The notes beneath the pieces are model-generated. The model worked only from the letters and a program-made list of their open reading frames with translations, had not been told where the DNA came from and did not search any database. From an uncultured virus (IMG/VR IMGVR_UViG_3300037189_006336) (Duplodnaviria; Heunggongvirae; Uroviricota; Caudoviricetes): a DNA stretch of 64,000 nt. Position 1 is the stretch's first letter. Each line of letters opens with the position of its first letter. Of the stretch, positions 1 to 64,000 are shown one piece after another. Position numbers and translations under genes: made by a program. The stretch lies in the IMG/VR virus record IMGVR_UViG_3300037189_006336, positions 1 to 64,000 of that record. One strand, given 5' to 3'.

Positions 1-2040
1 CTTACTTCTGTAGGTATTTCTAATCTTACAGCTACAGGAACACCTAATTCTACTACTTATTTAAGAGGAGATAATACTTGGGCTGCTATAAGTGGAGTAT
101 TATCTGGATTAACATCTGGACAAGTAACTTTTGCTAACAGTTCTTCTTCTATAATAGGAGATACTGGATTAACATGGAATAATACAAACAAAACTTTAAC
201 TGTAACTACTAACCAGGGACTTAATGGTTTAAATGTCACTGCTCTAACTACTGCAACAACTTCTACTAATAGTTTAGTTTCAATATCATCGACTATAACA
301 AGTGGTGCTGGTAGTAATGTTTTATTTGTAAATAGACAAGGTGGTGTAGGTGGACCAAGTACTACTGCTGACTTCCCTGTTAGATGTATTTCAATATTTA
401 AAGCAGGTACGCAAGAATTGTGTTTTCACCAGACTAATGGTATGGGGTTACAGGTTACAACAGATAACTACACAGGTTTAAATTCTCTATATTTAAACTC
501 ATTTGGTGGAGATGTATATGCAGGTAGTAGTTCTAATTCTTCTGGTAGTACGTTATTTGTGTATGGAAAAAACTCAGTGTATAGTTCTAACTCTTTCCGA
601 GTATTAAATAACTCAAATATTCAATTGTTTAATATTGATAGTGGAGGAAATATATCTATAGGAGGTAATACAACTTCTAGTTTATTTCAAATATTTCAAC
701 GTACTACAGGAGTAGGTACAGTATCAACTAGTGGCACAACAGTAACAGGAACAAATACACAATTTACTAATACATTTAAAATAGGTGATACTATAACAAT
801 AGCATCTATAGCTTATACAATATCAGCAATAGCTTCTGATACTAGTATGACTACTAATACATTAGCTACACTATCTAATCAAACTTACACTCTTACAGGT
901 GGTGCTAGATTTAATGTATATGGTAATGGTAATGTATCTTGGGGAACTCCAGGAACAGGAGGTACTAGTTCTACAATGTGGTATGATGCTAGATATGGTG
1001 CTTTAAATATAGGTAGTTCTACAAGTCAGTCTAGTTATCTGCTAAATGTAAATGGTGCTAGTTATTTTGTAGGAACTACTTTATTTGGTTCTTCTACTAA
1101 TAATACAGGTGCAAAAGTTACAATTAATGGTGGTTCTACTTCTAGTGGTTTTCCATCTACAAGTGGATCAACTTTTACTAATGGTATATTAAGATTGACA
1201 GATAATCAATATGCAAACGCTTTAGATTTTGGATTTGGCACATCTACAAATAATCCACCGTGGCTTCAAGCGAGATATAATAATGCTAGTACCACTGTCC
1301 CATTAATCTTACAACCGAATGGTGGAGGGGTATTAATAGGTGGTCAAACAACACCTGGCTCAACAATAACTTTAACAGTAGCTTCGAGAGAGGTAGGTCA
1401 AAGCACTGCTGATGTAATATTAGCTATAGATCAAACTAATGCAATTTATAATAGTTTACTAAACTTTAGTTATAGAGGAACTGCCTATGGGAGAATACAG
1501 TTTAATAATACTAGTAACGATTTTACTATTGGCTCATTAAGTGGTGCAACAGGTGGCAAAACATATTTATCAAATAACGGTACTAATATATTAAGTATTT
1601 ACTCTGGGGGTAAAGTTGGTATCCAAAATGGAGGTACATTTACAGATGATACAGTCAATATATTACAAGTAACAGGTAGAACTAAACTAAATGGTCAAGT
1701 ATCTTATGGTGGTAGTACACCTACAATAGCTGCTGGAACTGGTGCTGGTACTTCTCCTACTGCCTCTATAGTAGGAACTAATAATGGTGGAGTAATTACT
1801 GTTACTACAGGTACTCTACCCTCTTCATCTGCTACACTAGTTACTGTAACTTACACAGGAGCATTTGCTACAGGTAGTCAAATAATACTCTACCCTACTA
1901 ATTCTGCTACAGCTTTATTATCTGGAGTATCCATGGTATTTACAACAGGAACAACAACAACATTTACAATTACAACTGGTACAACAGCTTTAACAGCAGC
2001 TACAACTTATAGTTGGGCTTATGTTGTCACAGGATATTAA
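1..2040 (+). CDS. Tail fibre / receptor-binding-type protein, 5'-truncated by the window edge
   Basis: Frame 1 is open from base 1 (LTSVGISNLTATGTPNSTTYLRGDNTWA...) into the 418..2040 ORF. It carries the (F/Y)LRGDxTW tail-fibre repeat and is Gly/Ser/Thr-rich with beta-type repeats (GNISIG, GKVGI). Confidence 0.7.
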   Translation, partial: LTSVGISNLTATGTPNSTTYLRGDNTWAAISGVLSGLTSGQVTFANSSSSIIGDTGLTWNNTNKTLTVTTNQGLNGLNVTALTTATTSTNSLVSISSTITSGAGSNVLFVNRQGGVGGPSTTADFPVRCISIFKAGTQELCFHQTNGMGLQVTTDNYTGLNSLYLNSFGGDVYAGSSSNSSGSTLFVYGKNSVYSSNSFRVLNNSNIQLFNIDSGGNISIGGNTTSSLFQIFQRTTGVGTVSTSGTTVTGTNTQFTNTFKIGDTITIASIAYTISAIASDTSMTTNTLATLSNQTYTLTGGARFNVYGNGNVSWGTPGTGGTSSTMWYDARYGALNIGSSTSQSSYLLNVNGASYFVGTTLFGSSTNNTGAKVTINGGSTSSGFPSTSGSTFTNGILRLTDNQYANALDFGFGTSTNNPPWLQARYNNASTTVPLILQPNGGGVLIGGQTTPGSTITLTVASREVGQSTADVILAIDQTNAIYNSLLNFSYRGTAYGRIQFNNTSNDFTIGSLSGATGGKTYLSNNGTNILSIYSGGKVGIQNGGTFTDDTVNILQVTGRTKLNGQVSYGGSTPTIAAGTGAGTSPTASIVGTNNGGVITVTTGTLPSSSATLVTVTYTGAFATGSQIILYPTNSATALLSGVSMVFTTGTTTTFTITTGTTALTAATTYSWAYVVTGY

Positions 2041-2051
2041 AATATAAAAAT

Positions 2052-2351
2052 ATGATACAGTTTTCAAAACCTATAGAGTTCATAGAAGATGAACTATTCA
2101 AACCACAGATGGGTACATTCACCTTATTAGATGGAATCACTACAGATGACAATGGAGTGGAATATGTTACACTAGAATTTGAGTTATTACAAAATCATCA
2201 ATCTGGTAATAGAACAATAAGAAAAGGAAATATAAAAGTTCTAAAATCAACATTTGATTCTTTAAATATTGATTATATTGGTAATATAAATAATCAAGAA
2301 GCTTGTAAAGTTTTATTAGCAACATTTAATATAAATGATTTAACTTTGTAA
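2052..2351 (+). CDS. Hypothetical protein, possible tail-fibre chaperone
   Basis: ATG at 2052 follows an A-rich leader just after the fibre stop codon. Function inferred from position only. Confidence 0.5.
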   Translation: MIQFSKPIEFIEDELFKPQMGTFTLLDGITTDDNGVEYVTLEFELLQNHQSGNRTIRKGNIKVLKSTFDSLNIDYIGNINNQEACKVLLATFNINDLTL

Positions 2352-2364
2352 AAAAATAAAATAT

Positions 2365-2763
2365 ATGAATATAGAATTAACCAATAGTGAACTAACAACA
2401 CTATTACAAGAAATCAATGGCGCCATTCCTCAGATTAGTAAAGAAGGTGGTCAACCATTAAAGTTTAACTTAGCTGTATTATTTCAAAAAGCTACAGATG
2501 CTCTTAAACCTTTTGAAAAACTTAAAGAAGAGTTTATTAAAGAAAAAGGTACATCAACAGAAGATGGTGGATACACTCTTAAACAACTAAAATATGAAAC
2601 TCTTCCACCATCTGATAATAATTTTACAGATGAATTTAAAGAGTTTTTAGAATTATTAAATCAAAAAGTAGAGATCACATTTAAAAAAATACCTGTTTCT
2701 TATTTTGAGAAACTTAACTCAGAGGCCGTTTATCCTATACTATCAAAGTTTGTAGAATTATAA
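2365..2763 (+). CDS. Hypothetical helical protein, possible tail-fibre assembly factor
   Basis: 132-aa ORF of a type often found after fibre genes (EEFIKEKG...EFLELLNQKVEI); followed by a terminator. Confidence 0.5.
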   Translation: MNIELTNSELTTLLQEINGAIPQISKEGGQPLKFNLAVLFQKATDALKPFEKLKEEFIKEKGTSTEDGGYTLKQLKYETLPPSDNNFTDEFKEFLELLNQKVEITFKKIPVSYFEKLNSEAVYPILSKFVEL

Positions 2764-2780
2764 TTAACTATTTTATGTTT

Positions 2781-2812
2781 AAAACCACTTCATTTTTGGA
2801 GTGGTTTTTTTT
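2781..2812 (+). terminator. Rho-independent terminator
   Basis: AAAACCACTTC-ATTTTT-GGAGTGGTTTT stem-loop followed by a T-run. Confidence 0.8.
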
Positions 2813-2831
2813 GTTTTATAAATATTTTTTA

Positions 2832-2848
2832 GTATATTGTATTGTACA
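2832..2848 (+). promoter_or_regulatory. Putative late/structural promoter motif GTATATTGTATTGTACA
   Basis: 16/17 identical to 62583-62599. Both lie about 22 nt upstream of the first ATG of a + strand structural operon. Confidence 0.55.
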
Positions 2849-2870
2849 ATAATTATATAAAATTACTATA

Positions 2871-4235
2871 ATGCCAATTACAAAACCTACTAAATCCAAT
2901 ACTTCTGATATAGGTTGTTCTCCTACAACTTCCAACTGTGTCACGTGGCAGGGTCCAGATCTTTCGTGTATAAATCTTTGCGCGGGAGATAATGTATCTG
3001 ACGTAGTTTTTCAACTTGCGACAGAGATATGTAAACTAAAAACTGAAACAGATCTTTCTGATCTTGATTTGACGGGTCTTAAGTCTTTTTGTTCCCCTCA
3101 AATTCCTGCCCCGGACGTAGTTGATGTAGCAAAAGCTTTATCTTACATAACTAAAAGTATTATATGTTTAAAAGAATCTAGTTCTGGTTCTAATATAAAT
3201 GACGGTAGTGTTAGTGTACCTAAATGTGTAGGTGGTACAGGAGGTACTTATACTTATAGTGATGCTATAGGTTTTATTAATGACAAAATTGTAAATACAT
3301 TAAGTACAAAAGATGGTCAATGTTCTAGTGAGATTATTAGAGATTTGTATAATAGTGTTGATAATCTTACACAAGAAACAAAGGTTACATTACCAAATCA
3401 AATTAAAGACGTATCTAATAGAGTAACCGTAATAGAAACACAAAATATTGTAGTTACTAAAAATGGTAAATCAGCTAGTGATTTTTATCCACCACCAAGT
3501 ACAACTAGTGTACAAAAAGCTGTACAAGAGTTGGAGTATCAGATGATTTCTGTTATTGGTATGTTTAATAATGACTCACCTAAATATGATATAGAAAAAG
3601 CTTTACCTGATTTAGCTCAAGCAAAAACTTTAGCTACTACATTTACAAGTGATAACTTAAGTTTATCTACTGGTGGTACTTTAATAAATTTAGGATTAAT
3701 TGCTGATGATAAAGTTAAAGGTATTGGTAATATGTTGAATAACATATGGGTAGCTTTAGGTGATGTACGTTCAGCTGTAAAAATAATTCAAGATAACTGT
3801 TGTAAAGTTAATTGTGATAGTATTATTATTGATTTCCAACAAACGTTTGATCTTGTAGCTAAAACACTTAGTCTTGATTTTACTAATTCTATAGTACCAA
3901 AAGGATTTAAAGATACTGGAACTAATATTAGTGTTACCGATGTAAATGGTTTATCTGTACATGTTACAACCAATGGTAGTACCACTTTACCATTTATTGT
4001 AACTGAAGTTGATACTCCTGAATATAAACAAACTAAAGCTACTGCTTTAAAAATTCCTATTGATGGATTAGCTAATGGTAAGTTATTAATATCATTTAAA
4101 AATAATATAGGTAGTAGTACTGTTACATGTAATGATTGTTTTAGTAAAGAAATAAACTATGTAAATGAGTCTTGTTGTTCTATTACTAATACAGGAGCTG
4201 CAACAGTTACATTAACTATAAAAACCTGTTCATAA
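2871..4235 (+). CDS. Cys-rich virion protein (fibre/adaptor-like) with coiled-coil
   Basis: N-terminal motif NCVTWQGPDLSCINLCAGDNVSDVVFQL resembles the N-terminus of the 6518 ORF; many Cys; structural context. Confidence 0.55.
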   Translation: MPITKPTKSNTSDIGCSPTTSNCVTWQGPDLSCINLCAGDNVSDVVFQLATEICKLKTETDLSDLDLTGLKSFCSPQIPAPDVVDVAKALSYITKSIICLKESSSGSNINDGSVSVPKCVGGTGGTYTYSDAIGFINDKIVNTLSTKDGQCSSEIIRDLYNSVDNLTQETKVTLPNQIKDVSNRVTVIETQNIVVTKNGKSASDFYPPPSTTSVQKAVQELEYQMISVIGMFNNDSPKYDIEKALPDLAQAKTLATTFTSDNLSLSTGGTLINLGLIADDKVKGIGNMLNNIWVALGDVRSAVKIIQDNCCKVNCDSIIIDFQQTFDLVAKTLSLDFTNSIVPKGFKDTGTNISVTDVNGLSVHVTTNGSTTLPFIVTEVDTPEYKQTKATALKIPIDGLANGKLLISFKNNIGSSTVTCNDCFSKEINYVNESCCSITNTGAATVTLTIKTCS

Positions 4236-4756
4236 TGAGTTTTACAACTATTCCTCCATATCAATCAACACAAACCAGCGTAATGTGTGGTGGTAAAGGT
4301 ATTCCAATAAATTATAATGATGAAGGTGGTGATCATACTTTAGTATTATCTGCAAAAGGTATTTGTTGGAGTATATTTCCCAACCCTACATATGGTGGAA
4401 CAACTTCTAATAATATACAATTATCTGGAACAAATAAAAAAGATTATACATTACAAATAAATGGTCTTTTACCTAATACCAAATATTATGTAAGAGCTTA
4501 CATGAATGTAGCGTCTCTTACATATATGCCTGAATATGTTGTTGGTTATAATTATGGAACAGAATATTCTTTTTTTACATTATCTACAGATCTTGATTCA
4601 TCATATTCACATTGTGTTAGTAAAGACATACGTATAACACCTGGTGAGATTGTTATACTTCCTGATGGATATGATCTTATTGGAATAGACTATGGTGGTA
4701 ATATTACATCAACTTTAAAAGGTTCTACACCTGATTGTTTAATAATGGCTAAATAA
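4235..4756 (+). CDS. FN3-like domain virion accessory protein (paralog 1)
   Basis: Motif GLLPNTKYYVRAY...YGTEYSFFT; TAATG coupling to the upstream gene. Confidence 0.6.
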   Translation: MSFTTIPPYQSTQTSVMCGGKGIPINYNDEGGDHTLVLSAKGICWSIFPNPTYGGTTSNNIQLSGTNKKDYTLQINGLLPNTKYYVRAYMNVASLTYMPEYVVGYNYGTEYSFFTLSTDLDSSYSHCVSKDIRITPGEIVILPDGYDLIGIDYGGNITSTLKGSTPDCLIMAK

Positions 4757-4763
4757 TAAAAAA

Positions 4764-5552
4764 ATGGCGGGATCTCCATCTATAAGAACAGTAAAACCTT
4801 ACAATATAACATCTACTGGATTTACATCTGGTGGATATTCTATATATGATATAGTTCCTACAACTAAAGGATTATTATATAGTACAATATCAAATGATAG
4901 TTCTGCTACATATAAATCAATTAATACTGGAACATCAAATCCATATGAACAAATAATACTTTCAGAATTAACCAATAATACAGTATATTATGTAAGAGCT
5001 TATTGTTCTAATGGTACAACTAATGTTATTGGAGATGAATATCAAATAAGAACATTAGCTCAGGATGCTTTACCGAATACATGTGTAGAAAGATCTATAA
5101 CATTAAATCCTAATGTTACATATGATATACCCAAAGGTGTAGAAATAATATATAGTGATACTCCTACTAATGTACTTGAATCTAATTGTTTAGATGTAAA
5201 CCTAATACCATATACACCATCTGTTACAAATCTTCCGGGCGCTCCTAGAAATTTAAGATGGTTTTATCTTGGTAATGGTCAGCTTAACATAGATTGGGAA
5301 CCTCCTACATCAATAGGAAATTCTCCTATAATTAAATATAAAATATATATATATAGAGGAGAATCGTTAGTTATCAACTATCCTAAAACAATTAATGTTG
5401 GAGGTTCTTTTAGTACTTCTCATAGAGCATCACCTGTAACAAATAGTACATTAGGTGACGTTAACACTTATTATTATGCTAGAATATCTGCTATAAACAG
5501 TGCTGGTGAAGGACCTGTAGCGTTAAGTCCTGGAGGTGGTGTTGTTATTTAA
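4764..5552 (+). CDS. Protein with two fibronectin type III-like domains (paralog 2)
   Basis: ELTNNTVYYVRAY plus a canonical C-terminal FN3 (PGAPRNL...WEPP...GNSPIIKYKI...YYARISAINSAGEG). Confidence 0.7.
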   Translation: MAGSPSIRTVKPYNITSTGFTSGGYSIYDIVPTTKGLLYSTISNDSSATYKSINTGTSNPYEQIILSELTNNTVYYVRAYCSNGTTNVIGDEYQIRTLAQDALPNTCVERSITLNPNVTYDIPKGVEIIYSDTPTNVLESNCLDVNLIPYTPSVTNLPGAPRNLRWFYLGNGQLNIDWEPPTSIGNSPIIKYKIYIYRGESLVINYPKTINVGGSFSTSHRASPVTNSTLGDVNTYYYARISAINSAGEGPVALSPGGGVVI

Positions 5553-5563
5553 AATAAAAACTT

Positions 5564-6433
5564 ATGAGTTGTTTTATTGCTATAGATACTAAAAAGATTA
5601 CTAATATAACTACCAGTACATTAAATACTGGTGGATTAAATATTCTATCTACTGATCCTATTGTAGAAAAAGGAATAGTGTATTCTTATACTTCTATTCT
5701 TCCCACTATAGGTTTTAGTAATAAAGAGATATATTCAAAAAAAGGTGTTGGTAAGTTTGATGTTACACTTCAAGGATTATCTGAAGGATTCACTTATTAT
5801 GTTCGCGCGTATGCTATAAGTAATACAGGAGATGTATCTTATGGAAGAACACTAGAAGCTAAGATGTTAATCACAGCTCAATCTAGTTGTTCTATGAATG
5901 TATCTCTTCCTGTTGGAAAAATATATACTATTCCTGATGGTTATACATTAGTAGGATCTAGTAATAACGGTTCATTACAATCTACTTGTATTGATGTTAC
6001 AAAAATAGAAAATTTAATAAAAGAATGTTATGGATTTTTCTTCTCTGTTACTGACCCTAATGATTCAGCTTATGGTAAAGATGTTGTATTAAAAGGCATT
6101 AATATTAATGGAGTAGATTATGACTTTAATGAACCTAATATTTGGCAAAATGGTAATACAGTAACAAGTACTGTTACAGATCAACTTATAAATAGGATGA
6201 TTAACTCTAATCCTTATTTATCTACTGTAATGATGGATGGTCATTATTTTGGATTTAATATAGGTGCTGATGGAAAAAACCAAGTCATATCATTTAAAGG
6301 ATTACCTGTATTTAAAGATGCTTATGTTTATTATAGCATGTACGGAACTCCTACTGGAACTAGATTAGCAACTTTTATTTACCCAATTGATCAATTATCA
6401 ACTCAAACAGGTCAATCTTTAACTTGTATATAA
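5564..6433 (+). CDS. FN3-like domain virion accessory protein (paralog 3)
   Basis: EKGIVYS...GLSEGFTYYVRAYA...YG motif. Confidence 0.6.
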   Translation: MSCFIAIDTKKITNITTSTLNTGGLNILSTDPIVEKGIVYSYTSILPTIGFSNKEIYSKKGVGKFDVTLQGLSEGFTYYVRAYAISNTGDVSYGRTLEAKMLITAQSSCSMNVSLPVGKIYTIPDGYTLVGSSNNGSLQSTCIDVTKIENLIKECYGFFFSVTDPNDSAYGKDVVLKGININGVDYDFNEPNIWQNGNTVTSTVTDQLINRMINSNPYLSTVMMDGHYFGFNIGADGKNQVISFKGLPVFKDAYVYYSMYGTPTGTRLATFIYPIDQLSTQTGQSLTCI

Positions 6434-6517
6434 TCTTATTAAATTTAAATACTGTTTTGAACCATAACTCATCATCAAATAATAAAAATATTTTATAAAA
6501 TAAAAAAATAATTAATT

Positions 6518-8173
6518 ATGTCTTCTTGTCCTGGATGTCACGATACACCACTACCTTTATATAATGAGCATCATTGTGTAAGTAGTCAACCGGTTATATT
6601 ACCGGTATGTTCAAATGGTGAAAAATGTGAAGAAACTCTTGATGCTGGGTGTGTTATTTATAGTGGTGATCCAATATCTCGTTTTGGTATAGCTACAGAT
6701 GATAGAATGGATGCTATATTACACAAACTAGATACTAATTCTACTTCAAATAATATTATAGTAGCTAATACACCTACAGTTTTTTTAACTGGGTTGGTTA
6801 ACGGTGAAACTACTTTTACTAAAACAGTAGCATCAACAACAAACTCAACCACTTTAGTATTAAATAATGGAACTGATATAACTCCCGGACAACTAGTTAC
6901 TGGAACTAATATTGATAGTGATACTAAAGTAGTGTCAATAACTGTTAATACATTAGTGATATCAAAACCTGTTTTAGGAGTTGTTACTAACGGAACTCTT
7001 ACGTTTACAAGATCGGCTGGTGTTGGATTAGTTTCTAATCCTCTTATAGCTAATGTTAAAAAATCTACTTCAACAACTAATGGAGATAATCAACTTCAAT
7101 TATTATCTGATGGATTGTATATATCACCTAAAATAAAAACTACTAGTGATGATACAACACCGGCTTATTTAAATAATAAATTAGTAGCTGGAACAGGAGT
7201 AACTATAACATCATCTACTGATACAACTTATGGTAAAATACTTACTATAGCTTCAACAGGTGGATCAAATATAGCCGTAGCTGATACAGCTACAATAGAT
7301 TTAACATTAACACCTGGAGTTGGTAACGCACCTTCTACACTAACTGCTGATTTAAAATTAACAGGTACTACATTACCAACACCAGTTATAACTATAAATA
7401 GTAGTTTTTATAAAAATGATGGTATTACTGCATATACAACAGCTTCTTTTTCAGGTAACTCTGTAACTGTAGATGTAGGAGCTAAAATAAACATAAGTAA
7501 TAGTATTTATAAATACACTAAATCTGGTAGTCAATCTAGTCCTACAAGTTTATCTGGTTCAGACGGATGGGGAACTACAGATCCTGGTAATGGTATAAAT
7601 AGTAATCCTTTAGGAAGTTCTAGTTCAGCTTTAACTAGTCCTGAAAATATTCCTACAACTATAACAAAAAGTATTACATTATCAGCTCCTTCAAGTGGTT
7701 TAATAGTAGTAGGTAATCAAATTCAAGTTGGTGGATCAGGAACGCCTGTAACTACAACAGCTAGTATAAATATGAAATTTTCTTATAGATATTTTTATGG
7801 TAAAAGCACTAATCCAGGACTAACTACTTTAAATGATTTTAGAACAGCTTTATTTAATAATGATTTTACATTAAATGCTCCAGTTACTGGTAGTGTAGTA
7901 GGAGGAGTTACTAGATCAGTTTTAGTAACTAGAGAAACTACTGTAGCTGGTGAATATTATTACTTTTGTATTCCAACAAATCAACCATTAACATCTATAA
8001 TTAAAGATGGTGCTACTGGTATATTACCTTCTTTTTTACCAATTGTTAAAAATGCTTCATTTGTAAATGATGCAGGATTAACATTATCATATAATATATA
8101 TAGAACTGGAGCTAATCCTTTTGGTCTTGGTGAGCCAGCTTCTTTACAATTTAACTTTACAAGCCAAATTTAA
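6518..8173 (+). CDS. Tail fibre/spike-like structural protein with Cys-rich N-terminus
   Basis: MSSCPGC...CEETLDAGCVIYSGD N-terminus; NQLQLLSDGLY and VADTATIDLTL fibre-type repeats; Thr/Ser/Gly-rich. Confidence 0.6.
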   Translation: MSSCPGCHDTPLPLYNEHHCVSSQPVILPVCSNGEKCEETLDAGCVIYSGDPISRFGIATDDRMDAILHKLDTNSTSNNIIVANTPTVFLTGLVNGETTFTKTVASTTNSTTLVLNNGTDITPGQLVTGTNIDSDTKVVSITVNTLVISKPVLGVVTNGTLTFTRSAGVGLVSNPLIANVKKSTSTTNGDNQLQLLSDGLYISPKIKTTSDDTTPAYLNNKLVAGTGVTITSSTDTTYGKILTIASTGGSNIAVADTATIDLTLTPGVGNAPSTLTADLKLTGTTLPTPVITINSSFYKNDGITAYTTASFSGNSVTVDVGAKINISNSIYKYTKSGSQSSPTSLSGSDGWGTTDPGNGINSNPLGSSSSALTSPENIPTTITKSITLSAPSSGLIVVGNQIQVGGSGTPVTTTASINMKFSYRYFYGKSTNPGLTTLNDFRTALFNNDFTLNAPVTGSVVGGVTRSVLVTRETTVAGEYYYFCIPTNQPLTSIIKDGATGILPSFLPIVKNASFVNDAGLTLSYNIYRTGANPFGLGEPASLQFNFTSQI

Positions 8174-8178
8174 TAAAA

Positions 8179-9660
8179 ATGAGTCAATTATCATATCCTT
8201 CAGAATTAATACATGGTGATCCATTATCAGCATTAGTTGATTCTAATATAGTTAGAGGTGGATTAAGAACGGTAGGTTCAACAGGTGCGTTACTTACTAT
8301 TCCAACAGATCAAGTAAAACGATATGTTACTAGAGTATATGTAACTGATCCTACTAATAAATGGTACACGTTAACAGGTAGTAATAGTACACAATCAGGA
8401 TCATGGACTGCTGATGATCCGTCATATTCTTTACCTAGTGCTACTACTGATCAGAAAGGTGGTGTAACTATTTCATCTACTGGTGGTTTATCTGTAACTA
8501 GTAGTGTTTTATCAATTAATGCAAATAATGGTTTAAATATTAGTAGTAATGCTGTTCGTCTAGGAGGTACATTAACTCAAAATACTGAACTTACTTGTAC
8601 TACTTATGATCTTAATATAAGAACTTCAGCTACTGTATCTATAGGAAATACTGACTTTGATGGTTCAACTCATCTTTCTAATTTATATATAAAAGCAAGT
8701 AGTGGTAAACCTTATGCATTACGTTCATCAAAAGAACTTAGTGTAACAAGTGGTGATTCTAATAATATGTTAAGTAGTTATGCTGAATTAACTATAAGTA
8801 ATAGCTCACCTAATTCTTCATTTGCTGATACTATTACATATTCAAGTAGTTTTAATATACTAAATCTAAGTTCTGCATCATCAACTACACAAGTTCTTAA
8901 TTCAGCAAATGTTACTTGTAGTACTAATTTAATAAGAATTGATAAACCTTCTTCAATATATAATGTAAACTCTAGTAGTATAAGAGGTACAACTAATGGT
9001 CTTCTTTTAAAAGGAACTTCAGGAGGAACGAAACCTTGGGCAGCTAATACACCTTATTTAGCTGATGACACTACTTCAAGATATGCTGATTATGTAATGG
9101 TAGTTGATTCAACTTCAAGAATATATAAATGTAAGACAAATGGTACATCATCAACTACCGCTCCTACACATACTTCGGGAGATGTAACAGACGGTAGCGG
9201 ACCCTTAGTTTGGACATATGTAGGACTTGCCGGTCCTGATTATAACTACCAGCTAGGTAATATATCTCTTATAAATACAGGAGTAATAGGTAGTACTGAG
9301 TCAAATGGTTTACCTGTATTTAATGGAGTTATAAATAACTTGCATGGTTTGTATGTACAAAATATACCAAAAGGAATAAATAGTCTTAGTGGTACCAGTT
9401 CTACAGGAATTGCTAACACCACATATGGAATATATATAGATGGTGATGATGTTGCTTATTCTAAAATTGGTACTAGATATGGTATATACCAAAATGGTGA
9501 AAGAGATGTAAATGTATTTAGAGGACCAACTAGAATTGATGGTGTATTTACTTTAGGTGGTGCTAATAATCCTGTTACTACTGGTACTGCTACACCAAGC
9601 AAAAAGATACGAATAAAAGTAAATGATACTTATTATTATTTATTAGCTGTTGAAAGTTAA
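8179..9660 (+). CDS. Tail fibre-like protein with a putative carbohydrate-binding (CBM5/12-like) module
   Basis: YSLPSATTDQKGGV fibre repeat; WAANTPY...IYKCKTNGTSSTTAPTHTSG...WTYVG module. Confidence 0.55.
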   Translation: MSQLSYPSELIHGDPLSALVDSNIVRGGLRTVGSTGALLTIPTDQVKRYVTRVYVTDPTNKWYTLTGSNSTQSGSWTADDPSYSLPSATTDQKGGVTISSTGGLSVTSSVLSINANNGLNISSNAVRLGGTLTQNTELTCTTYDLNIRTSATVSIGNTDFDGSTHLSNLYIKASSGKPYALRSSKELSVTSGDSNNMLSSYAELTISNSSPNSSFADTITYSSSFNILNLSSASSTTQVLNSANVTCSTNLIRIDKPSSIYNVNSSSIRGTTNGLLLKGTSGGTKPWAANTPYLADDTTSRYADYVMVVDSTSRIYKCKTNGTSSTTAPTHTSGDVTDGSGPLVWTYVGLAGPDYNYQLGNISLINTGVIGSTESNGLPVFNGVINNLHGLYVQNIPKGINSLSGTSSTGIANTTYGIYIDGDDVAYSKIGTRYGIYQNGERDVNVFRGPTRIDGVFTLGGANNPVTTGTATPSKKIRIKVNDTYYYLLAVES

Positions 9661-9715
9661 AAATAATTAACAACTTATAAGTCAGCGGTTTGTTGGTTTA
9701 TTCCTCTGAACATTC

Positions 9716-9748
9716 GTCCTGATATATCTATATCGGGACTTATTTTTT
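9716..9748 (+). terminator. Rho-independent terminator
   Basis: GTCCTGATAT-ATCT-ATATCGGGAC hairpin followed by TTATTTTTT. Confidence 0.75.
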
Positions 9749-9802
9749 AATATATACAATAAAAACCTCTAACTTTACACACCGTAATATAAACATTAAT
9801 AT

Positions 9803-11113
9803 ATGAATTTAATCAATCAAGTTTACGGGTCCATAAAATGGAAAAAAACAGATCTTTTTTGTGCGGCTAAATTAGGTATTTCTATAGAAGAATATAGAAA
9901 GATTCGTGAACAAATAGAACAAACAAAATCTCTATTACAAGATGAAGTAGATAATAATCTTATTGAGATGTGTGGTAAACGAATGCTTGGCTTAATAACT
10001 GATGATTCTGTAAAAACTCAGATTGAAGAACACCTCGGTGATCTCACCAATGTGTTAACAAGTAAAAGAATAGAGTTTGAAGAAAACTTAGAACAAGGAA
10101 CCGGAAAGATTAAAATATTAGCTAGTAATGAACCAAAAGATCCAGATGAAGTAGAAGAACTTCTAAAGATAAAAAACTCTAAGAAATGGAAACTTTCCAA
10201 CTACTATAATAAACAACAACCTAATGGATTATGGCTTATTACAGGATTTGTAACACAACGCCAACTAAACGCCAAAGATCTTCTAGAAGAAACGCTTAAA
10301 AACTTTGATCCTTTCTCAGCTTCCATAGATAAAATAGAAACCCCTTCCCCTTTCACTAATCCTGTTCAAGGAATTATATCTGCTCAAGATTTACACTTTG
10401 GTAAAGAAGGTAATGAATCTATTGTTGATTCATTTAAAGAAGCTCTTAAAGAGCTTATGTATAAAAGCTATAGTTGTCATAATTTAGATAAACTAACTTT
10501 TGTATTAGGCGGTGATTTATTAAACATGGATACATTTATGGGAACCACAACAAGTGGTACACCAGTGTCAAATAACTCAAGCGCTCAGAAAGCTTACGAT
10601 ACAGCTTTTGATACAATGTATTGGGCTATACAGTTTATGAGTGGGTTTACAAAAAATCTAGAAATAATATATCTTCCTGGTAATCATGATAGATTAAGTT
10701 CATATCATATGGCTCACGCTTTATCTAAGTGTTTTAAAAATGATCTTACAATAACATTTGATGTAGAGTATGCTGAAAGAAAAGTAAAGACTTATGGTAT
10801 AAACTTCTTTGGATACGAACATGGTGATGTAAAGAGTAAGAACCCCGCGTTATTATATGCTACAGAGTTTTATCAAGAATGGGGAACTACAACTAATCGT
10901 GTTTGTTTTACTGGACATTGGCATACTAAAAAAGTAACAGAATATGTCACTGAGAATGAACAACACGGCTTTACTGTAAAGAGTTTACCAAGCCTTTGTA
11001 GTACAGACTACTGGCACTACCATAACAAGTTTACTGGATCTAAACGTCAGATGATTATAGAACTATATGACAAAGTAAAAGGTAAAGTTTCTGAATTTGT
11101 AGTTAATAGTTAA
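9803..11113 (+). CDS. Calcineurin-like metallophosphoesterase with N-terminal extension
   Basis: Complete motif set: DLH (QDLHFGK), GGDLLN, PGNHD, EHGD, GHWH. Confidence 0.85.
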   Translation: MNLINQVYGSIKWKKTDLFCAAKLGISIEEYRKIREQIEQTKSLLQDEVDNNLIEMCGKRMLGLITDDSVKTQIEEHLGDLTNVLTSKRIEFEENLEQGTGKIKILASNEPKDPDEVEELLKIKNSKKWKLSNYYNKQQPNGLWLITGFVTQRQLNAKDLLEETLKNFDPFSASIDKIETPSPFTNPVQGIISAQDLHFGKEGNESIVDSFKEALKELMYKSYSCHNLDKLTFVLGGDLLNMDTFMGTTTSGTPVSNNSSAQKAYDTAFDTMYWAIQFMSGFTKNLEIIYLPGNHDRLSSYHMAHALSKCFKNDLTITFDVEYAERKVKTYGINFFGYEHGDVKSKNPALLYATEFYQEWGTTTNRVCFTGHWHTKKVTEYVTENEQHGFTVKSLPSLCSTDYWHYHNKFTGSKRQMIIELYDKVKGKVSEFVVNS

Positions 11114-11166
11114 ACATTCTAAGTTTAATTTTAAAATGATACAAGTTTTTCGTAAATTATAGTATA
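11111..11166 (+). promoter_or_regulatory. Conserved 56-bp intergenic element (dyad plus putative late promoter), copy 1
   Basis: 42/56 ungapped identity to 24771-24826; TAAAC-N7-GTTTA dyad followed by GTAAATTATAGTATA. Confidence 0.6.
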
Positions 11167-11170
11167 AGTT

Positions 11171-11758
11171 TTGAAGAAAGTATTTAACAGTCCCGATTTA
11201 AACGCGCCAAGATATAGACCCACAGAAGTTAATTTATGTAATGCTAAACATTACAAAATGTTCTTGGAGCAAAATCCTAAACACGCTAACATTACTCTTG
11301 ATGAGTTTAAAAAAATCATATCAACGTTTAATGGAAACATTTGGAAAAATGTTATAGAAAGTAGAGATGGTATTGAGCTTCCAGAACAAGTGGGTTTTAT
11401 ATTTATAGGAACATGTCCAAGAAGAACAAAGATAAATGTAAACTTTACTAAATCTATTGAGCTAGGACAAATAGTTCAGTATCAAAACTGGGAAAGTGAC
11501 AACTATACAGCTAAGATTTTTTATACAAACTTTGAAACTAAATATAGATTTAAAAACAATGATCTATGGGGTTTTGAAGCTGTAAGAAATTTTAAAAGAA
11601 CCGTTGCTAAAACATATCCTGAAAAATGGAAACAATATATGTTAGTGGATGATTTAATCAGAGTGAGTAAACTTTTTAGAAGAAGTATAGGAAAAGAACT
11701 CAGACAAAAAGAAACATTAGATATATTAAAAGATTACGATGAATTTAATTTAACATAA
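11171..11758 (+). CDS. IHF/HU-like protein of the crAss-like tail module
   Basis: Basic protein with LDEFKKIISTF...GIELPEQVGFIFI resembling the HU/IHF helix-strand core; sits just before the ring/tube genes. TTG start uncertain. Confidence 0.5.
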   Translation: MKKVFNSPDLNAPRYRPTEVNLCNAKHYKMFLEQNPKHANITLDEFKKIISTFNGNIWKNVIESRDGIELPEQVGFIFIGTCPRRTKINVNFTKSIELGQIVQYQNWESDNYTAKIFYTNFETKYRFKNNDLWGFEAVRNFKRTVAKTYPEKWKQYMLVDDLIRVSKLFRRSIGKELRQKETLDILKDYDEFNLT

Positions 11759-11761
11759 GAT

Positions 11762-12436
11762 ATGCCAAAAAGTCTAATAGGTGATGTAGTATCGAGAATA
11801 CGTTCTCAAGTAAAAGCTGTTAAAACAGACAGTCTTCTTACAGACCGTGTTATATACACTTTTGTTTTAAAACACGCTAAGTTCCTTTTAAGACGAGAAG
11901 ATTCTAAGAATAAGATAATGTCTATGACATCTGTTATTCAAACTCTTCCTATTGTAGATCTTATAGAGGTAGATAAAATTGAAGCTCAATGTTCTGGTGT
12001 AAGTTCTGATTGTAAAATAAAAAGAACAAAAGATAGGCTTCCTACATTTCTAGAAGGATACTACGGACCTCTTATTAGAACGGTTGCTTCTGTAGATGGG
12101 TCAGAAGAGTTACAACCAACTCTTCCAAGTTCTTATTTAGCAATGGCTAATAGTAAAAACTTTAGATTTAATAAAACTAAATATTTTTGGTTCTTAAATG
12201 ACTATTTATATTTTCCTAACTTAGAATGGGACGCTGTAAGAATAGAAGGAATATTTGAAGAAGATATAAGTGCTTTTACCTGTGAGCCTGATGGTTGTAT
12301 AGATAAAACAGCTCAACCTTTTAATGTACCAGATTATCTTTATAGTGAACTTGAAGCTAATGTTGTAAAAGACTTATTAGGTCTTTATAGTGTACCAACT
12401 GATTCTACAATAGATAAACAAAATCCTTCTCGATAA
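11762..12436 (+). CDS. Tail ring / head-tail connector-type protein
   Basis: About 220 aa; pattern (SLLTDRVI...YFWFLNDYLY...GIFEED...FNVPDYL) and position match crAss-like ring proteins. Confidence 0.55.
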   Translation: MPKSLIGDVVSRIRSQVKAVKTDSLLTDRVIYTFVLKHAKFLLRREDSKNKIMSMTSVIQTLPIVDLIEVDKIEAQCSGVSSDCKIKRTKDRLPTFLEGYYGPLIRTVASVDGSEELQPTLPSSYLAMANSKNFRFNKTKYFWFLNDYLYFPNLEWDAVRIEGIFEEDISAFTCEPDGCIDKTAQPFNVPDYLYSELEANVVKDLLGLYSVPTDSTIDKQNPSR

Positions 12437-13371
12437 TGAATACCGAATTAAGATACAAAACTTTTGATGAGCTACTTAATGAAGTAGCTTCAGATTTTAG
12501 AGCTTATAACAATGAGGGTATGATTGAACCTGGGCAACTTATTAAAGTTGCTCAACGTGTTTCATATGATCTTGGTTTAAAAATTCATGGTACTAAAGAA
12601 AAGCTTATAGAAATAGAATATAGTAAAACAAAACTACCAGATGACTTTTACACTTTAAACTACGCAATGTTATGTAGAAGTTACAGAGTAGAAACTCCTG
12701 TTTTACAAGGAAGACAAACTGAGAATGTTGTTTTAAATAAAAAGAATGTTTATTTAAACGGTGAGCTTTGTAATAAATGTGGATATGAACAACAAGAATG
12801 TGGTTGTGAATCTACATATAGTGTACAATGTGAAACTGGTGAAAAGATATTTGTACAAGTTGTAGAAAAACGTAAAACAGAAACACGAGTATACGAAGAA
12901 TTTGAAAGAGTGTATATATCAGCTGATACTGGTAAACTAGATGCTTTAGATAGAGTTGGTAGTTATGATGAGCACCAACCACAACAAAAGACAGCTTATA
13001 TAAAGAATGGATTTATATATACTAATTTCCCTCAAGGAAAACTGTTTATATCCTATCAGGGGGCCCTGGAAGATGACAATGGAAATCTTCTTGTATTAGA
13101 TCATCCTATGATTAATGAGTATTATGAATATGCATTAAAACAACGTATACTAGAAAATTTATATATAGAAGGAGAAGATGTTGTACAGAGATTACAACTT
13201 ATAGAAACCAAACTAAAACAAGCGCGTAACTATGCGTTATCTATAGTAAACACTCCTAACTTCTCTGAGATGTATCAATTATGGCAGATGAATCGTAAAG
13301 CTCAGTATAGTAAATATTACGATATGTTTAAATCAGGAGAAGTACAAACATTGGTGTTACCTAAAAAATAA
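12436..13371 (+). CDS. Tail tubular/ring protein (P22 gp4-like Ttub)
   Basis: KLPDDF, YIKNGFIYTNFPQGKLFISYQG...DDNG.LLVLD motifs; immediately upstream of the stabilisation protein as in crAss-like gene order. Confidence 0.65.
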   Translation: MNTELRYKTFDELLNEVASDFRAYNNEGMIEPGQLIKVAQRVSYDLGLKIHGTKEKLIEIEYSKTKLPDDFYTLNYAMLCRSYRVETPVLQGRQTENVVLNKKNVYLNGELCNKCGYEQQECGCESTYSVQCETGEKIFVQVVEKRKTETRVYEEFERVYISADTGKLDALDRVGSYDEHQPQQKTAYIKNGFIYTNFPQGKLFISYQGALEDDNGNLLVLDHPMINEYYEYALKQRILENLYIEGEDVVQRLQLIETKLKQARNYALSIVNTPNFSEMYQLWQMNRKAQYSKYYDMFKSGEVQTLVLPKK

Positions 13372-13377
13372 TAAAAT

Positions 13378-16300
13378 ATGCCAGATCAACAACAACCTAT
13401 GGCTCCGGGTGGCGTTAACACATTCTCTAAAGGAATGGTTAAAGATCATAATGAAACTTTTTTAGGAGAAGGTATATATACGCACGCGCGTAACGCGGTG
13501 AATAATTCACACGATGGTCAGATTGGTGTAATAGGTAATGAACCTTCTAATTTTAAATGTGTCCAACTACCATACACTCTTATTGGTAGTGTATATGTTT
13601 CTGAAAGTAAATGGGTAGTGTTTACTACTGATGATATTAATTCAGAAATAGGAATATTTGATGAGAATCTTTGTGGTAGTGAATTAGCTTATCAAAAGTT
13701 AGTTAACTCATCATGTTTAAACTTTAAACGTACAAATCCTATAACCGCAATATATCGTAAAAGATATGATTGTGAAAGAATAATATACTGGGATGATGGA
13801 TTAAATCCAACACGTTCTGTTGATATAGATAGATTAGATTATACATCATCTCTTCCAAATCTTCCTTTTGAATATACAGAAACTAATGTTAATGGTTGTA
13901 TACTTAAAAAATATACTTCAACATTAGATTGTGAGAAAATAAGAATTGTTCCTCGTATACAACACCCATGTTTAATTCTTACTAAGGGTGTATCCGCGGG
14001 AAGTTTACCTAACGGATCATATCAAGTGTGTATAGCTTATACAGTAAATCAGGTAAGAGTTACAGATCTTATAGGTCTTTCTGAAGTACAAAGTGTTTTT
14101 ACACATGAGAATACATCATCTAGTCTTAAACTCACTATTAGTAATATGGATTCATCTTTTGATGAGTTTGAAGTTGTATTAATAGCTGCGTTTAATCAAC
14201 AAACAGTTGCTAAAAGTATCGGCTTTTATTCTACTAGTCAAGGAACTATTCTTATAGATAGACTTGATAATGAGTTTGTTAATGTTCCATTAAGTGAGGT
14301 GGTGTTAAGAACAGAGCCTGTAGAAAAATCTGATGCGATATATACACTTAATAACTATGTACTTAGATTAGGCGTATATAGTAAATATAAGTTTAACTAT
14401 CAGTTACAAGCTAATGATATAAAAGCTAATTGGGTTGTTGTTAAATATCCTTTTGATTATTATTCTAAAGGCGGTAATAACACCGGATATATGAGAGATG
14501 AGCAGTATTCATTCTTTATAAGATGGGTTTATAATACTGGTGAGTTTAGTGAAAGTTATCACATACCGGGTAGAAAAGGATCAATTGATGAATTAAGTGA
14601 TTCTAGTAGTTTAGATGCATTTGAATCATTAGAAGGTGTTATTATTAAAAAGTGGCAGATTGAAAACACAGCTGTTATAACATCTTCTACTCAATCAACA
14701 CTTTCTGATGGTGGTGTTGTGATAGCTAAAGGATTAATGGGATATTGGGAATCTACAGAAAAATATCCTGGAGATAGACCTGATATATGGGGACCGCTTT
14801 GTGGTCAAGCTATAAGACATCATAAGATGCCAGATGTATCTATAAGTGATATGTTAAATCATTTTAGTGATGATGGAGGATCTATAAATATATTAGGTGT
14901 ACAGTTTGATAATATAGCACATCCTTTAGATCAGAATGGTGATATTATTAGTTCTATAGTTGGGTATGAAATATTAAGAGGATCAAGAGAAGGAAATAAA
15001 ACAATAGTAGCAAAAGGTCTTTTAAATAATATGAGAGAATATCCTATTCCAGGAAATATCTCTAATAAAGGATTAATGCAAAACTATCCATATAATGATT
15101 TGAGAGCTGATAGTTATTTAACTACTGAAGAACAAGATGGATATAATGGATCCGCTACACCTTCTAGTAGTAAGATGAGTGGATATAGACAAGATATATT
15201 TAGTTTTCATAGTCCTGAAGTCTCTTTTAGTAATCCTTATTTAAGTCTTAGTGAAGTTAAGGTGTATCAACAATTGAATGGTATATCTACAGGATCTTTT
15301 ACCACTCCTTATAAACATCCTAAATTTAAAGTATTAACTGACGCGGACTCTGTAATAGGAAGTATAGTTGGTGTTATATCTGCAGCTACAATATTTAGTA
15401 AAGGAATTGAAATAGGCGCTACTGCGGATAATCCTATAGGAATGAAAATAGGCCCCCTTCCTCCGTTTCCTACAGCATCATCAATTTTACCAACTGTAAG
15501 TTCTACTGGAGCACCTTTAGTACCTTCACTAGCTACTTTAGCTAGTGATGCTGCATATGTTGGTAACTTAGTTACTTGGGGAATAGAAGCTGCTCAAGCT
15601 ATTATATTTATAGCAACATTTGCTGAGTTACAGAAAGAAAAGTTTCTTTCTCTAATGATGATGTTAATACCTAAAGGACAGTTTGCTGCTCAATATACTA
15701 GTCATGGATTCTATAATAAATCAGTAACAAATAAAGCGGGAAATATTCGTAGAAAAGTAATAGATGTTTCTTATGTTGGAAATGGTGTACAACAGTTTGG
15801 TGTAGGTCATCAAATAAATAATCTAAACAGAAGTAAGGTGGTGGTGGTAAAAACAAGTAAAACACTACCAAACCCAACACTTCAAGATAATAGTAGATAT
15901 ACTATGGGTGATATTAATACAGAACTAAATGTAAATAATACAACTAATATATCATCTTACTATGGCGCTTTGAAAACAAGTCTTCCGTCACAATATGGTC
16001 AACTAGAAAGTATTAAACAACTTCCTATATCTACATGTATACAAGCTTCTAATCCTAAAAAGAATCAAGTTGTATCATCTGATGTTATGTTTGGAGGAGA
16101 TATTTATATTAACCGTTTTACAGAAAAGAATACAATGTTCTTTTTTAATTCTTGGTTAATGGGTGAACCAGATGAGATAGAGTATGATTATACATTATAC
16201 ACTAACGTACCATATCCTAGATTTTGGCTTAACAGTATTGAACAAAAACGTTCATTATTAATGACATCATCTAAATATAGAGTGTTAGATAAACGTGAAT

Positions 16301-18000
16301 CAGAAATCACTTATGTAAGAAAAGGATATTTTTATTTATTTAATTCTGGGGTAAGAGACTTTTTTGTAGAGAGCGAGATAAATCTAGGATATAGAGATTG
16401 GGATGATGATATAGCTAAACGACATTATGACCCGGCCAGATATACAGATCTTGTTTCTCTTTTTAGAAGTGATGTAATTAGAAGTGGTAACTTCTATAAA
16501 TATGATTATAGTCTTAGTATTTCTAAGTTATTTAATAGTTCTATATCGTGGGGTAATATGTTACCAAGAGATTATAATCCTACTACTGCATCTACATGTT
16601 ATGTATATAGACCAAATAGAGTAATATATTCTCTTCCGCAAAATGATCAAAGTAAACAAGATGCTTGGAGATTATTTTTAGCTAATAATTTTAAAGATTT
16701 TAGAAGTAGAGTAACTTCTATAAAAGCTATAAATAAAACAGGAGCGTTGTTTATGATGAAATATGCATCACCTGTTATGTTTATTGGTACAGAAGAACTT
16801 AAATTAAATGGTACTAATACAGCTGTTACAATAGGTAATGGAGCTTTATTTGCAAATAATCAAAACTTACAATCTACAGCTAATGCTGAAGATAGTTATG
16901 AATATGGATCTAATCAAAGTAGATTCTCATCTATAAATACAACTCATGGTGTATTCTGGGTAAGTCAAAATCAAGGTAAAATATTTGTATACGCTCCTCA
17001 TAAAGGAGAAAATATGGTGGATATTACAGCTAATGGAATGATGAAGTATTGGTTTGCTAAATATCTTCCTTCACAGCTTTTAAAAGTGTATCCAGGATAT
17101 ATTCAAGATGATAACACTATAATTGGAGTTGGTGTACAGATGAGTTATGATGCTACTAATGAAATAATTTATGTATCTAAAAAAGATTACAAACCATTAA
17201 CAGACAAACTAACATATGATGTAAATGGTAATTTTTATAACAATGGACAAAAAGTAGAACTCACTGATACAACTTATTTTGAGGAAGCATCTTGGACCGC
17301 GTCATTTGATCCTAAATCTAAGATGTGGATATCATTCCATGACTGGATTCCTACATTAACTTTAGCTGGTAGATTACATCTTATGTCTGTAAATAGTGAT
17401 TCTATATGGATGCATAATGTAAGATGTGATAGTTATTGTAACTTCTACGGAATAGATTATCCATTTGATATTGAGTTTGTATCATCTACTGGTCAACAAG
17501 TTAACTCTGTAAGAAACATTGAGTATCTTCTTGAAGTGTATAAGATGCATAATGATTGTAAAGATAAGTTTCATGTATTAGATACAAACTTTGATTACGC
17601 CATAGTATATAACTCAGAACAGATTTCGGGAACATTACATCTTAATTTAATGGATAGAAATAATCCATTAACTATATTAGGGTATCCTAAAATATATTCT
17701 GATCATATAGATATTAACTTTTCTAAAGTAGAACAGAAATATAGATTTAATCAGTTTTGGGATATAACAAAAGACCGTGGTGAGCGTAATTCATCTATAG
17801 ATGTTCCAATGTTTAATACCTCAGCTAATGGATATGAGTATCCAATTAATCCTGAGTATGTAAATTATGATAAAGTTTCTTTAGAACGTAAGAAGTTTAG
17901 ACACACTATTAATAAAGTGTTTTTAAGAAAATCTTTATCCGGTAATCAAAAGCTTCTATTTAAAATCTCTAATGTTAAAAATCTTAATTCTCCTAGATAA
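13378..18000 (+). CDS. Tail stabilisation / muzzle protein (P22 gp10-like Tstab)
   Basis: 1540 aa; NTFSKGMVKD start, IYWDDGLNP, GYMRDEQYSF, FGGDIYI, WISFHDW motifs typical of this crAss-like protein. Confidence 0.75.
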   Translation: MPDQQQPMAPGGVNTFSKGMVKDHNETFLGEGIYTHARNAVNNSHDGQIGVIGNEPSNFKCVQLPYTLIGSVYVSESKWVVFTTDDINSEIGIFDENLCGSELAYQKLVNSSCLNFKRTNPITAIYRKRYDCERIIYWDDGLNPTRSVDIDRLDYTSSLPNLPFEYTETNVNGCILKKYTSTLDCEKIRIVPRIQHPCLILTKGVSAGSLPNGSYQVCIAYTVNQVRVTDLIGLSEVQSVFTHENTSSSLKLTISNMDSSFDEFEVVLIAAFNQQTVAKSIGFYSTSQGTILIDRLDNEFVNVPLSEVVLRTEPVEKSDAIYTLNNYVLRLGVYSKYKFNYQLQANDIKANWVVVKYPFDYYSKGGNNTGYMRDEQYSFFIRWVYNTGEFSESYHIPGRKGSIDELSDSSSLDAFESLEGVIIKKWQIENTAVITSSTQSTLSDGGVVIAKGLMGYWESTEKYPGDRPDIWGPLCGQAIRHHKMPDVSISDMLNHFSDDGGSINILGVQFDNIAHPLDQNGDIISSIVGYEILRGSREGNKTIVAKGLLNNMREYPIPGNISNKGLMQNYPYNDLRADSYLTTEEQDGYNGSATPSSSKMSGYRQDIFSFHSPEVSFSNPYLSLSEVKVYQQLNGISTGSFTTPYKHPKFKVLTDADSVIGSIVGVISAATIFSKGIEIGATADNPIGMKIGPLPPFPTASSILPTVSSTGAPLVPSLATLASDAAYVGNLVTWGIEAAQAIIFIATFAELQKEKFLSLMMMLIPKGQFAAQYTSHGFYNKSVTNKAGNIRRKVIDVSYVGNGVQQFGVGHQINNLNRSKVVVVKTSKTLPNPTLQDNSRYTMGDINTELNVNNTTNISSYYGALKTSLPSQYGQLESIKQLPISTCIQASNPKKNQVVSSDVMFGGDIYINRFTEKNTMFFFNSWLMGEPDEIEYDYTLYTNVPYPRFWLNSIEQKRSLLMTSSKYRVLDKRESEITYVRKGYFYLFNSGVRDFFVESEINLGYRDWDDDIAKRHYDPARYTDLVSLFRSDVIRSGNFYKYDYSLSISKLFNSSISWGNMLPRDYNPTTASTCYVYRPNRVIYSLPQNDQSKQDAWRLFLANNFKDFRSRVTSIKAINKTGALFMMKYASPVMFIGTEELKLNGTNTAVTIGNGALFANNQNLQSTANAEDSYEYGSNQSRFSSINTTHGVFWVSQNQGKIFVYAPHKGENMVDITANGMMKYWFAKYLPSQLLKVYPGYIQDDNTIIGVGVQMSYDATNEIIYVSKKDYKPLTDKLTYDVNGNFYNNGQKVELTDTTYFEEASWTASFDPKSKMWISFHDWIPTLTLAGRLHLMSVNSDSIWMHNVRCDSYCNFYGIDYPFDIEFVSSTGQQVNSVRNIEYLLEVYKMHNDCKDKFHVLDTNFDYAIVYNSEQISGTLHLNLMDRNNPLTILGYPKIYSDHIDINFSKVEQKYRFNQFWDITKDRGERNSSIDVPMFNTSANGYEYPINPEYVNYDKVSLERKKFRHTINKVFLRKSLSGNQKLLFKISNVKNLNSPR

Positions 18001-19886
18001 TGAAAAAACTTCTTCCTTTTATCTCTGATTCTTTGGGTCCCAGTTGGTTAGATAAATACCAGGGGGGTGGTAATGTAAAACCTAAAATAGGTTATACCCC
18101 TAATGGTGATATCAAAAATAATATCAAAGTAATTCCTTCAAAAGATACTTCTATAGATGATGTAAATTATGTTAGAAATTATAAACAACCTTACGAACCA
18201 ACACAAGGTGTTAAAGATTTAAAAGCTAAATTAGCCACTATATCATTATCTACAACACCTATTAAAGAAACTCCTTTAGGAGAAGGTATAGATTTACTTA
18301 ATACTGTAGGTGACTTTTATACAGGAAGTAGATATTTAATGGATGGACAAACTAAAAAAGGATTGATAGATATAGGTGAAGGTGTATTAAACTTTATTCC
18401 ATTTATAAAAGGAAAAATTCCTACAGGATGGGATGCAGCTCTTACAAAAGGTCCACTTTTACCACAATTAAGTAGATTAGGCAAATCTTATAACAACATA
18501 TTACATCTTTCACAAAAAGCCGCTGATGTAGATAATATAAAAGATGGATCATGGTTAAATAAATATGCTCAAGGTGGCACATATGGTGATCCTCTTTCTC
18601 CACGTATTATGAATCTACCAGCATCTTATAAAATGAATAGTTATGATAAAGGTGGAAATATAATAACTGATCCTATGGGACAATGGGCCCATCCTGGTTC
18701 TATTACACGTATACCATCTAATGATATAACTATGCGCGGTGTTTTTAAACCTTTGATAGGAGTATCGAATACAGGACATATACAGTATATGGAACCTGGT
18801 AAAGATTATAAATTTAATGGAGAGTATGTAACAGAGTATCCTATAATGCAAAATGGTGGCAGTAAACCTACATCACAAGATAGTTTAGCTTTATATAATA
18901 ATACATTAGCATTACAGAATTATTATAAAAAATATAAAAAAAGTAGTGAACAATTATCTTCTAAAGGAAATGAATTTGAAAATTTAGATCGTGCTGCTAA
19001 TAATAAATGGAGATTTCCTTCAACAATACCTTCTAAAAATTGGTTTGGTAATCCTTCTAGTAAAACAGAAATTTTAAAAGATAGTGATATTAGACAAATA
19101 GTAGATTCAAATAAATTTAAGCAAAGGGAATTAGCTACATCTATTTTAGATACAAATGCTCCTTTTGCATTATACGATAGAAGAATTCCACCTAAAAAAA
19201 TTATTCATTATATAAATGAAATAGAAGGTGATCCATTAGTAGGTGATTTCATAGATATTCCATCTTACGATCCAACTGATATTAAACCCTATAGTATGCG
19301 TACACCTGCTGAAAAGATTATAGAGGATAAAAATTATCTTCAACCCAAACAAAAATCTATTAAACCACAACATCAAGATATATATTTAACTCCCACTAAT
19401 AGTACTAAAAAAATAATTAAACAGTCAGAACAATATAAACCTTTAACTCCTGGTCAAATAATACCTAATAAGTTAAATATAGATGAAGGAGATGTTCCAC
19501 AACATTTGTCTAATCAACAAATATCTACTCAACAGCCTTATCAAGGATTTGGCGCCAGACCTGTGTATGATGAAAACAACACATATTTAGGAACACCTGT
19601 TTATGTTGGTAATAATATTGTACTTAGAGATAACAGTGGTAATTATATTGGTAATCCTATAAGTAAAGAAGAATATCATCAATATGGAAATACAGATACT
19701 TCATTAAGAGGAAGATTTATTCCTAAACAAAAGAATGGTGGTAGACTTCTTAGTAAGTCTGTTACATGTTCTAATTGTGGATGGTCATGGAAAGCAACAG
19801 ATGGAGGATTAGATCCTTTAACATGTCATAAGTGTGGTGGAACTATTAAAATGAAAAATGGTGGTTGGTTAGACAACTATAATTAG
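18000..19886 (+). CDS. Modular putative cargo protein with [YM]xxGG repeats and C-terminal zinc ribbon
   Basis: YQGGG, YAQGG, YDKGG, MQNGG, MKNGG; WL(D/N)(K/N)Y occurs three times; CSNC...CHKC near the C-terminus. Confidence 0.6.
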   Translation: MKKLLPFISDSLGPSWLDKYQGGGNVKPKIGYTPNGDIKNNIKVIPSKDTSIDDVNYVRNYKQPYEPTQGVKDLKAKLATISLSTTPIKETPLGEGIDLLNTVGDFYTGSRYLMDGQTKKGLIDIGEGVLNFIPFIKGKIPTGWDAALTKGPLLPQLSRLGKSYNNILHLSQKAADVDNIKDGSWLNKYAQGGTYGDPLSPRIMNLPASYKMNSYDKGGNIITDPMGQWAHPGSITRIPSNDITMRGVFKPLIGVSNTGHIQYMEPGKDYKFNGEYVTEYPIMQNGGSKPTSQDSLALYNNTLALQNYYKKYKKSSEQLSSKGNEFENLDRAANNKWRFPSTIPSKNWFGNPSSKTEILKDSDIRQIVDSNKFKQRELATSILDTNAPFALYDRRIPPKKIIHYINEIEGDPLVGDFIDIPSYDPTDIKPYSMRTPAEKIIEDKNYLQPKQKSIKPQHQDIYLTPTNSTKKIIKQSEQYKPLTPGQIIPNKLNIDEGDVPQHLSNQQISTQQPYQGFGARPVYDENNTYLGTPVYVGNNIVLRDNSGNYIGNPISKEEYHQYGNTDTSLRGRFIPKQKNGGRLLSKSVTCSNCGWSWKATDGGLDPLTCHKCGGTIKMKNGGWLDNYN

Positions 19887-19917
19887 TTAAACAGATAAAT
19901 AAAGATTATATTATATT

Positions 19918-21381
19918 ATGAAAAGTGAATTTTTAAAGATAGCAAATGTAAAGACTCAGAAAGAGTTTTACGATAAATACCCTAATGAAGCTTCTTTCTT
20001 TGCGGCTCATCCTGAAGCTAAACATCTTAAAACTATGGCTAGAGGTGGAAGCGCGTCTGGTAATAAACAACAGCAACAGATTATGCAGATAATCCAAGCT
20101 TACGCTAAAGTTTCTGGATCTGATCCTAGACAGATTATGCAACAGTTACAACAGATGCAGCCCCAACAACAACAACAAGCTTTACAACAAATGATGCAAA
20201 GTCTACAGGGTCAAGGTCAACAGATGATGGCTCAACAACAAGGACAGCCTCAGATGCAAATGGGTGGTGGATTGAATCATTACGATACAGAATACGCTTA
20301 TGGTGGGTATACTACACATCCTTATCAAGTTGATAATCATCATTATCAAAAAGGTGGACAAAATAGTGATGCCACGTATGTAAAAAGATCTGATAATCCA
20401 GTTTTTGTAAAAAATCAAGATCAACCATTCAATAGTAATCCAGAGTCAAATTTTCAAATTGGTTATAATGTTTTAAAAAGTCTTCCTAAATTAGGATGGG
20501 AAAAACTTAATGTAGATATGCCTGTTTATACATTTAGTAAACTAGCAAGACTTGGAGAAAAGTTAGGAGCTGAACCAAATAAAGATCTTTTTCCTCAAAG
20601 TCCTTATTATAATTTAACAGGAGCTCAACGTGAATTAAAAGAGTTAAATGATTTACAAAAACAAAGATGGTCTAAAATTATAAAAGGAGAGTATTCTGAA
20701 GGTGGATACTATATGGGTAATGATGGACAAAGACATAAATCTACTGGAGCTAATTGGAGTGGTAATGCTTTTTATGCTGATGGTGGCTCAGCTCCTTTAG
20801 AATATCCTCATATGTTTAAGTATCCTCCTTATTATGAAATAGGACCACATATGGCTTATGGTGGATATTATCAAGATGGTGGACAACAACCACAACAAAG
20901 TCAAGGTGTAGATCCTCAACAGATAATGCAAGAGATAGCTCAGAAGTTACAACAAGGTGAAGATCCAAATCAGATAGTACAAGAACTTGTACAAGAAGGT
21001 GTACCACAAGATCAAGCTCAACAAATGGTACAAGCTGTTGTTCAACAGATGCAACAACAACAAGGTGGTGGACAAGATCAAGGTCAGTCTGGTATGAAGT
21101 ATGGTGGAATACATATTAATCCAGCTAATAAAGGTAAGTTTACCGCAACTAAAAAAGCTACAGGTAAATCTACAGAAGAATTAACTCATTCTAAAAATCC
21201 TATTACTAAGAAGCGCGCTATATTTGCTCAAAATGCTGCTAAGTGGAAACATGAAACCGGTGGACAATATGGTGGACAGTATATGCAAGATGGTGGTATA
21301 TCTATAGGACAAACAATGGATGTTACTCCAGAACAAGCTCAATACCTAAAACAAATGGGTTATACATTTGAAAAATTATAA
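19918..21381 (+). CDS. Gln-rich modular putative cargo protein with [YM]xxGG repeats
   Basis: Ten [YM]xxGG motifs, two Gln-rich helical modules and a basic module IHINPANKGKFTA...KRAIFAQNAAKWKH. Confidence 0.6.
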   Translation: MKSEFLKIANVKTQKEFYDKYPNEASFFAAHPEAKHLKTMARGGSASGNKQQQQIMQIIQAYAKVSGSDPRQIMQQLQQMQPQQQQQALQQMMQSLQGQGQQMMAQQQGQPQMQMGGGLNHYDTEYAYGGYTTHPYQVDNHHYQKGGQNSDATYVKRSDNPVFVKNQDQPFNSNPESNFQIGYNVLKSLPKLGWEKLNVDMPVYTFSKLARLGEKLGAEPNKDLFPQSPYYNLTGAQRELKELNDLQKQRWSKIIKGEYSEGGYYMGNDGQRHKSTGANWSGNAFYADGGSAPLEYPHMFKYPPYYEIGPHMAYGGYYQDGGQQPQQSQGVDPQQIMQEIAQKLQQGEDPNQIVQELVQEGVPQDQAQQMVQAVVQQMQQQQGGGQDQGQSGMKYGGIHINPANKGKFTATKKATGKSTEELTHSKNPITKKRAIFAQNAAKWKHETGGQYGGQYMQDGGISIGQTMDVTPEQAQYLKQMGYTFEKL

Positions 21382-21386
21382 GAACT

Positions 21387-24300
21387 ATGAAAATAAGAAT
21401 AACAGGACAGGGTTTAAAGAAAGCTCAATTTCTTAATAGTCAGATTGATACTCCTCAACAAAACTGGAAAGCTCCACAATCATTACCTAATCAGAATCCA
21501 TGGATGTCTAATAGTTTTGATTGGACTAGAAAACCACAGGGAGAATTGGATGATGAACCTAAATCTCCTAATTTATCTAATATACCAAGAGTAAATCAGA
21601 CAGTTAATCCAAGATACGCTAGTGTATCTATGGATAATCCTATAAATTCTTTTTCTCAATATGCAGGTACTCAAGCTAATACTGAACCTTTTCAACCTAA
21701 AACAACAATCACACCTAGAATACCACTACCAGCTCAAAGTATAATGGGTGTTAATGGTAGTGTTACAACTACTGGTAATGTAGGTGATTCGATTAATAGT
21801 TATTCTACTGTACAAGATGAAGATAATTTAGATGAAACTAGTCCAGAATTAGTTAAAGAAAATCCAAAACAAAACTCAAAACCAAAACAAAAAAGTAAAG
21901 GACTAGGTATGGGTATTTATAATACTTTAGAACTAGGTAATGCTTTTGGAAATCTTATACAACAACCACAAAAACAAAGAGACTGGTATAAAAAGTTTCG
22001 CGATAGTAATCTAACAGATAATGCATATGCGGTTACACCTGGTAATGAATCAGGTAATAGAGGAGACTATGATATAAATAACGGTATGTTTAGACCTAAT
22101 GAGACTGGGTTTAAAAGTAAAGGAATGTATACTAATAACTTTTCTACACCTCAAGCTCAGTTTGGAACAACAATAAATACCGACCCTGGTTTTGTTACAG
22201 ACAATATAGTAGGTGGAAATGATTATTCTTCTTTAATACTATTAGGCCCAAGTTCAACATATGGACCTAAACCTATTAGAAATAGTGATGTATCTACGCA
22301 ACACTCATTTATAGATAATAAATCTAAAGGTAGTATTAGTGTAAGAAATAATAATCCTGGTAACATGATGTATTCACCATTTACAAAAAAGTTTGGAGCT
22401 GAGCCAGGTAGTCCTAGACCAGATGGAGAACCAGGTAATTACGCTTATTTTCCTGATTTACAACATGGATTACAAGCTCAAAAAGCTTTGTTAACAAATA
22501 AAGGATATGCTAATCTTGATCTTACACATGCTATAAATAGATGGATAACAGGTGATGTAAATAGACCAGGAGCTTATACAGCTAATACAATAGCGCCATC
22601 TTTAGTTCATAAAAAAGTTGGTGATCTAACTAATGAAGAACTTGATATAGTTCAAAAAGGTATAGTTAAAAATGAAGATACACATTTATATAAAATTCTT
22701 AAACAACAAGGTATTTTTGATACCGGAGGTGAAACATCTAATATGAAAATATGTATAACAGCGGGCCCAGACTCTATAGATCACATGGCCTATGGTGGAC
22801 AAAAAGGATATGGATTTGATTTAGGTCAACGTAATACATATTCTAAAATGAATCAAAGTTCTTTTGCTGACGCATCTAACACTATACAAGAAGTTCCTCG
22901 TGATGAAGCTAATATAGAAGCTGAAAAAGGAGAAACTGTATATGGTGATCTTGATGGTGATGGAATATTAGAACAAAAGATGATTGGAGGAAGACGTCAC
23001 TCTGAAGGTGGTACAACTCTTAATGTTCCTGAAGGAAGCTTTATATTTTCTGATACTAAAAAGATGAAGATTAAAGATTCTAATATATTAAAATATTTTG
23101 GAAAGACATCTGTTCCAACCGGTGGTATTACTCCAGCTGATATAGCTAAACAATATAACATTACAAAATATAAAGCTATATTACAAGATCCATTATCTGA
23201 TCCTATTGCTAAGAAGACCGCTGAGATGATGATCACTAATATGAACGCTAAGTTATCTAAACTAGCTGATATACAAGAAGGTATGAAAGGATTTCCTCAA
23301 GGTCGTCCTAAAGTAGCTACAGATCAAGAACAAGAATTAGAACAAGCTGCTTATGGTGGATATTTACAAAAGTATCAAGGAGCTACTGGGCCATCTACTG
23401 TATCTACTATTCCTTATCCTTTACAAACAGCCACACAAAATAGTCAATCTAGTGGAACAGATTATGGTAATATTAATGGTATAATGAGAGGAGCTGATTT
23501 ACATTCTAAATATCCTTGGTTTAAACCTTTTAATGTAGCTAATACAAAAGCTGGACATACAACACCTACTAATCAAGATTCTTTATTTATAGGAGATAGT
23601 GAAAGTCAATATGAAAGACTTCCTTATTGGGAAAAACGTCACGGTTCTCCTTTTAAAAGTATGGATGAATTACAAGGTTATATTTATGATGAACATGAAA
23701 AAAGTGATCCATCTGTTATTAATAATATGTGGAATAAATATGGTGAAACTTATCATGGTCCAACAAATAGAAAAGGTTTTGTTGATAATAAACCTGGACG
23801 TAGAACATTTGATCTTTTAAATGAACCTATTTGGGATAAAGAAAAAGAAATACCTCAAAAACACGATATGACTTATGATGTTGTAGATAATAGTAATAAA
23901 GGTACAATACCTAATGTACCAGGTTTTACACCTACTTCTAATAAAGCTATTCCAGATCGTGGTCCTTGGTGGTTACAAGATAAGATAAACTTAACTAATG
24001 CTACAGCTAACTGGGCTGGTAATAAAAAGTATCTTCCTTATATACCTGATGTATCATTACAACACGCGGCTCCTACATTTGAAGATTGGAGAGGACAAGC
24101 GGGAGCTTTACAATCTGGTTATCAAAATAATGCTAGAGTAAGTGGAATATATGGACCATCTAGCGCTTTAAACTCTAATCTAAGTTCTTTAGCTGGTCAA
24201 CAAGCTGAACAATTAGCTGGAGTAATAGGTGGTGTTGGTGCTAAGAATACAGCTACAGCTAATCAGTTTGCTGAATATAACACTGGTCTTACTAACTCAG

Positions 24301-24773
24301 AAGCTGCTCAAAGAGCTCAAAACAGAACTAAACTTTGGGAAGGTAATGTTATTGCTAATCAACAATATGATAATGCTAATAGAGAAGGTAGAACTAACTT
24401 TGTTAATGCACTTAACCAAGGATTTACTAATGCAGCTAACACTTATAATTTGAATATGTCTGAACCATATTTTAGATCTAATCCATCATCTGGTGGTTTT
24501 GGTTATTTTGTTGGACCAGGCGCCCAAAATATGTTTAATAAATCACGCGGAATCGGTACAAATGAAAATCAAGATTTCTTAACAAAATATAATGATGAAT
24601 ATAAAAGAGCTAATCAGATGTTTGCTCATATAAGTGATGCTACAGAAAGAAATAATAGAATCAATCATTATCTTGATAACTTTGCTAAGATGCACACAGA
24701 AACCAATAGAGCTACCACAGGAGCTTGGGGACAACCTAAAGGATACACCGAAATAACAAAAGGTTTCAATTAA
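21387..24773 (+). CDS. Putative ejected cargo protein with a lysozyme-like (RNNNPGN) domain
   Basis: SVRNNNPGN...YAYFPDLQHGLQA...INRW at about 22340-22560; NIEAEKGE...GGRRHSEGG...FIFSD module; FDTGG and MAYGG motifs. Confidence 0.65.
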   Translation: MKIRITGQGLKKAQFLNSQIDTPQQNWKAPQSLPNQNPWMSNSFDWTRKPQGELDDEPKSPNLSNIPRVNQTVNPRYASVSMDNPINSFSQYAGTQANTEPFQPKTTITPRIPLPAQSIMGVNGSVTTTGNVGDSINSYSTVQDEDNLDETSPELVKENPKQNSKPKQKSKGLGMGIYNTLELGNAFGNLIQQPQKQRDWYKKFRDSNLTDNAYAVTPGNESGNRGDYDINNGMFRPNETGFKSKGMYTNNFSTPQAQFGTTINTDPGFVTDNIVGGNDYSSLILLGPSSTYGPKPIRNSDVSTQHSFIDNKSKGSISVRNNNPGNMMYSPFTKKFGAEPGSPRPDGEPGNYAYFPDLQHGLQAQKALLTNKGYANLDLTHAINRWITGDVNRPGAYTANTIAPSLVHKKVGDLTNEELDIVQKGIVKNEDTHLYKILKQQGIFDTGGETSNMKICITAGPDSIDHMAYGGQKGYGFDLGQRNTYSKMNQSSFADASNTIQEVPRDEANIEAEKGETVYGDLDGDGILEQKMIGGRRHSEGGTTLNVPEGSFIFSDTKKMKIKDSNILKYFGKTSVPTGGITPADIAKQYNITKYKAILQDPLSDPIAKKTAEMMITNMNAKLSKLADIQEGMKGFPQGRPKVATDQEQELEQAAYGGYLQKYQGATGPSTVSTIPYPLQTATQNSQSSGTDYGNINGIMRGADLHSKYPWFKPFNVANTKAGHTTPTNQDSLFIGDSESQYERLPYWEKRHGSPFKSMDELQGYIYDEHEKSDPSVINNMWNKYGETYHGPTNRKGFVDNKPGRRTFDLLNEPIWDKEKEIPQKHDMTYDVVDNSNKGTIPNVPGFTPTSNKAIPDRGPWWLQDKINLTNATANWAGNKKYLPYIPDVSLQHAAPTFEDWRGQAGALQSGYQNNARVSGIYGPSSALNSNLSSLAGQQAEQLAGVIGGVGAKNTATANQFAEYNTGLTNSEAAQRAQNRTKLWEGNVIANQQYDNANREGRTNFVNALNQGFTNAANTYNLNMSEPYFRSNPSSGGFGYFVGPGAQNMFNKSRGIGTNENQDFLTKYNDEYKRANQMFAHISDATERNNRINHYLDNFAKMHTETNRATTGAWGQPKGYTEITKGFN

Positions 24774-24826
24774 ACCTGATAAGTTTGGTTTTAAACTTTA
24801 AAAATTTTTTCTTAATATATAGTATA
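24771..24826 (+). promoter_or_regulatory. Conserved 56-bp intergenic element, copy 2
   Basis: 42/56 identity to 11111-11166; begins at the upstream stop codon and ends at the ATG of the 24826 gene. Confidence 0.6.
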
Positions 24827-27800
24827 TGGCAACTTTTTTGAGTGGTATGACCGATATAAACTCGGCTCCCCAATTATTCACACCCGATTATAATTTTTTA
24901 AGATATACATTAGAAAAACGCACTCAAAACTATGAACAAGGTTTGAGTCAAGTATCTAGTGCTTATAACTTTTTAAATAGTGAATTATCTAGTCCTATTA
25001 ATACAGAACGTAGAAATCAATATTTAAAAAACGCTCAACAACAATTACAAAGTATATCATCATCTGATTTATCACAACAACAAAATGTTGCTGCGGCTAA
25101 TGATGTATTTGCTCCAATGGTTAATGATAAAGCTTTTTTGTTTGATGCTACAGCTACCGCTAATAATAAAAAACAATTAGCTGAAATGGAAAACTGGAGA
25201 ACTTCTTCAAATATTGAAGAACGTAAAAAGTTTAATCAAGATATTTATAATTGGGTTAGAAGAGATATGGATAGTCTTAGAAATGATAAGACTGGAGATA
25301 TATCTAAATATAAATGGGAAGGTAGAAAAGCTTTTGGATATGTTGATCCTATAGAACTTGTTGAAAAAGCAGCAAAAGATCAAGGTGTTAAGTTTGAAGA
25401 TGATATAGATGGTGGTACATATATATATACTGTGGAGAATGGAGAGATGCATAGAAAAAAGTATAAAGCTTTTGCTAAAGAAGTTTTAGCTAATAACTCG
25501 GTTTTTCAACAACAAAATCAAATACTTGGACAATCTAGATCTGAAAATCTACTCGAATTAGTCAAATCTAAACCTGAAAATATTGGTAAATCAGATGATC
25601 AGATAAAATATGAATATGGTTTAAATCATTATGATCAAGCTAAAACTATAAAAAAAGATTATTTAAATAATTTAAAAAAAGAAAATGAAGATAAACTTGC
25701 TGATTTAACAACAGCTAGAGCTGTTGCAGGTAATCTACCAGATGGTTCTTCACAAAAAATGTTAGCTGTACAAAAAGCTAACGCTTTAGAAATGGAGTTT
25801 AATAATTTAAAATCTCAATATGAAGATGGTTACAACTCTTTTATTACACAATTTGGGAAAGATGATGATCCTAATGCTATAAGTAAAAGATTAGAATATG
25901 GTGAATCATTTAAAGGTAGAGGTGCTGAACAAATATTTACTAATGAGTTTCAAGAAGACGCTGTAAATAAATATGCGAATCTTAGATCGTCTTACGGTAC
26001 TAAAAAGATAAAAGAAAACCAAGCTTATTTTAAAGCTAATGATGAACTTAACAATAGTATTAAAAATCTAAATAACTTTTTATTACAAAGTAAAGGACTT
26101 GAGATTAAACAAGAAGGTCAAGATCTTAAAGAAAGACATGAGGATTTTATAGAGAATTTAAAAACTGGTAAATTACCTGGAGCTGATTCACCAACTGGAG
26201 AAGGAGCTACAGGTAATGGTAAAAATAAAGTGAGTAATGTTTCATCTTATGGTGGAACTAGTGCTACACAAATTAGTATAGTAAATAGTTTAGATAATCT
26301 TAAAACTCAATTAGGAACATCACTTAGTGCATCTCTTACATCTTTAATTGGAGGACCGGGTGCTGGTCAAGGAGCTATAGGTATTCTTCCATCATTAGGT
26401 ATAGACGTAAAACATATACCAGCTTTAAGGTCTTATTTTCAAAAAGCTCTTTCAGCTAATGCAACAGATGGTCATAGTATTACATATGATCAGAATGAAG
26501 CTAATGCTCTTAATGCTTTAAATCAAGGATTAAGAAACTATGCTGTACAAACTGGTAATAAAGATTTAGCTGATAAAGTAGCAAGTGAATGGAAAAAATC
26601 TTTAGGTACAACAGATTGGACAGGTATGTTAGATCTTTGTATTCCTAAATTAAAATGTACTGAAGAAAACTGGAGATATATAAAACAATATGAAGATCAT
26701 AAATCATTAATGAGTAATACACTTCAGTTAAGTACTTTAATTAATTCATCTGAAAAAGCTGTTGTTTCTCAGTTAGCTAAAAATATAAAAGTTAATCCAG
26801 AAATTAGTAATCTTTTAACTGATGATAATACTAAATTAATAAATCAATTAACAGTTGAAGGGTGGTTTAAATCTAATAAAAAAAGAATTGAAGATGCTAA
26901 TGGTGGAATACCACTTACTGATTCAGACATAAAAGAAATATCAGCTGCTTTTATAAATGGAAAATTAAAAGCTTCTACTACTACTTTTTTATTTGGCGCA
27001 AATATGGATGTTCTTGGTGGAGATCAAGAAAGTGCTACATTTAGAAAACTAGAATATAATAATAAAAAATTATCAATACCATCTGATATTTTAAGAGCTG
27101 AACCAGATGCTTATATAAAACTAAAAAAAGAAATAGGAACACGTTATCCTATTCCTGGATTAAGTAGTGATTTTTTACAAAAAGGAGCAATGGCCTCAGC
27201 TGTTTTTAATATTCGTGGTAAAGATAAAGATGAAACAATGAGTGATCTTGTTTCTGTTACTCAAGCTAACTCTGAAGTATGGGAATATAAAGATGGTACT
27301 GATATACCTACACCAGTAGCGCCAGAAGATGCTTTAAATATAAGAAGGATATTAGCTAATTATAAAGAAAATGTAGCTGATGAAGGTGTTAAGATTTATC
27401 CTAGATCTTCTGCTAACAATGGATTAGCTATAGAAGTTGTTTTTGATCCAAAAGAAAAAGATGATAGTAAATATAAAAAACGTTATTTATTTCCTATTAA
27501 TGTAGATCAAGGAAGTCCTGAGATATTTAAAATATACAATGAAGTAAATAAAGTAGATAAGTATTCTAGAATAAAAAATGCTGAAACATTTGAACCAAAA
27601 CCTATCTTTGATTATTCAAATATGGGAATAAAGATAGAAATGCAACCAGCTATGAAAGGAGCTGATCATGGCTCATATATAGTTTATGCTCAATTAGCTG
27701 ATAAAACAACAGGAGTGTATGGATCTGATCTTGTAAAGAGTCCTTATGATTATCAATATGATTTTACTAAAGAAAGTTTTGAAGAATTTGAAAATAGACT

Positions 27801-27927
27801 GATGTCAACTGTAATTAATCCATATATTGTAACTCGTATAAAATCAGAAAAAGATAGAGCTGGATCATCTAATCCAACAATACCATCTTATACATTACCA
27901 ACCTTTAACTATCCACTATTAAAATAA
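24826..27927 (+). CDS. Large putative ejection/inner-core protein
   Basis: 1033 aa, helical/coiled-coil, inside the cargo cluster; no catalytic motif recognised. Confidence 0.5.
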   Translation: MATFLSGMTDINSAPQLFTPDYNFLRYTLEKRTQNYEQGLSQVSSAYNFLNSELSSPINTERRNQYLKNAQQQLQSISSSDLSQQQNVAAANDVFAPMVNDKAFLFDATATANNKKQLAEMENWRTSSNIEERKKFNQDIYNWVRRDMDSLRNDKTGDISKYKWEGRKAFGYVDPIELVEKAAKDQGVKFEDDIDGGTYIYTVENGEMHRKKYKAFAKEVLANNSVFQQQNQILGQSRSENLLELVKSKPENIGKSDDQIKYEYGLNHYDQAKTIKKDYLNNLKKENEDKLADLTTARAVAGNLPDGSSQKMLAVQKANALEMEFNNLKSQYEDGYNSFITQFGKDDDPNAISKRLEYGESFKGRGAEQIFTNEFQEDAVNKYANLRSSYGTKKIKENQAYFKANDELNNSIKNLNNFLLQSKGLEIKQEGQDLKERHEDFIENLKTGKLPGADSPTGEGATGNGKNKVSNVSSYGGTSATQISIVNSLDNLKTQLGTSLSASLTSLIGGPGAGQGAIGILPSLGIDVKHIPALRSYFQKALSANATDGHSITYDQNEANALNALNQGLRNYAVQTGNKDLADKVASEWKKSLGTTDWTGMLDLCIPKLKCTEENWRYIKQYEDHKSLMSNTLQLSTLINSSEKAVVSQLAKNIKVNPEISNLLTDDNTKLINQLTVEGWFKSNKKRIEDANGGIPLTDSDIKEISAAFINGKLKASTTTFLFGANMDVLGGDQESATFRKLEYNNKKLSIPSDILRAEPDAYIKLKKEIGTRYPIPGLSSDFLQKGAMASAVFNIRGKDKDETMSDLVSVTQANSEVWEYKDGTDIPTPVAPEDALNIRRILANYKENVADEGVKIYPRSSANNGLAIEVVFDPKEKDDSKYKKRYLFPINVDQGSPEIFKIYNEVNKVDKYSRIKNAETFEPKPIFDYSNMGIKIEMQPAMKGADHGSYIVYAQLADKTTGVYGSDLVKSPYDYQYDFTKESFEEFENRLMSTVINPYIVTRIKSEKDRAGSSNPTIPSYTLPTFNYPLLK

Positions 27928-27931
27928 GTTT

Positions 27932-30900
27932 ATGGCAGATAATACAATTCAACCGTCTGGGCTTAGTCTACAATCTAATACATTAGATTCAATAGGTCAG
28001 ACAGGTAGAGATTTAGCTTTAGGTCAAATGAAGGATATAGCGTCAAGTTATACAAATGATACACCTACAAATCTTATCAATGGTCAAACAATAACTGATT
28101 TAATAAGTAAAACTAGCGCTAATCAAGCGTTAAATACATCGTTACAAGGTGGTATTGATTTAAATAATTCTAAAAAAAATAATAATCATTTTGATGTATT
28201 TGCTGCAGCTGATAAAATGAATCAAGAAATGTTAGCAGCTCCTCCATCATTTGACTTTTTAAAACAAAGTAAAGGAATTGGTACTGGAGAAGATTATTCA
28301 AGATATTCTCAATCTGGAAACTTTCAAGCTTTTGGTTATACACCGGGAGCTGGAGATAGACAAGAATATAAATACGGTGAAGCAATGACCTGGGGTGATA
28401 CCATTGGTAGAGCCATTGGGGGTGGTGCTAATTTAGCTTTAGAAACTTTTGAAGAAGGTTGGAAAGGTTGGGGAAGAATGACCAGCGCTTTATTTAATTG
28501 GGATTCTTCTAAACTTATGGGAAGTGAAGAAGAACGTTATGATTTATCTAAACAACAAGAAGATATATTTAACAAGTATGCACTATACGATACTAAAGAT
28601 TCTAAAGATAGTGTTTGGAACCGACAGTTTTTTGGTAGTATGTTACAACAAAGCGGTTTTGCTATAGGAGCCGGTTTACAGTTTGCTTTAGAAAGTTTTT
28701 TAACAGCTGGTGTGGGTACTGTTTTTGAAGGTATAGGTGTAGCTAGTATGGGATCTAACTTTATAAAAGCTAGTGAGCTTATTAATGATACTCGTAAAGT
28801 TTCTTCAGAATTATTAAGATCAGAAAGAGTTACATCCAGTATAGCTAATATAGCTAAAGAAGTTGTTCCTCTTTATGGAACTATTGATGAAATGTTAAAG
28901 CTTAATAAAGCTGGAGCTGGAACTTTACAATTAGCTATGACTGGTATAGGAGGAGTTAAAAGAACTCTTAGTGAGTTTAATATGGCTCGTTCAGAAGCTA
29001 TATACGAAGCGGCTTCTACATATAAACAATTACAAGATAAACTGGTAAATAATTATATACAAGAGAATGGTAAAGAACCTAGCAGTGACGATTTAGAAAA
29101 AATAAAACAAACAGCTGAAAACGCATCTCATGATAACTTTTGGGTTAATATGGGAGTGTTATCTGTTATGAATAGAATGCAGTTTGATAATATGTTTAAA
29201 AGTTTTAACTCTACAAGACGTATATTCAATGAAGGTGTACATGAACTAGAAAATGAAGCTTATAAAGTAAGTATTAAACAAGGTGAAAAAGAACTTGAAA
29301 AAGCTTATGCTAAACATTGGTTCTTTGGTAGTCTTGGTGCTGTACCTGAAATATCTAAAGATTTTGGTAAAAAAGCTGCAGCTTGGGAAGCTACTAAAAT
29401 ATTAGGTAAAGGGTTAATGAAAATAGAAGGTAGTGAAGGTTTACAAGAACTTATACAAAGTGCTTCTGACAAAGGTCTTGAAGATTACTACTATGATTTA
29501 TATCATGGGTCTAAAGGATATGGTGACACCAGTCTACAGAAACGTTTAGATAAATATGATTATATTAAATCTGGTTTTATTGATCAAGTTGGTAGTGAAG
29601 AAGGTTTAAAGACGTTTTTAATGGGAGCTTTAACCGGAGCTTTATTATCTCCAGGATCAAAAGTTATTGAACATGTAAATGAACTCAGAGCTGATTCTAA
29701 AGGAAGAAAAGAAGATGCTGAATATCAAACAAGATATCAGAGAGCTAAAGAAAATATAGCTTTAGTAAATGAATGGTATACTAGTGATAAAGCTAAGTTT
29801 AAAAACGAATGGATTGCTAATATTAAAATACAAAATAAAGCTGCTCTATCAATGGAAGAAGCAGCTAAAAATCATAATAAGTATGTATTCTACAACTATA
29901 AAGATAGCGCATTTGCTAAAATGGTTGGTAGCGCTATAAAACTTAATATGTATGATTCTGTAAGAGATAGTATTAAAGAATTAGGTGATGATATAAAAAC
30001 AGACGAAGAATTTAAACAAGCGTTTAATATGGATCCTACAAAGGAAAACCGTAGTAATGTAAAAGCTTTTATGAATAATATTGCTGGACAACTGGATGAG
30101 TATTATACAACCTATAGTAACCTTAAAGATAAGTATGGTGATATAGTAATACCAGAGTTATATAAGAATAATGATAAAGAAACATATAATCAAATAAAGT
30201 TATCTAAACTTGCTGTAGATGATGCTATAGAAATATTAACTACTAATGTTCATAAAGCTAAACAATCTGTTAAAAGAGCTGTAGCTTTACAAAAAGAACT
30301 TGGTGAAAACAAAAATATAGGAGGATCATCTATTCAAATTCTTACTAGGATGGGTAGTGAACAAGCTATAAAAGATAGTATTAATACTTTAACATCAGAG
30401 ATTAAGAATCTAGAACAATTTGATGGTACTATTTCTAAAGAACAAAAAGAACTTCTTAAATCTAAAAAAATAGAACTTGAATTGACTAACGCGTGGAAAG
30501 ATGCTCATGATTCTATTATGAGTAATGATGAAGAATCATTTTCTCCAGCTGTTGAAAGAAGAGCTTATAACACTTTTAAGGATTTAGTAAATCATTTTAA
30601 TGAACAGTCTAAATTATCTACAGTTCTTTCTAAAGAAGATGTAGATGATAACTTTATAAAATTTGTTGATTATATAAAACTCAATAAAGATAATAAAGCT
30701 TATGTTGATGCTGTTAACCTATTAGCTGATCCTAAAAACTTTAAGCTTGTAACAGCTTCTATGAAGTCAGCTTATGAAAAAGTAAATGAGATATTTCATA
30801 AAGAACACGTTGAAGAAATAAAAAAAGCTTCAGGTATACCAGCTGAGGATCTTAAAGAAGAAACAAAGACTACTTCAAAAACACCAGCTGCTACACCAGG

Positions 30901-33256
30901 AGCTGTAGAAACAAAAGAAGAACCTACTGAACTTGTATATGATATAAATCATTTTAAAGATTTTATTAATGAAGAGTATGATAATGAGAAGAAAGAAAAT
31001 GAAAACTTTACATTATCTAAGAATGAGTGGATAAAAAGTGGTGCTGTTAATAGACATATAGCAGCATATAACATGTTACATAATGCTAAATACAGTTCTG
31101 AAGATTTAGAAAAAAAAGCTGACAAAAAAACTGAAGCTCCTGTTCTTGAACCTAAACCAGAAAAAAAGGTTATAGGTAAAATGTTGTTTGATGGTAAAGT
31201 TGGAAGAATAGTAGAGAAAAATATAATATCACCGGCAGATTTAGCCAACCCTGATATTGAAGAAAAAAAATCAACTTTTACATATTTAGATGATGAAGAT
31301 AAAGAACATCATGTAGAGATGTTCTTAAAAAAGAATGAAGAAGGTATATATGTACCAGAAGATTTTGTTAATGCTGACACAGGTGAAATAATAGATGTAC
31401 AACCGTATACACCTACACAAGAACAACAAAAGAAAGAACCGGTTACTAAATCTGAAACAAAAGAAAGTGTATTAAAAGAAGATACTCCAACTGGAGAAAG
31501 ACCTTCTAATGAACCATACACTGCAGAAGGTGTGGTAAAAGATATTGATCAACCAGGTTTAAACAAAAGAAGTGAGATTGAAAAGATAGCTCAAGAAGCT
31601 GAAGAAAGTACTGAGCATATTTCAAGAGCTAAACAAGTTGCTCCTTTTAACTCATTAGCTAATGCTACAGATTTAACCACGGTTGTTGTAGATACTAATA
31701 CAAATACACAACGATATGAAAGAGGTGAAGTTAATAAAAACTATATAGGTTCTGTAGCTACATCTCAGTTTATGCCAGGAGCTTTTGTTACTTATAAAGT
31801 TATTACAAATCAAGATGAACCTGTAGTTAACAGACTTACCGGTGAAACTTATAATATCAAAGATAACTTTGATGAGAAAGGTAAAATTAAAGAAGATAAG
31901 TATGACAAAACTCCTATTGGTGTGTATGCAACATTCAATGGTAAAGAAGAGCTTATAGGTCATTTACACGAACCATCTTGGATAGAAACTAAGAAGGGTG
32001 ATAACTATGTTCACATTGCAATACCAGATGATCAAAAAGGAATGAAGGTTCCTACAGTTGTAGCTGATCAAGTAGAAAAGAATAAACAATTAAGAAAGAA
32101 AATCATTAGCGAATTCAATAAAGATCCTAACTTTGTATTTAACGCTCAAGTGAGTGATAAATCAATAGGTATGATAAGATTAGTAAATGAGTTAGGATTG
32201 TTAAAAGATAGAGTTAATCCTGAAATAGGTAAGGGCGGTATTGAAAATAGACATGGTATGTTTGGTATTGTAAGGGGTGGTAATATTCATATAGATTCAG
32301 AAACTATAGGAAATGTTATATCAACAAAAGCTTTTTCTCTAGAGAATATAAGCAAATACGAAGGTATACCTGTATTATTGATTCCTACACCAACAGGTGA
32401 ATTATTTCCTTCATTTATACAAATACCTAGAGTTGCTAAAGATCAAGCTCAGTTTATATCTAGAGCGTGGAAAGCTTTTACAGATAAAACAACAACAGAC
32501 ACTGAAATAGTTGATGCTGTTTATAAAGCCATGGGAGCTACATATACAGAAGGTGATAAACCAGATGTATTCATGTTGAAAGACTATATTAACGCTTATA
32601 TAACGATGCTTTCTGCAAAAAGTATTATAAAACTTAGTAATAAGAATCCTAATATACCGTTAGGATCAGCTAGACTTAATATTACAAAAGATGGTATGTT
32701 ACAATTTATAGCTTATTTAGATAGTAAAAAAGGTGTTGAAAAACATTATGTCTCACCTGGAAATAATATATCATCAGAGTTAGAAACAAAGTTTGAAAAA
32801 CTTCTTACTACAGTTAAATTTTCAGAAAGAGGATTATCACAAGGTATTAATAGTGAGAAATCTATTACAGCTTTATCTGTAAAAGATGGTAAGCTTAAAG
32901 TTGATACTATGCCATATAATCAGTATATTATGGAGAGAGCCTCTACATTTATAGATAAGGGAATCCCATCTAAAAATAATAACAATGACTGGATATATTT
33001 TGCTAATCCAGTTATCAAAATGGATATTATTAATAAACCTGTAGAAGATATTACTACTTTTCAACAAAAAGAAGAAGTTAAATCTGAGACTCCTGTTACA
33101 GCAGAGAGTGTATCAGAAGCTCCAAAAGAAACAGCTGCTCAAAAGCTTTTAGCTAAACTTAATGCTGTAAAGATTTCTGATAAAGAAGTAGAAGATGCTA
33201 AAGATAAATGTAGTGGTATTACTCAAGCAATGAATGATTTAGAAGAACTATCTTAA
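27932..33256 (+). CDS. Large putative ejection protein with possible membrane-inserting segments
   Basis: 1774 aa; Gly/Ala-rich hydrophobic stretches (GFAIGAGLQFALESFLTAGVG; FLMGALTGALL), EGLQE motif, long coiled coils; directly precedes the RNAP gene. Confidence 0.55.
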   Translation: MADNTIQPSGLSLQSNTLDSIGQTGRDLALGQMKDIASSYTNDTPTNLINGQTITDLISKTSANQALNTSLQGGIDLNNSKKNNNHFDVFAAADKMNQEMLAAPPSFDFLKQSKGIGTGEDYSRYSQSGNFQAFGYTPGAGDRQEYKYGEAMTWGDTIGRAIGGGANLALETFEEGWKGWGRMTSALFNWDSSKLMGSEEERYDLSKQQEDIFNKYALYDTKDSKDSVWNRQFFGSMLQQSGFAIGAGLQFALESFLTAGVGTVFEGIGVASMGSNFIKASELINDTRKVSSELLRSERVTSSIANIAKEVVPLYGTIDEMLKLNKAGAGTLQLAMTGIGGVKRTLSEFNMARSEAIYEAASTYKQLQDKLVNNYIQENGKEPSSDDLEKIKQTAENASHDNFWVNMGVLSVMNRMQFDNMFKSFNSTRRIFNEGVHELENEAYKVSIKQGEKELEKAYAKHWFFGSLGAVPEISKDFGKKAAAWEATKILGKGLMKIEGSEGLQELIQSASDKGLEDYYYDLYHGSKGYGDTSLQKRLDKYDYIKSGFIDQVGSEEGLKTFLMGALTGALLSPGSKVIEHVNELRADSKGRKEDAEYQTRYQRAKENIALVNEWYTSDKAKFKNEWIANIKIQNKAALSMEEAAKNHNKYVFYNYKDSAFAKMVGSAIKLNMYDSVRDSIKELGDDIKTDEEFKQAFNMDPTKENRSNVKAFMNNIAGQLDEYYTTYSNLKDKYGDIVIPELYKNNDKETYNQIKLSKLAVDDAIEILTTNVHKAKQSVKRAVALQKELGENKNIGGSSIQILTRMGSEQAIKDSINTLTSEIKNLEQFDGTISKEQKELLKSKKIELELTNAWKDAHDSIMSNDEESFSPAVERRAYNTFKDLVNHFNEQSKLSTVLSKEDVDDNFIKFVDYIKLNKDNKAYVDAVNLLADPKNFKLVTASMKSAYEKVNEIFHKEHVEEIKKASGIPAEDLKEETKTTSKTPAATPGAVETKEEPTELVYDINHFKDFINEEYDNEKKENENFTLSKNEWIKSGAVNRHIAAYNMLHNAKYSSEDLEKKADKKTEAPVLEPKPEKKVIGKMLFDGKVGRIVEKNIISPADLANPDIEEKKSTFTYLDDEDKEHHVEMFLKKNEEGIYVPEDFVNADTGEIIDVQPYTPTQEQQKKEPVTKSETKESVLKEDTPTGERPSNEPYTAEGVVKDIDQPGLNKRSEIEKIAQEAEESTEHISRAKQVAPFNSLANATDLTTVVVDTNTNTQRYERGEVNKNYIGSVATSQFMPGAFVTYKVITNQDEPVVNRLTGETYNIKDNFDEKGKIKEDKYDKTPIGVYATFNGKEELIGHLHEPSWIETKKGDNYVHIAIPDDQKGMKVPTVVADQVEKNKQLRKKIISEFNKDPNFVFNAQVSDKSIGMIRLVNELGLLKDRVNPEIGKGGIENRHGMFGIVRGGNIHIDSETIGNVISTKAFSLENISKYEGIPVLLIPTPTGELFPSFIQIPRVAKDQAQFISRAWKAFTDKTTTDTEIVDAVYKAMGATYTEGDKPDVFMLKDYINAYITMLSAKSIIKLSNKNPNIPLGSARLNITKDGMLQFIAYLDSKKGVEKHYVSPGNNISSELETKFEKLLTTVKFSERGLSQGINSEKSITALSVKDGKLKVDTMPYNQYIMERASTFIDKGIPSKNNNNDWIYFANPVIKMDIINKPVEDITTFQQKEEVKSETPVTAESVSEAPKETAAQKLLAKLNAVKISDKEVEDAKDKCSGITQAMNDLEELS

Positions 33257-33265
33257 TAATAAAAT

Positions 33266-36200
33266 ATGCTTTGTCCTAATATAAAAAGTCCTAAGTGGCA
33301 TAACCTTGTAGAAAAAATTGGTGAAACTAATGCTTGGAGAGAGTTCTTAGCTCATGGTGAAATACCAGAAGCTAATAAGTATGAACAATCTGAAGGTAAT
33401 AAAATACAGTATTCTATTCGTACTAAAACTACAGAAGAGATCCAAGAAAGTTTAAAAAATGAAAATGTTAAAACTGGTAATACCATAAAGTATACAAATG
33501 CTGTTAAGTCAATGTTACTAGCAAGGATTGGTGATATTACTCCAAATGTAGAGTTAACAACTAATCCAACTACTGCTTTTAATAATATTAAAGATACTTT
33601 TAATAATATTAAAAATGGACTTATTTTATTAATGGATAGTGTACCAGATGAAGCTACTTATAATGAGGTAGTATCATCACCAGAGTATTCTTCTGGTGAA
33701 ATACAAAAATTATTACCAACACTTAAATATATTAAATCTTATGAAGATATAGGTAAAGCATTATCTATGTATTCTAGTTTAGTAGAAGACTTTGATAAGT
33801 ATAAAGAATATGCTACAGCTGATCTTTCTAAACTAGGTGTTATTATAAAAAATAACAAGATTACAAAAGTTGATACTAAAGATGAGAATAATGATAAAAC
33901 AGATGATGAAAAAGATGAAATAGAAATTACAGCTGTTGAACAAGGTTCTCAATTTGCAGATGGTAGACAATTTCAAACAAATACAAGGGATACAGCTAGT
34001 CAAAGAGTAAAAGCTTTACTTCATACTATTAAAACAGGTGAAACAGAATTTGGTCTTCCTTTATATGCTAGTCCAGATGATGTTAATGATGATATATTAC
34101 ACATTGGTTCTAAAATGAAACTTACAAACTTTGGTAACAATGAAAGTAAGTTGACTGAGTTTAATAAAGCTTTAGCTGAGCGCGCTGCAACAAGAACTTA
34201 TTTAGGAGATTTACAAGCTAAGATTGCTAATTATATAAATAAAGGTGATACAACAGTTCTTAATCAGATAGTGACATATGCTACTAAAGCATATGCTAAT
34301 GAAAACATCTTATTATATAAATCTGAAAGAATAGGTAATGATATAACCGGAATTAGTAATGTTAAAATATTTGGAAATAATCGTGACTCTGTTGAAGAAC
34401 AAGTAGCTAGAGATTGGGTTGCTAGTCATGTATCATCTAGTACAGGGTTTTATATTACTAACGCATTAAATGAAAGATTTCCAAATCCAGTTAAAGTTGA
34501 TCAATTAAAAAATATTATAGAAAAAGCTAAAGAAGTAAATAGTGATAAAAAAGAACTATTTAAAAACTTCTTTGATACACTTGGTATTACATTTAGTGAC
34601 CAGGATATGAATGTTATATATAATAATCTTGCTACTAGTATTAGAAAAGGACAAACTTTTGATAGTTTGTTTGCGCCTAATAATATGTTGGATAATATAT
34701 ATAAGAGTTATAATGATAATTTAAATACTGCATTTGAAAATCAATATGGTTTTCAAGATCAGGGTACGACTATGAGTAAGTTAGCTACTATGTACTATGA
34801 TCTAAATCCTCAAAAGTATAATGTTGTATCTGCTACAAGCGCGGATGGTAAAAATAAATACCTTTATATAGAAACATCACATGTTGAAAATATAAAAAGA
34901 AACTGGGAAACTGATAGAGAAAAAGGTACCAGTACACATAGAGTGTTTAAATCTGCATTTGCTAAACCTAATTTAGACTTCTGGAATGATGCTAAAACAG
35001 GTAAGACTAAGTTTAAACTTGAATACTTTAACGGTAGCCGAGATGAGTCATCTAATAGAGATGGTAAAGTAAGAAAAAACTTTACATCAAAAGAACAAAC
35101 TGTTAGTATGTTTTTAAATCATCAAACAGCTAACACATATATTAGCTTTACCTTATCTGATAAAACATCTAGTTTACAAACAACTATAGATAAAGAATTC
35201 TTTATTGATTCTAAAAAGAAAGAAAGTGGTAGTTCTAATCCAATGGGTAAGAATGTTGATTTTGGTATAAGTCAATCTACTGGAGCGGCTATATATAGTG
35301 AAGCATTTAAAAATAAACTATATATGAATCTTGTAGCTCCTGAAATATCTAGAATACAAGCTTCTATAAAAGCCGGTGATCGTATTAACGTAGAAGATTT
35401 TCAAACAGCTTCTAAGTTGTTTTATATTATTCCAAGTATTAATATTGATGAAAGACTTGAAGACTTTAGAAAAGATCTTTATGCTGGAAATAATGTATCT
35501 AAATATAGAGCTTTAATTGGTCAGGTTGTTTTAGATGATATGATAAAGTCATCTGAAAAACAATTAGAAAAGTTGGTAGAAAATGATGTTATAAGAAGAA
35601 GTGATAAAGATGTATATACTTTTCATTTATTTAATAAAGACTATGTAAATAGATTTAGACAAACAGGTTTGGTAAATAGAAACTTGGCTCTAACTATGAT
35701 AATGGATCTAAAGACAAACTATATGAATGCTCAGGTTAAAAACCTACAGTTTTTTGGTTTTGATCCTATGAATGCTTTCAAACGTTATAGTAAATCTTTT
35801 ACAGAAACGGATATAACTAAGTTTACAGTTGATGATAAATTAAAATGTATAAACTCTACATGGGATGAGTTTTCTAAACGTGCGGCTGGTCTTATAGCTC
35901 CAGGATCTCAAGGAACCTGGATATGGAATAATGTTAATGGTAAAGAATATCGTAGTACAACATATAAAGCTGTTACAGCTAAAGATGTTAAAATAGCCGG
36001 TAGTGAAACAACTGATGCTCAAGAGTTTACTACAGTACAAGAACATATAGATTTCTTAATGAGTGAAGGAGATATACCATTAAGTATATGGCAATCTATC
36101 CACGATAAAATAGAAGCAGCTAAAAATACAAAAGATAAGTATTATGAACTTACAGGTAAAGAAATGGAATATCTGATGAGTCCTATTAAACCTGTACAGT

Positions 36201-39200
36201 TTGCTGATGTAAATGAAGCTGAAAATCTTAATAGGATAGATTATGTTAAGTCATCAAGGTTTCCGTTAATTCCTCAAAATGAAATACACTCTGAACGTAA
36301 TAAGTTGAGACTATTAATGGAGAACAATGACATCCAATCTGTCAACTTTGCTTCAGCTAAAAAACTTGGTAGACCTTCTGAGTCTATACAATTATTTGAT
36401 GAGAATAATAATTTTGTAATACCAGATTTAACCAGTAAAGAAAATACATTTTATCAAACTCTAACTAGAGATGGTTTAAGAAAACAACAAGTTGTACCTG
36501 ATCAAAAAGATCATATAATGACAATTAGTCAGATGAATCGTACTCTTCTAGATGGTCTTCTTGAAAGTGATGGGTTTAAACTTAAAGACTTATCTCTAAA
36601 AGGATCTGAACTTAAAAAGTATAAAGAAGCTGTAAGAAGTAAATTATTCGAGTTAGCCACTAAAAAATTAGATGATGAACTTGGAGATTTGAGTAGATCA
36701 CATAGAGGATTACATAAACTACTTACAGATGTAATAAAATCAGATACTACAGGTAGTTATACAAGTAATGATCTTAGAGCTTTAGAGCTAGGCGCAGATG
36801 GTAAGTTTAAAATACCACTAGAAGTACAGTTTAAGTATAACAAGTATCAATCTCTAATTAACTCACTTATAAACAAGAACATAATGTTAAAAGTTAACGG
36901 TTCTAGTTTTATTCAAGTCAGTGGTATTGGTGCCAAGTATACTTTTTCTGAAACAAGTAGTAATTTAAAATCTGGTATTATCTGGGTTGATAAGCATATT
37001 AAAGATGGTGAACCAACAACTCTTAAATATCTTCGTAATGAAGATGGTAAGATACAAGGGGCCCAGGTAATAGTATCACAATACATAAGAGATGAAAAAG
37101 GAAAACTAATAGATTTATCACAGTTTATAATAACAGATGAAACTGGAAGAAAGATATTAGATACACACGCTTTTACTGATGATATGTTTCAAATGATTGC
37201 GTCACGTATTCCAAATCAGTCTCATCCATCTATGCTTCCTATAGAAGTGGTAGGTTTCTTATCAGGTAATGTACAAAACAGTATTATTGTACCAGATGGT
37301 ATTACCGGTCAAATGGGATCTGACTTTGACGTAGATAAATTATTTACATATCTTTCTAATACAGTTATAAGAAGAAACGATAATGGTAAGATAGATAGAG
37401 TAATGTCTACTGACTATAATCTTAAATCTATAGATGATATAAATAGTATGAATGAAGAACAGTTATTACAGTTGTATAAAGATATACACTGGGCGGCTCT
37501 TACTCATCCTGAAGCATTTGATAAGATAACAAGCTCAGTAGATTTACCGGAAGTAAAAGGAATGATAGCTGATAGAAATGTGTTATTAGAAAAATACGGT
37601 ATTTCTAAAAATATTACATCTTCTCTACCTCTTGATTTTAATACTAGTACTGATAGGTTTAATGATAACAGATCTGCTAAAGATGGGGTTGCTATATTCG
37701 CAAACTATATCTCAGCTCAAGCTGATTTTCAAGATAAAGTTATTACACTAGGTTACACTGATAAAGAAGGTGAAGCTATACTGAACGGTATACAAGTTAA
37801 ATTAGATAAAAATAAACCAGTTACAGAATTATTATACCTTGGTAAAGAAGGTAAGTCTGAGTCATTAACAAAAGACGATAAAGGTAAAACACTTCCATTG
37901 CGTACTATAGGTGATGTTGTTAATATGATGATGACAGAGTCAGTTGATAATGTTAAAAATCAAAACCTAAAAGAATTCAATTGGGATAAGAAATCTATGT
38001 CCGCTATTGGAGTATTTAGTATGTTAACTGATGAAGATGGAAACGCCCCATCTGTTGAGTTTAGCGCAAACTTAACATCTCAATACACTATTTACAAATA
38101 TTTCAATATACTAGAACAAAAACAAGATAGTTTTGGTGAGTATGATGCTGACGCTAAAAAGAATGCTTTTCTTGAAACACAAGATTCTCTTATAAAGAGA
38201 ATTGAAAAATATAAGTTACTTCCTGCTAATGTAGTAGTAGAACAATACTTATCTGATCCTGATAGAAAAGATAAAGTGTTAGATCCAGCTACATTAAAAG
38301 ATATGTGGGTTGTAGGTATGGCTTTACAAGATGGTGGTTATAAAGAGTATCAAGATAAAGTAACAGCTAGTCAACCAACAACTGATACAAAACTTATGAA
38401 GATCGCTGCAGATTTAAACTTTAAATCTGTAAATGATATGCTATTGAAATATTATACAACACAGTTTGATAGTCTTGAATTATTTGATAAATTAGATAAT
38501 CTTGGTCAAGAATTCAACACTATTCTTGGTAGTGTATATACTTATACAAAAGGTATTGGTTCAGACGTATTTACAACTAAACAAAAGATTAATCAATTGA
38601 TGAAGTTAAAAACATCATCAAACTTTTTAAATCTAGATAAAATAGCCGGTAATATAGATAGAGATGAAAATACTGGTATGGTTAATATATCACCTATTGG
38701 AGAAATTGGTAACGCTATTAATAATTCTTTAATAAAAGCACAATCTTATTATCAAAAGTTATTTCCTATAAGTGTTAGTAAGTCTATTGATAAAATAGCC
38801 GGTGCATTAGTATCTACTACAGGTGTAGCTAGATTAACTGATGTAGGTAAGAATAAATTTGTTTCTACTTATAATGATGCTTTTAGAGGTATTAAGAACT
38901 ATTTATTTACTGAAAGAGGTCTTGAATTATTTTCTAATGCTATAGAAGAAAGAGAGAAACTTATTAATGGACCAACGTCTATTGGAGCGCGAGTAGCTGC
39001 TATAAAACAAAGCGGAGATAAACAGTTATCTAGTAATGGGTTCTTAAAGAATATAGATGTAACTGCTCAGATAAAAGGTGGTGATGCATATGTTATGAGT
39101 TTTAAATCACCATTTGGTGGTGATATAGATGAAAACATAGTTGCTTCTGGTTTCTATGAATTAGTTAATCACCCTAAAGAAGAGATAAGACAACTTGCTA

Positions 39201-42200
39201 AAGACTTAGCTATATATCCTTTTGCTACAGGAGATGCTGGTAATATAGGTAGATTTATACCTGTAGAATACTTGATGACTGATAAGGACTTTAACAAAGC
39301 TATGAAAGACTTAAACTCAACTTATAGTTCTGAAATATTAATTGATAACCCTTATACATTAGATACACTTATAAAACAAATTGTACAAAATGATCCTAAG
39401 ACATATAGTAAGAAGTTTAAGTTTGGTACTATTATAGAACAAGGAGAGAATGATAATACTTTCAAGAAGCTAATAAAACAATCAGGTATTCTTGAAGCTG
39501 GTGTTAATGATTTATCTAAAGTTCCTAGTTTTAAATTAAAAATTGGTACGTTAGAAGATTATGCTAAAGCTAATCCAAAAGCTTCAGGAATAGTGAGTTC
39601 TTTTAAAGTTCCTTTATCTGATGATGAGAAAGAAAGACTTGGTGATAAAGCTTTATATATAGACTTTAAATATCCTGATTATGTAATGATTACAGATAGT
39701 GTCGTTGATAATATGACAGAATATGGTGAGTACAACAGAGATAATAACTATCTGTATAAAAGGATGTCTAAAATAGGTGATCCTGAAGCTAGATATCAAC
39801 GTATTCCTATTTTAGGATATAAAAATATTAGAGAATTTGATTTTAAAAATGATTCTTTATATTCTGCTATTAAACAAAATCATATTGATAATAGTTTTGT
39901 TCCTCAAGTAAAAGCTCAAGAAGCTGAGAGTGTACAATCAGGAAATAATACATCTGATAAAATATATTCTGAATTAGGTGAAAAGACTCAATCTAAGAAT
40001 GTAATTCTTCCTAAAGATGTAGATCCTGAAGCTGATAATGTTGGTATGTCATATACTACAGCTATTGATTTTTGGAGAAAAATAGTACCAGAAGCAATGA
40101 CTCTGTATAATAAATCTCAACCGTTAATTGTAGCATTTAGAGGTGATTCTAAAAAAACATTCTTACAGAACTATAAAACTAGTACAAATACAATAGGTAA
40201 TCCTTTTGATTTTAGAGATGAAGCTGGTGATAGAAAACAACAAGGTATTACATCTACTAAGAAATTTATAGACTGGATGATTACTGGTAATAATCAAGGT
40301 AATCAAAATGCTACAGAAGAATATAGACAAGCTATTATAAATGATATCAAATCGGGAAGATTAAAGAATAGTTCTATATTATACTATGAAGAAAAAGGAT
40401 ACGCTACTCATGCGACAGCTTTAGATTATTTGATTAACAAATATGATTGGAGTAATCAAGAAACTAAAAATACATCTTCTCCTTTCATAGAAGGTGTACA
40501 TAAAACTTATGAAGGAAAGATAGAAAAATTAGCTCCTAATCAAGTGTATGTATTCGGTAGTAATCCAGAAGGAAGACATGGCGCTGGTTCAGCGTTAGAT
40601 GCTAGAAACAAGTTTGGAGCTATATATGGTAACGGAAGAGGAGAACAAGGACAATCATATGCTCTTGTTACTAAAAATCTTACTCCAGGGTACACTGAAA
40701 AATCTACAGGTATCACTTATGAAAAAGCTGGGGAAAAGAGTATAAGTAAAGAACAAATAACAAACAACATTAAAGACTTATATAAGATAGCTTCAGAAAA
40801 TCCTGAGAAAGAGTATGTAGTAGCTTATAAAAAAGATTCAAAAAATCTTAATGGATATTCTTCACAAGATATGGCTGATATGTTTTCTAGTCAACCTATT
40901 CCTAGTAATATGGTTTTTGAAAAAGGATTTAATGATTTAGTAAGATCTGGTCAAGAAAAAACTAATGTACAATCATCTAATACAGAACAATCAATAGATA
41001 AGAATAACAAAATAAATATCTATTCTACTGAAAAGAACGGATATGAAGACTTAAGTAACTTTGCTGTTAGACCTTTTGATGTTGGTGATAATTATAGATT
41101 TAATACAGTAGAAGGAGCTTTTCAAGCTTTTAAATTTAGCGAAACATTTCCTATACAAGATGATTATCAAGAAATAATCAAAAAACTACAAACAGCTAGC
41201 GGATCAGAAGCTAAAACTATTGGAAAAACTATTGAAAATCTTAATAAAGAAAAATGGGATGCTAAAAGTTCTTCAATAATGAAGACTGTATTAAAAGCTT
41301 CTTTTGAACAAAATCCTGAAGCTCTTGAAAAACTTTTATCTACAGGTAATGCTGAGCTCACTCATACACAAGATAATAGTAAATGGAAAACAGAGTTTCC
41401 TAGATTATTAATGGAAGTAAGAAATGAACTAAGAAATACAAAAACAATTGATCAACCAGCTTTTACAGAGTCTGAAGAACAACAACAAAAGACTAACAAC
41501 ATACAAACAGATATTGTTAAATATGGTAATGGATCATTTAGTTCACAATTTATTGTAGAACATGAGGGACCTTACTCTGGAGAACTTAAAAAAATATTTT
41601 ATGTAAGTAAAGGTGAAAAAGGTAAAGAAGTAACTGATCCTGGGCTGTTTTATAAAGTATCACTTAAACATGATACAATGATACATCCACAAGATGTTGT
41701 CACTATTAAACTAGGACTTAACGAACACTCATATTTTATTGATATGGAGGGTGCCGTTGTTTCTTTACAAGAAAGTAGTTATGGTACTCAGATTACATCA
41801 AAAGATGTTTTAAAAAGAATATTTCAAGAAAAAGATAAAAAACTTGAGGATAAGATTGTTGATCAACATAATGAAGATGTGGTAGAAAAGGTTCCTGAAG
41901 GTGAAAAACCTAAGTTTGAATATAATGGAACAAGTGTTACTACAGAGTTTCCTTTAAGTGAAGAACAATCACAAGCTCTTAAAAATCTTATTGATTTTGT
42001 TGAGAATAAAACTACAGGTGAAGGAGAATATAATGGTGTACATACTTTAGAAGGATATGCTGGTACAGGTAAGACATCTATTATTGGTATACTAGAAAAA
42101 TATATGAAAGTTAAAGGTGGTGGAGCTAAGTTTATATACATGGCACCTACTCACGCAGCTACTGTTGCTCTTGGTATAAACATTGTAAAATATGGATCTA

Positions 42201-44425
42201 AGACTTTTCCAATAACAATTCAATCTTCTATAAGAACAACAGTTAAACAAAATAGAGAAATAACAAATTTTACTAGAAAGTTTAATGATAGAGCTACAGG
42301 TTTAAAAAACATTATTGTTTTAGATGAAGTATCTATGTTAGATAATATAGAATTTAGTAGACTTGTAGCTACAGCTAAAGCTTCAGGACATCGTGTTATT
42401 TTCATAGGTGATCCAAAACAAATCACAGCAGTTAAAACTGATAATGATGATGATAATAACAAAACAACACCAACTAAAAATATATCAAAAGCTTTTCTTA
42501 ACCCAAATATAAGTAAGTTAAATCAAATCTTTAGAACTAAAGACAACAACATTTTAACTGTTTTAACAAATATAAGAAATGCTAATAAGTTTAATGAACA
42601 AATGTTTGAATCAACTGATACATTAAAACAACTTACTAAAAGTGATTATAATGATGAATTGATTAATGACTTAAAAAATAATGTTGAAGACACTATTATA
42701 TTAAATTATACAAATGATGGTGTAGCTAAAGCAAATAAAAGCGCAAGAGAAGTATTAGGATATGAAGGTGAATTAAAAGTAGGAGAAAAAATAGTTGGTT
42801 ATATTGGATCTGAAACAAAAGAAATAGAAAAAGGAGAATTAGCTAATTCTGTTACATATGTTGTAAATAATATAGAAAAATCTGAAAATGGTCCTATAAC
42901 AATAACAGCAACTAGCAAATTACTATCTCATCTTTTAAAAATGGGGATGGGTGGTATATCTGATTATACAGTATTTACATACTTGAATATGTCTAACGCG
43001 GACGTTCATAACTATGGTTTAACTTCTGAACAAATGGAGTTTAATAAAAATTATTTAAAACAGTATTTGAAAAAGATTCATGTTCTTAATACTCAGTATG
43101 ATAATGGTAATGGAAGATTAGAGTATGTTGACTATTTACAAGCTGTATACCTGGTAAGAAAAGAACTAGCTAGTATAAATACTGGAGCAAAGTATATTTA
43201 TAATCCAAAAACTGATAGTGTTGAACTTTATAATGAACGTACACACGGAAAGTATGGTTTAAATATAGCTCATAATCTGAAAATGGATAAAGGTATAGAT
43301 TTTGGATATGCTGTTACAGTACATAAATCACAAGGTATGAGTATACCTATTGTTTATGTTGATATGGCTAGTATTAGAAACATGAAGCGTACAGATATTC
43401 TTAGAAATGGTGAGTTATACAATACAGAACAAAATGCTATTTATTATGTAGCTTTATCCAGAGCCTCTCAAAAATTAATTGTTAGTAAAGGTGAAAATGC
43501 TAGTACATTCTCACAAGCTCCGAATGAATATATGGAAGATAGTCCTTTGAGTTTTTTAGATAATAACATGTCAATGTTTCATGATCAGATAGCTATTAAC
43601 TCTGTATTTGGAGAAGATAGTACAAATATCAGTGTTAATGATTTACTTAAAAATATAAAAGCAAACGCTAATCCATTTAACACACAAGTAGTAAATTCTA
43701 TTATAAAAGCTAAACCTAGTCCATTTAAAGTAACAGTAGACTATAAAGCTGAAAATCCTGGTATGTATGATCTAAATAGTAAACAAATAACTATCAATCC
43801 AACATTAGCTATTAAAGATTATACTGAGATTAAAGATAAAACTCAAGCTTTACATGATGTAGTTATACATGAGATAATGCATCATCTTACAGCTGATTTA
43901 CTTAACGCAGATCCTGATACCTTATCTGTAGCACAGAAAAAATATGTATTAGCTATTAAGAATCTATTTAATGATACTCAAAAGAAAATATTAAATGATG
44001 AGGAACACAAAGAAGCTCTTAAGAATGCTATAGAACAAACTAATAAAGAAGGTGGTTTCTTATCTCAAGCTGATAAGAGTAAGTATTATGGTTTGACTAA
44101 TGTTCATGATTTTGTATCTATGATGATGAGTGATAAAGGTTTTAGAAACTTTATGAATCAAACAAAATACTCAGGTAATAAATCTATTATTGACAGGTTT
44201 ATAGATATCTTAGCAACTCTTCTTGATTTATTCAAAGGTCAGATAAAAGAAGATAGTGTTTTACATGAAGGATTATCTAATATTATTGGTTTACTTGGAA
44301 CAAGAGTTGATGATCAAATACAAAGATCTATAAGAACCGAAGAGGCTTTTTCATTTAAAGAAAACGTTATGCTAGATAACTTTAATGATATAATAAAATT
44401 ATTAGATATAAAAACAAAATGTTAA
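33266..44425 (+). CDS. Giant virion polyprotein: two-barrel DNA-dependent RNA polymerase + DUF4326-like + macro-like + NADAR-like + SF1 helicase + zincin
   Basis: RIP (37205) and GSDFDVDK (37316-37339) DxDxD catalytic loop as in crAss-like/phi14:2 gp66 vRNAP. IGNPF...THATAL (about 40100-40440). VFGSNPEGRHGAG...SYALVTK (about 40530-40940). LSNF...TVEGAFQAFK...SFEQN...LLSTGN (about 41010-41440). GYAGTGKT (42053), LDEVSM, GDPKQ, TVHKSQG, YVALSRA. HEIMH (43868). Confidence 0.85.
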   Translation: MLCPNIKSPKWHNLVEKIGETNAWREFLAHGEIPEANKYEQSEGNKIQYSIRTKTTEEIQESLKNENVKTGNTIKYTNAVKSMLLARIGDITPNVELTTNPTTAFNNIKDTFNNIKNGLILLMDSVPDEATYNEVVSSPEYSSGEIQKLLPTLKYIKSYEDIGKALSMYSSLVEDFDKYKEYATADLSKLGVIIKNNKITKVDTKDENNDKTDDEKDEIEITAVEQGSQFADGRQFQTNTRDTASQRVKALLHTIKTGETEFGLPLYASPDDVNDDILHIGSKMKLTNFGNNESKLTEFNKALAERAATRTYLGDLQAKIANYINKGDTTVLNQIVTYATKAYANENILLYKSERIGNDITGISNVKIFGNNRDSVEEQVARDWVASHVSSSTGFYITNALNERFPNPVKVDQLKNIIEKAKEVNSDKKELFKNFFDTLGITFSDQDMNVIYNNLATSIRKGQTFDSLFAPNNMLDNIYKSYNDNLNTAFENQYGFQDQGTTMSKLATMYYDLNPQKYNVVSATSADGKNKYLYIETSHVENIKRNWETDREKGTSTHRVFKSAFAKPNLDFWNDAKTGKTKFKLEYFNGSRDESSNRDGKVRKNFTSKEQTVSMFLNHQTANTYISFTLSDKTSSLQTTIDKEFFIDSKKKESGSSNPMGKNVDFGISQSTGAAIYSEAFKNKLYMNLVAPEISRIQASIKAGDRINVEDFQTASKLFYIIPSINIDERLEDFRKDLYAGNNVSKYRALIGQVVLDDMIKSSEKQLEKLVENDVIRRSDKDVYTFHLFNKDYVNRFRQTGLVNRNLALTMIMDLKTNYMNAQVKNLQFFGFDPMNAFKRYSKSFTETDITKFTVDDKLKCINSTWDEFSKRAAGLIAPGSQGTWIWNNVNGKEYRSTTYKAVTAKDVKIAGSETTDAQEFTTVQEHIDFLMSEGDIPLSIWQSIHDKIEAAKNTKDKYYELTGKEMEYLMSPIKPVQFADVNEAENLNRIDYVKSSRFPLIPQNEIHSERNKLRLLMENNDIQSVNFASAKKLGRPSESIQLFDENNNFVIPDLTSKENTFYQTLTRDGLRKQQVVPDQKDHIMTISQMNRTLLDGLLESDGFKLKDLSLKGSELKKYKEAVRSKLFELATKKLDDELGDLSRSHRGLHKLLTDVIKSDTTGSYTSNDLRALELGADGKFKIPLEVQFKYNKYQSLINSLINKNIMLKVNGSSFIQVSGIGAKYTFSETSSNLKSGIIWVDKHIKDGEPTTLKYLRNEDGKIQGAQVIVSQYIRDEKGKLIDLSQFIITDETGRKILDTHAFTDDMFQMIASRIPNQSHPSMLPIEVVGFLSGNVQNSIIVPDGITGQMGSDFDVDKLFTYLSNTVIRRNDNGKIDRVMSTDYNLKSIDDINSMNEEQLLQLYKDIHWAALTHPEAFDKITSSVDLPEVKGMIADRNVLLEKYGISKNITSSLPLDFNTSTDRFNDNRSAKDGVAIFANYISAQADFQDKVITLGYTDKEGEAILNGIQVKLDKNKPVTELLYLGKEGKSESLTKDDKGKTLPLRTIGDVVNMMMTESVDNVKNQNLKEFNWDKKSMSAIGVFSMLTDEDGNAPSVEFSANLTSQYTIYKYFNILEQKQDSFGEYDADAKKNAFLETQDSLIKRIEKYKLLPANVVVEQYLSDPDRKDKVLDPATLKDMWVVGMALQDGGYKEYQDKVTASQPTTDTKLMKIAADLNFKSVNDMLLKYYTTQFDSLELFDKLDNLGQEFNTILGSVYTYTKGIGSDVFTTKQKINQLMKLKTSSNFLNLDKIAGNIDRDENTGMVNISPIGEIGNAINNSLIKAQSYYQKLFPISVSKSIDKIAGALVSTTGVARLTDVGKNKFVSTYNDAFRGIKNYLFTERGLELFSNAIEEREKLINGPTSIGARVAAIKQSGDKQLSSNGFLKNIDVTAQIKGGDAYVMSFKSPFGGDIDENIVASGFYELVNHPKEEIRQLAKDLAIYPFATGDAGNIGRFIPVEYLMTDKDFNKAMKDLNSTYSSEILIDNPYTLDTLIKQIVQNDPKTYSKKFKFGTIIEQGENDNTFKKLIKQSGILEAGVNDLSKVPSFKLKIGTLEDYAKANPKASGIVSSFKVPLSDDEKERLGDKALYIDFKYPDYVMITDSVVDNMTEYGEYNRDNNYLYKRMSKIGDPEARYQRIPILGYKNIREFDFKNDSLYSAIKQNHIDNSFVPQVKAQEAESVQSGNNTSDKIYSELGEKTQSKNVILPKDVDPEADNVGMSYTTAIDFWRKIVPEAMTLYNKSQPLIVAFRGDSKKTFLQNYKTSTNTIGNPFDFRDEAGDRKQQGITSTKKFIDWMITGNNQGNQNATEEYRQAIINDIKSGRLKNSSILYYEEKGYATHATALDYLINKYDWSNQETKNTSSPFIEGVHKTYEGKIEKLAPNQVYVFGSNPEGRHGAGSALDARNKFGAIYGNGRGEQGQSYALVTKNLTPGYTEKSTGITYEKAGEKSISKEQITNNIKDLYKIASENPEKEYVVAYKKDSKNLNGYSSQDMADMFSSQPIPSNMVFEKGFNDLVRSGQEKTNVQSSNTEQSIDKNNKINIYSTEKNGYEDLSNFAVRPFDVGDNYRFNTVEGAFQAFKFSETFPIQDDYQEIIKKLQTASGSEAKTIGKTIENLNKEKWDAKSSSIMKTVLKASFEQNPEALEKLLSTGNAELTHTQDNSKWKTEFPRLLMEVRNELRNTKTIDQPAFTESEEQQQKTNNIQTDIVKYGNGSFSSQFIVEHEGPYSGELKKIFYVSKGEKGKEVTDPGLFYKVSLKHDTMIHPQDVVTIKLGLNEHSYFIDMEGAVVSLQESSYGTQITSKDVLKRIFQEKDKKLEDKIVDQHNEDVVEKVPEGEKPKFEYNGTSVTTEFPLSEEQSQALKNLIDFVENKTTGEGEYNGVHTLEGYAGTGKTSIIGILEKYMKVKGGGAKFIYMAPTHAATVALGINIVKYGSKTFPITIQSSIRTTVKQNREITNFTRKFNDRATGLKNIIVLDEVSMLDNIEFSRLVATAKASGHRVIFIGDPKQITAVKTDNDDDNNKTTPTKNISKAFLNPNISKLNQIFRTKDNNILTVLTNIRNANKFNEQMFESTDTLKQLTKSDYNDELINDLKNNVEDTIILNYTNDGVAKANKSAREVLGYEGELKVGEKIVGYIGSETKEIEKGELANSVTYVVNNIEKSENGPITITATSKLLSHLLKMGMGGISDYTVFTYLNMSNADVHNYGLTSEQMEFNKNYLKQYLKKIHVLNTQYDNGNGRLEYVDYLQAVYLVRKELASINTGAKYIYNPKTDSVELYNERTHGKYGLNIAHNLKMDKGIDFGYAVTVHKSQGMSIPIVYVDMASIRNMKRTDILRNGELYNTEQNAIYYVALSRASQKLIVSKGENASTFSQAPNEYMEDSPLSFLDNNMSMFHDQIAINSVFGEDSTNISVNDLLKNIKANANPFNTQVVNSIIKAKPSPFKVTVDYKAENPGMYDLNSKQITINPTLAIKDYTEIKDKTQALHDVVIHEIMHHLTADLLNADPDTLSVAQKKYVLAIKNLFNDTQKKILNDEEHKEALKNAIEQTNKEGGFLSQADKSKYYGLTNVHDFVSMMMSDKGFRNFMNQTKYSGNKSIIDRFIDILATLLDLFKGQIKEDSVLHEGLSNIIGLLGTRVDDQIQRSIRTEEAFSFKENVMLDNFNDIIKLLDIKTKC

Positions 44426-44426
44426 T

Positions 44427-47400
44427 ATGAGCTGTAAGTACACATACAAAGGAATGGAGTTTGAAAAAGATGAGTTAGTTAAATATCTTATAGATAATCC
44501 ATCAGAAAAGTTTGATAATAGTGGAAAGCAAAGTGACTTTTACTACTCTATTAAAACTGGAGCCAGTTTAAAAGATTTGAAAAAAGCCGGTCTTAATGTA
44601 ACGGTTGCTACAGTAACAATGCTTAATCAAAGAATAAGTGATGCTAAGAATATGGCTCAAGCTATTGAACACTCAGCTTATTCAGAAGAAGAAAAACTTA
44701 GGTTAAAAGCTTATTATAAAAACATTATTCAAGAAACAACTGGAGCTTTACGTGATATATCAACATCTACTGGGGATAAACAACTTAATCTTATTCTTAA
44801 TCAAGCTACTATAGATCATAAACTTGTTGAAACTATGTATAAGTCGTCAGACTCTATAAGTTTTAATGAGTTAAAGTTTGCTAAAGAAATGGTAGAAAGC
44901 TGGTCTAATTTTAAATCTGTTCTTGGTATAGAAGATGTTGATGAGCTTCCGGATGAAACAAGAGAAAAAGTTAGAACTATTCTTCATAATTTTTCTGATC
45001 TATCTGATAAAACAAGAAGAATTGCTATAGAGCTTATAAGAAAAGCTTTTGATGGTAAAATAACTGAAACAGAGATTACAAGAATTGTAGATACATCATT
45101 AGCTACTGAATGGATCAGAGATCTTACTACTACAGGTGTTCCTATTGCAAACGTATTAAGTAGATTATTAGAAGAAACTAATATTAAAATTAATAAGGAA
45201 AGAAATGATATACATCGTGAAATAGATAAGGTAGCTGATAAGCTAAAAACACATCCAGAAATAATAAAGAATGGGTTTGATATATTCTTTAAAATGAAAA
45301 AGAATAAGGATAACACTGAAACAAGAACTAGAGTTTCTAGATATTCTCAAAAGTTTTGGGATTCTAAAAGAGCTAACTCAACAACATTAGATATTCAATT
45401 AAAAGAAGTGGGTGATAACAAAGAAAAAGTTAAAGCAGCTTGGGCTCGATACCACGCTTGGAATGAAGCTAACACTATATTGTTTAATTCACTACCTTTT
45501 ATAAATTCTGAAGATTATAAAGACTCTGATAGAGAACGTGAAATAGAAAATCTTAAAAATTTAGGATTTAAAGAAAACGAAATTGATAATATTATTAGCG
45601 AAAGTGCTTTAAGATATGAAAGATATTTAAAAGCTAAAGATCAATATCAAGCTAATATGATAGCTAAGATAGCTTATCATCCAGAATTAATAGCTGAAGG
45701 TAAAACAGAAGCTGATTGGGTTAAAGAACAAGTAGAGGATTATGATAATTTATACAATCCATTAAAATATGTTAATCAAAAGATATATGGAGCTCTAATT
45801 GTTACAGCAAAAGGTGGTGCTGAAAATTGTTATCTTGTTCCTGTAAAAAATATAAAAGGTCAGGATATGGAGTATTACGATAAACAGTTTGACACTATAG
45901 TTAATGATCCAGTATTATATGAATTTTATTCTTGGTTTGATAAAACGATTAAAGAAAATTTATCTTGGTATCCTAAAGAAGAAATAGAAGGACTTGGTTC
46001 AAACTATCTTCCAATTATAGCTGAAAAAGCTGCTAAAGAATATGGACTTAGTAATATTAAAGACTCAGTTAAAGGATTAGGAGATTGGTTTTTAAATGCA
46101 TTTACCGCGTATGACTATGAACAAAGAGTTGAAACCGGTGGTATGACTATGAAAGAACGTAGAAACTTTAACGCTACATTTTTACATCAAGATATAGGAA
46201 CTGAGAAAGCTTCTAAAGATATGATATTAATGGCTAGAGCCTTTGCTGATATGTCTTTGATATATAAACATAAGAATACAATTAAAGCTCAAGTTGATAT
46301 TATTAATGACGTAATACAAGAAACTAAAGGTTCTTATAAATACAATAAGAAAACAGGTGAATATATAGCTAAAGCTGAGGATGCTAAACATATAAAAGGA
46401 TTGGCGGACTTTACTGTAAAAAAAGGATTTTATGGTATTAGTGATAAAGATATGGCTGATGAAGCGCTTAGTGGTGATACTTTGTTTTATGATTGGAAAG
46501 AACTAGTTAGTGGTGGATTATATAAATCTGAAAAAGCTAAAAAAGCAAAAGCTATTGAAGATAAAATTAAAAAAGTTAATGAACAGTTAGATAAAGAAAA
46601 TATTACAGAAAAAGATGAAGAAGTCTTAACAGATGCCTTATATCAATTAAAAAAAGAACATACGAATTTAGGTGGTAGAAAGTTTTCATTATCACAAATG
46701 ATTGATAGTAGTCTTACTTTAACAAGAGCTACATCATTAACTTTTAACGTAGCTTCTGCAGTTAGAAACTTACTTGTTGGTAAACTAAATAACTGGGAAC
46801 ACGCAAAAGGTGGTAGAGATTATACTACATCTGATTTAGCTATTGCTAATAGATTAATAGCTTCTTCAATAGGTAAATACTGGTCTGGTGGAAAATATGA
46901 GACAAGAATGACACATATATTATTTAAAGTGTTATCAGATTCAGGACTATTAGAAGGAGAAGATCATGGTTATGTAAAATCTTTAGTTGATAATAGAAGT
47001 AATGTAGATAAGTTTAAAGCTATGTTACCTAAAGGGTATACACTTCTTCAATCTGGTGACTATCATTTTAAATCTGAGCTTATGATGGCTGGTTTTAATT
47101 TTACTAAAGTTGAAACTAGCAAGGGACAAAAGTCTTTACATGAAGTATTAGATGAAGATGGTAAATATGATGAAAAAGAATTTGGTCCTTGGGATGCTGA
47201 AAAAAATGGTGGAAAAACATTTGATGAACTGTATACTGATACTATTCTTAAATATAGACAACTAGCTAAAAAACTACATGGAGCTGTTGGTAAAGATATA
47301 TATCTTAAAGCTAAAGGAAACTCTATAGGTAGATTGTTTATGGTGTTTAAATCATGGTTACCTGAAACAATTGGTGTAAGGTTTGATCCTAAACATATTG

Positions 47401-47936
47401 ATGGTATAATGAATAGAGAAGAAGAAGGTTTTTATAGAACATTTGTTGGTATTTGTAGAGAAAAAGGATTAGGTACATTTAAACTTATGTTAGATGCTGT
47501 TCTTAATAGAGATGTAGATATAAGTGATGAAATGAAACTTGCTAACTTTAAAAAAGCTGTCGCTGAAATACAAGTTATTATAACATTAATGTTAGCGTAT
47601 ACAATATTATCAGCTATATCACCTACAGATAAAAAAGATAAAAAAATGTATAATCTTTTTGTTTTAAGACAATTAAAAGATTTACAACGTGATATGACTT
47701 ATTATATAGATATTAGATCTGCAAATGATTTACAAAAAAATGTTGTACCAATACTGATCACTTATCAAAATATGGGAAAAGCTTTTAACGCTTTTGGACA
47801 ACATATACTTGGTGTCGAAAAACCAGATGGTAAACTTAAATATGATAATGAACGTACAGCACTTGCTATAACTAAAGTACTTCCAGTATTAAGTAATGTA
47901 AACAGAGTTATATATTATACTAAAGAGATACAATAA
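44427..47936 (+). CDS. Large helical putative cargo protein, last gene of the ejection cluster
   Basis: 1169 aa; C-terminal hydrophobic helix IQVIITLMLAYTILSAI; follows the vRNAP gene. Confidence 0.5.
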   Translation: MSCKYTYKGMEFEKDELVKYLIDNPSEKFDNSGKQSDFYYSIKTGASLKDLKKAGLNVTVATVTMLNQRISDAKNMAQAIEHSAYSEEEKLRLKAYYKNIIQETTGALRDISTSTGDKQLNLILNQATIDHKLVETMYKSSDSISFNELKFAKEMVESWSNFKSVLGIEDVDELPDETREKVRTILHNFSDLSDKTRRIAIELIRKAFDGKITETEITRIVDTSLATEWIRDLTTTGVPIANVLSRLLEETNIKINKERNDIHREIDKVADKLKTHPEIIKNGFDIFFKMKKNKDNTETRTRVSRYSQKFWDSKRANSTTLDIQLKEVGDNKEKVKAAWARYHAWNEANTILFNSLPFINSEDYKDSDREREIENLKNLGFKENEIDNIISESALRYERYLKAKDQYQANMIAKIAYHPELIAEGKTEADWVKEQVEDYDNLYNPLKYVNQKIYGALIVTAKGGAENCYLVPVKNIKGQDMEYYDKQFDTIVNDPVLYEFYSWFDKTIKENLSWYPKEEIEGLGSNYLPIIAEKAAKEYGLSNIKDSVKGLGDWFLNAFTAYDYEQRVETGGMTMKERRNFNATFLHQDIGTEKASKDMILMARAFADMSLIYKHKNTIKAQVDIINDVIQETKGSYKYNKKTGEYIAKAEDAKHIKGLADFTVKKGFYGISDKDMADEALSGDTLFYDWKELVSGGLYKSEKAKKAKAIEDKIKKVNEQLDKENITEKDEEVLTDALYQLKKEHTNLGGRKFSLSQMIDSSLTLTRATSLTFNVASAVRNLLVGKLNNWEHAKGGRDYTTSDLAIANRLIASSIGKYWSGGKYETRMTHILFKVLSDSGLLEGEDHGYVKSLVDNRSNVDKFKAMLPKGYTLLQSGDYHFKSELMMAGFNFTKVETSKGQKSLHEVLDEDGKYDEKEFGPWDAEKNGGKTFDELYTDTILKYRQLAKKLHGAVGKDIYLKAKGNSIGRLFMVFKSWLPETIGVRFDPKHIDGIMNREEEGFYRTFVGICREKGLGTFKLMLDAVLNRDVDISDEMKLANFKKAVAEIQVIITLMLAYTILSAISPTDKKDKKMYNLFVLRQLKDLQRDMTYYIDIRSANDLQKNVVPILITYQNMGKAFNAFGQHILGVEKPDGKLKYDNERTALAITKVLPVLSNVNRVIYYTKEIQ

Positions 47937-47965
47937 AAAGAGGGAGTTATTCTCCCTCTTTTTTG
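47936..47965. terminator. Bidirectional terminator at the convergence of the structural and replication modules
   Basis: AAAAGAGGGAG-TTATT-CTCCCTCTTTT with A- and T-runs on both sides, between convergent genes. Confidence 0.85.
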
Positions 47966-48145
47966 TTACTTTTTTTTGTAATAAGTAAAGTAAATAATAA
48001 TAATTCCTATACCAATTCCTATCTCATTATAGATAGACTCTTCTCTGGTATCATCACATATTGCTTCACCTTGTTCATACAAAATACCAAAAACAGTTTT
48101 TCTTTTTGAAAAAAAAGAAAACTTAACATGTAACATACTATTCAT
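47966..48145 (-). CDS. Small 59-aa protein with hydrophobic C-terminus (absent from the ORF track)
   Basis: Manual translation MNSMLHVKFSFFSKRKTVFGILYEQGEAICDDTREESIYNEIGIGIGIIIIYFTYYKKK; fills the gap between the 48152 ORF and the terminator. Confidence 0.6.
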   Translation of the reverse strand: MNSMLHVKFSFFSKRKTVFGILYEQGEAICDDTREESIYNEIGIGIGIIIIYFTYYKKK

Positions 48146-48151
48146 AACTGT

Positions 48152-49243
48152 CTAATTTTTAATTTCAAAAGGATGCTTCATAATAAAACAATCCTGTGGT
48201 TGATCCGTATGTTTTTTAAAGCCGTTAATATAGCTTTGTATATTTGTAGATCCAACTGGATTATGTGAATGACAACATGCTTTCCAAGATAATAAAGTTT
48301 TATACTCATTTTCTAAAATACTGATATCAGGAATAAAAAATGGATGTCTAAATTTATAATCTATATTTGGTTGTAAAATAGATGGTTTTGTAATAGGTAA
48401 ATCATTAGCATTTTTCCATATAAAACCTTTACTTGTTTTATATAAATTTCTTGCACAAGCTCTTATTGATGAAGCACTAAATCCTAGTTGTCTAGCAGCT
48501 TCTTCACTACTACCATAAACGTCAATTAAGTTATTATTAATATCATATTGAGCTATTGGTATACTAATAGACGTATTTTCAGAAACTCTGCTTCTTTTTT
48601 TTGGTCTTATATTATTATTTATAGCATGTTCATTATTTTCTTTAGATGTACACCATTCTAAATTACTCCAATGATTGTTCCATCTATTCCCATCTATATG
48701 ATTTATTTGTGATTTATTATCAATATTAACAATAAACGATTCAGCAACAAGTCTATGAATCTTTTTTCTACTTTTATTACCATTACCATCATATAATGTT
48801 ACCATTAAACCAGTAACTGATTTATCAGGTTTAAGAAAAGCATTTGTCTTTCCATTTTTTTTATTATATCCTTTATGAATAATTCTTCCAAAATTAGATA
48901 CTTTATAAATAGATTCATAACCAGGTATGTCTTTCCATACTTCTTCTGTATATAATAATCTTTTCTGACAATGTTCTACTAACCAACGCGCGCAATCTAG
49001 TCCGGTTTTTTCTTTATACTGTCCGTAGTTAGGATGTTGAAATCCTTCTACCATAAGTTGTTTGTAATAGTCATCCATATGTTCCTGGGCCAGGTCATGA
49101 TCAAAAGAGATCAGATCTGGTATACCGTTTTTGGATATGTATTCTACAAACTCATCATAGTTTCTTACAACATTCCATGGATGATATCCGGGAATAGTTA
49201 CAGTTGGGATACGCGTATCATCTAGATATAATGCTTTCTTCAT
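48152..49243 (-). CDS. Cyclic-phosphate-processing receiver-domain protein interrupted in frame by a NUMOD4-HNH-NUMOD1 endonuclease
   Basis: N-part LYLDDTR...VRNYDEF...ISFDHDL...KTGLDCARWL; insert EVWKDIPGYE...HRLVA...INHIDGNRWNNHWSNLEW...QYD...GFIWK; C-part HSHNPVGSTNI. Confidence 0.8.
   Translation of the reverse strand: MKKALYLDDTRIPTVTIPGYHPWNVVRNYDEFVEYISKNGIPDLISFDHDLAQEHMDDYYKQLMVEGFQHPNYGQYKEKTGLDCARWLVEHCQKRLLYTEEVWKDIPGYESIYKVSNFGRIIHKGYNKKNGKTNAFLKPDKSVTGLMVTLYDGNGNKSRKKIHRLVAESFIVNIDNKSQINHIDGNRWNNHWSNLEWCTSKENNEHAINNNIRPKKRSRVSENTSISIPIAQYDINNNLIDVYGSSEEAARQLGFSASSIRACARNLYKTSKGFIWKNANDLPITKPSILQPNIDYKFRHPFFIPDISILENEYKTLLSWKACCHSHNPVGSTNIQSYINGFKKHTDQPQDCFIMKHPFEIKN
48300..48960 (-). 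mobile_element. Homing endonuclease insert (NUMOD4-HNH-NUMOD1); boundaries approximate
   Basis: Typical homing-endonuclease domain order lying between the two halves of the receiver domain. Confidence 0.7.
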
Positions 49244-49244
49244 T

Positions 49245-49718
49245 TTACTTAATATTTAATAGTTTACATATATATCTAAATTCATTAATAGAAGAACAGA
49301 ATCCATTATAAACAATATCTAAAGAATATTTACCAGGTGGATTTGTTTTTATTTTTGAAGCATCTAGTATATAATCCCGTAACTCAATAGTTAATCTAGT
49401 ACTTAAAATATTATATCTACAATCATAAGTATAGTTACCAATGTCTTTTTTAAATAATTTTACACCATCACCATAAATTATATCTGCTATACAGATCCAT
49501 CCTTCAGCTTCTAACTGTTCTTTAGTGAGATATGGAGTTCTTATTCTTCCTTCTTCTAAATCTTCTACAAGATTTTCTAAATCAAGTTCTTCAATAGTAA
49601 TACTTTCCCAAGGATATTCATCTTTTTTTTCAAAAGCATATTCATCACAATCTTTCCATTCACATTCATATCCAATATGTAAATCTGATATGTCTGGAGT
49701 ATAATATTTATTTTCCAT
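49245..49718 (-). CDS. Hypothetical protein
   Basis: 157-aa ORF tightly packed in the operon. Confidence 0.55.
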   Translation of the reverse strand: MENKYYTPDISDLHIGYECEWKDCDEYAFEKKDEYPWESITIEELDLENLVEDLEEGRIRTPYLTKEQLEAEGWICIADIIYGDGVKLFKKDIGNYTYDCRYNILSTRLTIELRDYILDASKIKTNPPGKYSLDIVYNGFCSSINEFRYICKLLNIK

Positions 49719-49959
49719 CTTTAAATTCGTTTTCTAAATACTCAATTAGATACTTAGCGTATCCTGTTAATATCTCTTTATCTTGAAAAATAAAGCTGTT
49801 GAGTTTAGACTCAACAGCTTTATTATATTCTTCTTTTAGTAGTTTAAAACTACTTTTATTAATAGACAGACTTTCCTGATTCACTACTATAATTTTGATG
49901 ATATTTTGATTCTTGTACTCCAGTTTGACCGTGGTATTTACTACCTGCTTTTTGATCAT
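49708..49959 (-). CDS. Small hypothetical protein (start uncertain)
   Basis: C-terminal YNKAV...F.FQDKEILTGYAKYLIEYL looks protein-like; the 5' part overlaps dcd by 101 nt. Confidence 0.45.
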   Translation of the reverse strand: MIKKQVVNTTVKLEYKNQNIIKIIVVNQESLSINKSSFKLLKEEYNKAVESKLNSFIFQDKEILTGYAKYLIEYLENEFKDGK

Positions 49960-50515
49960 AGGATTCTTCTATTTCTCCCTCCACTCTAGCAAACTCTAAC
50001 TGACATATTTTCATGTTAGGATATACTAATATAGGACGTGTAGCAACAAGTTCTAACACTAAGCTTCCTTCGAATCCTGGATCTATAAAACCAGCAGTTA
50101 TATGTATAAACAATCCAAGTCTACCTAAAGAAGATTTACCTTCAACCTTAGCTCTTATATTACCTTTTACACCGATACGTTCGTTTACAGCATAAAGATA
50201 AACATCTCCTGGCATAAGAACACATCCATAATCTGGAATAGTAAATTCTTCTACTTCATTAGGTTTGCGTGGATCCAATGGTTCAGTGTAAACATACATA
50301 CCATGACTATCTATAAAATATAGTTCTTCTTTATCTAATATATATTGAGGAACTTGATCTTTAAATACTTTTTTTACAGGCGTTTTATATATCTTAAAAC
50401 TAGGCGCCAGCGTAAGATCAACACTAACTGGATTCAAATACTTTTCTTCAAAAGGAGCTATAATAACTTTACCTTTTAATAACTCATCTTTAATTACTTT
50501 GTCTGATAATATCAT
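49859..50515 (-). CDS. dcd: dCTP deaminase (dUTPase-fold family)
   Basis: MILSD, NPVSVDLTL, EGKSSLGRLGL.IH.TAGFIDPGFEG.LVLEL, ICQL, SKYHGQ. Confidence 0.9.
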   Translation of the reverse strand: MILSDKVIKDELLKGKVIIAPFEEKYLNPVSVDLTLAPSFKIYKTPVKKVFKDQVPQYILDKEELYFIDSHGMYVYTEPLDPRKPNEVEEFTIPDYGCVLMPGDVYLYAVNERIGVKGNIRAKVEGKSSLGRLGLFIHITAGFIDPGFEGSLVLELVATRPILVYPNMKICQLEFARVEGEIEESYDQKAGSKYHGQTGVQESKYHQNYSSESGKSVY

Positions 50516-50790
50516 AATGGTATATTTTTTAATGTTTTTTCTATTAACTCTTTATCTCTTGGTTTTAAAGCCGACATTCTTAATGCTATATCTTTCTTTA
50601 AAACAGAAGAATATATTTGTGTTTTTCTTACACATCTTTTTTGTACATCTGCTGGTGGTATACCCAATCTATTACCAGCTTTGTTAAAGTTCTCATACAC
50701 ACCTATAAGTTTAGAATCCCCCTGTAAAAGGGGATCATAAACTTTAACACATGTATCAGAACACACATCATTTCTTAAAGCTAAACTCAT
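50512..50790 (-). CDS. Small HTH/NUMOD1-like DNA-binding protein
   Basis: LIGVYENFNKAGNRLGIPPADVQKRC resembles the NUMOD1/IENR1 helix-turn-helix. Confidence 0.45.
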   Translation of the reverse strand: MSLALRNDVCSDTCVKVYDPLLQGDSKLIGVYENFNKAGNRLGIPPADVQKRCVRKTQIYSSVLKKDIALRMSALKPRDKELIEKTLKNIPL

Positions 50791-50791
50791 T

Positions 50792-51070
50792 CTATAAATT
50801 ATTTAATTTTCTAAAATTATCAACTTGATGTTTAGCTTGTTTTAAATCAAGTCCTGTAAAATCTTTGTGTTCTTTTACAGATTGTAAATACTCTCCATTG
50901 ATTATATGATGAATAGTTTTTCCAGATAAGTTATCTGGATTTTTATATTCAACATAAAAATACGTGCTCATTCTTTTATCTATAGTGGCTTTAAATATTT
51001 CTAATTCTTCTTTAGAAGCTTTATTTTCTAGATATATGTTTACAGTAGCTGTATGTTTTGTTAAGCCCAT
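50792..51070 (-). CDS. Small protein with a ribosomal bL12 C-terminal-like motif
   Basis: LQSVKEHKDFTGLDLKQAKHQVD resembles the KxxRxxTGLGLKEAKxxV motif. Confidence 0.45.
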   Translation of the reverse strand: MGLTKHTATVNIYLENKASKEELEIFKATIDKRMSTYFYVEYKNPDNLSGKTIHHIINGEYLQSVKEHKDFTGLDLKQAKHQVDNFRKLNNL

Positions 51071-51687
51071 TATAATAACTTTATTTGTTTTAATATTTCT
51101 TTTACTGTTAATTCAAGACTAGTTATATCAGAAACATTAGCTATCTTAAAATCAAACTCCCAATCATCTAAGGCTACTTCGCTAGGATGACTATTTATTG
51201 GTTTATATCCGGGACGATCAACACGAATAATAACACCTCCTTTATCTTTAATAGCTTTAGCTTCATTAGGAAATCTAACATCTGTTATCACCCATTTACT
51301 AGGGTGATGTTCAGACATCTTTGGTGATTTATAATCCGCAAATAAAGCGTTCACCCATATATTATCGTGTAAACAGTTTCTCATAGCGTCTGTACCAAGA
51401 AGCTGTAAAAACATCCTTACAGTCATTGATTTAGAAATGTCTTCTCTGTCTATACCTTTTGGTAGCCACTTTTTTTCTATAACTTTAGTATTCCATTCAT
51501 GTCCTAAATCAGTTTTTTTAAACTCTTGATCTTCAAACATCTCTATGGGAATACCTGTTAGGATAGAAGCTATGAGTTTTAACTTACCCGCAAACATTTT
51601 CATTTCCCAGGTATGATCTAATTCCCATATAATCTTTCCTATTGTACTTTTTCCAACCCCAGAGTACCCTGAAATCCCAATTATCAT
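51070..51687 (-). CDS. Deoxynucleoside monophosphate kinase (T4 gp1-like)
   Basis: IIGISGYSGVGKST, FAGKLK, RMFLQLLGTD, ITDVRFPNE, HPSE. Confidence 0.9.
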   Translation of the reverse strand: MIIGISGYSGVGKSTIGKIIWELDHTWEMKMFAGKLKLIASILTGIPIEMFEDQEFKKTDLGHEWNTKVIEKKWLPKGIDREDISKSMTVRMFLQLLGTDAMRNCLHDNIWVNALFADYKSPKMSEHHPSKWVITDVRFPNEAKAIKDKGGVIIRVDRPGYKPINSHPSEVALDDWEFDFKIANVSDITSLELTVKEILKQIKLL

Positions 51688-51688
51688 T

Positions 51689-52030
51689 TTATTTATATTT
51701 ATTATTAATAAATGTTTGAATCATGTCCACTACTTCTTCTACATCATCTGGTGGAACTCTAAATACTTCTTCAGTAATCAACATCAAATATACAAGATCT
51801 GCTCTATCTAAATACTTTTTTACTGTTAATACTGACTTACTATCTGGCATTAAGCTACAGACTTCGTTTACAGCTAATTGAGCTGCTTTTAGAGCTTTAC
51901 CTAATATATATTTTTGTTGTTTACTAGTTAAAGATTTACTAGCTTCAATTCTTATTTCTATACACTTTAGATGTTGTAAAACACAAGCAAATAAATCAGA
52001 TATACTATTTTCACTTAGTTGATCATCCAT
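51689..52030 (-). CDS. Hypothetical protein
   Basis: 113-aa ORF in the operon. Confidence 0.55.
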   Translation of the reverse strand: MDDQLSENSISDLFACVLQHLKCIEIRIEASKSLTSKQQKYILGKALKAAQLAVNEVCSLMPDSKSVLTVKKYLDRADLVYLMLITEEVFRVPPDDVEEVVDMIQTFINNKYK

Positions 52031-52040
52031 AAATAAATTT

Positions 52041-52070
52041 AAAAAATTAGGAAGATTATTCTCCCTAATT
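52041..52070 (-). terminator. Probable terminator
   Basis: Imperfect AATTAGGAAGA-TTAT-TCTCCCTAATT hairpin with a T-run on the minus strand. Confidence 0.55.
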
Positions 52071-52073
52071 ATA

Positions 52074-52847
52074 TTACATAAATATTACACCCATATTAGG
52101 TTGTTCAAACTCTTTCATTATTTCTATTACATCAATAACCTCACGATGTGTCACTGGTGACACCGGAACATTTATACCATTATTTGATATAGTTGGTTTA
52201 AAATAATTTTTTAAATAATTATATAATACCAACCGATCATCAATGTATGAATAAGGATGTGACTCATCTAAAACGTCTGTCAACTTTTCAAACAACTCTA
52301 ACACAGTTTTTGGAACGGATAAATCTAATTGTTTTTTTAATATACCAACTTGTGTTAGATTTAATATGTTTTCTATAAACAACAACTGACCTATAATACT
52401 TGATGTAGTTAGTTTATCAATAGGCATATTTATAAATGAGTCTATTGTTTCATCAATTTTTGATATATCTGATACAGTGTTTAATTGTGATTGTACAGAT
52501 GCATCTATATCACTGATAGTTAACCCTGTTCTCATTTTACAGATATTAGGTGTTCTGTTAATGATTATTTTATCCATATAACTCTTACCTAACACACATC
52601 TAAATCCAAACGAGTTAACATAAGAATTAACCCATATTAATATATGACCTGATGTTGTATAATGAATACCTTGAACTACATCTTTAGTTGGAGTCATTCT
52701 ATAATGTTCAAAAGAAACAGTATATCCATTTTTTGATAATGAGTCTTTTACACTATTTTTTACATCATTGTGTGATGTAAACCCATTTTTAGCAGGGCCA
52801 CTATTTATAATAGCTTCTTCTATTACATATCCTACTTTAAGAGGCAT
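52074..52847 (-). CDS. Hypothetical protein, weakly DUF932/DUF945-like
   Basis: SHNDV...WVNSY...T..L.ESHP pattern; location next to PolB. Confidence 0.35.
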   Translation of the reverse strand: MPLKVGYVIEEAIINSGPAKNGFTSHNDVKNSVKDSLSKNGYTVSFEHYRMTPTKDVVQGIHYTTSGHILIWVNSYVNSFGFRCVLGKSYMDKIIINRTPNICKMRTGLTISDIDASVQSQLNTVSDISKIDETIDSFINMPIDKLTTSSIIGQLLFIENILNLTQVGILKKQLDLSVPKTVLELFEKLTDVLDESHPYSYIDDRLVLYNYLKNYFKPTISNNGINVPVSPVTHREVIDVIEIMKEFEQPNMGVIFM

Positions 52848-52859
52848 AATCTATAATTT

Positions 52860-54785
52860 TTAAAATAATGATAATTGTTTAACGTTTCTGTTTTTTACCT
52901 TTTCTATCTGATTGATTTCTTTATAAATAGCTTCTAGATAATAACTAAAATTAATGTCATAAGATTCAAACGGTTTATTAATATCTATCTCATTAGCTAC
53001 TATTTGTCTCCATACACCAGCTTCTACTTGTAACTCTCTTCCGTCAGTATGACATTTTATAAGCTTAGTACCGCGATTAGATACATAATACCTAACAATC
53101 TTTTTAAGCTTTGTTACTTGTTGTTGATTATTAACAAAGTCTCTACCTTCATAATGCCATCCAGATTTAGCTTTTACACCTCCACAATAATCAAAAATGT
53201 TAGTGTTAGTTGCTAAGAAGTCTTCAGGTTTTACACCATTAACAAAATACGCGTGGATAGCTTTAGGAATAATCAAGAAAGATTTATTCTTGTGTAACGT
53301 AGCTGTTTTCTTTTTATCAAGATCTTCCCACTCAAATCTACCTTTACATTTTACTTTACCTTTCTTATTTACCGCGATATAATTATTTACATCACCGATA
53401 ACCATTTTGGTATATTCATCATGTTCAAGTTGAAGTTTAGTAAGTAGTTCCCATTGATGACATACTGACATATAAGTAGAAACCGCTGTAACAGGAATCA
53501 TCATCTCTAAACCATCTGTATTCTGCATAAGAGGTGCAGCATCAGGTATAGCTTCACACAACATCTCGTACAACATACTTAACAGTAGTTGTCCATTAAT
53601 AGTGATTTGCATGGTCATCTTAGGATCATAAAGAAAACTATTTTCATCACCAGATAAACCATATGTACTATTAAGAATAATCTTATATACATAGTTTCTA
53701 GGATCTGTTTTAGGAATCTTCACTCTCTCATTAAAAAACCACTCATACTGTTCACAGAATTCTTTTTGAGGAAGATGTCCCGGATGAAAACCGTTACGAA
53801 TAGCTAGATTTGGATAATAGCTCACAACATCTGAAGAAATAATTACATAACCGGGTTTAGCTTCATACACACCCATATCTGCAGCTCCATGGATACCACC
53901 AAGTCCATAATCAGTTTTAACTCCTCTATTTATAAGAGAATACTTAAATCCATCTTTTGTAGATGTAATAACTGTTTTTTTAAAAAAGTCGTGTAGCTTT
54001 TGAAACTCTGGAGTTTTAAACTTAACATAAGGAAGAATACAATCAGCTAACACTATATAACTACGTGGAGTACGCATGTCTTTTATAACACTTTTATCAA
54101 GTCCTGTCTTTTTAGAAAGAAAGAACATAAATAACTCTTTAGATATACGAGGTTCAGAAGCTGAATATAGATCTACACCGTATTCTGTAGTAAGAAGTGT
54201 TCTTAAACTTAGTTGTTCTTTTGATAAGTGTAAAATTTGTTTAGTACTCTTTACATCATTGACACAATAATCAACAATCATATCTAGAGTCTTTTGATCG
54301 GGTACCGGTTCATAATGCGGATGAGGCATCTCTTCTACATTATACCAGTCCATAGAATACTGTATCCATTTAAGACTAGACATCTTGGCTTTATTATCCC
54401 AATGGTTCATCTTAAAAAGATCAATACACTTAATCTTAAATTGTCTAGGAGTAAACTCAGCAAATTCAGATCTGTTTTTACGATCTATAACATCTTGAGC
54501 GTATTTATATATCCAGGAAGCAAGATCTTTTCCTGACATATGTATGAGTTTGTGTTTCTCTCTTAACAGTTTTTCAGTAATCTGAGCGTCAAAAGCTATA
54601 CCGTTGAAACTTATATGCCACTCGTTTTTAGTTATATTATTTTCTAAAAAAGATATTAAGTCTTTGAAATCATTCTGGTGTTCCCAGATAATAAACTTCT
54701 TTGTTTTATCCTCTTTGTAGTGTGTAAACACGGCTGTGAAAAGATTTATAATCGTTTCATAGTCCATTACGTAATGATCTGCCAT
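52860..54785 (-). CDS. polB: Family B DNA polymerase
   Basis: Exonuclease DYET, FNGIAFD, YCVND; polymerase SSDVVSYYPN, KIILNSTYG, NTDG. Confidence 0.9.
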   Translation of the reverse strand: MADHYVMDYETIINLFTAVFTHYKEDKTKKFIIWEHQNDFKDLISFLENNITKNEWHISFNGIAFDAQITEKLLREKHKLIHMSGKDLASWIYKYAQDVIDRKNRSEFAEFTPRQFKIKCIDLFKMNHWDNKAKMSSLKWIQYSMDWYNVEEMPHPHYEPVPDQKTLDMIVDYCVNDVKSTKQILHLSKEQLSLRTLLTTEYGVDLYSASEPRISKELFMFFLSKKTGLDKSVIKDMRTPRSYIVLADCILPYVKFKTPEFQKLHDFFKKTVITSTKDGFKYSLINRGVKTDYGLGGIHGAADMGVYEAKPGYVIISSDVVSYYPNLAIRNGFHPGHLPQKEFCEQYEWFFNERVKIPKTDPRNYVYKIILNSTYGLSGDENSFLYDPKMTMQITINGQLLLSMLYEMLCEAIPDAAPLMQNTDGLEMMIPVTAVSTYMSVCHQWELLTKLQLEHDEYTKMVIGDVNNYIAVNKKGKVKCKGRFEWEDLDKKKTATLHKNKSFLIIPKAIHAYFVNGVKPEDFLATNTNIFDYCGGVKAKSGWHYEGRDFVNNQQQVTKLKKIVRYYVSNRGTKLIKCHTDGRELQVEAGVWRQIVANEIDINKPFESYDINFSYYLEAIYKEINQIEKVKNRNVKQLSLF

Positions 54786-54822
54786 ATATATAATATTCAG
54801 TTAAGCTGTTTCCCCTTCTTAA

Positions 54823-54853
54823 GAAAAAAAAGGAGATCTAATTGATCTCCTTT
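54823..54853 (-). terminator. Rho-independent terminator upstream of polB
   Basis: AAAGGAGATC-TAATT-GATCTCCTTT perfect stem with a T-run on the minus strand. Confidence 0.75.
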
Positions 54854-54864
54854 GTTGGTTTATT

Positions 54865-55266
54865 TTAAACAGTGACAATAGACTTTTTGACCGCGGTAGG
54901 ATTGAAAGCTTCATCTAAAATACTAAGATCAAATGTATCAGTGTTTGTTGCAAACATTTGAACAAACTGTTTAATTTCATCTTCGTTACTTATAAAGTAT
55001 TCATAGAAAGTTTCTAACGCTTTTCTTTCTTCAGCATAGTCTTTTCCATTAGCTCTCTTACCTATTTTCATAGCTGTAGGATCTCCCCATTCATTAAGTT
55101 TAGCCATCATATGAAAAGTTTCTTTCTTTTCTTTTCCAATAACAACTAACACTTTATCTTCTGGATCAAATATTACCTCGTTGTACGGACAAATTGGTGA
55201 CACTGGAATCATCTTGAAAGTCTTTCTAACTCCCCAAGATGATGTAATCAAAATCATTGACTTCAT
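54865..55266 (-). CDS. Hypothetical protein; ATG 55266 is the likely start
   Basis: MKSMILITSSW...; the TTG start given in the ORF track lies inside a promoter -7 box. Confidence 0.6.
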   Translation of the reverse strand: MKSMILITSSWGVRKTFKMIPVSPICPYNEVIFDPEDKVLVVIGKEKKETFHMMAKLNEWGDPTAMKIGKRANGKDYAEERKALETFYEYFISNEDEIKQFVQMFATNTDTFDLSILDEAFNPTAVKKSIVTV

Positions 55267-55287
55267 AAATCTAAACTTTATTTTTTG

Positions 55288-55318
55288 CAAAGCTACTTAT
55301 TTTACATCAATACTCAAA
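55288..55318 (-). promoter_or_regulatory. Bacteroidota sigma-70 promoter (-33 TTTG, 19-nt spacer, -7 TAGCTTTG)
   Basis: Exact match to TTTG-N19-TAnnTTTG on the minus strand, 21 nt upstream of ATG 55266. Confidence 0.75.
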
Positions 55319-55830
55319 GTTTCTTTTTCGATATCGTATTTATCACACAATTCTCCAACTTCTTTAAGTACACTCAATTTTACATTCAGAAGTTTAGCAT
55401 ACACATCCATGTATTTTTCTGGATACAGATAAGTTTTCATATAGAGGTACTCTGATGATAGAGGACCAAAATAATCTTTAATGTGTGATTTCATATCTTT
55501 AGATAATTTAGAATACTTTCCTTCTAGAAAATACTTCCAATCTTCTTTATACTCTGTAAATTTAAACATGTATAGTTTAAACCCATCAGCTTCAATCACA
55601 TATTCAAACAACTTATTGGATTGTAATACGTTCTTTTCAAATGTTTTAAAGACACTAGTGTCTTCAGCTTTATACGCACATACTAATATCATATCCTCCA
55701 CTCCTATTTTATCTTTAATAGACAAGTATACACCAGCCGGTGTAAAAGGATTTTTCTTATTTATACCAAGTGCGGGAAATAAAAAAGATCTAGATTTTTG
55801 AAAATATTTATCGTATAAGCTACTAATCAT
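55297..55830 (-). CDS. Hypothetical protein of the replication module
   Basis: KSRSFLFPAL...FLEGKYSKLS pattern; sits next to the exonuclease. Confidence 0.55.
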   Translation of the reverse strand: MISSLYDKYFQKSRSFLFPALGINKKNPFTPAGVYLSIKDKIGVEDMILVCAYKAEDTSVFKTFEKNVLQSNKLFEYVIEADGFKLYMFKFTEYKEDWKYFLEGKYSKLSKDMKSHIKDYFGPLSSEYLYMKTYLYPEKYMDVYAKLLNVKLSVLKEVGELCDKYDIEKETLSIDVK

Positions 55831-55840
55831 AATTTGTTAT

Positions 55841-56860
55841 TTATAAAACTACGTTTCCTACAGCAAAGTCGTATGGAAGACTATAGTCTTTATTTATATA
55901 ATGCCACTCAGCTTTGTTTAAGACCTCTTTCATTCTTTCTAACCAGCTGTTCATTGTTAAATCACTCACTTTAAAAGGATATACTAAAAATGATTTATCT
56001 ATTACAATAAAACGAAACTCCACTTTATAACCAGCATCTATAAGACGCGCGTAATTAACGTGAACTAATGACATATATACAACAGCTTGTAACCAATAAG
56101 AATAAAACTCTACAGTTTCTGAAAAATCTTTTAGTTCTTTACTTGTTGTTTTAATATCATTAATACGTATTACTTTTTTATCATTATCAATTACAAGATT
56201 ATCCAATATACCTTTAATTCCAAAAGGTTTACCGGCAACATTCATTGAGAGTTCTATTTCACTATATACTTCAACATCATCAAAATCAGTAGCGCTACAT
56301 CCTATAAGATTACATATCAAACTGTCTTGCTTTATCAAATCAACAGCTTCTTTACAGTAGTTGTAATCCTCTACAGATATTAGAGATTTTCCTTTCTTTT
56401 GTTTTAAAAAACTCCAGTATGATTTTGTTTCAGAAGTGATTATTTTATCAAATCTTTGATCATCTGTTTTTAAACTTTGATGTAGATTCATATCTGTCAA
56501 TACATCAAGGATCGCGTTTTTAAATTCATCTAAGTTTTCTCTTCCATCATCAGACAACTCTGAGTAATGTTTAAAAACTCTATCCACTACAGCTTTTGTA
56601 TTACCTGTAGGAAGAGTATCGGGAGAAACAACAAACAATTTTTCAAAGTTATGTTCTTCTAATAACAAACAATGTACAAGTTTACCTTGTACTAAATGGT
56701 TATCCAACTTTTCTTCTTTGTTTCCTAATATATAAGATTGATAGAAAAACGCGGGATTCCACATCAGTTGTTTTAAAGAACTATAACTAAACATCATTTG
56801 TTTACTATAGAACTCATTTTGTAAATGTTCCATAGTTTCTCTTAATAAATCCTCAAGCAT
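55841..56860 (-). CDS. PD-(D/E)xK exonuclease (RecE/ExoVIII-like)
   Basis: SYSSLK, GKLVHCLLLE, KGILDNL, INDIKTT, YWLQAVVY. Confidence 0.8.
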   Translation of the reverse strand: MLEDLLRETMEHLQNEFYSKQMMFSYSSLKQLMWNPAFFYQSYILGNKEEKLDNHLVQGKLVHCLLLEEHNFEKLFVVSPDTLPTGNTKAVVDRVFKHYSELSDDGRENLDEFKNAILDVLTDMNLHQSLKTDDQRFDKIITSETKSYWSFLKQKKGKSLISVEDYNYCKEAVDLIKQDSLICNLIGCSATDFDDVEVYSEIELSMNVAGKPFGIKGILDNLVIDNDKKVIRINDIKTTSKELKDFSETVEFYSYWLQAVVYMSLVHVNYARLIDAGYKVEFRFIVIDKSFLVYPFKVSDLTMNSWLERMKEVLNKAEWHYINKDYSLPYDFAVGNVVL

Positions 56861-56872
56861 ATATTTTATTTT

Positions 56873-57061
56873 TTATAATTTGTTAGATTCAGCTTTTTTC
56901 CATAAGCCTTTTTCTTCTAGAAAAATACGAATTCTATTTCCTGTTCTAAAATCTGTAGTAAAAGCTTCTGTAAGTTCTAGAAATCTATACACCTCGCAGA
57001 GTTCTTCTTTCACTTTACCTATATCATCTTCTGATAACATACCATCTAAGAATTCACTCAT
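56873..57061 (-). CDS. Small hypothetical protein
   Basis: 62 aa; ATGA coupling to the HNH gene. Confidence 0.55.
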   Translation of the reverse strand: MSEFLDGMLSEDDIGKVKEELCEVYRFLELTEAFTTDFRTGNRIRIFLEEKGLWKKAESNKL

Positions 57062-57444
57062 TTCTTTCTATCTTTTTGTGTTTTTTTGTCATGACAATTT
57101 ATACATAGTACCTGTAGCCCTTCAACCTCTACAAATAATCTTCCTACAAACCCTTCTAGATCAGCACCACAGTTAAGAGCTCCGGCTGGTATAATGTGAT
57201 CAATATTAATATCTTTCTCCATAAACCACTCTTTACAAATGTTACATTGGTATTCATACTTTTGTCTTTTGTTAACTCCTTTATAAATACGTCTTGCTTC
57301 TAGTTTAACCTGTGTTACAGGTGGCCACCATCTACTTTTTTGTCTAAGAGCGCTTCTGATGAAAGTCCAGTACACAGCTTCACTCATTGTACCACCAGCT
57401 CTTGTTTTAGCAACTCTAGATTTCACTACTTTCTTTGCTTTCAT
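57058..57444 (-). CDS. HNH endonuclease with Zn-binding CxxC pairs
   Basis: YQCNICKEWF, IDHIIP, LQVLCINCHDKKT. Confidence 0.85.
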   Translation of the reverse strand: MKAKKVVKSRVAKTRAGGTMSEAVYWTFIRSALRQKSRWWPPVTQVKLEARRIYKGVNKRQKYEYQCNICKEWFMEKDINIDHIIPAGALNCGADLEGFVGRLFVEVEGLQVLCINCHDKKTQKDRKK

Positions 57445-58426
57445 CCGGCAAAGATATAAGTTTATCTATTATTGGAACAAGTCTATTTCTAACTTGTAAA
57501 GGTCCATGATCACGAATACTATCTGAAGGATCTTTACTCATTGGTAGATAACATACATGAATATAAGGATATGTTTCTTTATACTTTACCATAGCCGCTT
57601 TACCTGGTTCATCATTATCAAACATTACAAGAATCTTCTTATAGTTTAAACGATAGATTTCCATATCAGCTGCTTTAATCAAAGTGTTTTCAGAATCAGG
57701 AGCTATTATATCTATATTCTTAAGCTTCAGACTTTTAATAGCCATTATATCTTTAAGACTAGATGTTATTAACAAAAACTGATTTAAATTAATTTGATCA
57801 AATCCTTGAATATAATCTTTAACTTTAATAAATTTTTTATCCAAAGTTTTGGGTTGGTAAATTTTATACAAACTCCCATCTTTTCTAAAATATCCATATA
57901 AATAACTACCTCTGATAGTTAGTGTAATAGGACCAGCGTCTGTAGTTTTTTCCATAAGATAACTTTCAAGCGGTCTTACATTATGTTCTGTAAGAAGCTT
58001 TGATCCTATGTTAAACTGAGTCCAGAAATATTGATCTTTAGATGTCCAGGATCTAAACACTACAGATGTCACCTTATATCTTGATGACACTTTAAACTTT
58101 GACATATTATATCCTCCATTATTATGAAGAACAAAGTCATTGTAATTTTCTATAATGATTTCAGATGCTTTATGAAAAGGAACGTTATATAGTTCTTTTA
58201 CAAGATCTACAGCGGATCCTCCTTTACCTGTAGAGAAATCCTTAAATCTATATTGACCACTTGTACAGTAAATAGAAAAACTAGGTGTTCTTTCTTCAGG
58301 ATTAAATATACTTTTAATCTTTACTTCAGAACCATCTAATTTATGTTTCAGTTTACAAAAGTGTTCAAATATCCAAGGAATAGGTATCTGCTTTACATCA
58401 TTTACAAGATTCTTAGTGTTAAACAT
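57416..58426 (-). CDS. DnaG-like DNA primase (Cys-less ZBD-like N-terminus + TOPRIM)
   Basis: SIFNPEERTPSF...FKDFSTGKGG; ITSSLKD, APDSE, FDNDEPG, KDPSD. Confidence 0.85.
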   Translation of the reverse strand: MFNTKNLVNDVKQIPIPWIFEHFCKLKHKLDGSEVKIKSIFNPEERTPSFSIYCTSGQYRFKDFSTGKGGSAVDLVKELYNVPFHKASEIIIENYNDFVLHNNGGYNMSKFKVSSRYKVTSVVFRSWTSKDQYFWTQFNIGSKLLTEHNVRPLESYLMEKTTDAGPITLTIRGSYLYGYFRKDGSLYKIYQPKTLDKKFIKVKDYIQGFDQINLNQFLLITSSLKDIMAIKSLKLKNIDIIAPDSENTLIKAADMEIYRLNYKKILVMFDNDEPGKAAMVKYKETYPYIHVCYLPMSKDPSDSIRDHGPLQVRNRLVPIIDKLISLPDESKESSEI

Positions 58427-58437
58427 AAAAACAGTTT

Positions 58438-58477
58438 AAAAAAATAGGGGATCCCTATTAAAGAATCCCCCTTTTTT
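58438..58477 (-). terminator. Probable terminator between the SSB-like and primase genes
   Basis: Minus strand GGGGGATTCT...AGGGATCCCCTA hairpin followed by a T-run. Confidence 0.65.
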
Positions 58478-58495
58478 AATCAATAGCAACAATGA

Positions 58496-59116
58496 TTACA
58501 TATCAAAATCAGAACCAGCGTCAAAACTTGCTACAGGTATAGATGGAGCTAAAGCTTTGTAATGATATATGTTAGTTTTATCAAATACATCAAGCTTACT
58601 TATGTCTTTAGCTACATATTTATACTTAGGAAGAGAAAGTTTAACGATGGTTTTACCATTATATTCTTCTTCTGTTCCTTTTAAAAACCAATTAAGATCA
58701 TGTCCTTTTAATACATCAATAGCTTTGTCAACCCAAGTTTCAATATTTGTAATATTATGCTTTTGACCAATCTCATCAATTTCTTTTCTCAAACCTAGTT
58801 GATCAGAAATAAATACAAGCTTACTTAAGATTTCGTTTTTAGCAAGTTCTTGACTATTATACTCAGCTGTATAAACAGTAGCTACTACTTTACCAGTAGG
58901 ACCAGCATACTTAGGACCAGTTGGGTTATCTTTATCAATTGGCCATCCTTCGAAGTCAGGAACTATTTCCCCTTCTAATAAAAGATCCAACACTTTCTTA
59001 TCACCTTTTGATGATGTTCTTACTAAGCCACTTAAAATATGGGCTTTTACTACTCCTGGTGTTAGACTCTTTGATCCACCACCACTTTTTACTTCTTGTC
59101 CTTGTGTACTAAACAT
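58496..59116 (-). CDS. Putative single-stranded DNA-binding protein
   Basis: Directly downstream of a Sak4-like ATPase; SLTPGVVKAHI start; acidic/aromatic tail FDAGSDFDM. Confidence 0.55.
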   Translation of the reverse strand: MFSTQGQEVKSGGGSKSLTPGVVKAHILSGLVRTSSKGDKKVLDLLLEGEIVPDFEGWPIDKDNPTGPKYAGPTGKVVATVYTAEYNSQELAKNEILSKLVFISDQLGLRKEIDEIGQKHNITNIETWVDKAIDVLKGHDLNWFLKGTEEEYNGKTIVKLSLPKYKYVAKDISKLDVFDKTNIYHYKALAPSIPVASFDAGSDFDM

Positions 59117-59127
59117 GTGTGTTTTTT

Positions 59128-59811
59128 TTAATTTTCGTAATCAATAATTCCTTTTCTAACCAGTTCTAAATCATTAGGTATTTCTAATGTTAGAAACATT
59201 CCTCTCGGAGATTTACATGTGTTATCTCCTATTGTTTGAGTTTCAAATACATAACGAATTGTTCCATCTTTATCTTTTTTAACTTTACCAAACAACACTA
59301 TAGAAAATAAACCTTCGAGTGTTAGTTTCTCATCAATAAGTTTTCCTATTGTTTTAGCTTTCACCTTACGTTTACCTTCTATATCTACGCTTTCTTCAGC
59401 GTGTGTTAAATAAAAAACAGTTAGGTCTTCTCTCAAATTCTGAGGAAGTCTGGATAATTTAGATAATTTACTACCAATTTGAGTAAATTTTTCATACCCT
59501 TTTTCATTTATCTTATCAAAAAACTCAAATGAACTTACATACTGAAAATCATCTATAACAATAGTGGTGATTTCAGGACGCTTTTCATTTACATACTTGA
59601 TACAAGCCTCAATACTTTCAGCATCATGTCTACTGATAATATTACCTTTAGGACTATCTTTACTCCAAGCTACATATTTAGACTTCCATCCTTTAAATGG
59701 AAGTGGTTTATTAGCTACATTGATTATAAAAGTCTCAGAAGGATTTAGACTTTCAATACTTGTACTTTTTCCGGAACCTGATTCCGCAATAATTAAAACA
59801 CCTCTTCCCAT
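59128..59811 (-). CDS. Sak4-like (AAA_24) ATPase / ssDNA-annealing recombinase
   Basis: AESGSGKST Walker A, KPLPFKG, VIDDFQY, KAKTIGK, LEGLF, CKSP.GMF, IPNDL; ATG at 59811. Confidence 0.8.
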   Translation of the reverse strand: MGRGVLIIAESGSGKSTSIESLNPSETFIINVANKPLPFKGWKSKYVAWSKDSPKGNIISRHDAESIEACIKYVNEKRPEITTIVIDDFQYVSSFEFFDKINEKGYEKFTQIGSKLSKLSRLPQNLREDLTVFYLTHAEESVDIEGKRKVKAKTIGKLIDEKLTLEGLFSIVLFGKVKKDKDGTIRYVFETQTIGDNTCKSPRGMFLTLEIPNDLELVRKGIIDYEN

Positions 59812-59816
59812 AATTT

Positions 59817-60428
59817 TTACTTCTGATTTTTGATTAAATCGTTTAACCAATGTTTGTTTGATACTGGATTACCCGTGTGTATCGCATAATAATCTCTTAT
59901 TGTCATATCTGAATAAGGAGCATCATCTACAGATGTAGAAGATATAGATATAGGAGCTTTGAAGAAAGTAACCGCGGGATTTTTAGTTTCTTGTTTACTG
60001 TTTTTCAAAACACTATCACTACTTATCGCTGCAGACGATTTAGATATAGCAACTGATGTTGGGTTAACAATTCTTAATTCTTCTAATGGAACATAATACG
60101 AACCTCTTTCATTAAGTTCATACTCATCTTCAAAATGTGGATTATAAGGAACTCTATATACAGTTCTTTCGTTTGTAATAGGTTTATAATCTCTACCAAT
60201 TACTTCAATATACAATCCTGATGGTCTTCTAAACTCACTTGGGAAGATTCCCACTACTGTTTTGTTTAGATATTTACCAGTGCTTGAATAAAAAGCCATC
60301 TTCATCTGAAAATCACCTGGAGTGATACCAAGATCTTTAATAAGATCGGCATGATACTCTCTAATAGTTTTTAACTGATGAACTTTGTAATCCGCCTCTG
60401 TAGCGAAACCTTCAAAAATACTTGACAT
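59817..60428 (-). CDS. Hypothetical protein with C-terminal MTIRDYYA motif
   Basis: 203-aa ORF between the helicase and the ATPase. Confidence 0.55.
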   Translation of the reverse strand: MSSIFEGFATEADYKVHQLKTIREYHADLIKDLGITPGDFQMKMAFYSSTGKYLNKTVVGIFPSEFRRPSGLYIEVIGRDYKPITNERTVYRVPYNPHFEDEYELNERGSYYVPLEELRIVNPTSVAISKSSAAISSDSVLKNSKQETKNPAVTFFKAPISISSTSVDDAPYSDMTIRDYYAIHTGNPVSNKHWLNDLIKNQK

Positions 60429-60453
60429 GTGTAATGTGTTAATGTGAAAAATG

Positions 60454-61467
60454 TTAAGTGGTGCGCCATTTTACAGCTTTAGCTCCTCCATTATTAGGAG
60501 CTGAGCTTACTACTGGAGGAGCGACTTCTATCATTCTACCACGATTGAACTCTGCTTTCATAAAAACAAGATTACTGTTGTTAGGACTGTTTCTTGATTT
60601 AATAATATGCATTGCGATATCATCACTTGTCATAATATAACCATTAGGACCATACACTGGTACATCAGCTATAAAAGGACGGTTCATAACACTCACCATA
60701 TCTGAACATTGCATAAGAGCGTCACCACCAAATATATCAGAACTAGTTGGATAATTAGCTATGTTACCTGGTAATTTTCTTACCGCATCATCAATACCTC
60801 TGTTAAGTTGACTTAACATGATAATAATAACTGGTAAATCTCTTTTAACATTCATCAAAGTTTCAGCCGTGTTGTAAAGAGTAGAAATCTTCTCCTTTTC
60901 TGTTATGGACTGTTTAATTAACCAACTATGATCTATAGTGACAATAAGAGGTTTACCACCCATCAGATTATAATAATGATGGATAGCCTTCTCAATATCC
61001 TTATGACCCATTGATTGACTAATTAAATAACGCATAATACCTAGCTTTTCTAAAGCTATAGTATCATGTAAATGTTGGATCATTTGTTTATGAGCAAAGT
61101 CTTCTAGTTCTCTATACGCACTAAGAACAGTGTTGTAATCTAGAGCTGTCTCTGCAGCGAAAGCTCTTGAAGCATACTGTTTAGTACCCATTTCAAACTG
61201 AAACTCTAAAATACTAAAATCCATTTTAGGATTTAACATTCTAGACTCTCTTAGAATTTGACTTACAATCATAGTTTTACCAGATCCGGGTCTAGCACCT
61301 ATAGTCCATAGGGAGCCCCACTCTAAACCATTTACTCCGGAACTATTAATTCCGTTCCATGGTGTCAAAAAAGAAACGTTTTTACCTTTCTTTCTATCTT
61401 CTACATAAATCAGACCTTCCCTAAGAATTTCCGAATACCTTTTTCCGCCAAATATTTCATTATCCAT
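60454..61467 (-). CDS. dnaB: DnaB-like replicative helicase (C-terminal RecA domain only)
   Basis: GARPGSGKT, FEM, IDH, LSQLNR, SDIFGGDALMQCSD, IIKSR. Confidence 0.88.
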   Translation of the reverse strand: MDNEIFGGKRYSEILREGLIYVEDRKKGKNVSFLTPWNGINSSGVNGLEWGSLWTIGARPGSGKTMIVSQILRESRMLNPKMDFSILEFQFEMGTKQYASRAFAAETALDYNTVLSAYRELEDFAHKQMIQHLHDTIALEKLGIMRYLISQSMGHKDIEKAIHHYYNLMGGKPLIVTIDHSWLIKQSITEKEKISTLYNTAETLMNVKRDLPVIIIMLSQLNRGIDDAVRKLPGNIANYPTSSDIFGGDALMQCSDMVSVMNRPFIADVPVYGPNGYIMTSDDIAMHIIKSRNSPNNSNLVFMKAEFNRGRMIEVAPPVVSSAPNNGGAKAVKWRTT

Positions 61468-61487
61468 ACACGGTATTAGGGGGTTTG

Positions 61488-61518
61488 CAAATATAAACTA
61501 TTCATTTTAACCAACAAA
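61488..61518 (-). promoter_or_regulatory. Bacteroidota sigma-70 promoter (-33 TTTG, 19-nt spacer, -7 TATATTTG)
   Basis: Exact consensus in the intergenic gap, 20 nt upstream of the helicase ATG. Confidence 0.8.
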
Positions 61519-61521
61519 TAA

Positions 61522-62100
61522 TTATATAGCTCTTGTTAAAATAGATGGATCATCTTTAATCATTTGACAATAATCAGCCAACTTAGATGACACTGTTTTA
61601 TGAATATCCATTTTTTTTATAAAATAGCTACTACTCATTGTAAATTGAAAGTTTACAAGTCTTTTTTGTATAATATAATATTGTGTTGCATCTAAAACAA
61701 GATCCCAATTGAACTCTTGATACGTTTTAAAAAACCATATAAATTTATCTTTAAGTTCTTGAGTATTTTGTCTAGCTAACTCTCCAGAAGGAAATTTTCC
61801 ATCTGGAAAGATCTCTCTATATTCATTTATTTTAGTAATAAAATCTTCTCCAAGTACAGATGTTGTAACAACTTTTTTAGTTTTAACTAAATAAGTTTCA
61901 AACTCATCTAACATAGTCATAGCTGTATGACTTAATACACCACTTTCATCTATATAACCTTTACTTTTTGCTATTTTGTATTCTTCGGTTACGTCTATTA
62001 TTTGCGAAGGTTTTATCTTGTATCTGCAACAATCTAAGAAGTACAGTTGGTTCGGGCTCAACTGATATCTGATCAAACTTGTCCATATCTGATGACTCAT
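61522..62100 (-). CDS. Hypothetical protein, possible replication initiator/loader
   Basis: Winged-helix-like N-terminus (AKSKGYIDESG.LS); YREIFP...LKDKFIWFF...SSYFIKK; upstream of DnaB. Confidence 0.45.
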   Translation of the reverse strand: MSHQIWTSLIRYQLSPNQLYFLDCCRYKIKPSQIIDVTEEYKIAKSKGYIDESGVLSHTAMTMLDEFETYLVKTKKVVTTSVLGEDFITKINEYREIFPDGKFPSGELARQNTQELKDKFIWFFKTYQEFNWDLVLDATQYYIIQKRLVNFQFTMSSSYFIKKMDIHKTVSSKLADYCQMIKDDPSILTRAI

Positions 62101-62539
62101 ATTTTTTTAATTTTAATCTATATATAGTGTTTATTTTATCAAATAAAAGTTTAAAATCTGGATCGGTTTCTATAAAATCATTAAAGCTTTGTAAAGCGTG
62201 TACTACAGATGTATGATCTCTATTTAAAAATACAGCTATCTCTTTAAGAGTATATTTCATAGTTCTAGCTAAGAAACAAAAAATAACTCGTAACTCTACT
62301 AGTTTTCTTATTTTAGATTTATTACTTAAAGTAACTTTTACTCGAGGAATTTTAGGAAGAAAATCTTTAAATATATCACTTAATTCTTCTAAAGATATAA
62401 CTATATTTTTATGATATACATCTAAAGTATATTTACTAAATATAACGGGATAATATCCCATTTTTTCATAAAAATCATCTTTAAATTTTTCTATAAGTTT
62501 TGTCTCAAGTTTACATTCATAATCATCTATAACGTGCAT
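61961..62539 (-). CDS. DnaA C-terminal (domain IV)-like HTH protein
   Basis: RKLVELRVIFCFLAR..KYTLKEIAVFLNRDHTSVVHA; no AAA+ domain. Confidence 0.8.
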   Translation of the reverse strand: MHVIDDYECKLETKLIEKFKDDFYEKMGYYPVIFSKYTLDVYHKNIVISLEELSDIFKDFLPKIPRVKVTLSNKSKIRKLVELRVIFCFLARTMKYTLKEIAVFLNRDHTSVVHALQSFNDFIETDPDFKLLFDKINTIYRLKLKKYESSDMDKFDQISVEPEPTVLLRLLQIQDKTFANNRRNRRIQNSKK

Positions 62540-62582
62540 AGGCTAAATATTTATTTTTTTAAATGTTTTTAACAAAAAAGAT

Positions 62583-62599
62583 GTATATTATATTGTACA
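62583..62599 (+). promoter_or_regulatory. Putative late/structural promoter motif GTATATTATATTGTACA
   Basis: 16/17 identical to 2832-2848; lies in the divergent junction 23 nt upstream of ATG 62623. Confidence 0.55.
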
Positions 62600-62622
62600 T
62601 TAAATACAAAACTTTATATACT

Positions 62623-63210
62623 ATGAGTCAATTATTCTATGCCCAAAAAGATAATCTTGGTTTTCCTATTCCAGGTACCATGATGTCAACTTCTTTAGCA
62701 TCTATTCCTAAGAATACATATGCTATAACTACTTCACCAGCTATATATCAAAGAGAATTAATTCACGAAGGTGGATTAAGATATTTTGTTCGTAAAAAAA
62801 CTAATGGTAATATTATAGCAAACAGTTTGTTTATTAATACAAAACAACCATCGGGTTTTGTTTATGAACTAAAAACTTTTAAAAATATACCTACTACTAT
62901 ACAAGGGTTTAACTATGTTGTTGGTAGCGGTCCTAGTGTTGTTGTTACACAACCTATTGCATTATATAATATAGTTTCAGGTCAAACTGTTACAATATCA
63001 CATTCTTCAACTAATTTTCAGATATCTTTAGATGGTAGTACATATACAACATCTAGTGTAACAGCTACAACAGATGGATCTAATCCTTACAATATCACTT
63101 TGTATATTAGGCTTAAGTCTGGTTTATCTGCAGCTACTTATACAGAAACTGTTACAATTAGTGTATCAGGTGTTTCAACTACATTTACAGTGAGTGGTAT
63201 AGTTTCTTAA
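62623..63210 (+). CDS. Putative virion decoration protein with C-terminal Ig-like domain
   Basis: MSQLFYAQKD start; C-terminal FQISLDG...LYIRLKSGL...YTETVTIS...VSG Ig-like pattern. Confidence 0.5.
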   Translation: MSQLFYAQKDNLGFPIPGTMMSTSLASIPKNTYAITTSPAIYQRELIHEGGLRYFVRKKTNGNIIANSLFINTKQPSGFVYELKTFKNIPTTIQGFNYVVGSGPSVVVTQPIALYNIVSGQTVTISHSSTNFQISLDGSTYTTSSVTATTDGSNPYNITLYIRLKSGLSAATYTETVTISVSGVSTTFTVSGIVS

Positions 63211-63228
63211 CTTTTAATATATTCTACG

Positions 63229-63591
63229 ATGCCCGCATCAACACATTTAGCTGATAAAGTAAAAATATGGCTTTTCCCATCTCTAATGGGAATACTTGGT
63301 ATGTTAATTTGGAATGATCTCCAAACAATTAAGACAAATCTAGCTAATGCATTGATACAAACAACTACGGATAAAGCAAATATAGAGAATCTTAATAATC
63401 GAGTAAACAGATTGGAAAATTTTGTTTATAAAACATCACCTGTTCAAGATATTATTAGTGATTCTAATAAACAAAAACAAACCTCCGTACCAACATCTAA
63501 TGATACACTACCTACTTTTCAAAAAATAGTAGCTATAAAACCCGATGAAAGGGACATAATAGCTAAAATAATTCCTAAAAAAACTTTATAA
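63229..63591 (+). CDS. Membrane-anchored coiled-coil protein (holin/spanin-like candidate)
   Basis: Single N-terminal TM helix IWLFPSLMGILGMLIW followed by a coiled coil. Confidence 0.45.
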   Translation: MPASTHLADKVKIWLFPSLMGILGMLIWNDLQTIKTNLANALIQTTTDKANIENLNNRVNRLENFVYKTSPVQDIISDSNKQKQTSVPTSNDTLPTFQKIVAIKPDERDIIAKIIPKKTL

Positions 63592-63593
63592 CT

Positions 63594-64000
63594 ATGACCA
63601 GAGGATTATTTGAGTCAATTGATTGGCTTACAAAAAAAGTTAATATTTTTTTAGCATTAGTTCCATTTCCATCTTTCGGATCTTTTGAAGATTCTACTAC
63701 ACAATCAAATGCTGGTGTTACTTCTGTAAATATAGTTACATTTAGTAGTACATCACAATCTAATGGTGTATCTATTGTATCAAGTTCAAAAATAACTTAC
63801 GCTAATTCTGGAAACTATCTTATTAATTTTCTTGGACAGTTTTTCTTTAGCGGTGGTGCATCAAACTATAACATTACTGTTTGGTTAAGAAAAAATGGAG
63901 TAGATTTATTAGACTCTTCTTATACATTTACTACTACAAGTGCTCAAGGTGCTCAAACATTAGCTAATTTAGAAGATATTATTACAGTAAAAGCTGGTGA
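63594..64000 (+). CDS. C1q/BclA-CTD-like virion protein, 3'-truncated (absent from the ORF track)
   Basis: Manual translation MTRGLFESIDW...FGSFEDSTTQ...NGVSIVSSSKITYANSGNYLINF...VWLRKNGVD...; open to the window end. Confidence 0.6.
   Translation, partial: MTRGLFESIDWLTKKVNIFLALVPFPSFGSFEDSTTQSNAGVTSVNIVTFSSTSQSNGVSIVSSSKITYANSGNYLINFLGQFFFSGGASNYNITVWLRKNGVDLLDSSYTFTTTSAQGAQTLANLEDIITVKAG

Follow-up and report, generated by a model that had tools for sequence, protein, structure and literature searches.

Results

A homing endonuclease lies in frame inside a cREC gene

The window, by which we mean the whole stretch of 64,000 nucleotides of uncultured-virus DNA that was analysed, carries on its minus strand an open reading frame of 363 residues that runs in a single frame with zero internal stops. 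Its two ends encode the halves of a cREC (cyclic-phosphate-processing receiver) domain and its middle encodes a homing endonuclease. The parts of this chimeric gene are as follows.

48152..49243, minus strand: whole chimeric ORF, 363 aa and stop codon (cREC N-terminal part, endonuclease, cREC C-terminal part)
48962..49243, minus strand: cREC N-terminal part, residues 1-94, with LDD, SFDHDL and EKTGLDCARWL, ending in CQK (from Pfam cREC_REC and the alignment)
48302..48961, minus strand: inserted I-HmuI-like homing endonuclease, residues 95-314, 220 codons (junctions from the alignment with insert-free homologues)
48872..48943, minus strand: NUMOD4 motif, residues 101-124 (Pfam PF07463, E 1e-8)
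48632..48763, minus strand: HNH catalytic motif, residues 161-204, INHIDGN...NLEW...KEN (Pfam PF13392, HNH_3, E 7.6e-11)
48416..48562, minus strand: NUMOD1 / I-HmuI NUMOD-like helix-turn-helix DNA-binding part, residues 228-276 (PF07453, E 1.3e-6; PF22083, E 4.4e-5)
48308..48391, minus strand: predicted disordered return linker, residues 285-312, pLDDT <50, with the DY..R..FFIP motif common to the site-A chimeras described below
48155..48301, minus strand: cREC C-terminal part, residues 315-363, KTLLSWKACC-HSHNPVGSTNIQS... (from the homologue alignment)
48952..48964, minus strand: 5' junction copy of an imperfect 13-nt direct repeat, AAAAGATTATTAT, codons K94 R95 L96 L97
48289..48301, minus strand: 3' junction copy of the repeat, AAAACTTTATTAT, codons K315 T316 L317 L318, 663 nt from the 5' copy

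The host part is recognised by the Pfam family cREC_REC (PF20274), whose 88-position profile aligns over positions 3-61 with residues 5-93, scoring 62.8 bits (cut-off 27; E 5e-17). Taken alone, the C-terminal 80 amino acids gave a weak match to profile positions 67-87 (E 0.19), and the homology of this segment was settled by alignment with 11 insert-free homologues, which revealed no variation at H325 to G331 or at N334 to S337 (motif HSHNPVG..NIQS); the segment is thus the C-terminus of the receiver. Across the 12 sequences D8, D9, S46 to A52 and E78 to A85 are likewise invariant, and all four cREC motifs (LDD, SFDHDL, EKTGxDCA and HSxNPxG) are found in the chimera, whose cREC domain is non-contiguous, profile positions 3-61 and 67-87 being parted by the 220 inserted residues. 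The insert-free protein P0001 (146 aa) is 88% identical to the host overall and 90% identical to its N-terminal part. With its Pfam assignment, conserved acidic residues and HSxNP motif, the host gene is a typical member of the cRec proteins described, as stand-alone or fused, in PMC7824862 (2021); the accessible part of that paper holds no mention of endonuclease insertions inside the cRec domain.

The sequence-only reading, made from the letters and their open reading frames, had proposed alignment to insert-free homologues as the way to fix the junctions. Our alignment places the insert at residues 95-314, with a 4-codon ambiguity. The last host residue before it is K94 (48962-48964) and the HSHNPVG motif begins at 48271, which bears out the earlier estimates that the receiver motifs end at about 48960 and that the closing motif resumes at about 48271, with about 220 stop-free codons of NUMOD4-HNH-NUMOD1 between the halves. 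None of the host residues were lost at insertion, the spacing from CQ to HSHNP being 11 residues, the same as in insert-free genes.

Neither a start codon of its own at the 5' end nor a stop codon of its own at the 3' end is present in the insert. Reading of the junction DNA showed that in-frame ATG, GTG and TTG codons are absent between M64 and M155 and around the 3' junction, so that the nuclease and the C-terminal segment of the enzyme can be reached solely by read-through. The products of the two genes are probably made as a single protein.

The insert is endonuclease coding sequence throughout

Three Pfam families, PF07463, PF13392 and PF07453, each matched the 363-residue ORF above their cut-offs and in the order NUMOD4-HNH-NUMOD1, while PF22083 fell below its cut-off (23.4 bits against 27); NUMOD1 spans residues 228-264 and the I-HmuI_NUMOD-like family residues 242-276. 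The chimera also matched PHROG 59 (E 5e-45), and the insert matched I-HmuI (PDB 1u3e) in sequence (E 1e-12). Structure comparison of the model of the window's protein with 1u3e_M gave Z 15.7 and an rmsd of 9.1, with 171/174 residues aligned. In the alignment to I-HmuI the HNH motif of the insert retains its His and Asn, and the Asp that precedes in I-HmuI is replaced by Asn in the insert, as it is in the free-standing relatives.

The closeness of fit is illustrated by the free-standing relative P0276 (213 aa), which starts with MDEIWK where the insert reads TEEVWK and ends in ...IYK-stop where the insert reads ...NEYK. Endonuclease homology covers insert residues 6-213, which leaves no spare non-coding room. 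Against isolated phages, tblastn matches were confined to the endonuclease part and megablast returned one match only, of 91 nt.

It could be argued that the module is no longer selfish and now serves cREC as a nucleic-acid-binding or nuclease domain, for example in phage competition or anti-defence. Several observations are in keeping with such domestication, which we nonetheless regard as distinctly unlikely. The embedded copy is the sole match (E<=0.001) in two near-complete genomes (98% and 100% estimated completeness), neither of which holds a free-standing paralogue, and, ranked by single-domain score, other cREC-embedded copies come nearest (169.9, 160.1 and 147.1 bits), ahead of the best free-standing one at 143.4 bits. 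The quick tree argues in the opposite direction. It was built from 78 endonuclease domains (the best-scoring, at >=70 bits, covering query positions <=25 to >=175), and in it the clade of the site-A chimeras (SH-aLRT 98) contains the free-standing P0276; the window's own nuclease is not firmly placed inside this clade. Embedding itself was surveyed by scanning 30 of the best 150 representatives, each with the nuclease internal or C-terminal in a longer protein: 29/30 were tandem multi-endonuclease proteins or lacked a host domain, and the only host-embedded one, P0210, again had cREC as its host.

The junctions and the search for removal machinery

Besides a tolerated insertion, the sequence-only reading had considered an unrecognised route of removal. 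Such a route could be a self-splicing RNA that overlaps the ORF and is highly reduced or of a new kind, a protein excision of a non-Hint type, or a skip from one TTA-TTA repeat to the other by ribosomal bypass or by transcriptional or replicative slippage, and it would restore a contiguous cREC. The searches did not bear it out. No Hint or intein family matched the chimeric protein in Pfam (E<=1) or NCBIfam (E<=10), in agreement with the Hint blocks having been reported absent; the sole NCBIfam row was a sub-threshold endonuclease family, TIGR01453 (21.4 bits against 56). The junctions read CQK|RLLY and ENEY|KTLL, and the residues used at intein junctions (a first Cys, Ser or Thr; His-Asn followed by Cys, Ser or Thr) fit no register within the 4-codon ambiguity, so that the K/R...Y/K residues found there are unsuited to intein chemistry.

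At the RNA level, an Rfam search at E<=10 between 47400 and 50000 on both strands, which divergent introns can escape, gave no match to a group I or group II intron family. The 12 weak matches that were obtained comprised a terminator-like hairpin at ~47884-47995 and chance microRNA and snoRNA matches. No non-coding core lies beside the ORF, whose frame continues into the 3' exon, and with the insert wholly taken up by endonuclease the earlier remark that there is no room for a group I core stands. The insert with its flanks folds slightly more stably than shuffled RNA (z -1.72, 20 shuffles), which counts in favour of a removal route, but this value is too weak to serve as an argument for a ribozyme. 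Moreover, removal at the RNA level needs no open frame, yet every chimera seen is in frame and stop-free.

The imperfect 13-nt direct repeat, which coincides exactly with both junctions, speaks for a removal route. Counted post hoc, the pattern AAAANNTTATTAT occurs 3 times in the window where 0.91 matches would be expected, and the two junctions account for 2 of these; were the ends joined at the repeat, 10 residues would separate CQ from HSHNP, against 11 in insert-free genes. The surrounding AT-rich stretch, however, holds other imperfect repeats of similar quality: a repeat search displayed such chance repeats and did not include the junction repeat among the 5 families that it listed. Known translational bypasses span ~50 nt, with matched take-off and landing codons and a stop following the take-off codon. 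Here TTA-TTA codons match at both junctions, yet the first copy is not followed by a stop and the gap measures 663 nt. On balance a removal route appears very improbable. The flanking repeat is at the same time a feature that classical homing does not predict.

Insert-free alleles and mosaic flanks

Presence and absence of the insert is polymorphic among close relatives, as seen in P0001, in a 124,635-bp genome (L002) and in a 990-nt metagenome contig from sequencing run X4. The X4 contig is identical to the window over 48164-48271 (108/108 bases), lacks the insert and, where the window has 48272-48973, carries 45 other letters. The window's arrangement was found again in the independent L002 genome, and two further runs, X2 and X3, supplied contigs that carry it as well; this recurrence rules out an assembly artefact. 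A search of sequencing runs listed 7 that contain the region, all of them without an RNA designation.

The flanks of the insert form a mosaic: the 10 codons that adjoin it differ from the X4 allele, the following 108 nt being identical, and only 3 differing positions separate the window from L002 across codons 16-344, with both edges diverged. On sequence grounds these flanks look as co-conversion would be expected to leave them. Insert-free homologues are plentiful (518 of 53-172 aa, hundreds of them measuring 141-156 aa) and chimeras number a few dozen. In a DNA-level sample of 80 viral loci found through the host motifs, 3 were interrupted inside the gene (L001, L002 and L055), and 3/3 of these were in frame and stop-free. 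This patchiness, with near-identical insert-free alleles in two independent pairs, argues against domestication of the module, as does the excess of insert-free homologues.

The near-identity of the flanks bears also on a possibility in which the host is dead: the endonuclease would merely borrow the cREC start for its own expression, the chimera being active as a nuclease and inactive as a cREC, and a recent insertion would explain why the 3' segment is still open. Since the 3' exon matches an insert-free allele at 108/108 bases, there has been little time for decay, and its intactness could reflect recent insertion rather than selection. That cREC is a small accessory gene, and that the window's insertion site (site B) has so far turned up in the window's cluster and L002 alone, lean the same way. 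Set against this, the protein of the window keeps all cREC residues that are invariant in the family.

A second insertion site in the same receiver domain

Related endonucleases were found in frame in the loop on the opposite side of helix alpha3 (site A) in at least 64 protein clusters, cREC and HNH_3 occurring in one ORF in 64 of the 120 listed relatives of the site-A chimera P0137. The family was gathered by protein search, which favours intact ORFs and so carries an ascertainment bias. At this second site, too, an insert-free counterpart exists: between P0133 and the insert-free L076 the flanks match at 62/64 and 54/56 positions. Fifty-nine members are full-length (46-87% identity to P0137), and among them host residues D8, D9, R11, G273 and G304 are invariant, FDHDL, T272, S299 and N301 are at least 90% conserved, and nuclease residues N142, H143, N164 and H167 are invariant; FFIP is part of their consensus.

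The retention of host catalytic motifs across the 59 chimeras means that the host part of a chimera does come under long-term selection, and it is this invariance or strong conservation, together with the receiver fold predicted for both chimera types, that makes a dead host unlikely to our minds. Decay of the host enzyme can nevertheless take place, given that P0210 has degenerate cREC motifs (SFSDC, HTMSE). The persistence of the chimera in at least 64 clusters with both motif sets conserved would equally suit a domesticated fusion, from which the finding of the same module at two different loops detracts.

Structure models

The AlphaFold model of the window's protein has a pLDDT of 84.9, low only at residues 285-312; the insert junctions lie in the alpha3-beta4 loop. 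Its match to receiver domains (Spo0A, Z 9.5, 96 residues aligned, rmsd 2.5) spans model residues 1..358; the receiver part of this model rests largely on the alignment of insert-free sequences and is not independent of it. A model of P0137 computed from an alignment of chimeras only reached a pLDDT of 89.1 and matched I-HmuI with Z 14.6 and receiver domains with Z 9.1 across residues 1..313. As modelled, both chimera types rebuild one receiver fold from which the nuclease is an excursion, and the sequence-only reading, which had suggested such modelling to see whether the split receiver refolds, is answered in the affirmative: the two halves are predicted to form one receiver fold.

Discussion

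We consider splicing-free homing, in which translation of the gene yields a single chimeric protein, the best explanation of the locus and, from the sequence evidence, give it a probability of about 0.65. The reasons for favouring domain insertion are the position of the junctions in a loop, an insert made up entirely of endonuclease, the lack of a start codon at either junction, the existence of empty alleles, and a site-A family that keeps both sets of motifs. Between the two possibilities raised by the sequence-only reading, a tolerated surface-loop insertion thus fits the junctions, the empty alleles and the site-A family, and support for an unrecognised removal route was not found: no group I intron or Hint match was obtained, and the downstream HSHNPVG segment is homologous to the receiver C-terminus.

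We picture the sequence of events as follows. An I-HmuI-type homing endonuclease gene (NUMOD4-HNH-NUMOD1) would have lost its own start and stop codons and come to reside in frame in the alpha3-beta4 loop of a phage cREC gene. Transcription and translation from the cREC start codon would then yield one 363-aa polypeptide, in which the receiver halves would pack together and the nuclease would hang outside, attached by a short helical extension on its N-side and by a disordered linker of ~28 residues on its C-side. As the host enzyme would tolerate the extra domain, splicing would be unnecessary, and cREC activity would presumably be retained in the chimera. In mixed infections the nuclease may cut or nick insert-free cREC alleles of related phages, whose recombinational repair would copy the insert and short flanking tracts into the cut alleles. 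A bolder proposal, which we hold to be highly doubtful, is that an I-HmuI-like lineage has specialised as a permanent unspliced cREC domain that has moved between the loops flanking alpha3, with the cyclic-phosphate or nucleotide site gating cutting, so as to form a signal-controlled weapon in conflicts between phages or between phage and host.

The usual account of how homing endonuclease genes persist places them in self-splicing introns, in inteins or between genes. Under splicing-free homing, the cREC gene offers well-documented evidence for a further, little-described strategy, in which the endonuclease gives up its own start and stop and folds as an additional domain within a host enzyme, in a loop that permits it. 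What makes the case informative is the tiny host domain (~145 aa), the use of two loops, the natural empty alleles with near-identical flanks, and a large, diverged family that keeps both active sites; by virtue of these features it is a small and tractable system for the activity of an enzyme despite an unspliced insert, the activity of a fused nuclease, and the change of insertion site. For annotation, such genes are easily labelled "fusion" or "HNH endonuclease", and for protein engineering they mark natural sites in the receiver fold that permit domain insertion.

The insert has the domain order and fold of I-HmuI, the HNH endonuclease of group I introns in DNA polymerase genes of SPO1-like phages. 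I-HmuI is a separate ORF within a self-splicing group I intron; unlike it, the cREC insert has no intron signal and is fused to host sequence on both sides. HNH-containing inteins likewise hold an endonuclease in frame that is translated with the host protein. Inteins bear Hint splicing blocks and defined junction residues, and as both are absent from the cREC insert, self-excision is not expected. Free-standing homing endonucleases can also split genes without an intron or intein while host function is kept, as mobE does in nrdA of phage Aeh1. Elements of the mobE type have their own start and stop and give two separate host polypeptides, whereas a single ORF runs through the cREC chimera.

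Among published cases the ShiLan "hidden HNH" insertion comes closest. The ShiLan domain and the Pacc40 insertion are hidden HNH endonucleases found in DNA methylase genes of actinobacteriophages (Arsenault, Gosselin & Gogarten 2025, PMC11855218), and the ShiLan and cREC insertions share an in-phase, stop-free insertion in a non-essential phage enzyme gene with no detectable intein or intron, a disjunct distribution among close relatives that suggests homing, and an insert predicted as an excursion from the host protein. Nearer to the cREC case in principle is a lone in-frame LAGLIDADG endonuclease that the same text describes in that methylase, with no detectable splicing domain. The hosts differ, a methylase in ShiLan and here a cREC whose I-HmuI-like nuclease carries NUMOD4 and NUMOD1. 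As described there, a different reading frame encodes the ShiLan HNH, which starts at a GTG and stops at a TAA of its own, and read-through of the insertion in the host frame gives a low-confidence loop, whereas the cREC nuclease occupies the host's own frame and is modelled as a well-folded domain. Having neither start nor stop of its own, the cREC insert can be produced only as part of the host protein.

An endonuclease lies in frame within a cREC gene

The minus-strand ORF at 48152..49243 is stop-free throughout and encodes a 363-aa protein in which a cyclic-phosphate-processing receiver-fold enzyme (cREC; PF20274, cREC_REC) is divided by an I-HmuI-type endonuclease. PHROGs assigned the protein to the HNH endonuclease family phrog_59 (E 5e-45) and matched residues 1-95 to phrog_1479, a family of unknown function.

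Pfam matches of the window protein
Residues 5-93: cREC_REC (profile 3-61 of 88), E 5e-17, 62.8 bits against a cut-off of 27
Residues 101-124: NUMOD4, E 1e-8
Residues 161-204: HNH_3, E 7.6e-11
Residues 228-264: NUMOD1, E 1.3e-6
Residues 242-276: I-HmuI_NUMOD-like, E 4.4e-5

With residues 1-98 as query, 518 proteins of 53-172 aa were recovered at E<=0.001 (521 candidates); PF20274 was present in 120/120 of the matches listed, most of them 141-156 aa long, and the best match, P0001 (146 aa), was 90% identical. As the last 80 residues, searched alone, matched profile positions 67-87 of cREC_REC weakly (E 0.19), homology of the C-part was checked by direct alignment to insert-free proteins. In this alignment (the 363-aa protein and 11 insert-free homologues), the N-part extends to ...DCARWLVEHCQK and the C-part restarts at KTLLSWKACC-HSHNPVGSTNIQS...; within it, H325 to G331 and N334 to S337 are the same in every sequence. 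The insert thus comprises residues 95-314 (48302-48961, minus strand); the sequence-only reading had placed it correctly, at about 220 codons, and was right that the cREC C-terminus resumes behind it. In insert-free genes, CQ and HSHNP are separated by 11 residues (e.g. CQKMKVSLKACCV in viral locus L036); K plus KTLLSWKACC in the window makes up the same number, so that no host residue was lost.

No removal device is detectable

The absence of a visible intein or intron, noted from the sequence alone, was borne out by the scans. None of the 12 weak Rfam matches (47400-50000, both strands, E<=10) is an intron family, neither Pfam at E<=1 nor NCBIfam at E<=10 matched the protein to a Hint or intein model, and the junctions CQK/RLLY and ENEY/KTLL fit intein chemistry in no register. 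The RNA of the insert is only slightly more stable than its shuffles (z -1.72, 20 shuffles). A cryptic route by which the insert is removed seems to us very improbable. The weak sRNA-family matches in Rfam stem from a GC-rich hairpin at ~47884-47995, between A and T runs (AAAAAGAGGGAG...CTCCCTCTTTTT), which separates a convergent 1169-aa gene from the cREC gene and is probably a bidirectional terminator.

A free-standing relative, P0276 (213 aa), starts MDEIWKPIPNYEG opposite the insert's TEEVWKDIPGYES, its tail DLPVTKPSL corresponds to DLPITKPSI in the window, and its end, ...IYK-stop, aligns with ...NEYK; the insert is therefore a complete endonuclease that lacks just the Met and the stop. 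The stretch from M64 to M155 contains no further in-frame ATG, GTG or TTG, nor does the neighbourhood of the 3' junction, and a complete nuclease and the C-terminal 49 cREC residues are therefore reached only via the cREC ATG at 49243, one base past the stop of the upstream ORF. No second copy of this endonuclease was found at E<=0.001 in two near-complete genomes.

The reading that these data support best, with a probability of roughly 0.65, is an unspliced, in-frame homing endonuclease within cREC: read-through translation would give one polypeptide, the receiver fold would be rebuilt from its two segments, and the nuclease would be held outside that fold on a flexible tether, with both cREC and nuclease activity presumably retained and homing probable.

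Occurrence, empty alleles and mosaic flanks

The arrangement recurs identically in L001, an IMG/VR contig of 121,793 bp (100% identity to the window over 9,089 nt), and as a 98% variant in L002, a 124,635-bp genome with terminal repeats; two further runs, both labelled freshwater metagenome, yielded contigs (31,627 nt and 42,593 nt) that also carry the insert, with 6 differences over 48164-49198. Conversely, a 990-nt contig of another run, X4, is an insert-free allele: it is identical to the window over 48164-48271, shows 20 differences over 48974-49298, and has 45 other letters where the window has 702 nt between the matched segments. The arrangement is thus neither an artefact nor fixed in the population.

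Among 80 viral loci, insert-free cREC genes often share the neighbourhood of the window gene, which by Pfam names includes a dNMP-kinase homologue (39/80) and a dCTP deaminase (15/80), and the convergent 1169-aa gene (22/80). GC content is 0.36 for the cREC N-part (48950-49249), 0.25-0.27 for the insert (48300-48950) and about 0.28-0.30 for the surroundings, making the host exon, not the insert, the compositional outlier. In three related viral contigs, an intact cREC gene is directly preceded by a free-standing GIY-YIG endonuclease ORF (L021:1391-2191, L033:151-858, L077:2378-3130). Several kinds of homing endonuclease seem drawn to the cREC locus; in L033 the GIY-YIG ORF is preceded by a remnant MKKALYLDD (positions 95-121), as if the first codons had been duplicated. 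Elsewhere in the window, a 128-aa ORF adjoining a Toprim-like gene (57058-57444, minus strand; sub-threshold HNH_5 match, 24.6 bits vs 27.5) may be another small nuclease.

Between the window and L002, codons 16-344 contain 3 differing positions, whereas divergence is strong in codons 1-15, in the upstream spacer and from codon 345 on. L002, an otherwise 98.7% identical genome, lacks the 157-aa ORF (49245-49718) directly upstream of the cREC gene in the window, and its DNA downstream of the gene (window side 47937-48151) has no counterpart in the window, which places the chimeric gene between two homology breakpoints. Compared with the X4 allele, the 10 codons beside the insert differ (KTLLSWKACC in the window, KGLLLKTCSV in P0001), yet the following 108 nt are identical. 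Such a mosaic would be the expected trace of donor-flank co-conversion in homing and would also fit ordinary hot-spot recombination.

Two 13-mers, AAAAGATTATTAT (48952-48964) and AAAACTTTATTAT (48289-48301), lie 663 nt apart, each beginning exactly at a lysine codon, K94 and K315 respectively. A count made post hoc gives 3 window matches of their common pattern AAAANNTTATTAT, where 0.91 would be expected; two of these are the junction copies, and further imperfect repeats lie nearby. If real, the repeat looks like a short target duplication (K-x-L-L), which would point to an illegitimate event rather than classical homing as the origin of the insertion, and it would offer a substrate for precise deletion.

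A sister family at a second loop

Eighteen long proteins with a cREC N-part were found, of which P0130, P0133, P0134 and P0137 (318-324 aa) bear NUMOD4-HNH-NUMOD-like domains. By alignment and Pfam, their insert follows SFDHDLxDI and precedes EKTGxDCAKWL (site A), in the loop across helix alpha3 from that used in the window (site B). Compared with the insert-free gene of L076 (a 270,629-bp contig), P0133 agrees in 62/64 and 54/56 flanking residues and has 198 residues in place of 16 loop residues. PF20274 and PF13392 occur together in 64 of the 120 best P0137 matches listed (46-100% identity to P0137), some on contigs of 100-121 kb. Crude motif matching gave the order DHD < HNH < EKTG in 44/65 sequences, the other 21 failing one of the regular expressions used, and the site-B order in none.

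Conservation was assessed on 59 full-length members, leaving out six of 65 rows: P0178, P0335, P0342, P0345 and P0346 (<300 aa) and P0347, which has no HNH_3 domain (265 aa, with PF28549, PF20274, PF00293 and PF22083). Host residues D8, D9, R11, G273 and G304 are invariant, F54 to L58 (FDHDL), T272, S299 and N301 are at least 90% conserved, and nuclease residues N142, H143, N164 and H167 are invariant; in these diverged chimeras, both active sites have therefore been kept while fused in one frame. Next to this conservation, it is rather unlikely that the host enzyme is dead and the frame open only through recency of insertion. Decay is possibly exemplified, to judge from its motifs, by the site-A chimera P0210 (380 aa, about 60 of them in an additional N-terminal segment), in which SFSDC stands for SFDHD and HTMSE for HSxNP and the HNH motif is intact. 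A domesticated bifunctional fusion would likewise keep both active sites; given also the polymorphism for the insert, we regard it as quite unlikely. In locus L055, also a member of this family, an in-frame Met is kept just ahead of the nuclease, and P0122-P0125 (200-211 aa) join cREC to PF17653.

The insert's top single-domain phmmer scores are to site-A copies (P0137, 169.9; P0178, 160.1; P0210, 147.1 bits), the best free-standing protein, P0226, reaching 143.4 bits. Alignments that take in the tail, ending near query position 212, are confined to embedded copies, and the DY..R..FFIP tail motif recurs in P0137, P0178, P0210 and the consensus of the 59 chimeras. From these matches we infer that the site-B element may derive from a site-A-type element that changed loops, which a quick tree does not settle. 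Many of the endonuclease's best relatives (P0139-P0181 and others) are very long, reaching 1,328 aa and as many as 13 matched stretches, and are built of tandem NUMOD4-HNH units, to which P0160 adds an EsV-1-7 cysteine-rich motif; they could come from tandem-gene read-through, another genetic code or large viruses.

Predicted structures rebuild the receiver

Structure models and their matches
Window protein (62-sequence alignment): pLDDT 84.9, pTM 0.54; below 50 only at residues 285-312
Window model vs I-HmuI (1u3e_M): Z 15.7, rmsd 9.1, 171 of 174 aligned, model 101-282
Window model vs best receiver, Spo0A (1dz3_A): Z 9.5, rmsd 2.5, 96 aligned, model 1..358
P0137, site A (alignment of 59 chimeras only): pLDDT 89.1, pTM 0.62
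P0137 model vs I-HmuI (1u3e_M): Z 14.6, 169 aligned, model 64-241
P0137 model vs Spo0A (1dz3_A): Z 9.1, 92 aligned, model 1..313

The window protein's two cREC halves are predicted to come together as a single receiver fold. Although Z values of 8-9 lie close to the background that the search itself states, receiver domains match consistently and over most of the domain, response-regulator receivers making up nearly all other rows in both searches. The P0137 model is the more independent, since it draws on chimeras only whereas the window model leans on insert-free sequences. The His and Asn of the HNH motif, which we take to have catalytic roles in I-HmuI, are kept in the sequence alignment to that enzyme. 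Of the two alternatives in the initial interpretation, the domain insertion without splicing holds as the better supported.

Comparison with known systems

The cRec domains of phages were defined as enzymes predicted to process cyclic ADP-ribose or 2',3'-cyclic phosphates (PMC7824862). The closest precedent in print is the ShiLan domain, which mycobacteriophage methylases carry as an insertion that keeps the phase, contains no stop and does not splice; ShiLan's HNH differs in occupying another reading frame with its own start and stop, and a lone in-frame LAGLIDADG without splicing domains is mentioned in the same article (PMC11855218). Full-text literature searches, covering few subscription journals, turned up no host enzyme described as containing a complete in-frame I-HmuI-type endonuclease, and no insertion in cREC. 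The in-frame cREC endonuclease is real and belongs to a recently recognised, barely characterised kind. What sets it apart there is that the host gene is new, that one 145-aa domain has two insertion sites, that empty alleles occur naturally and that the sister family comprises at least 64 clusters.
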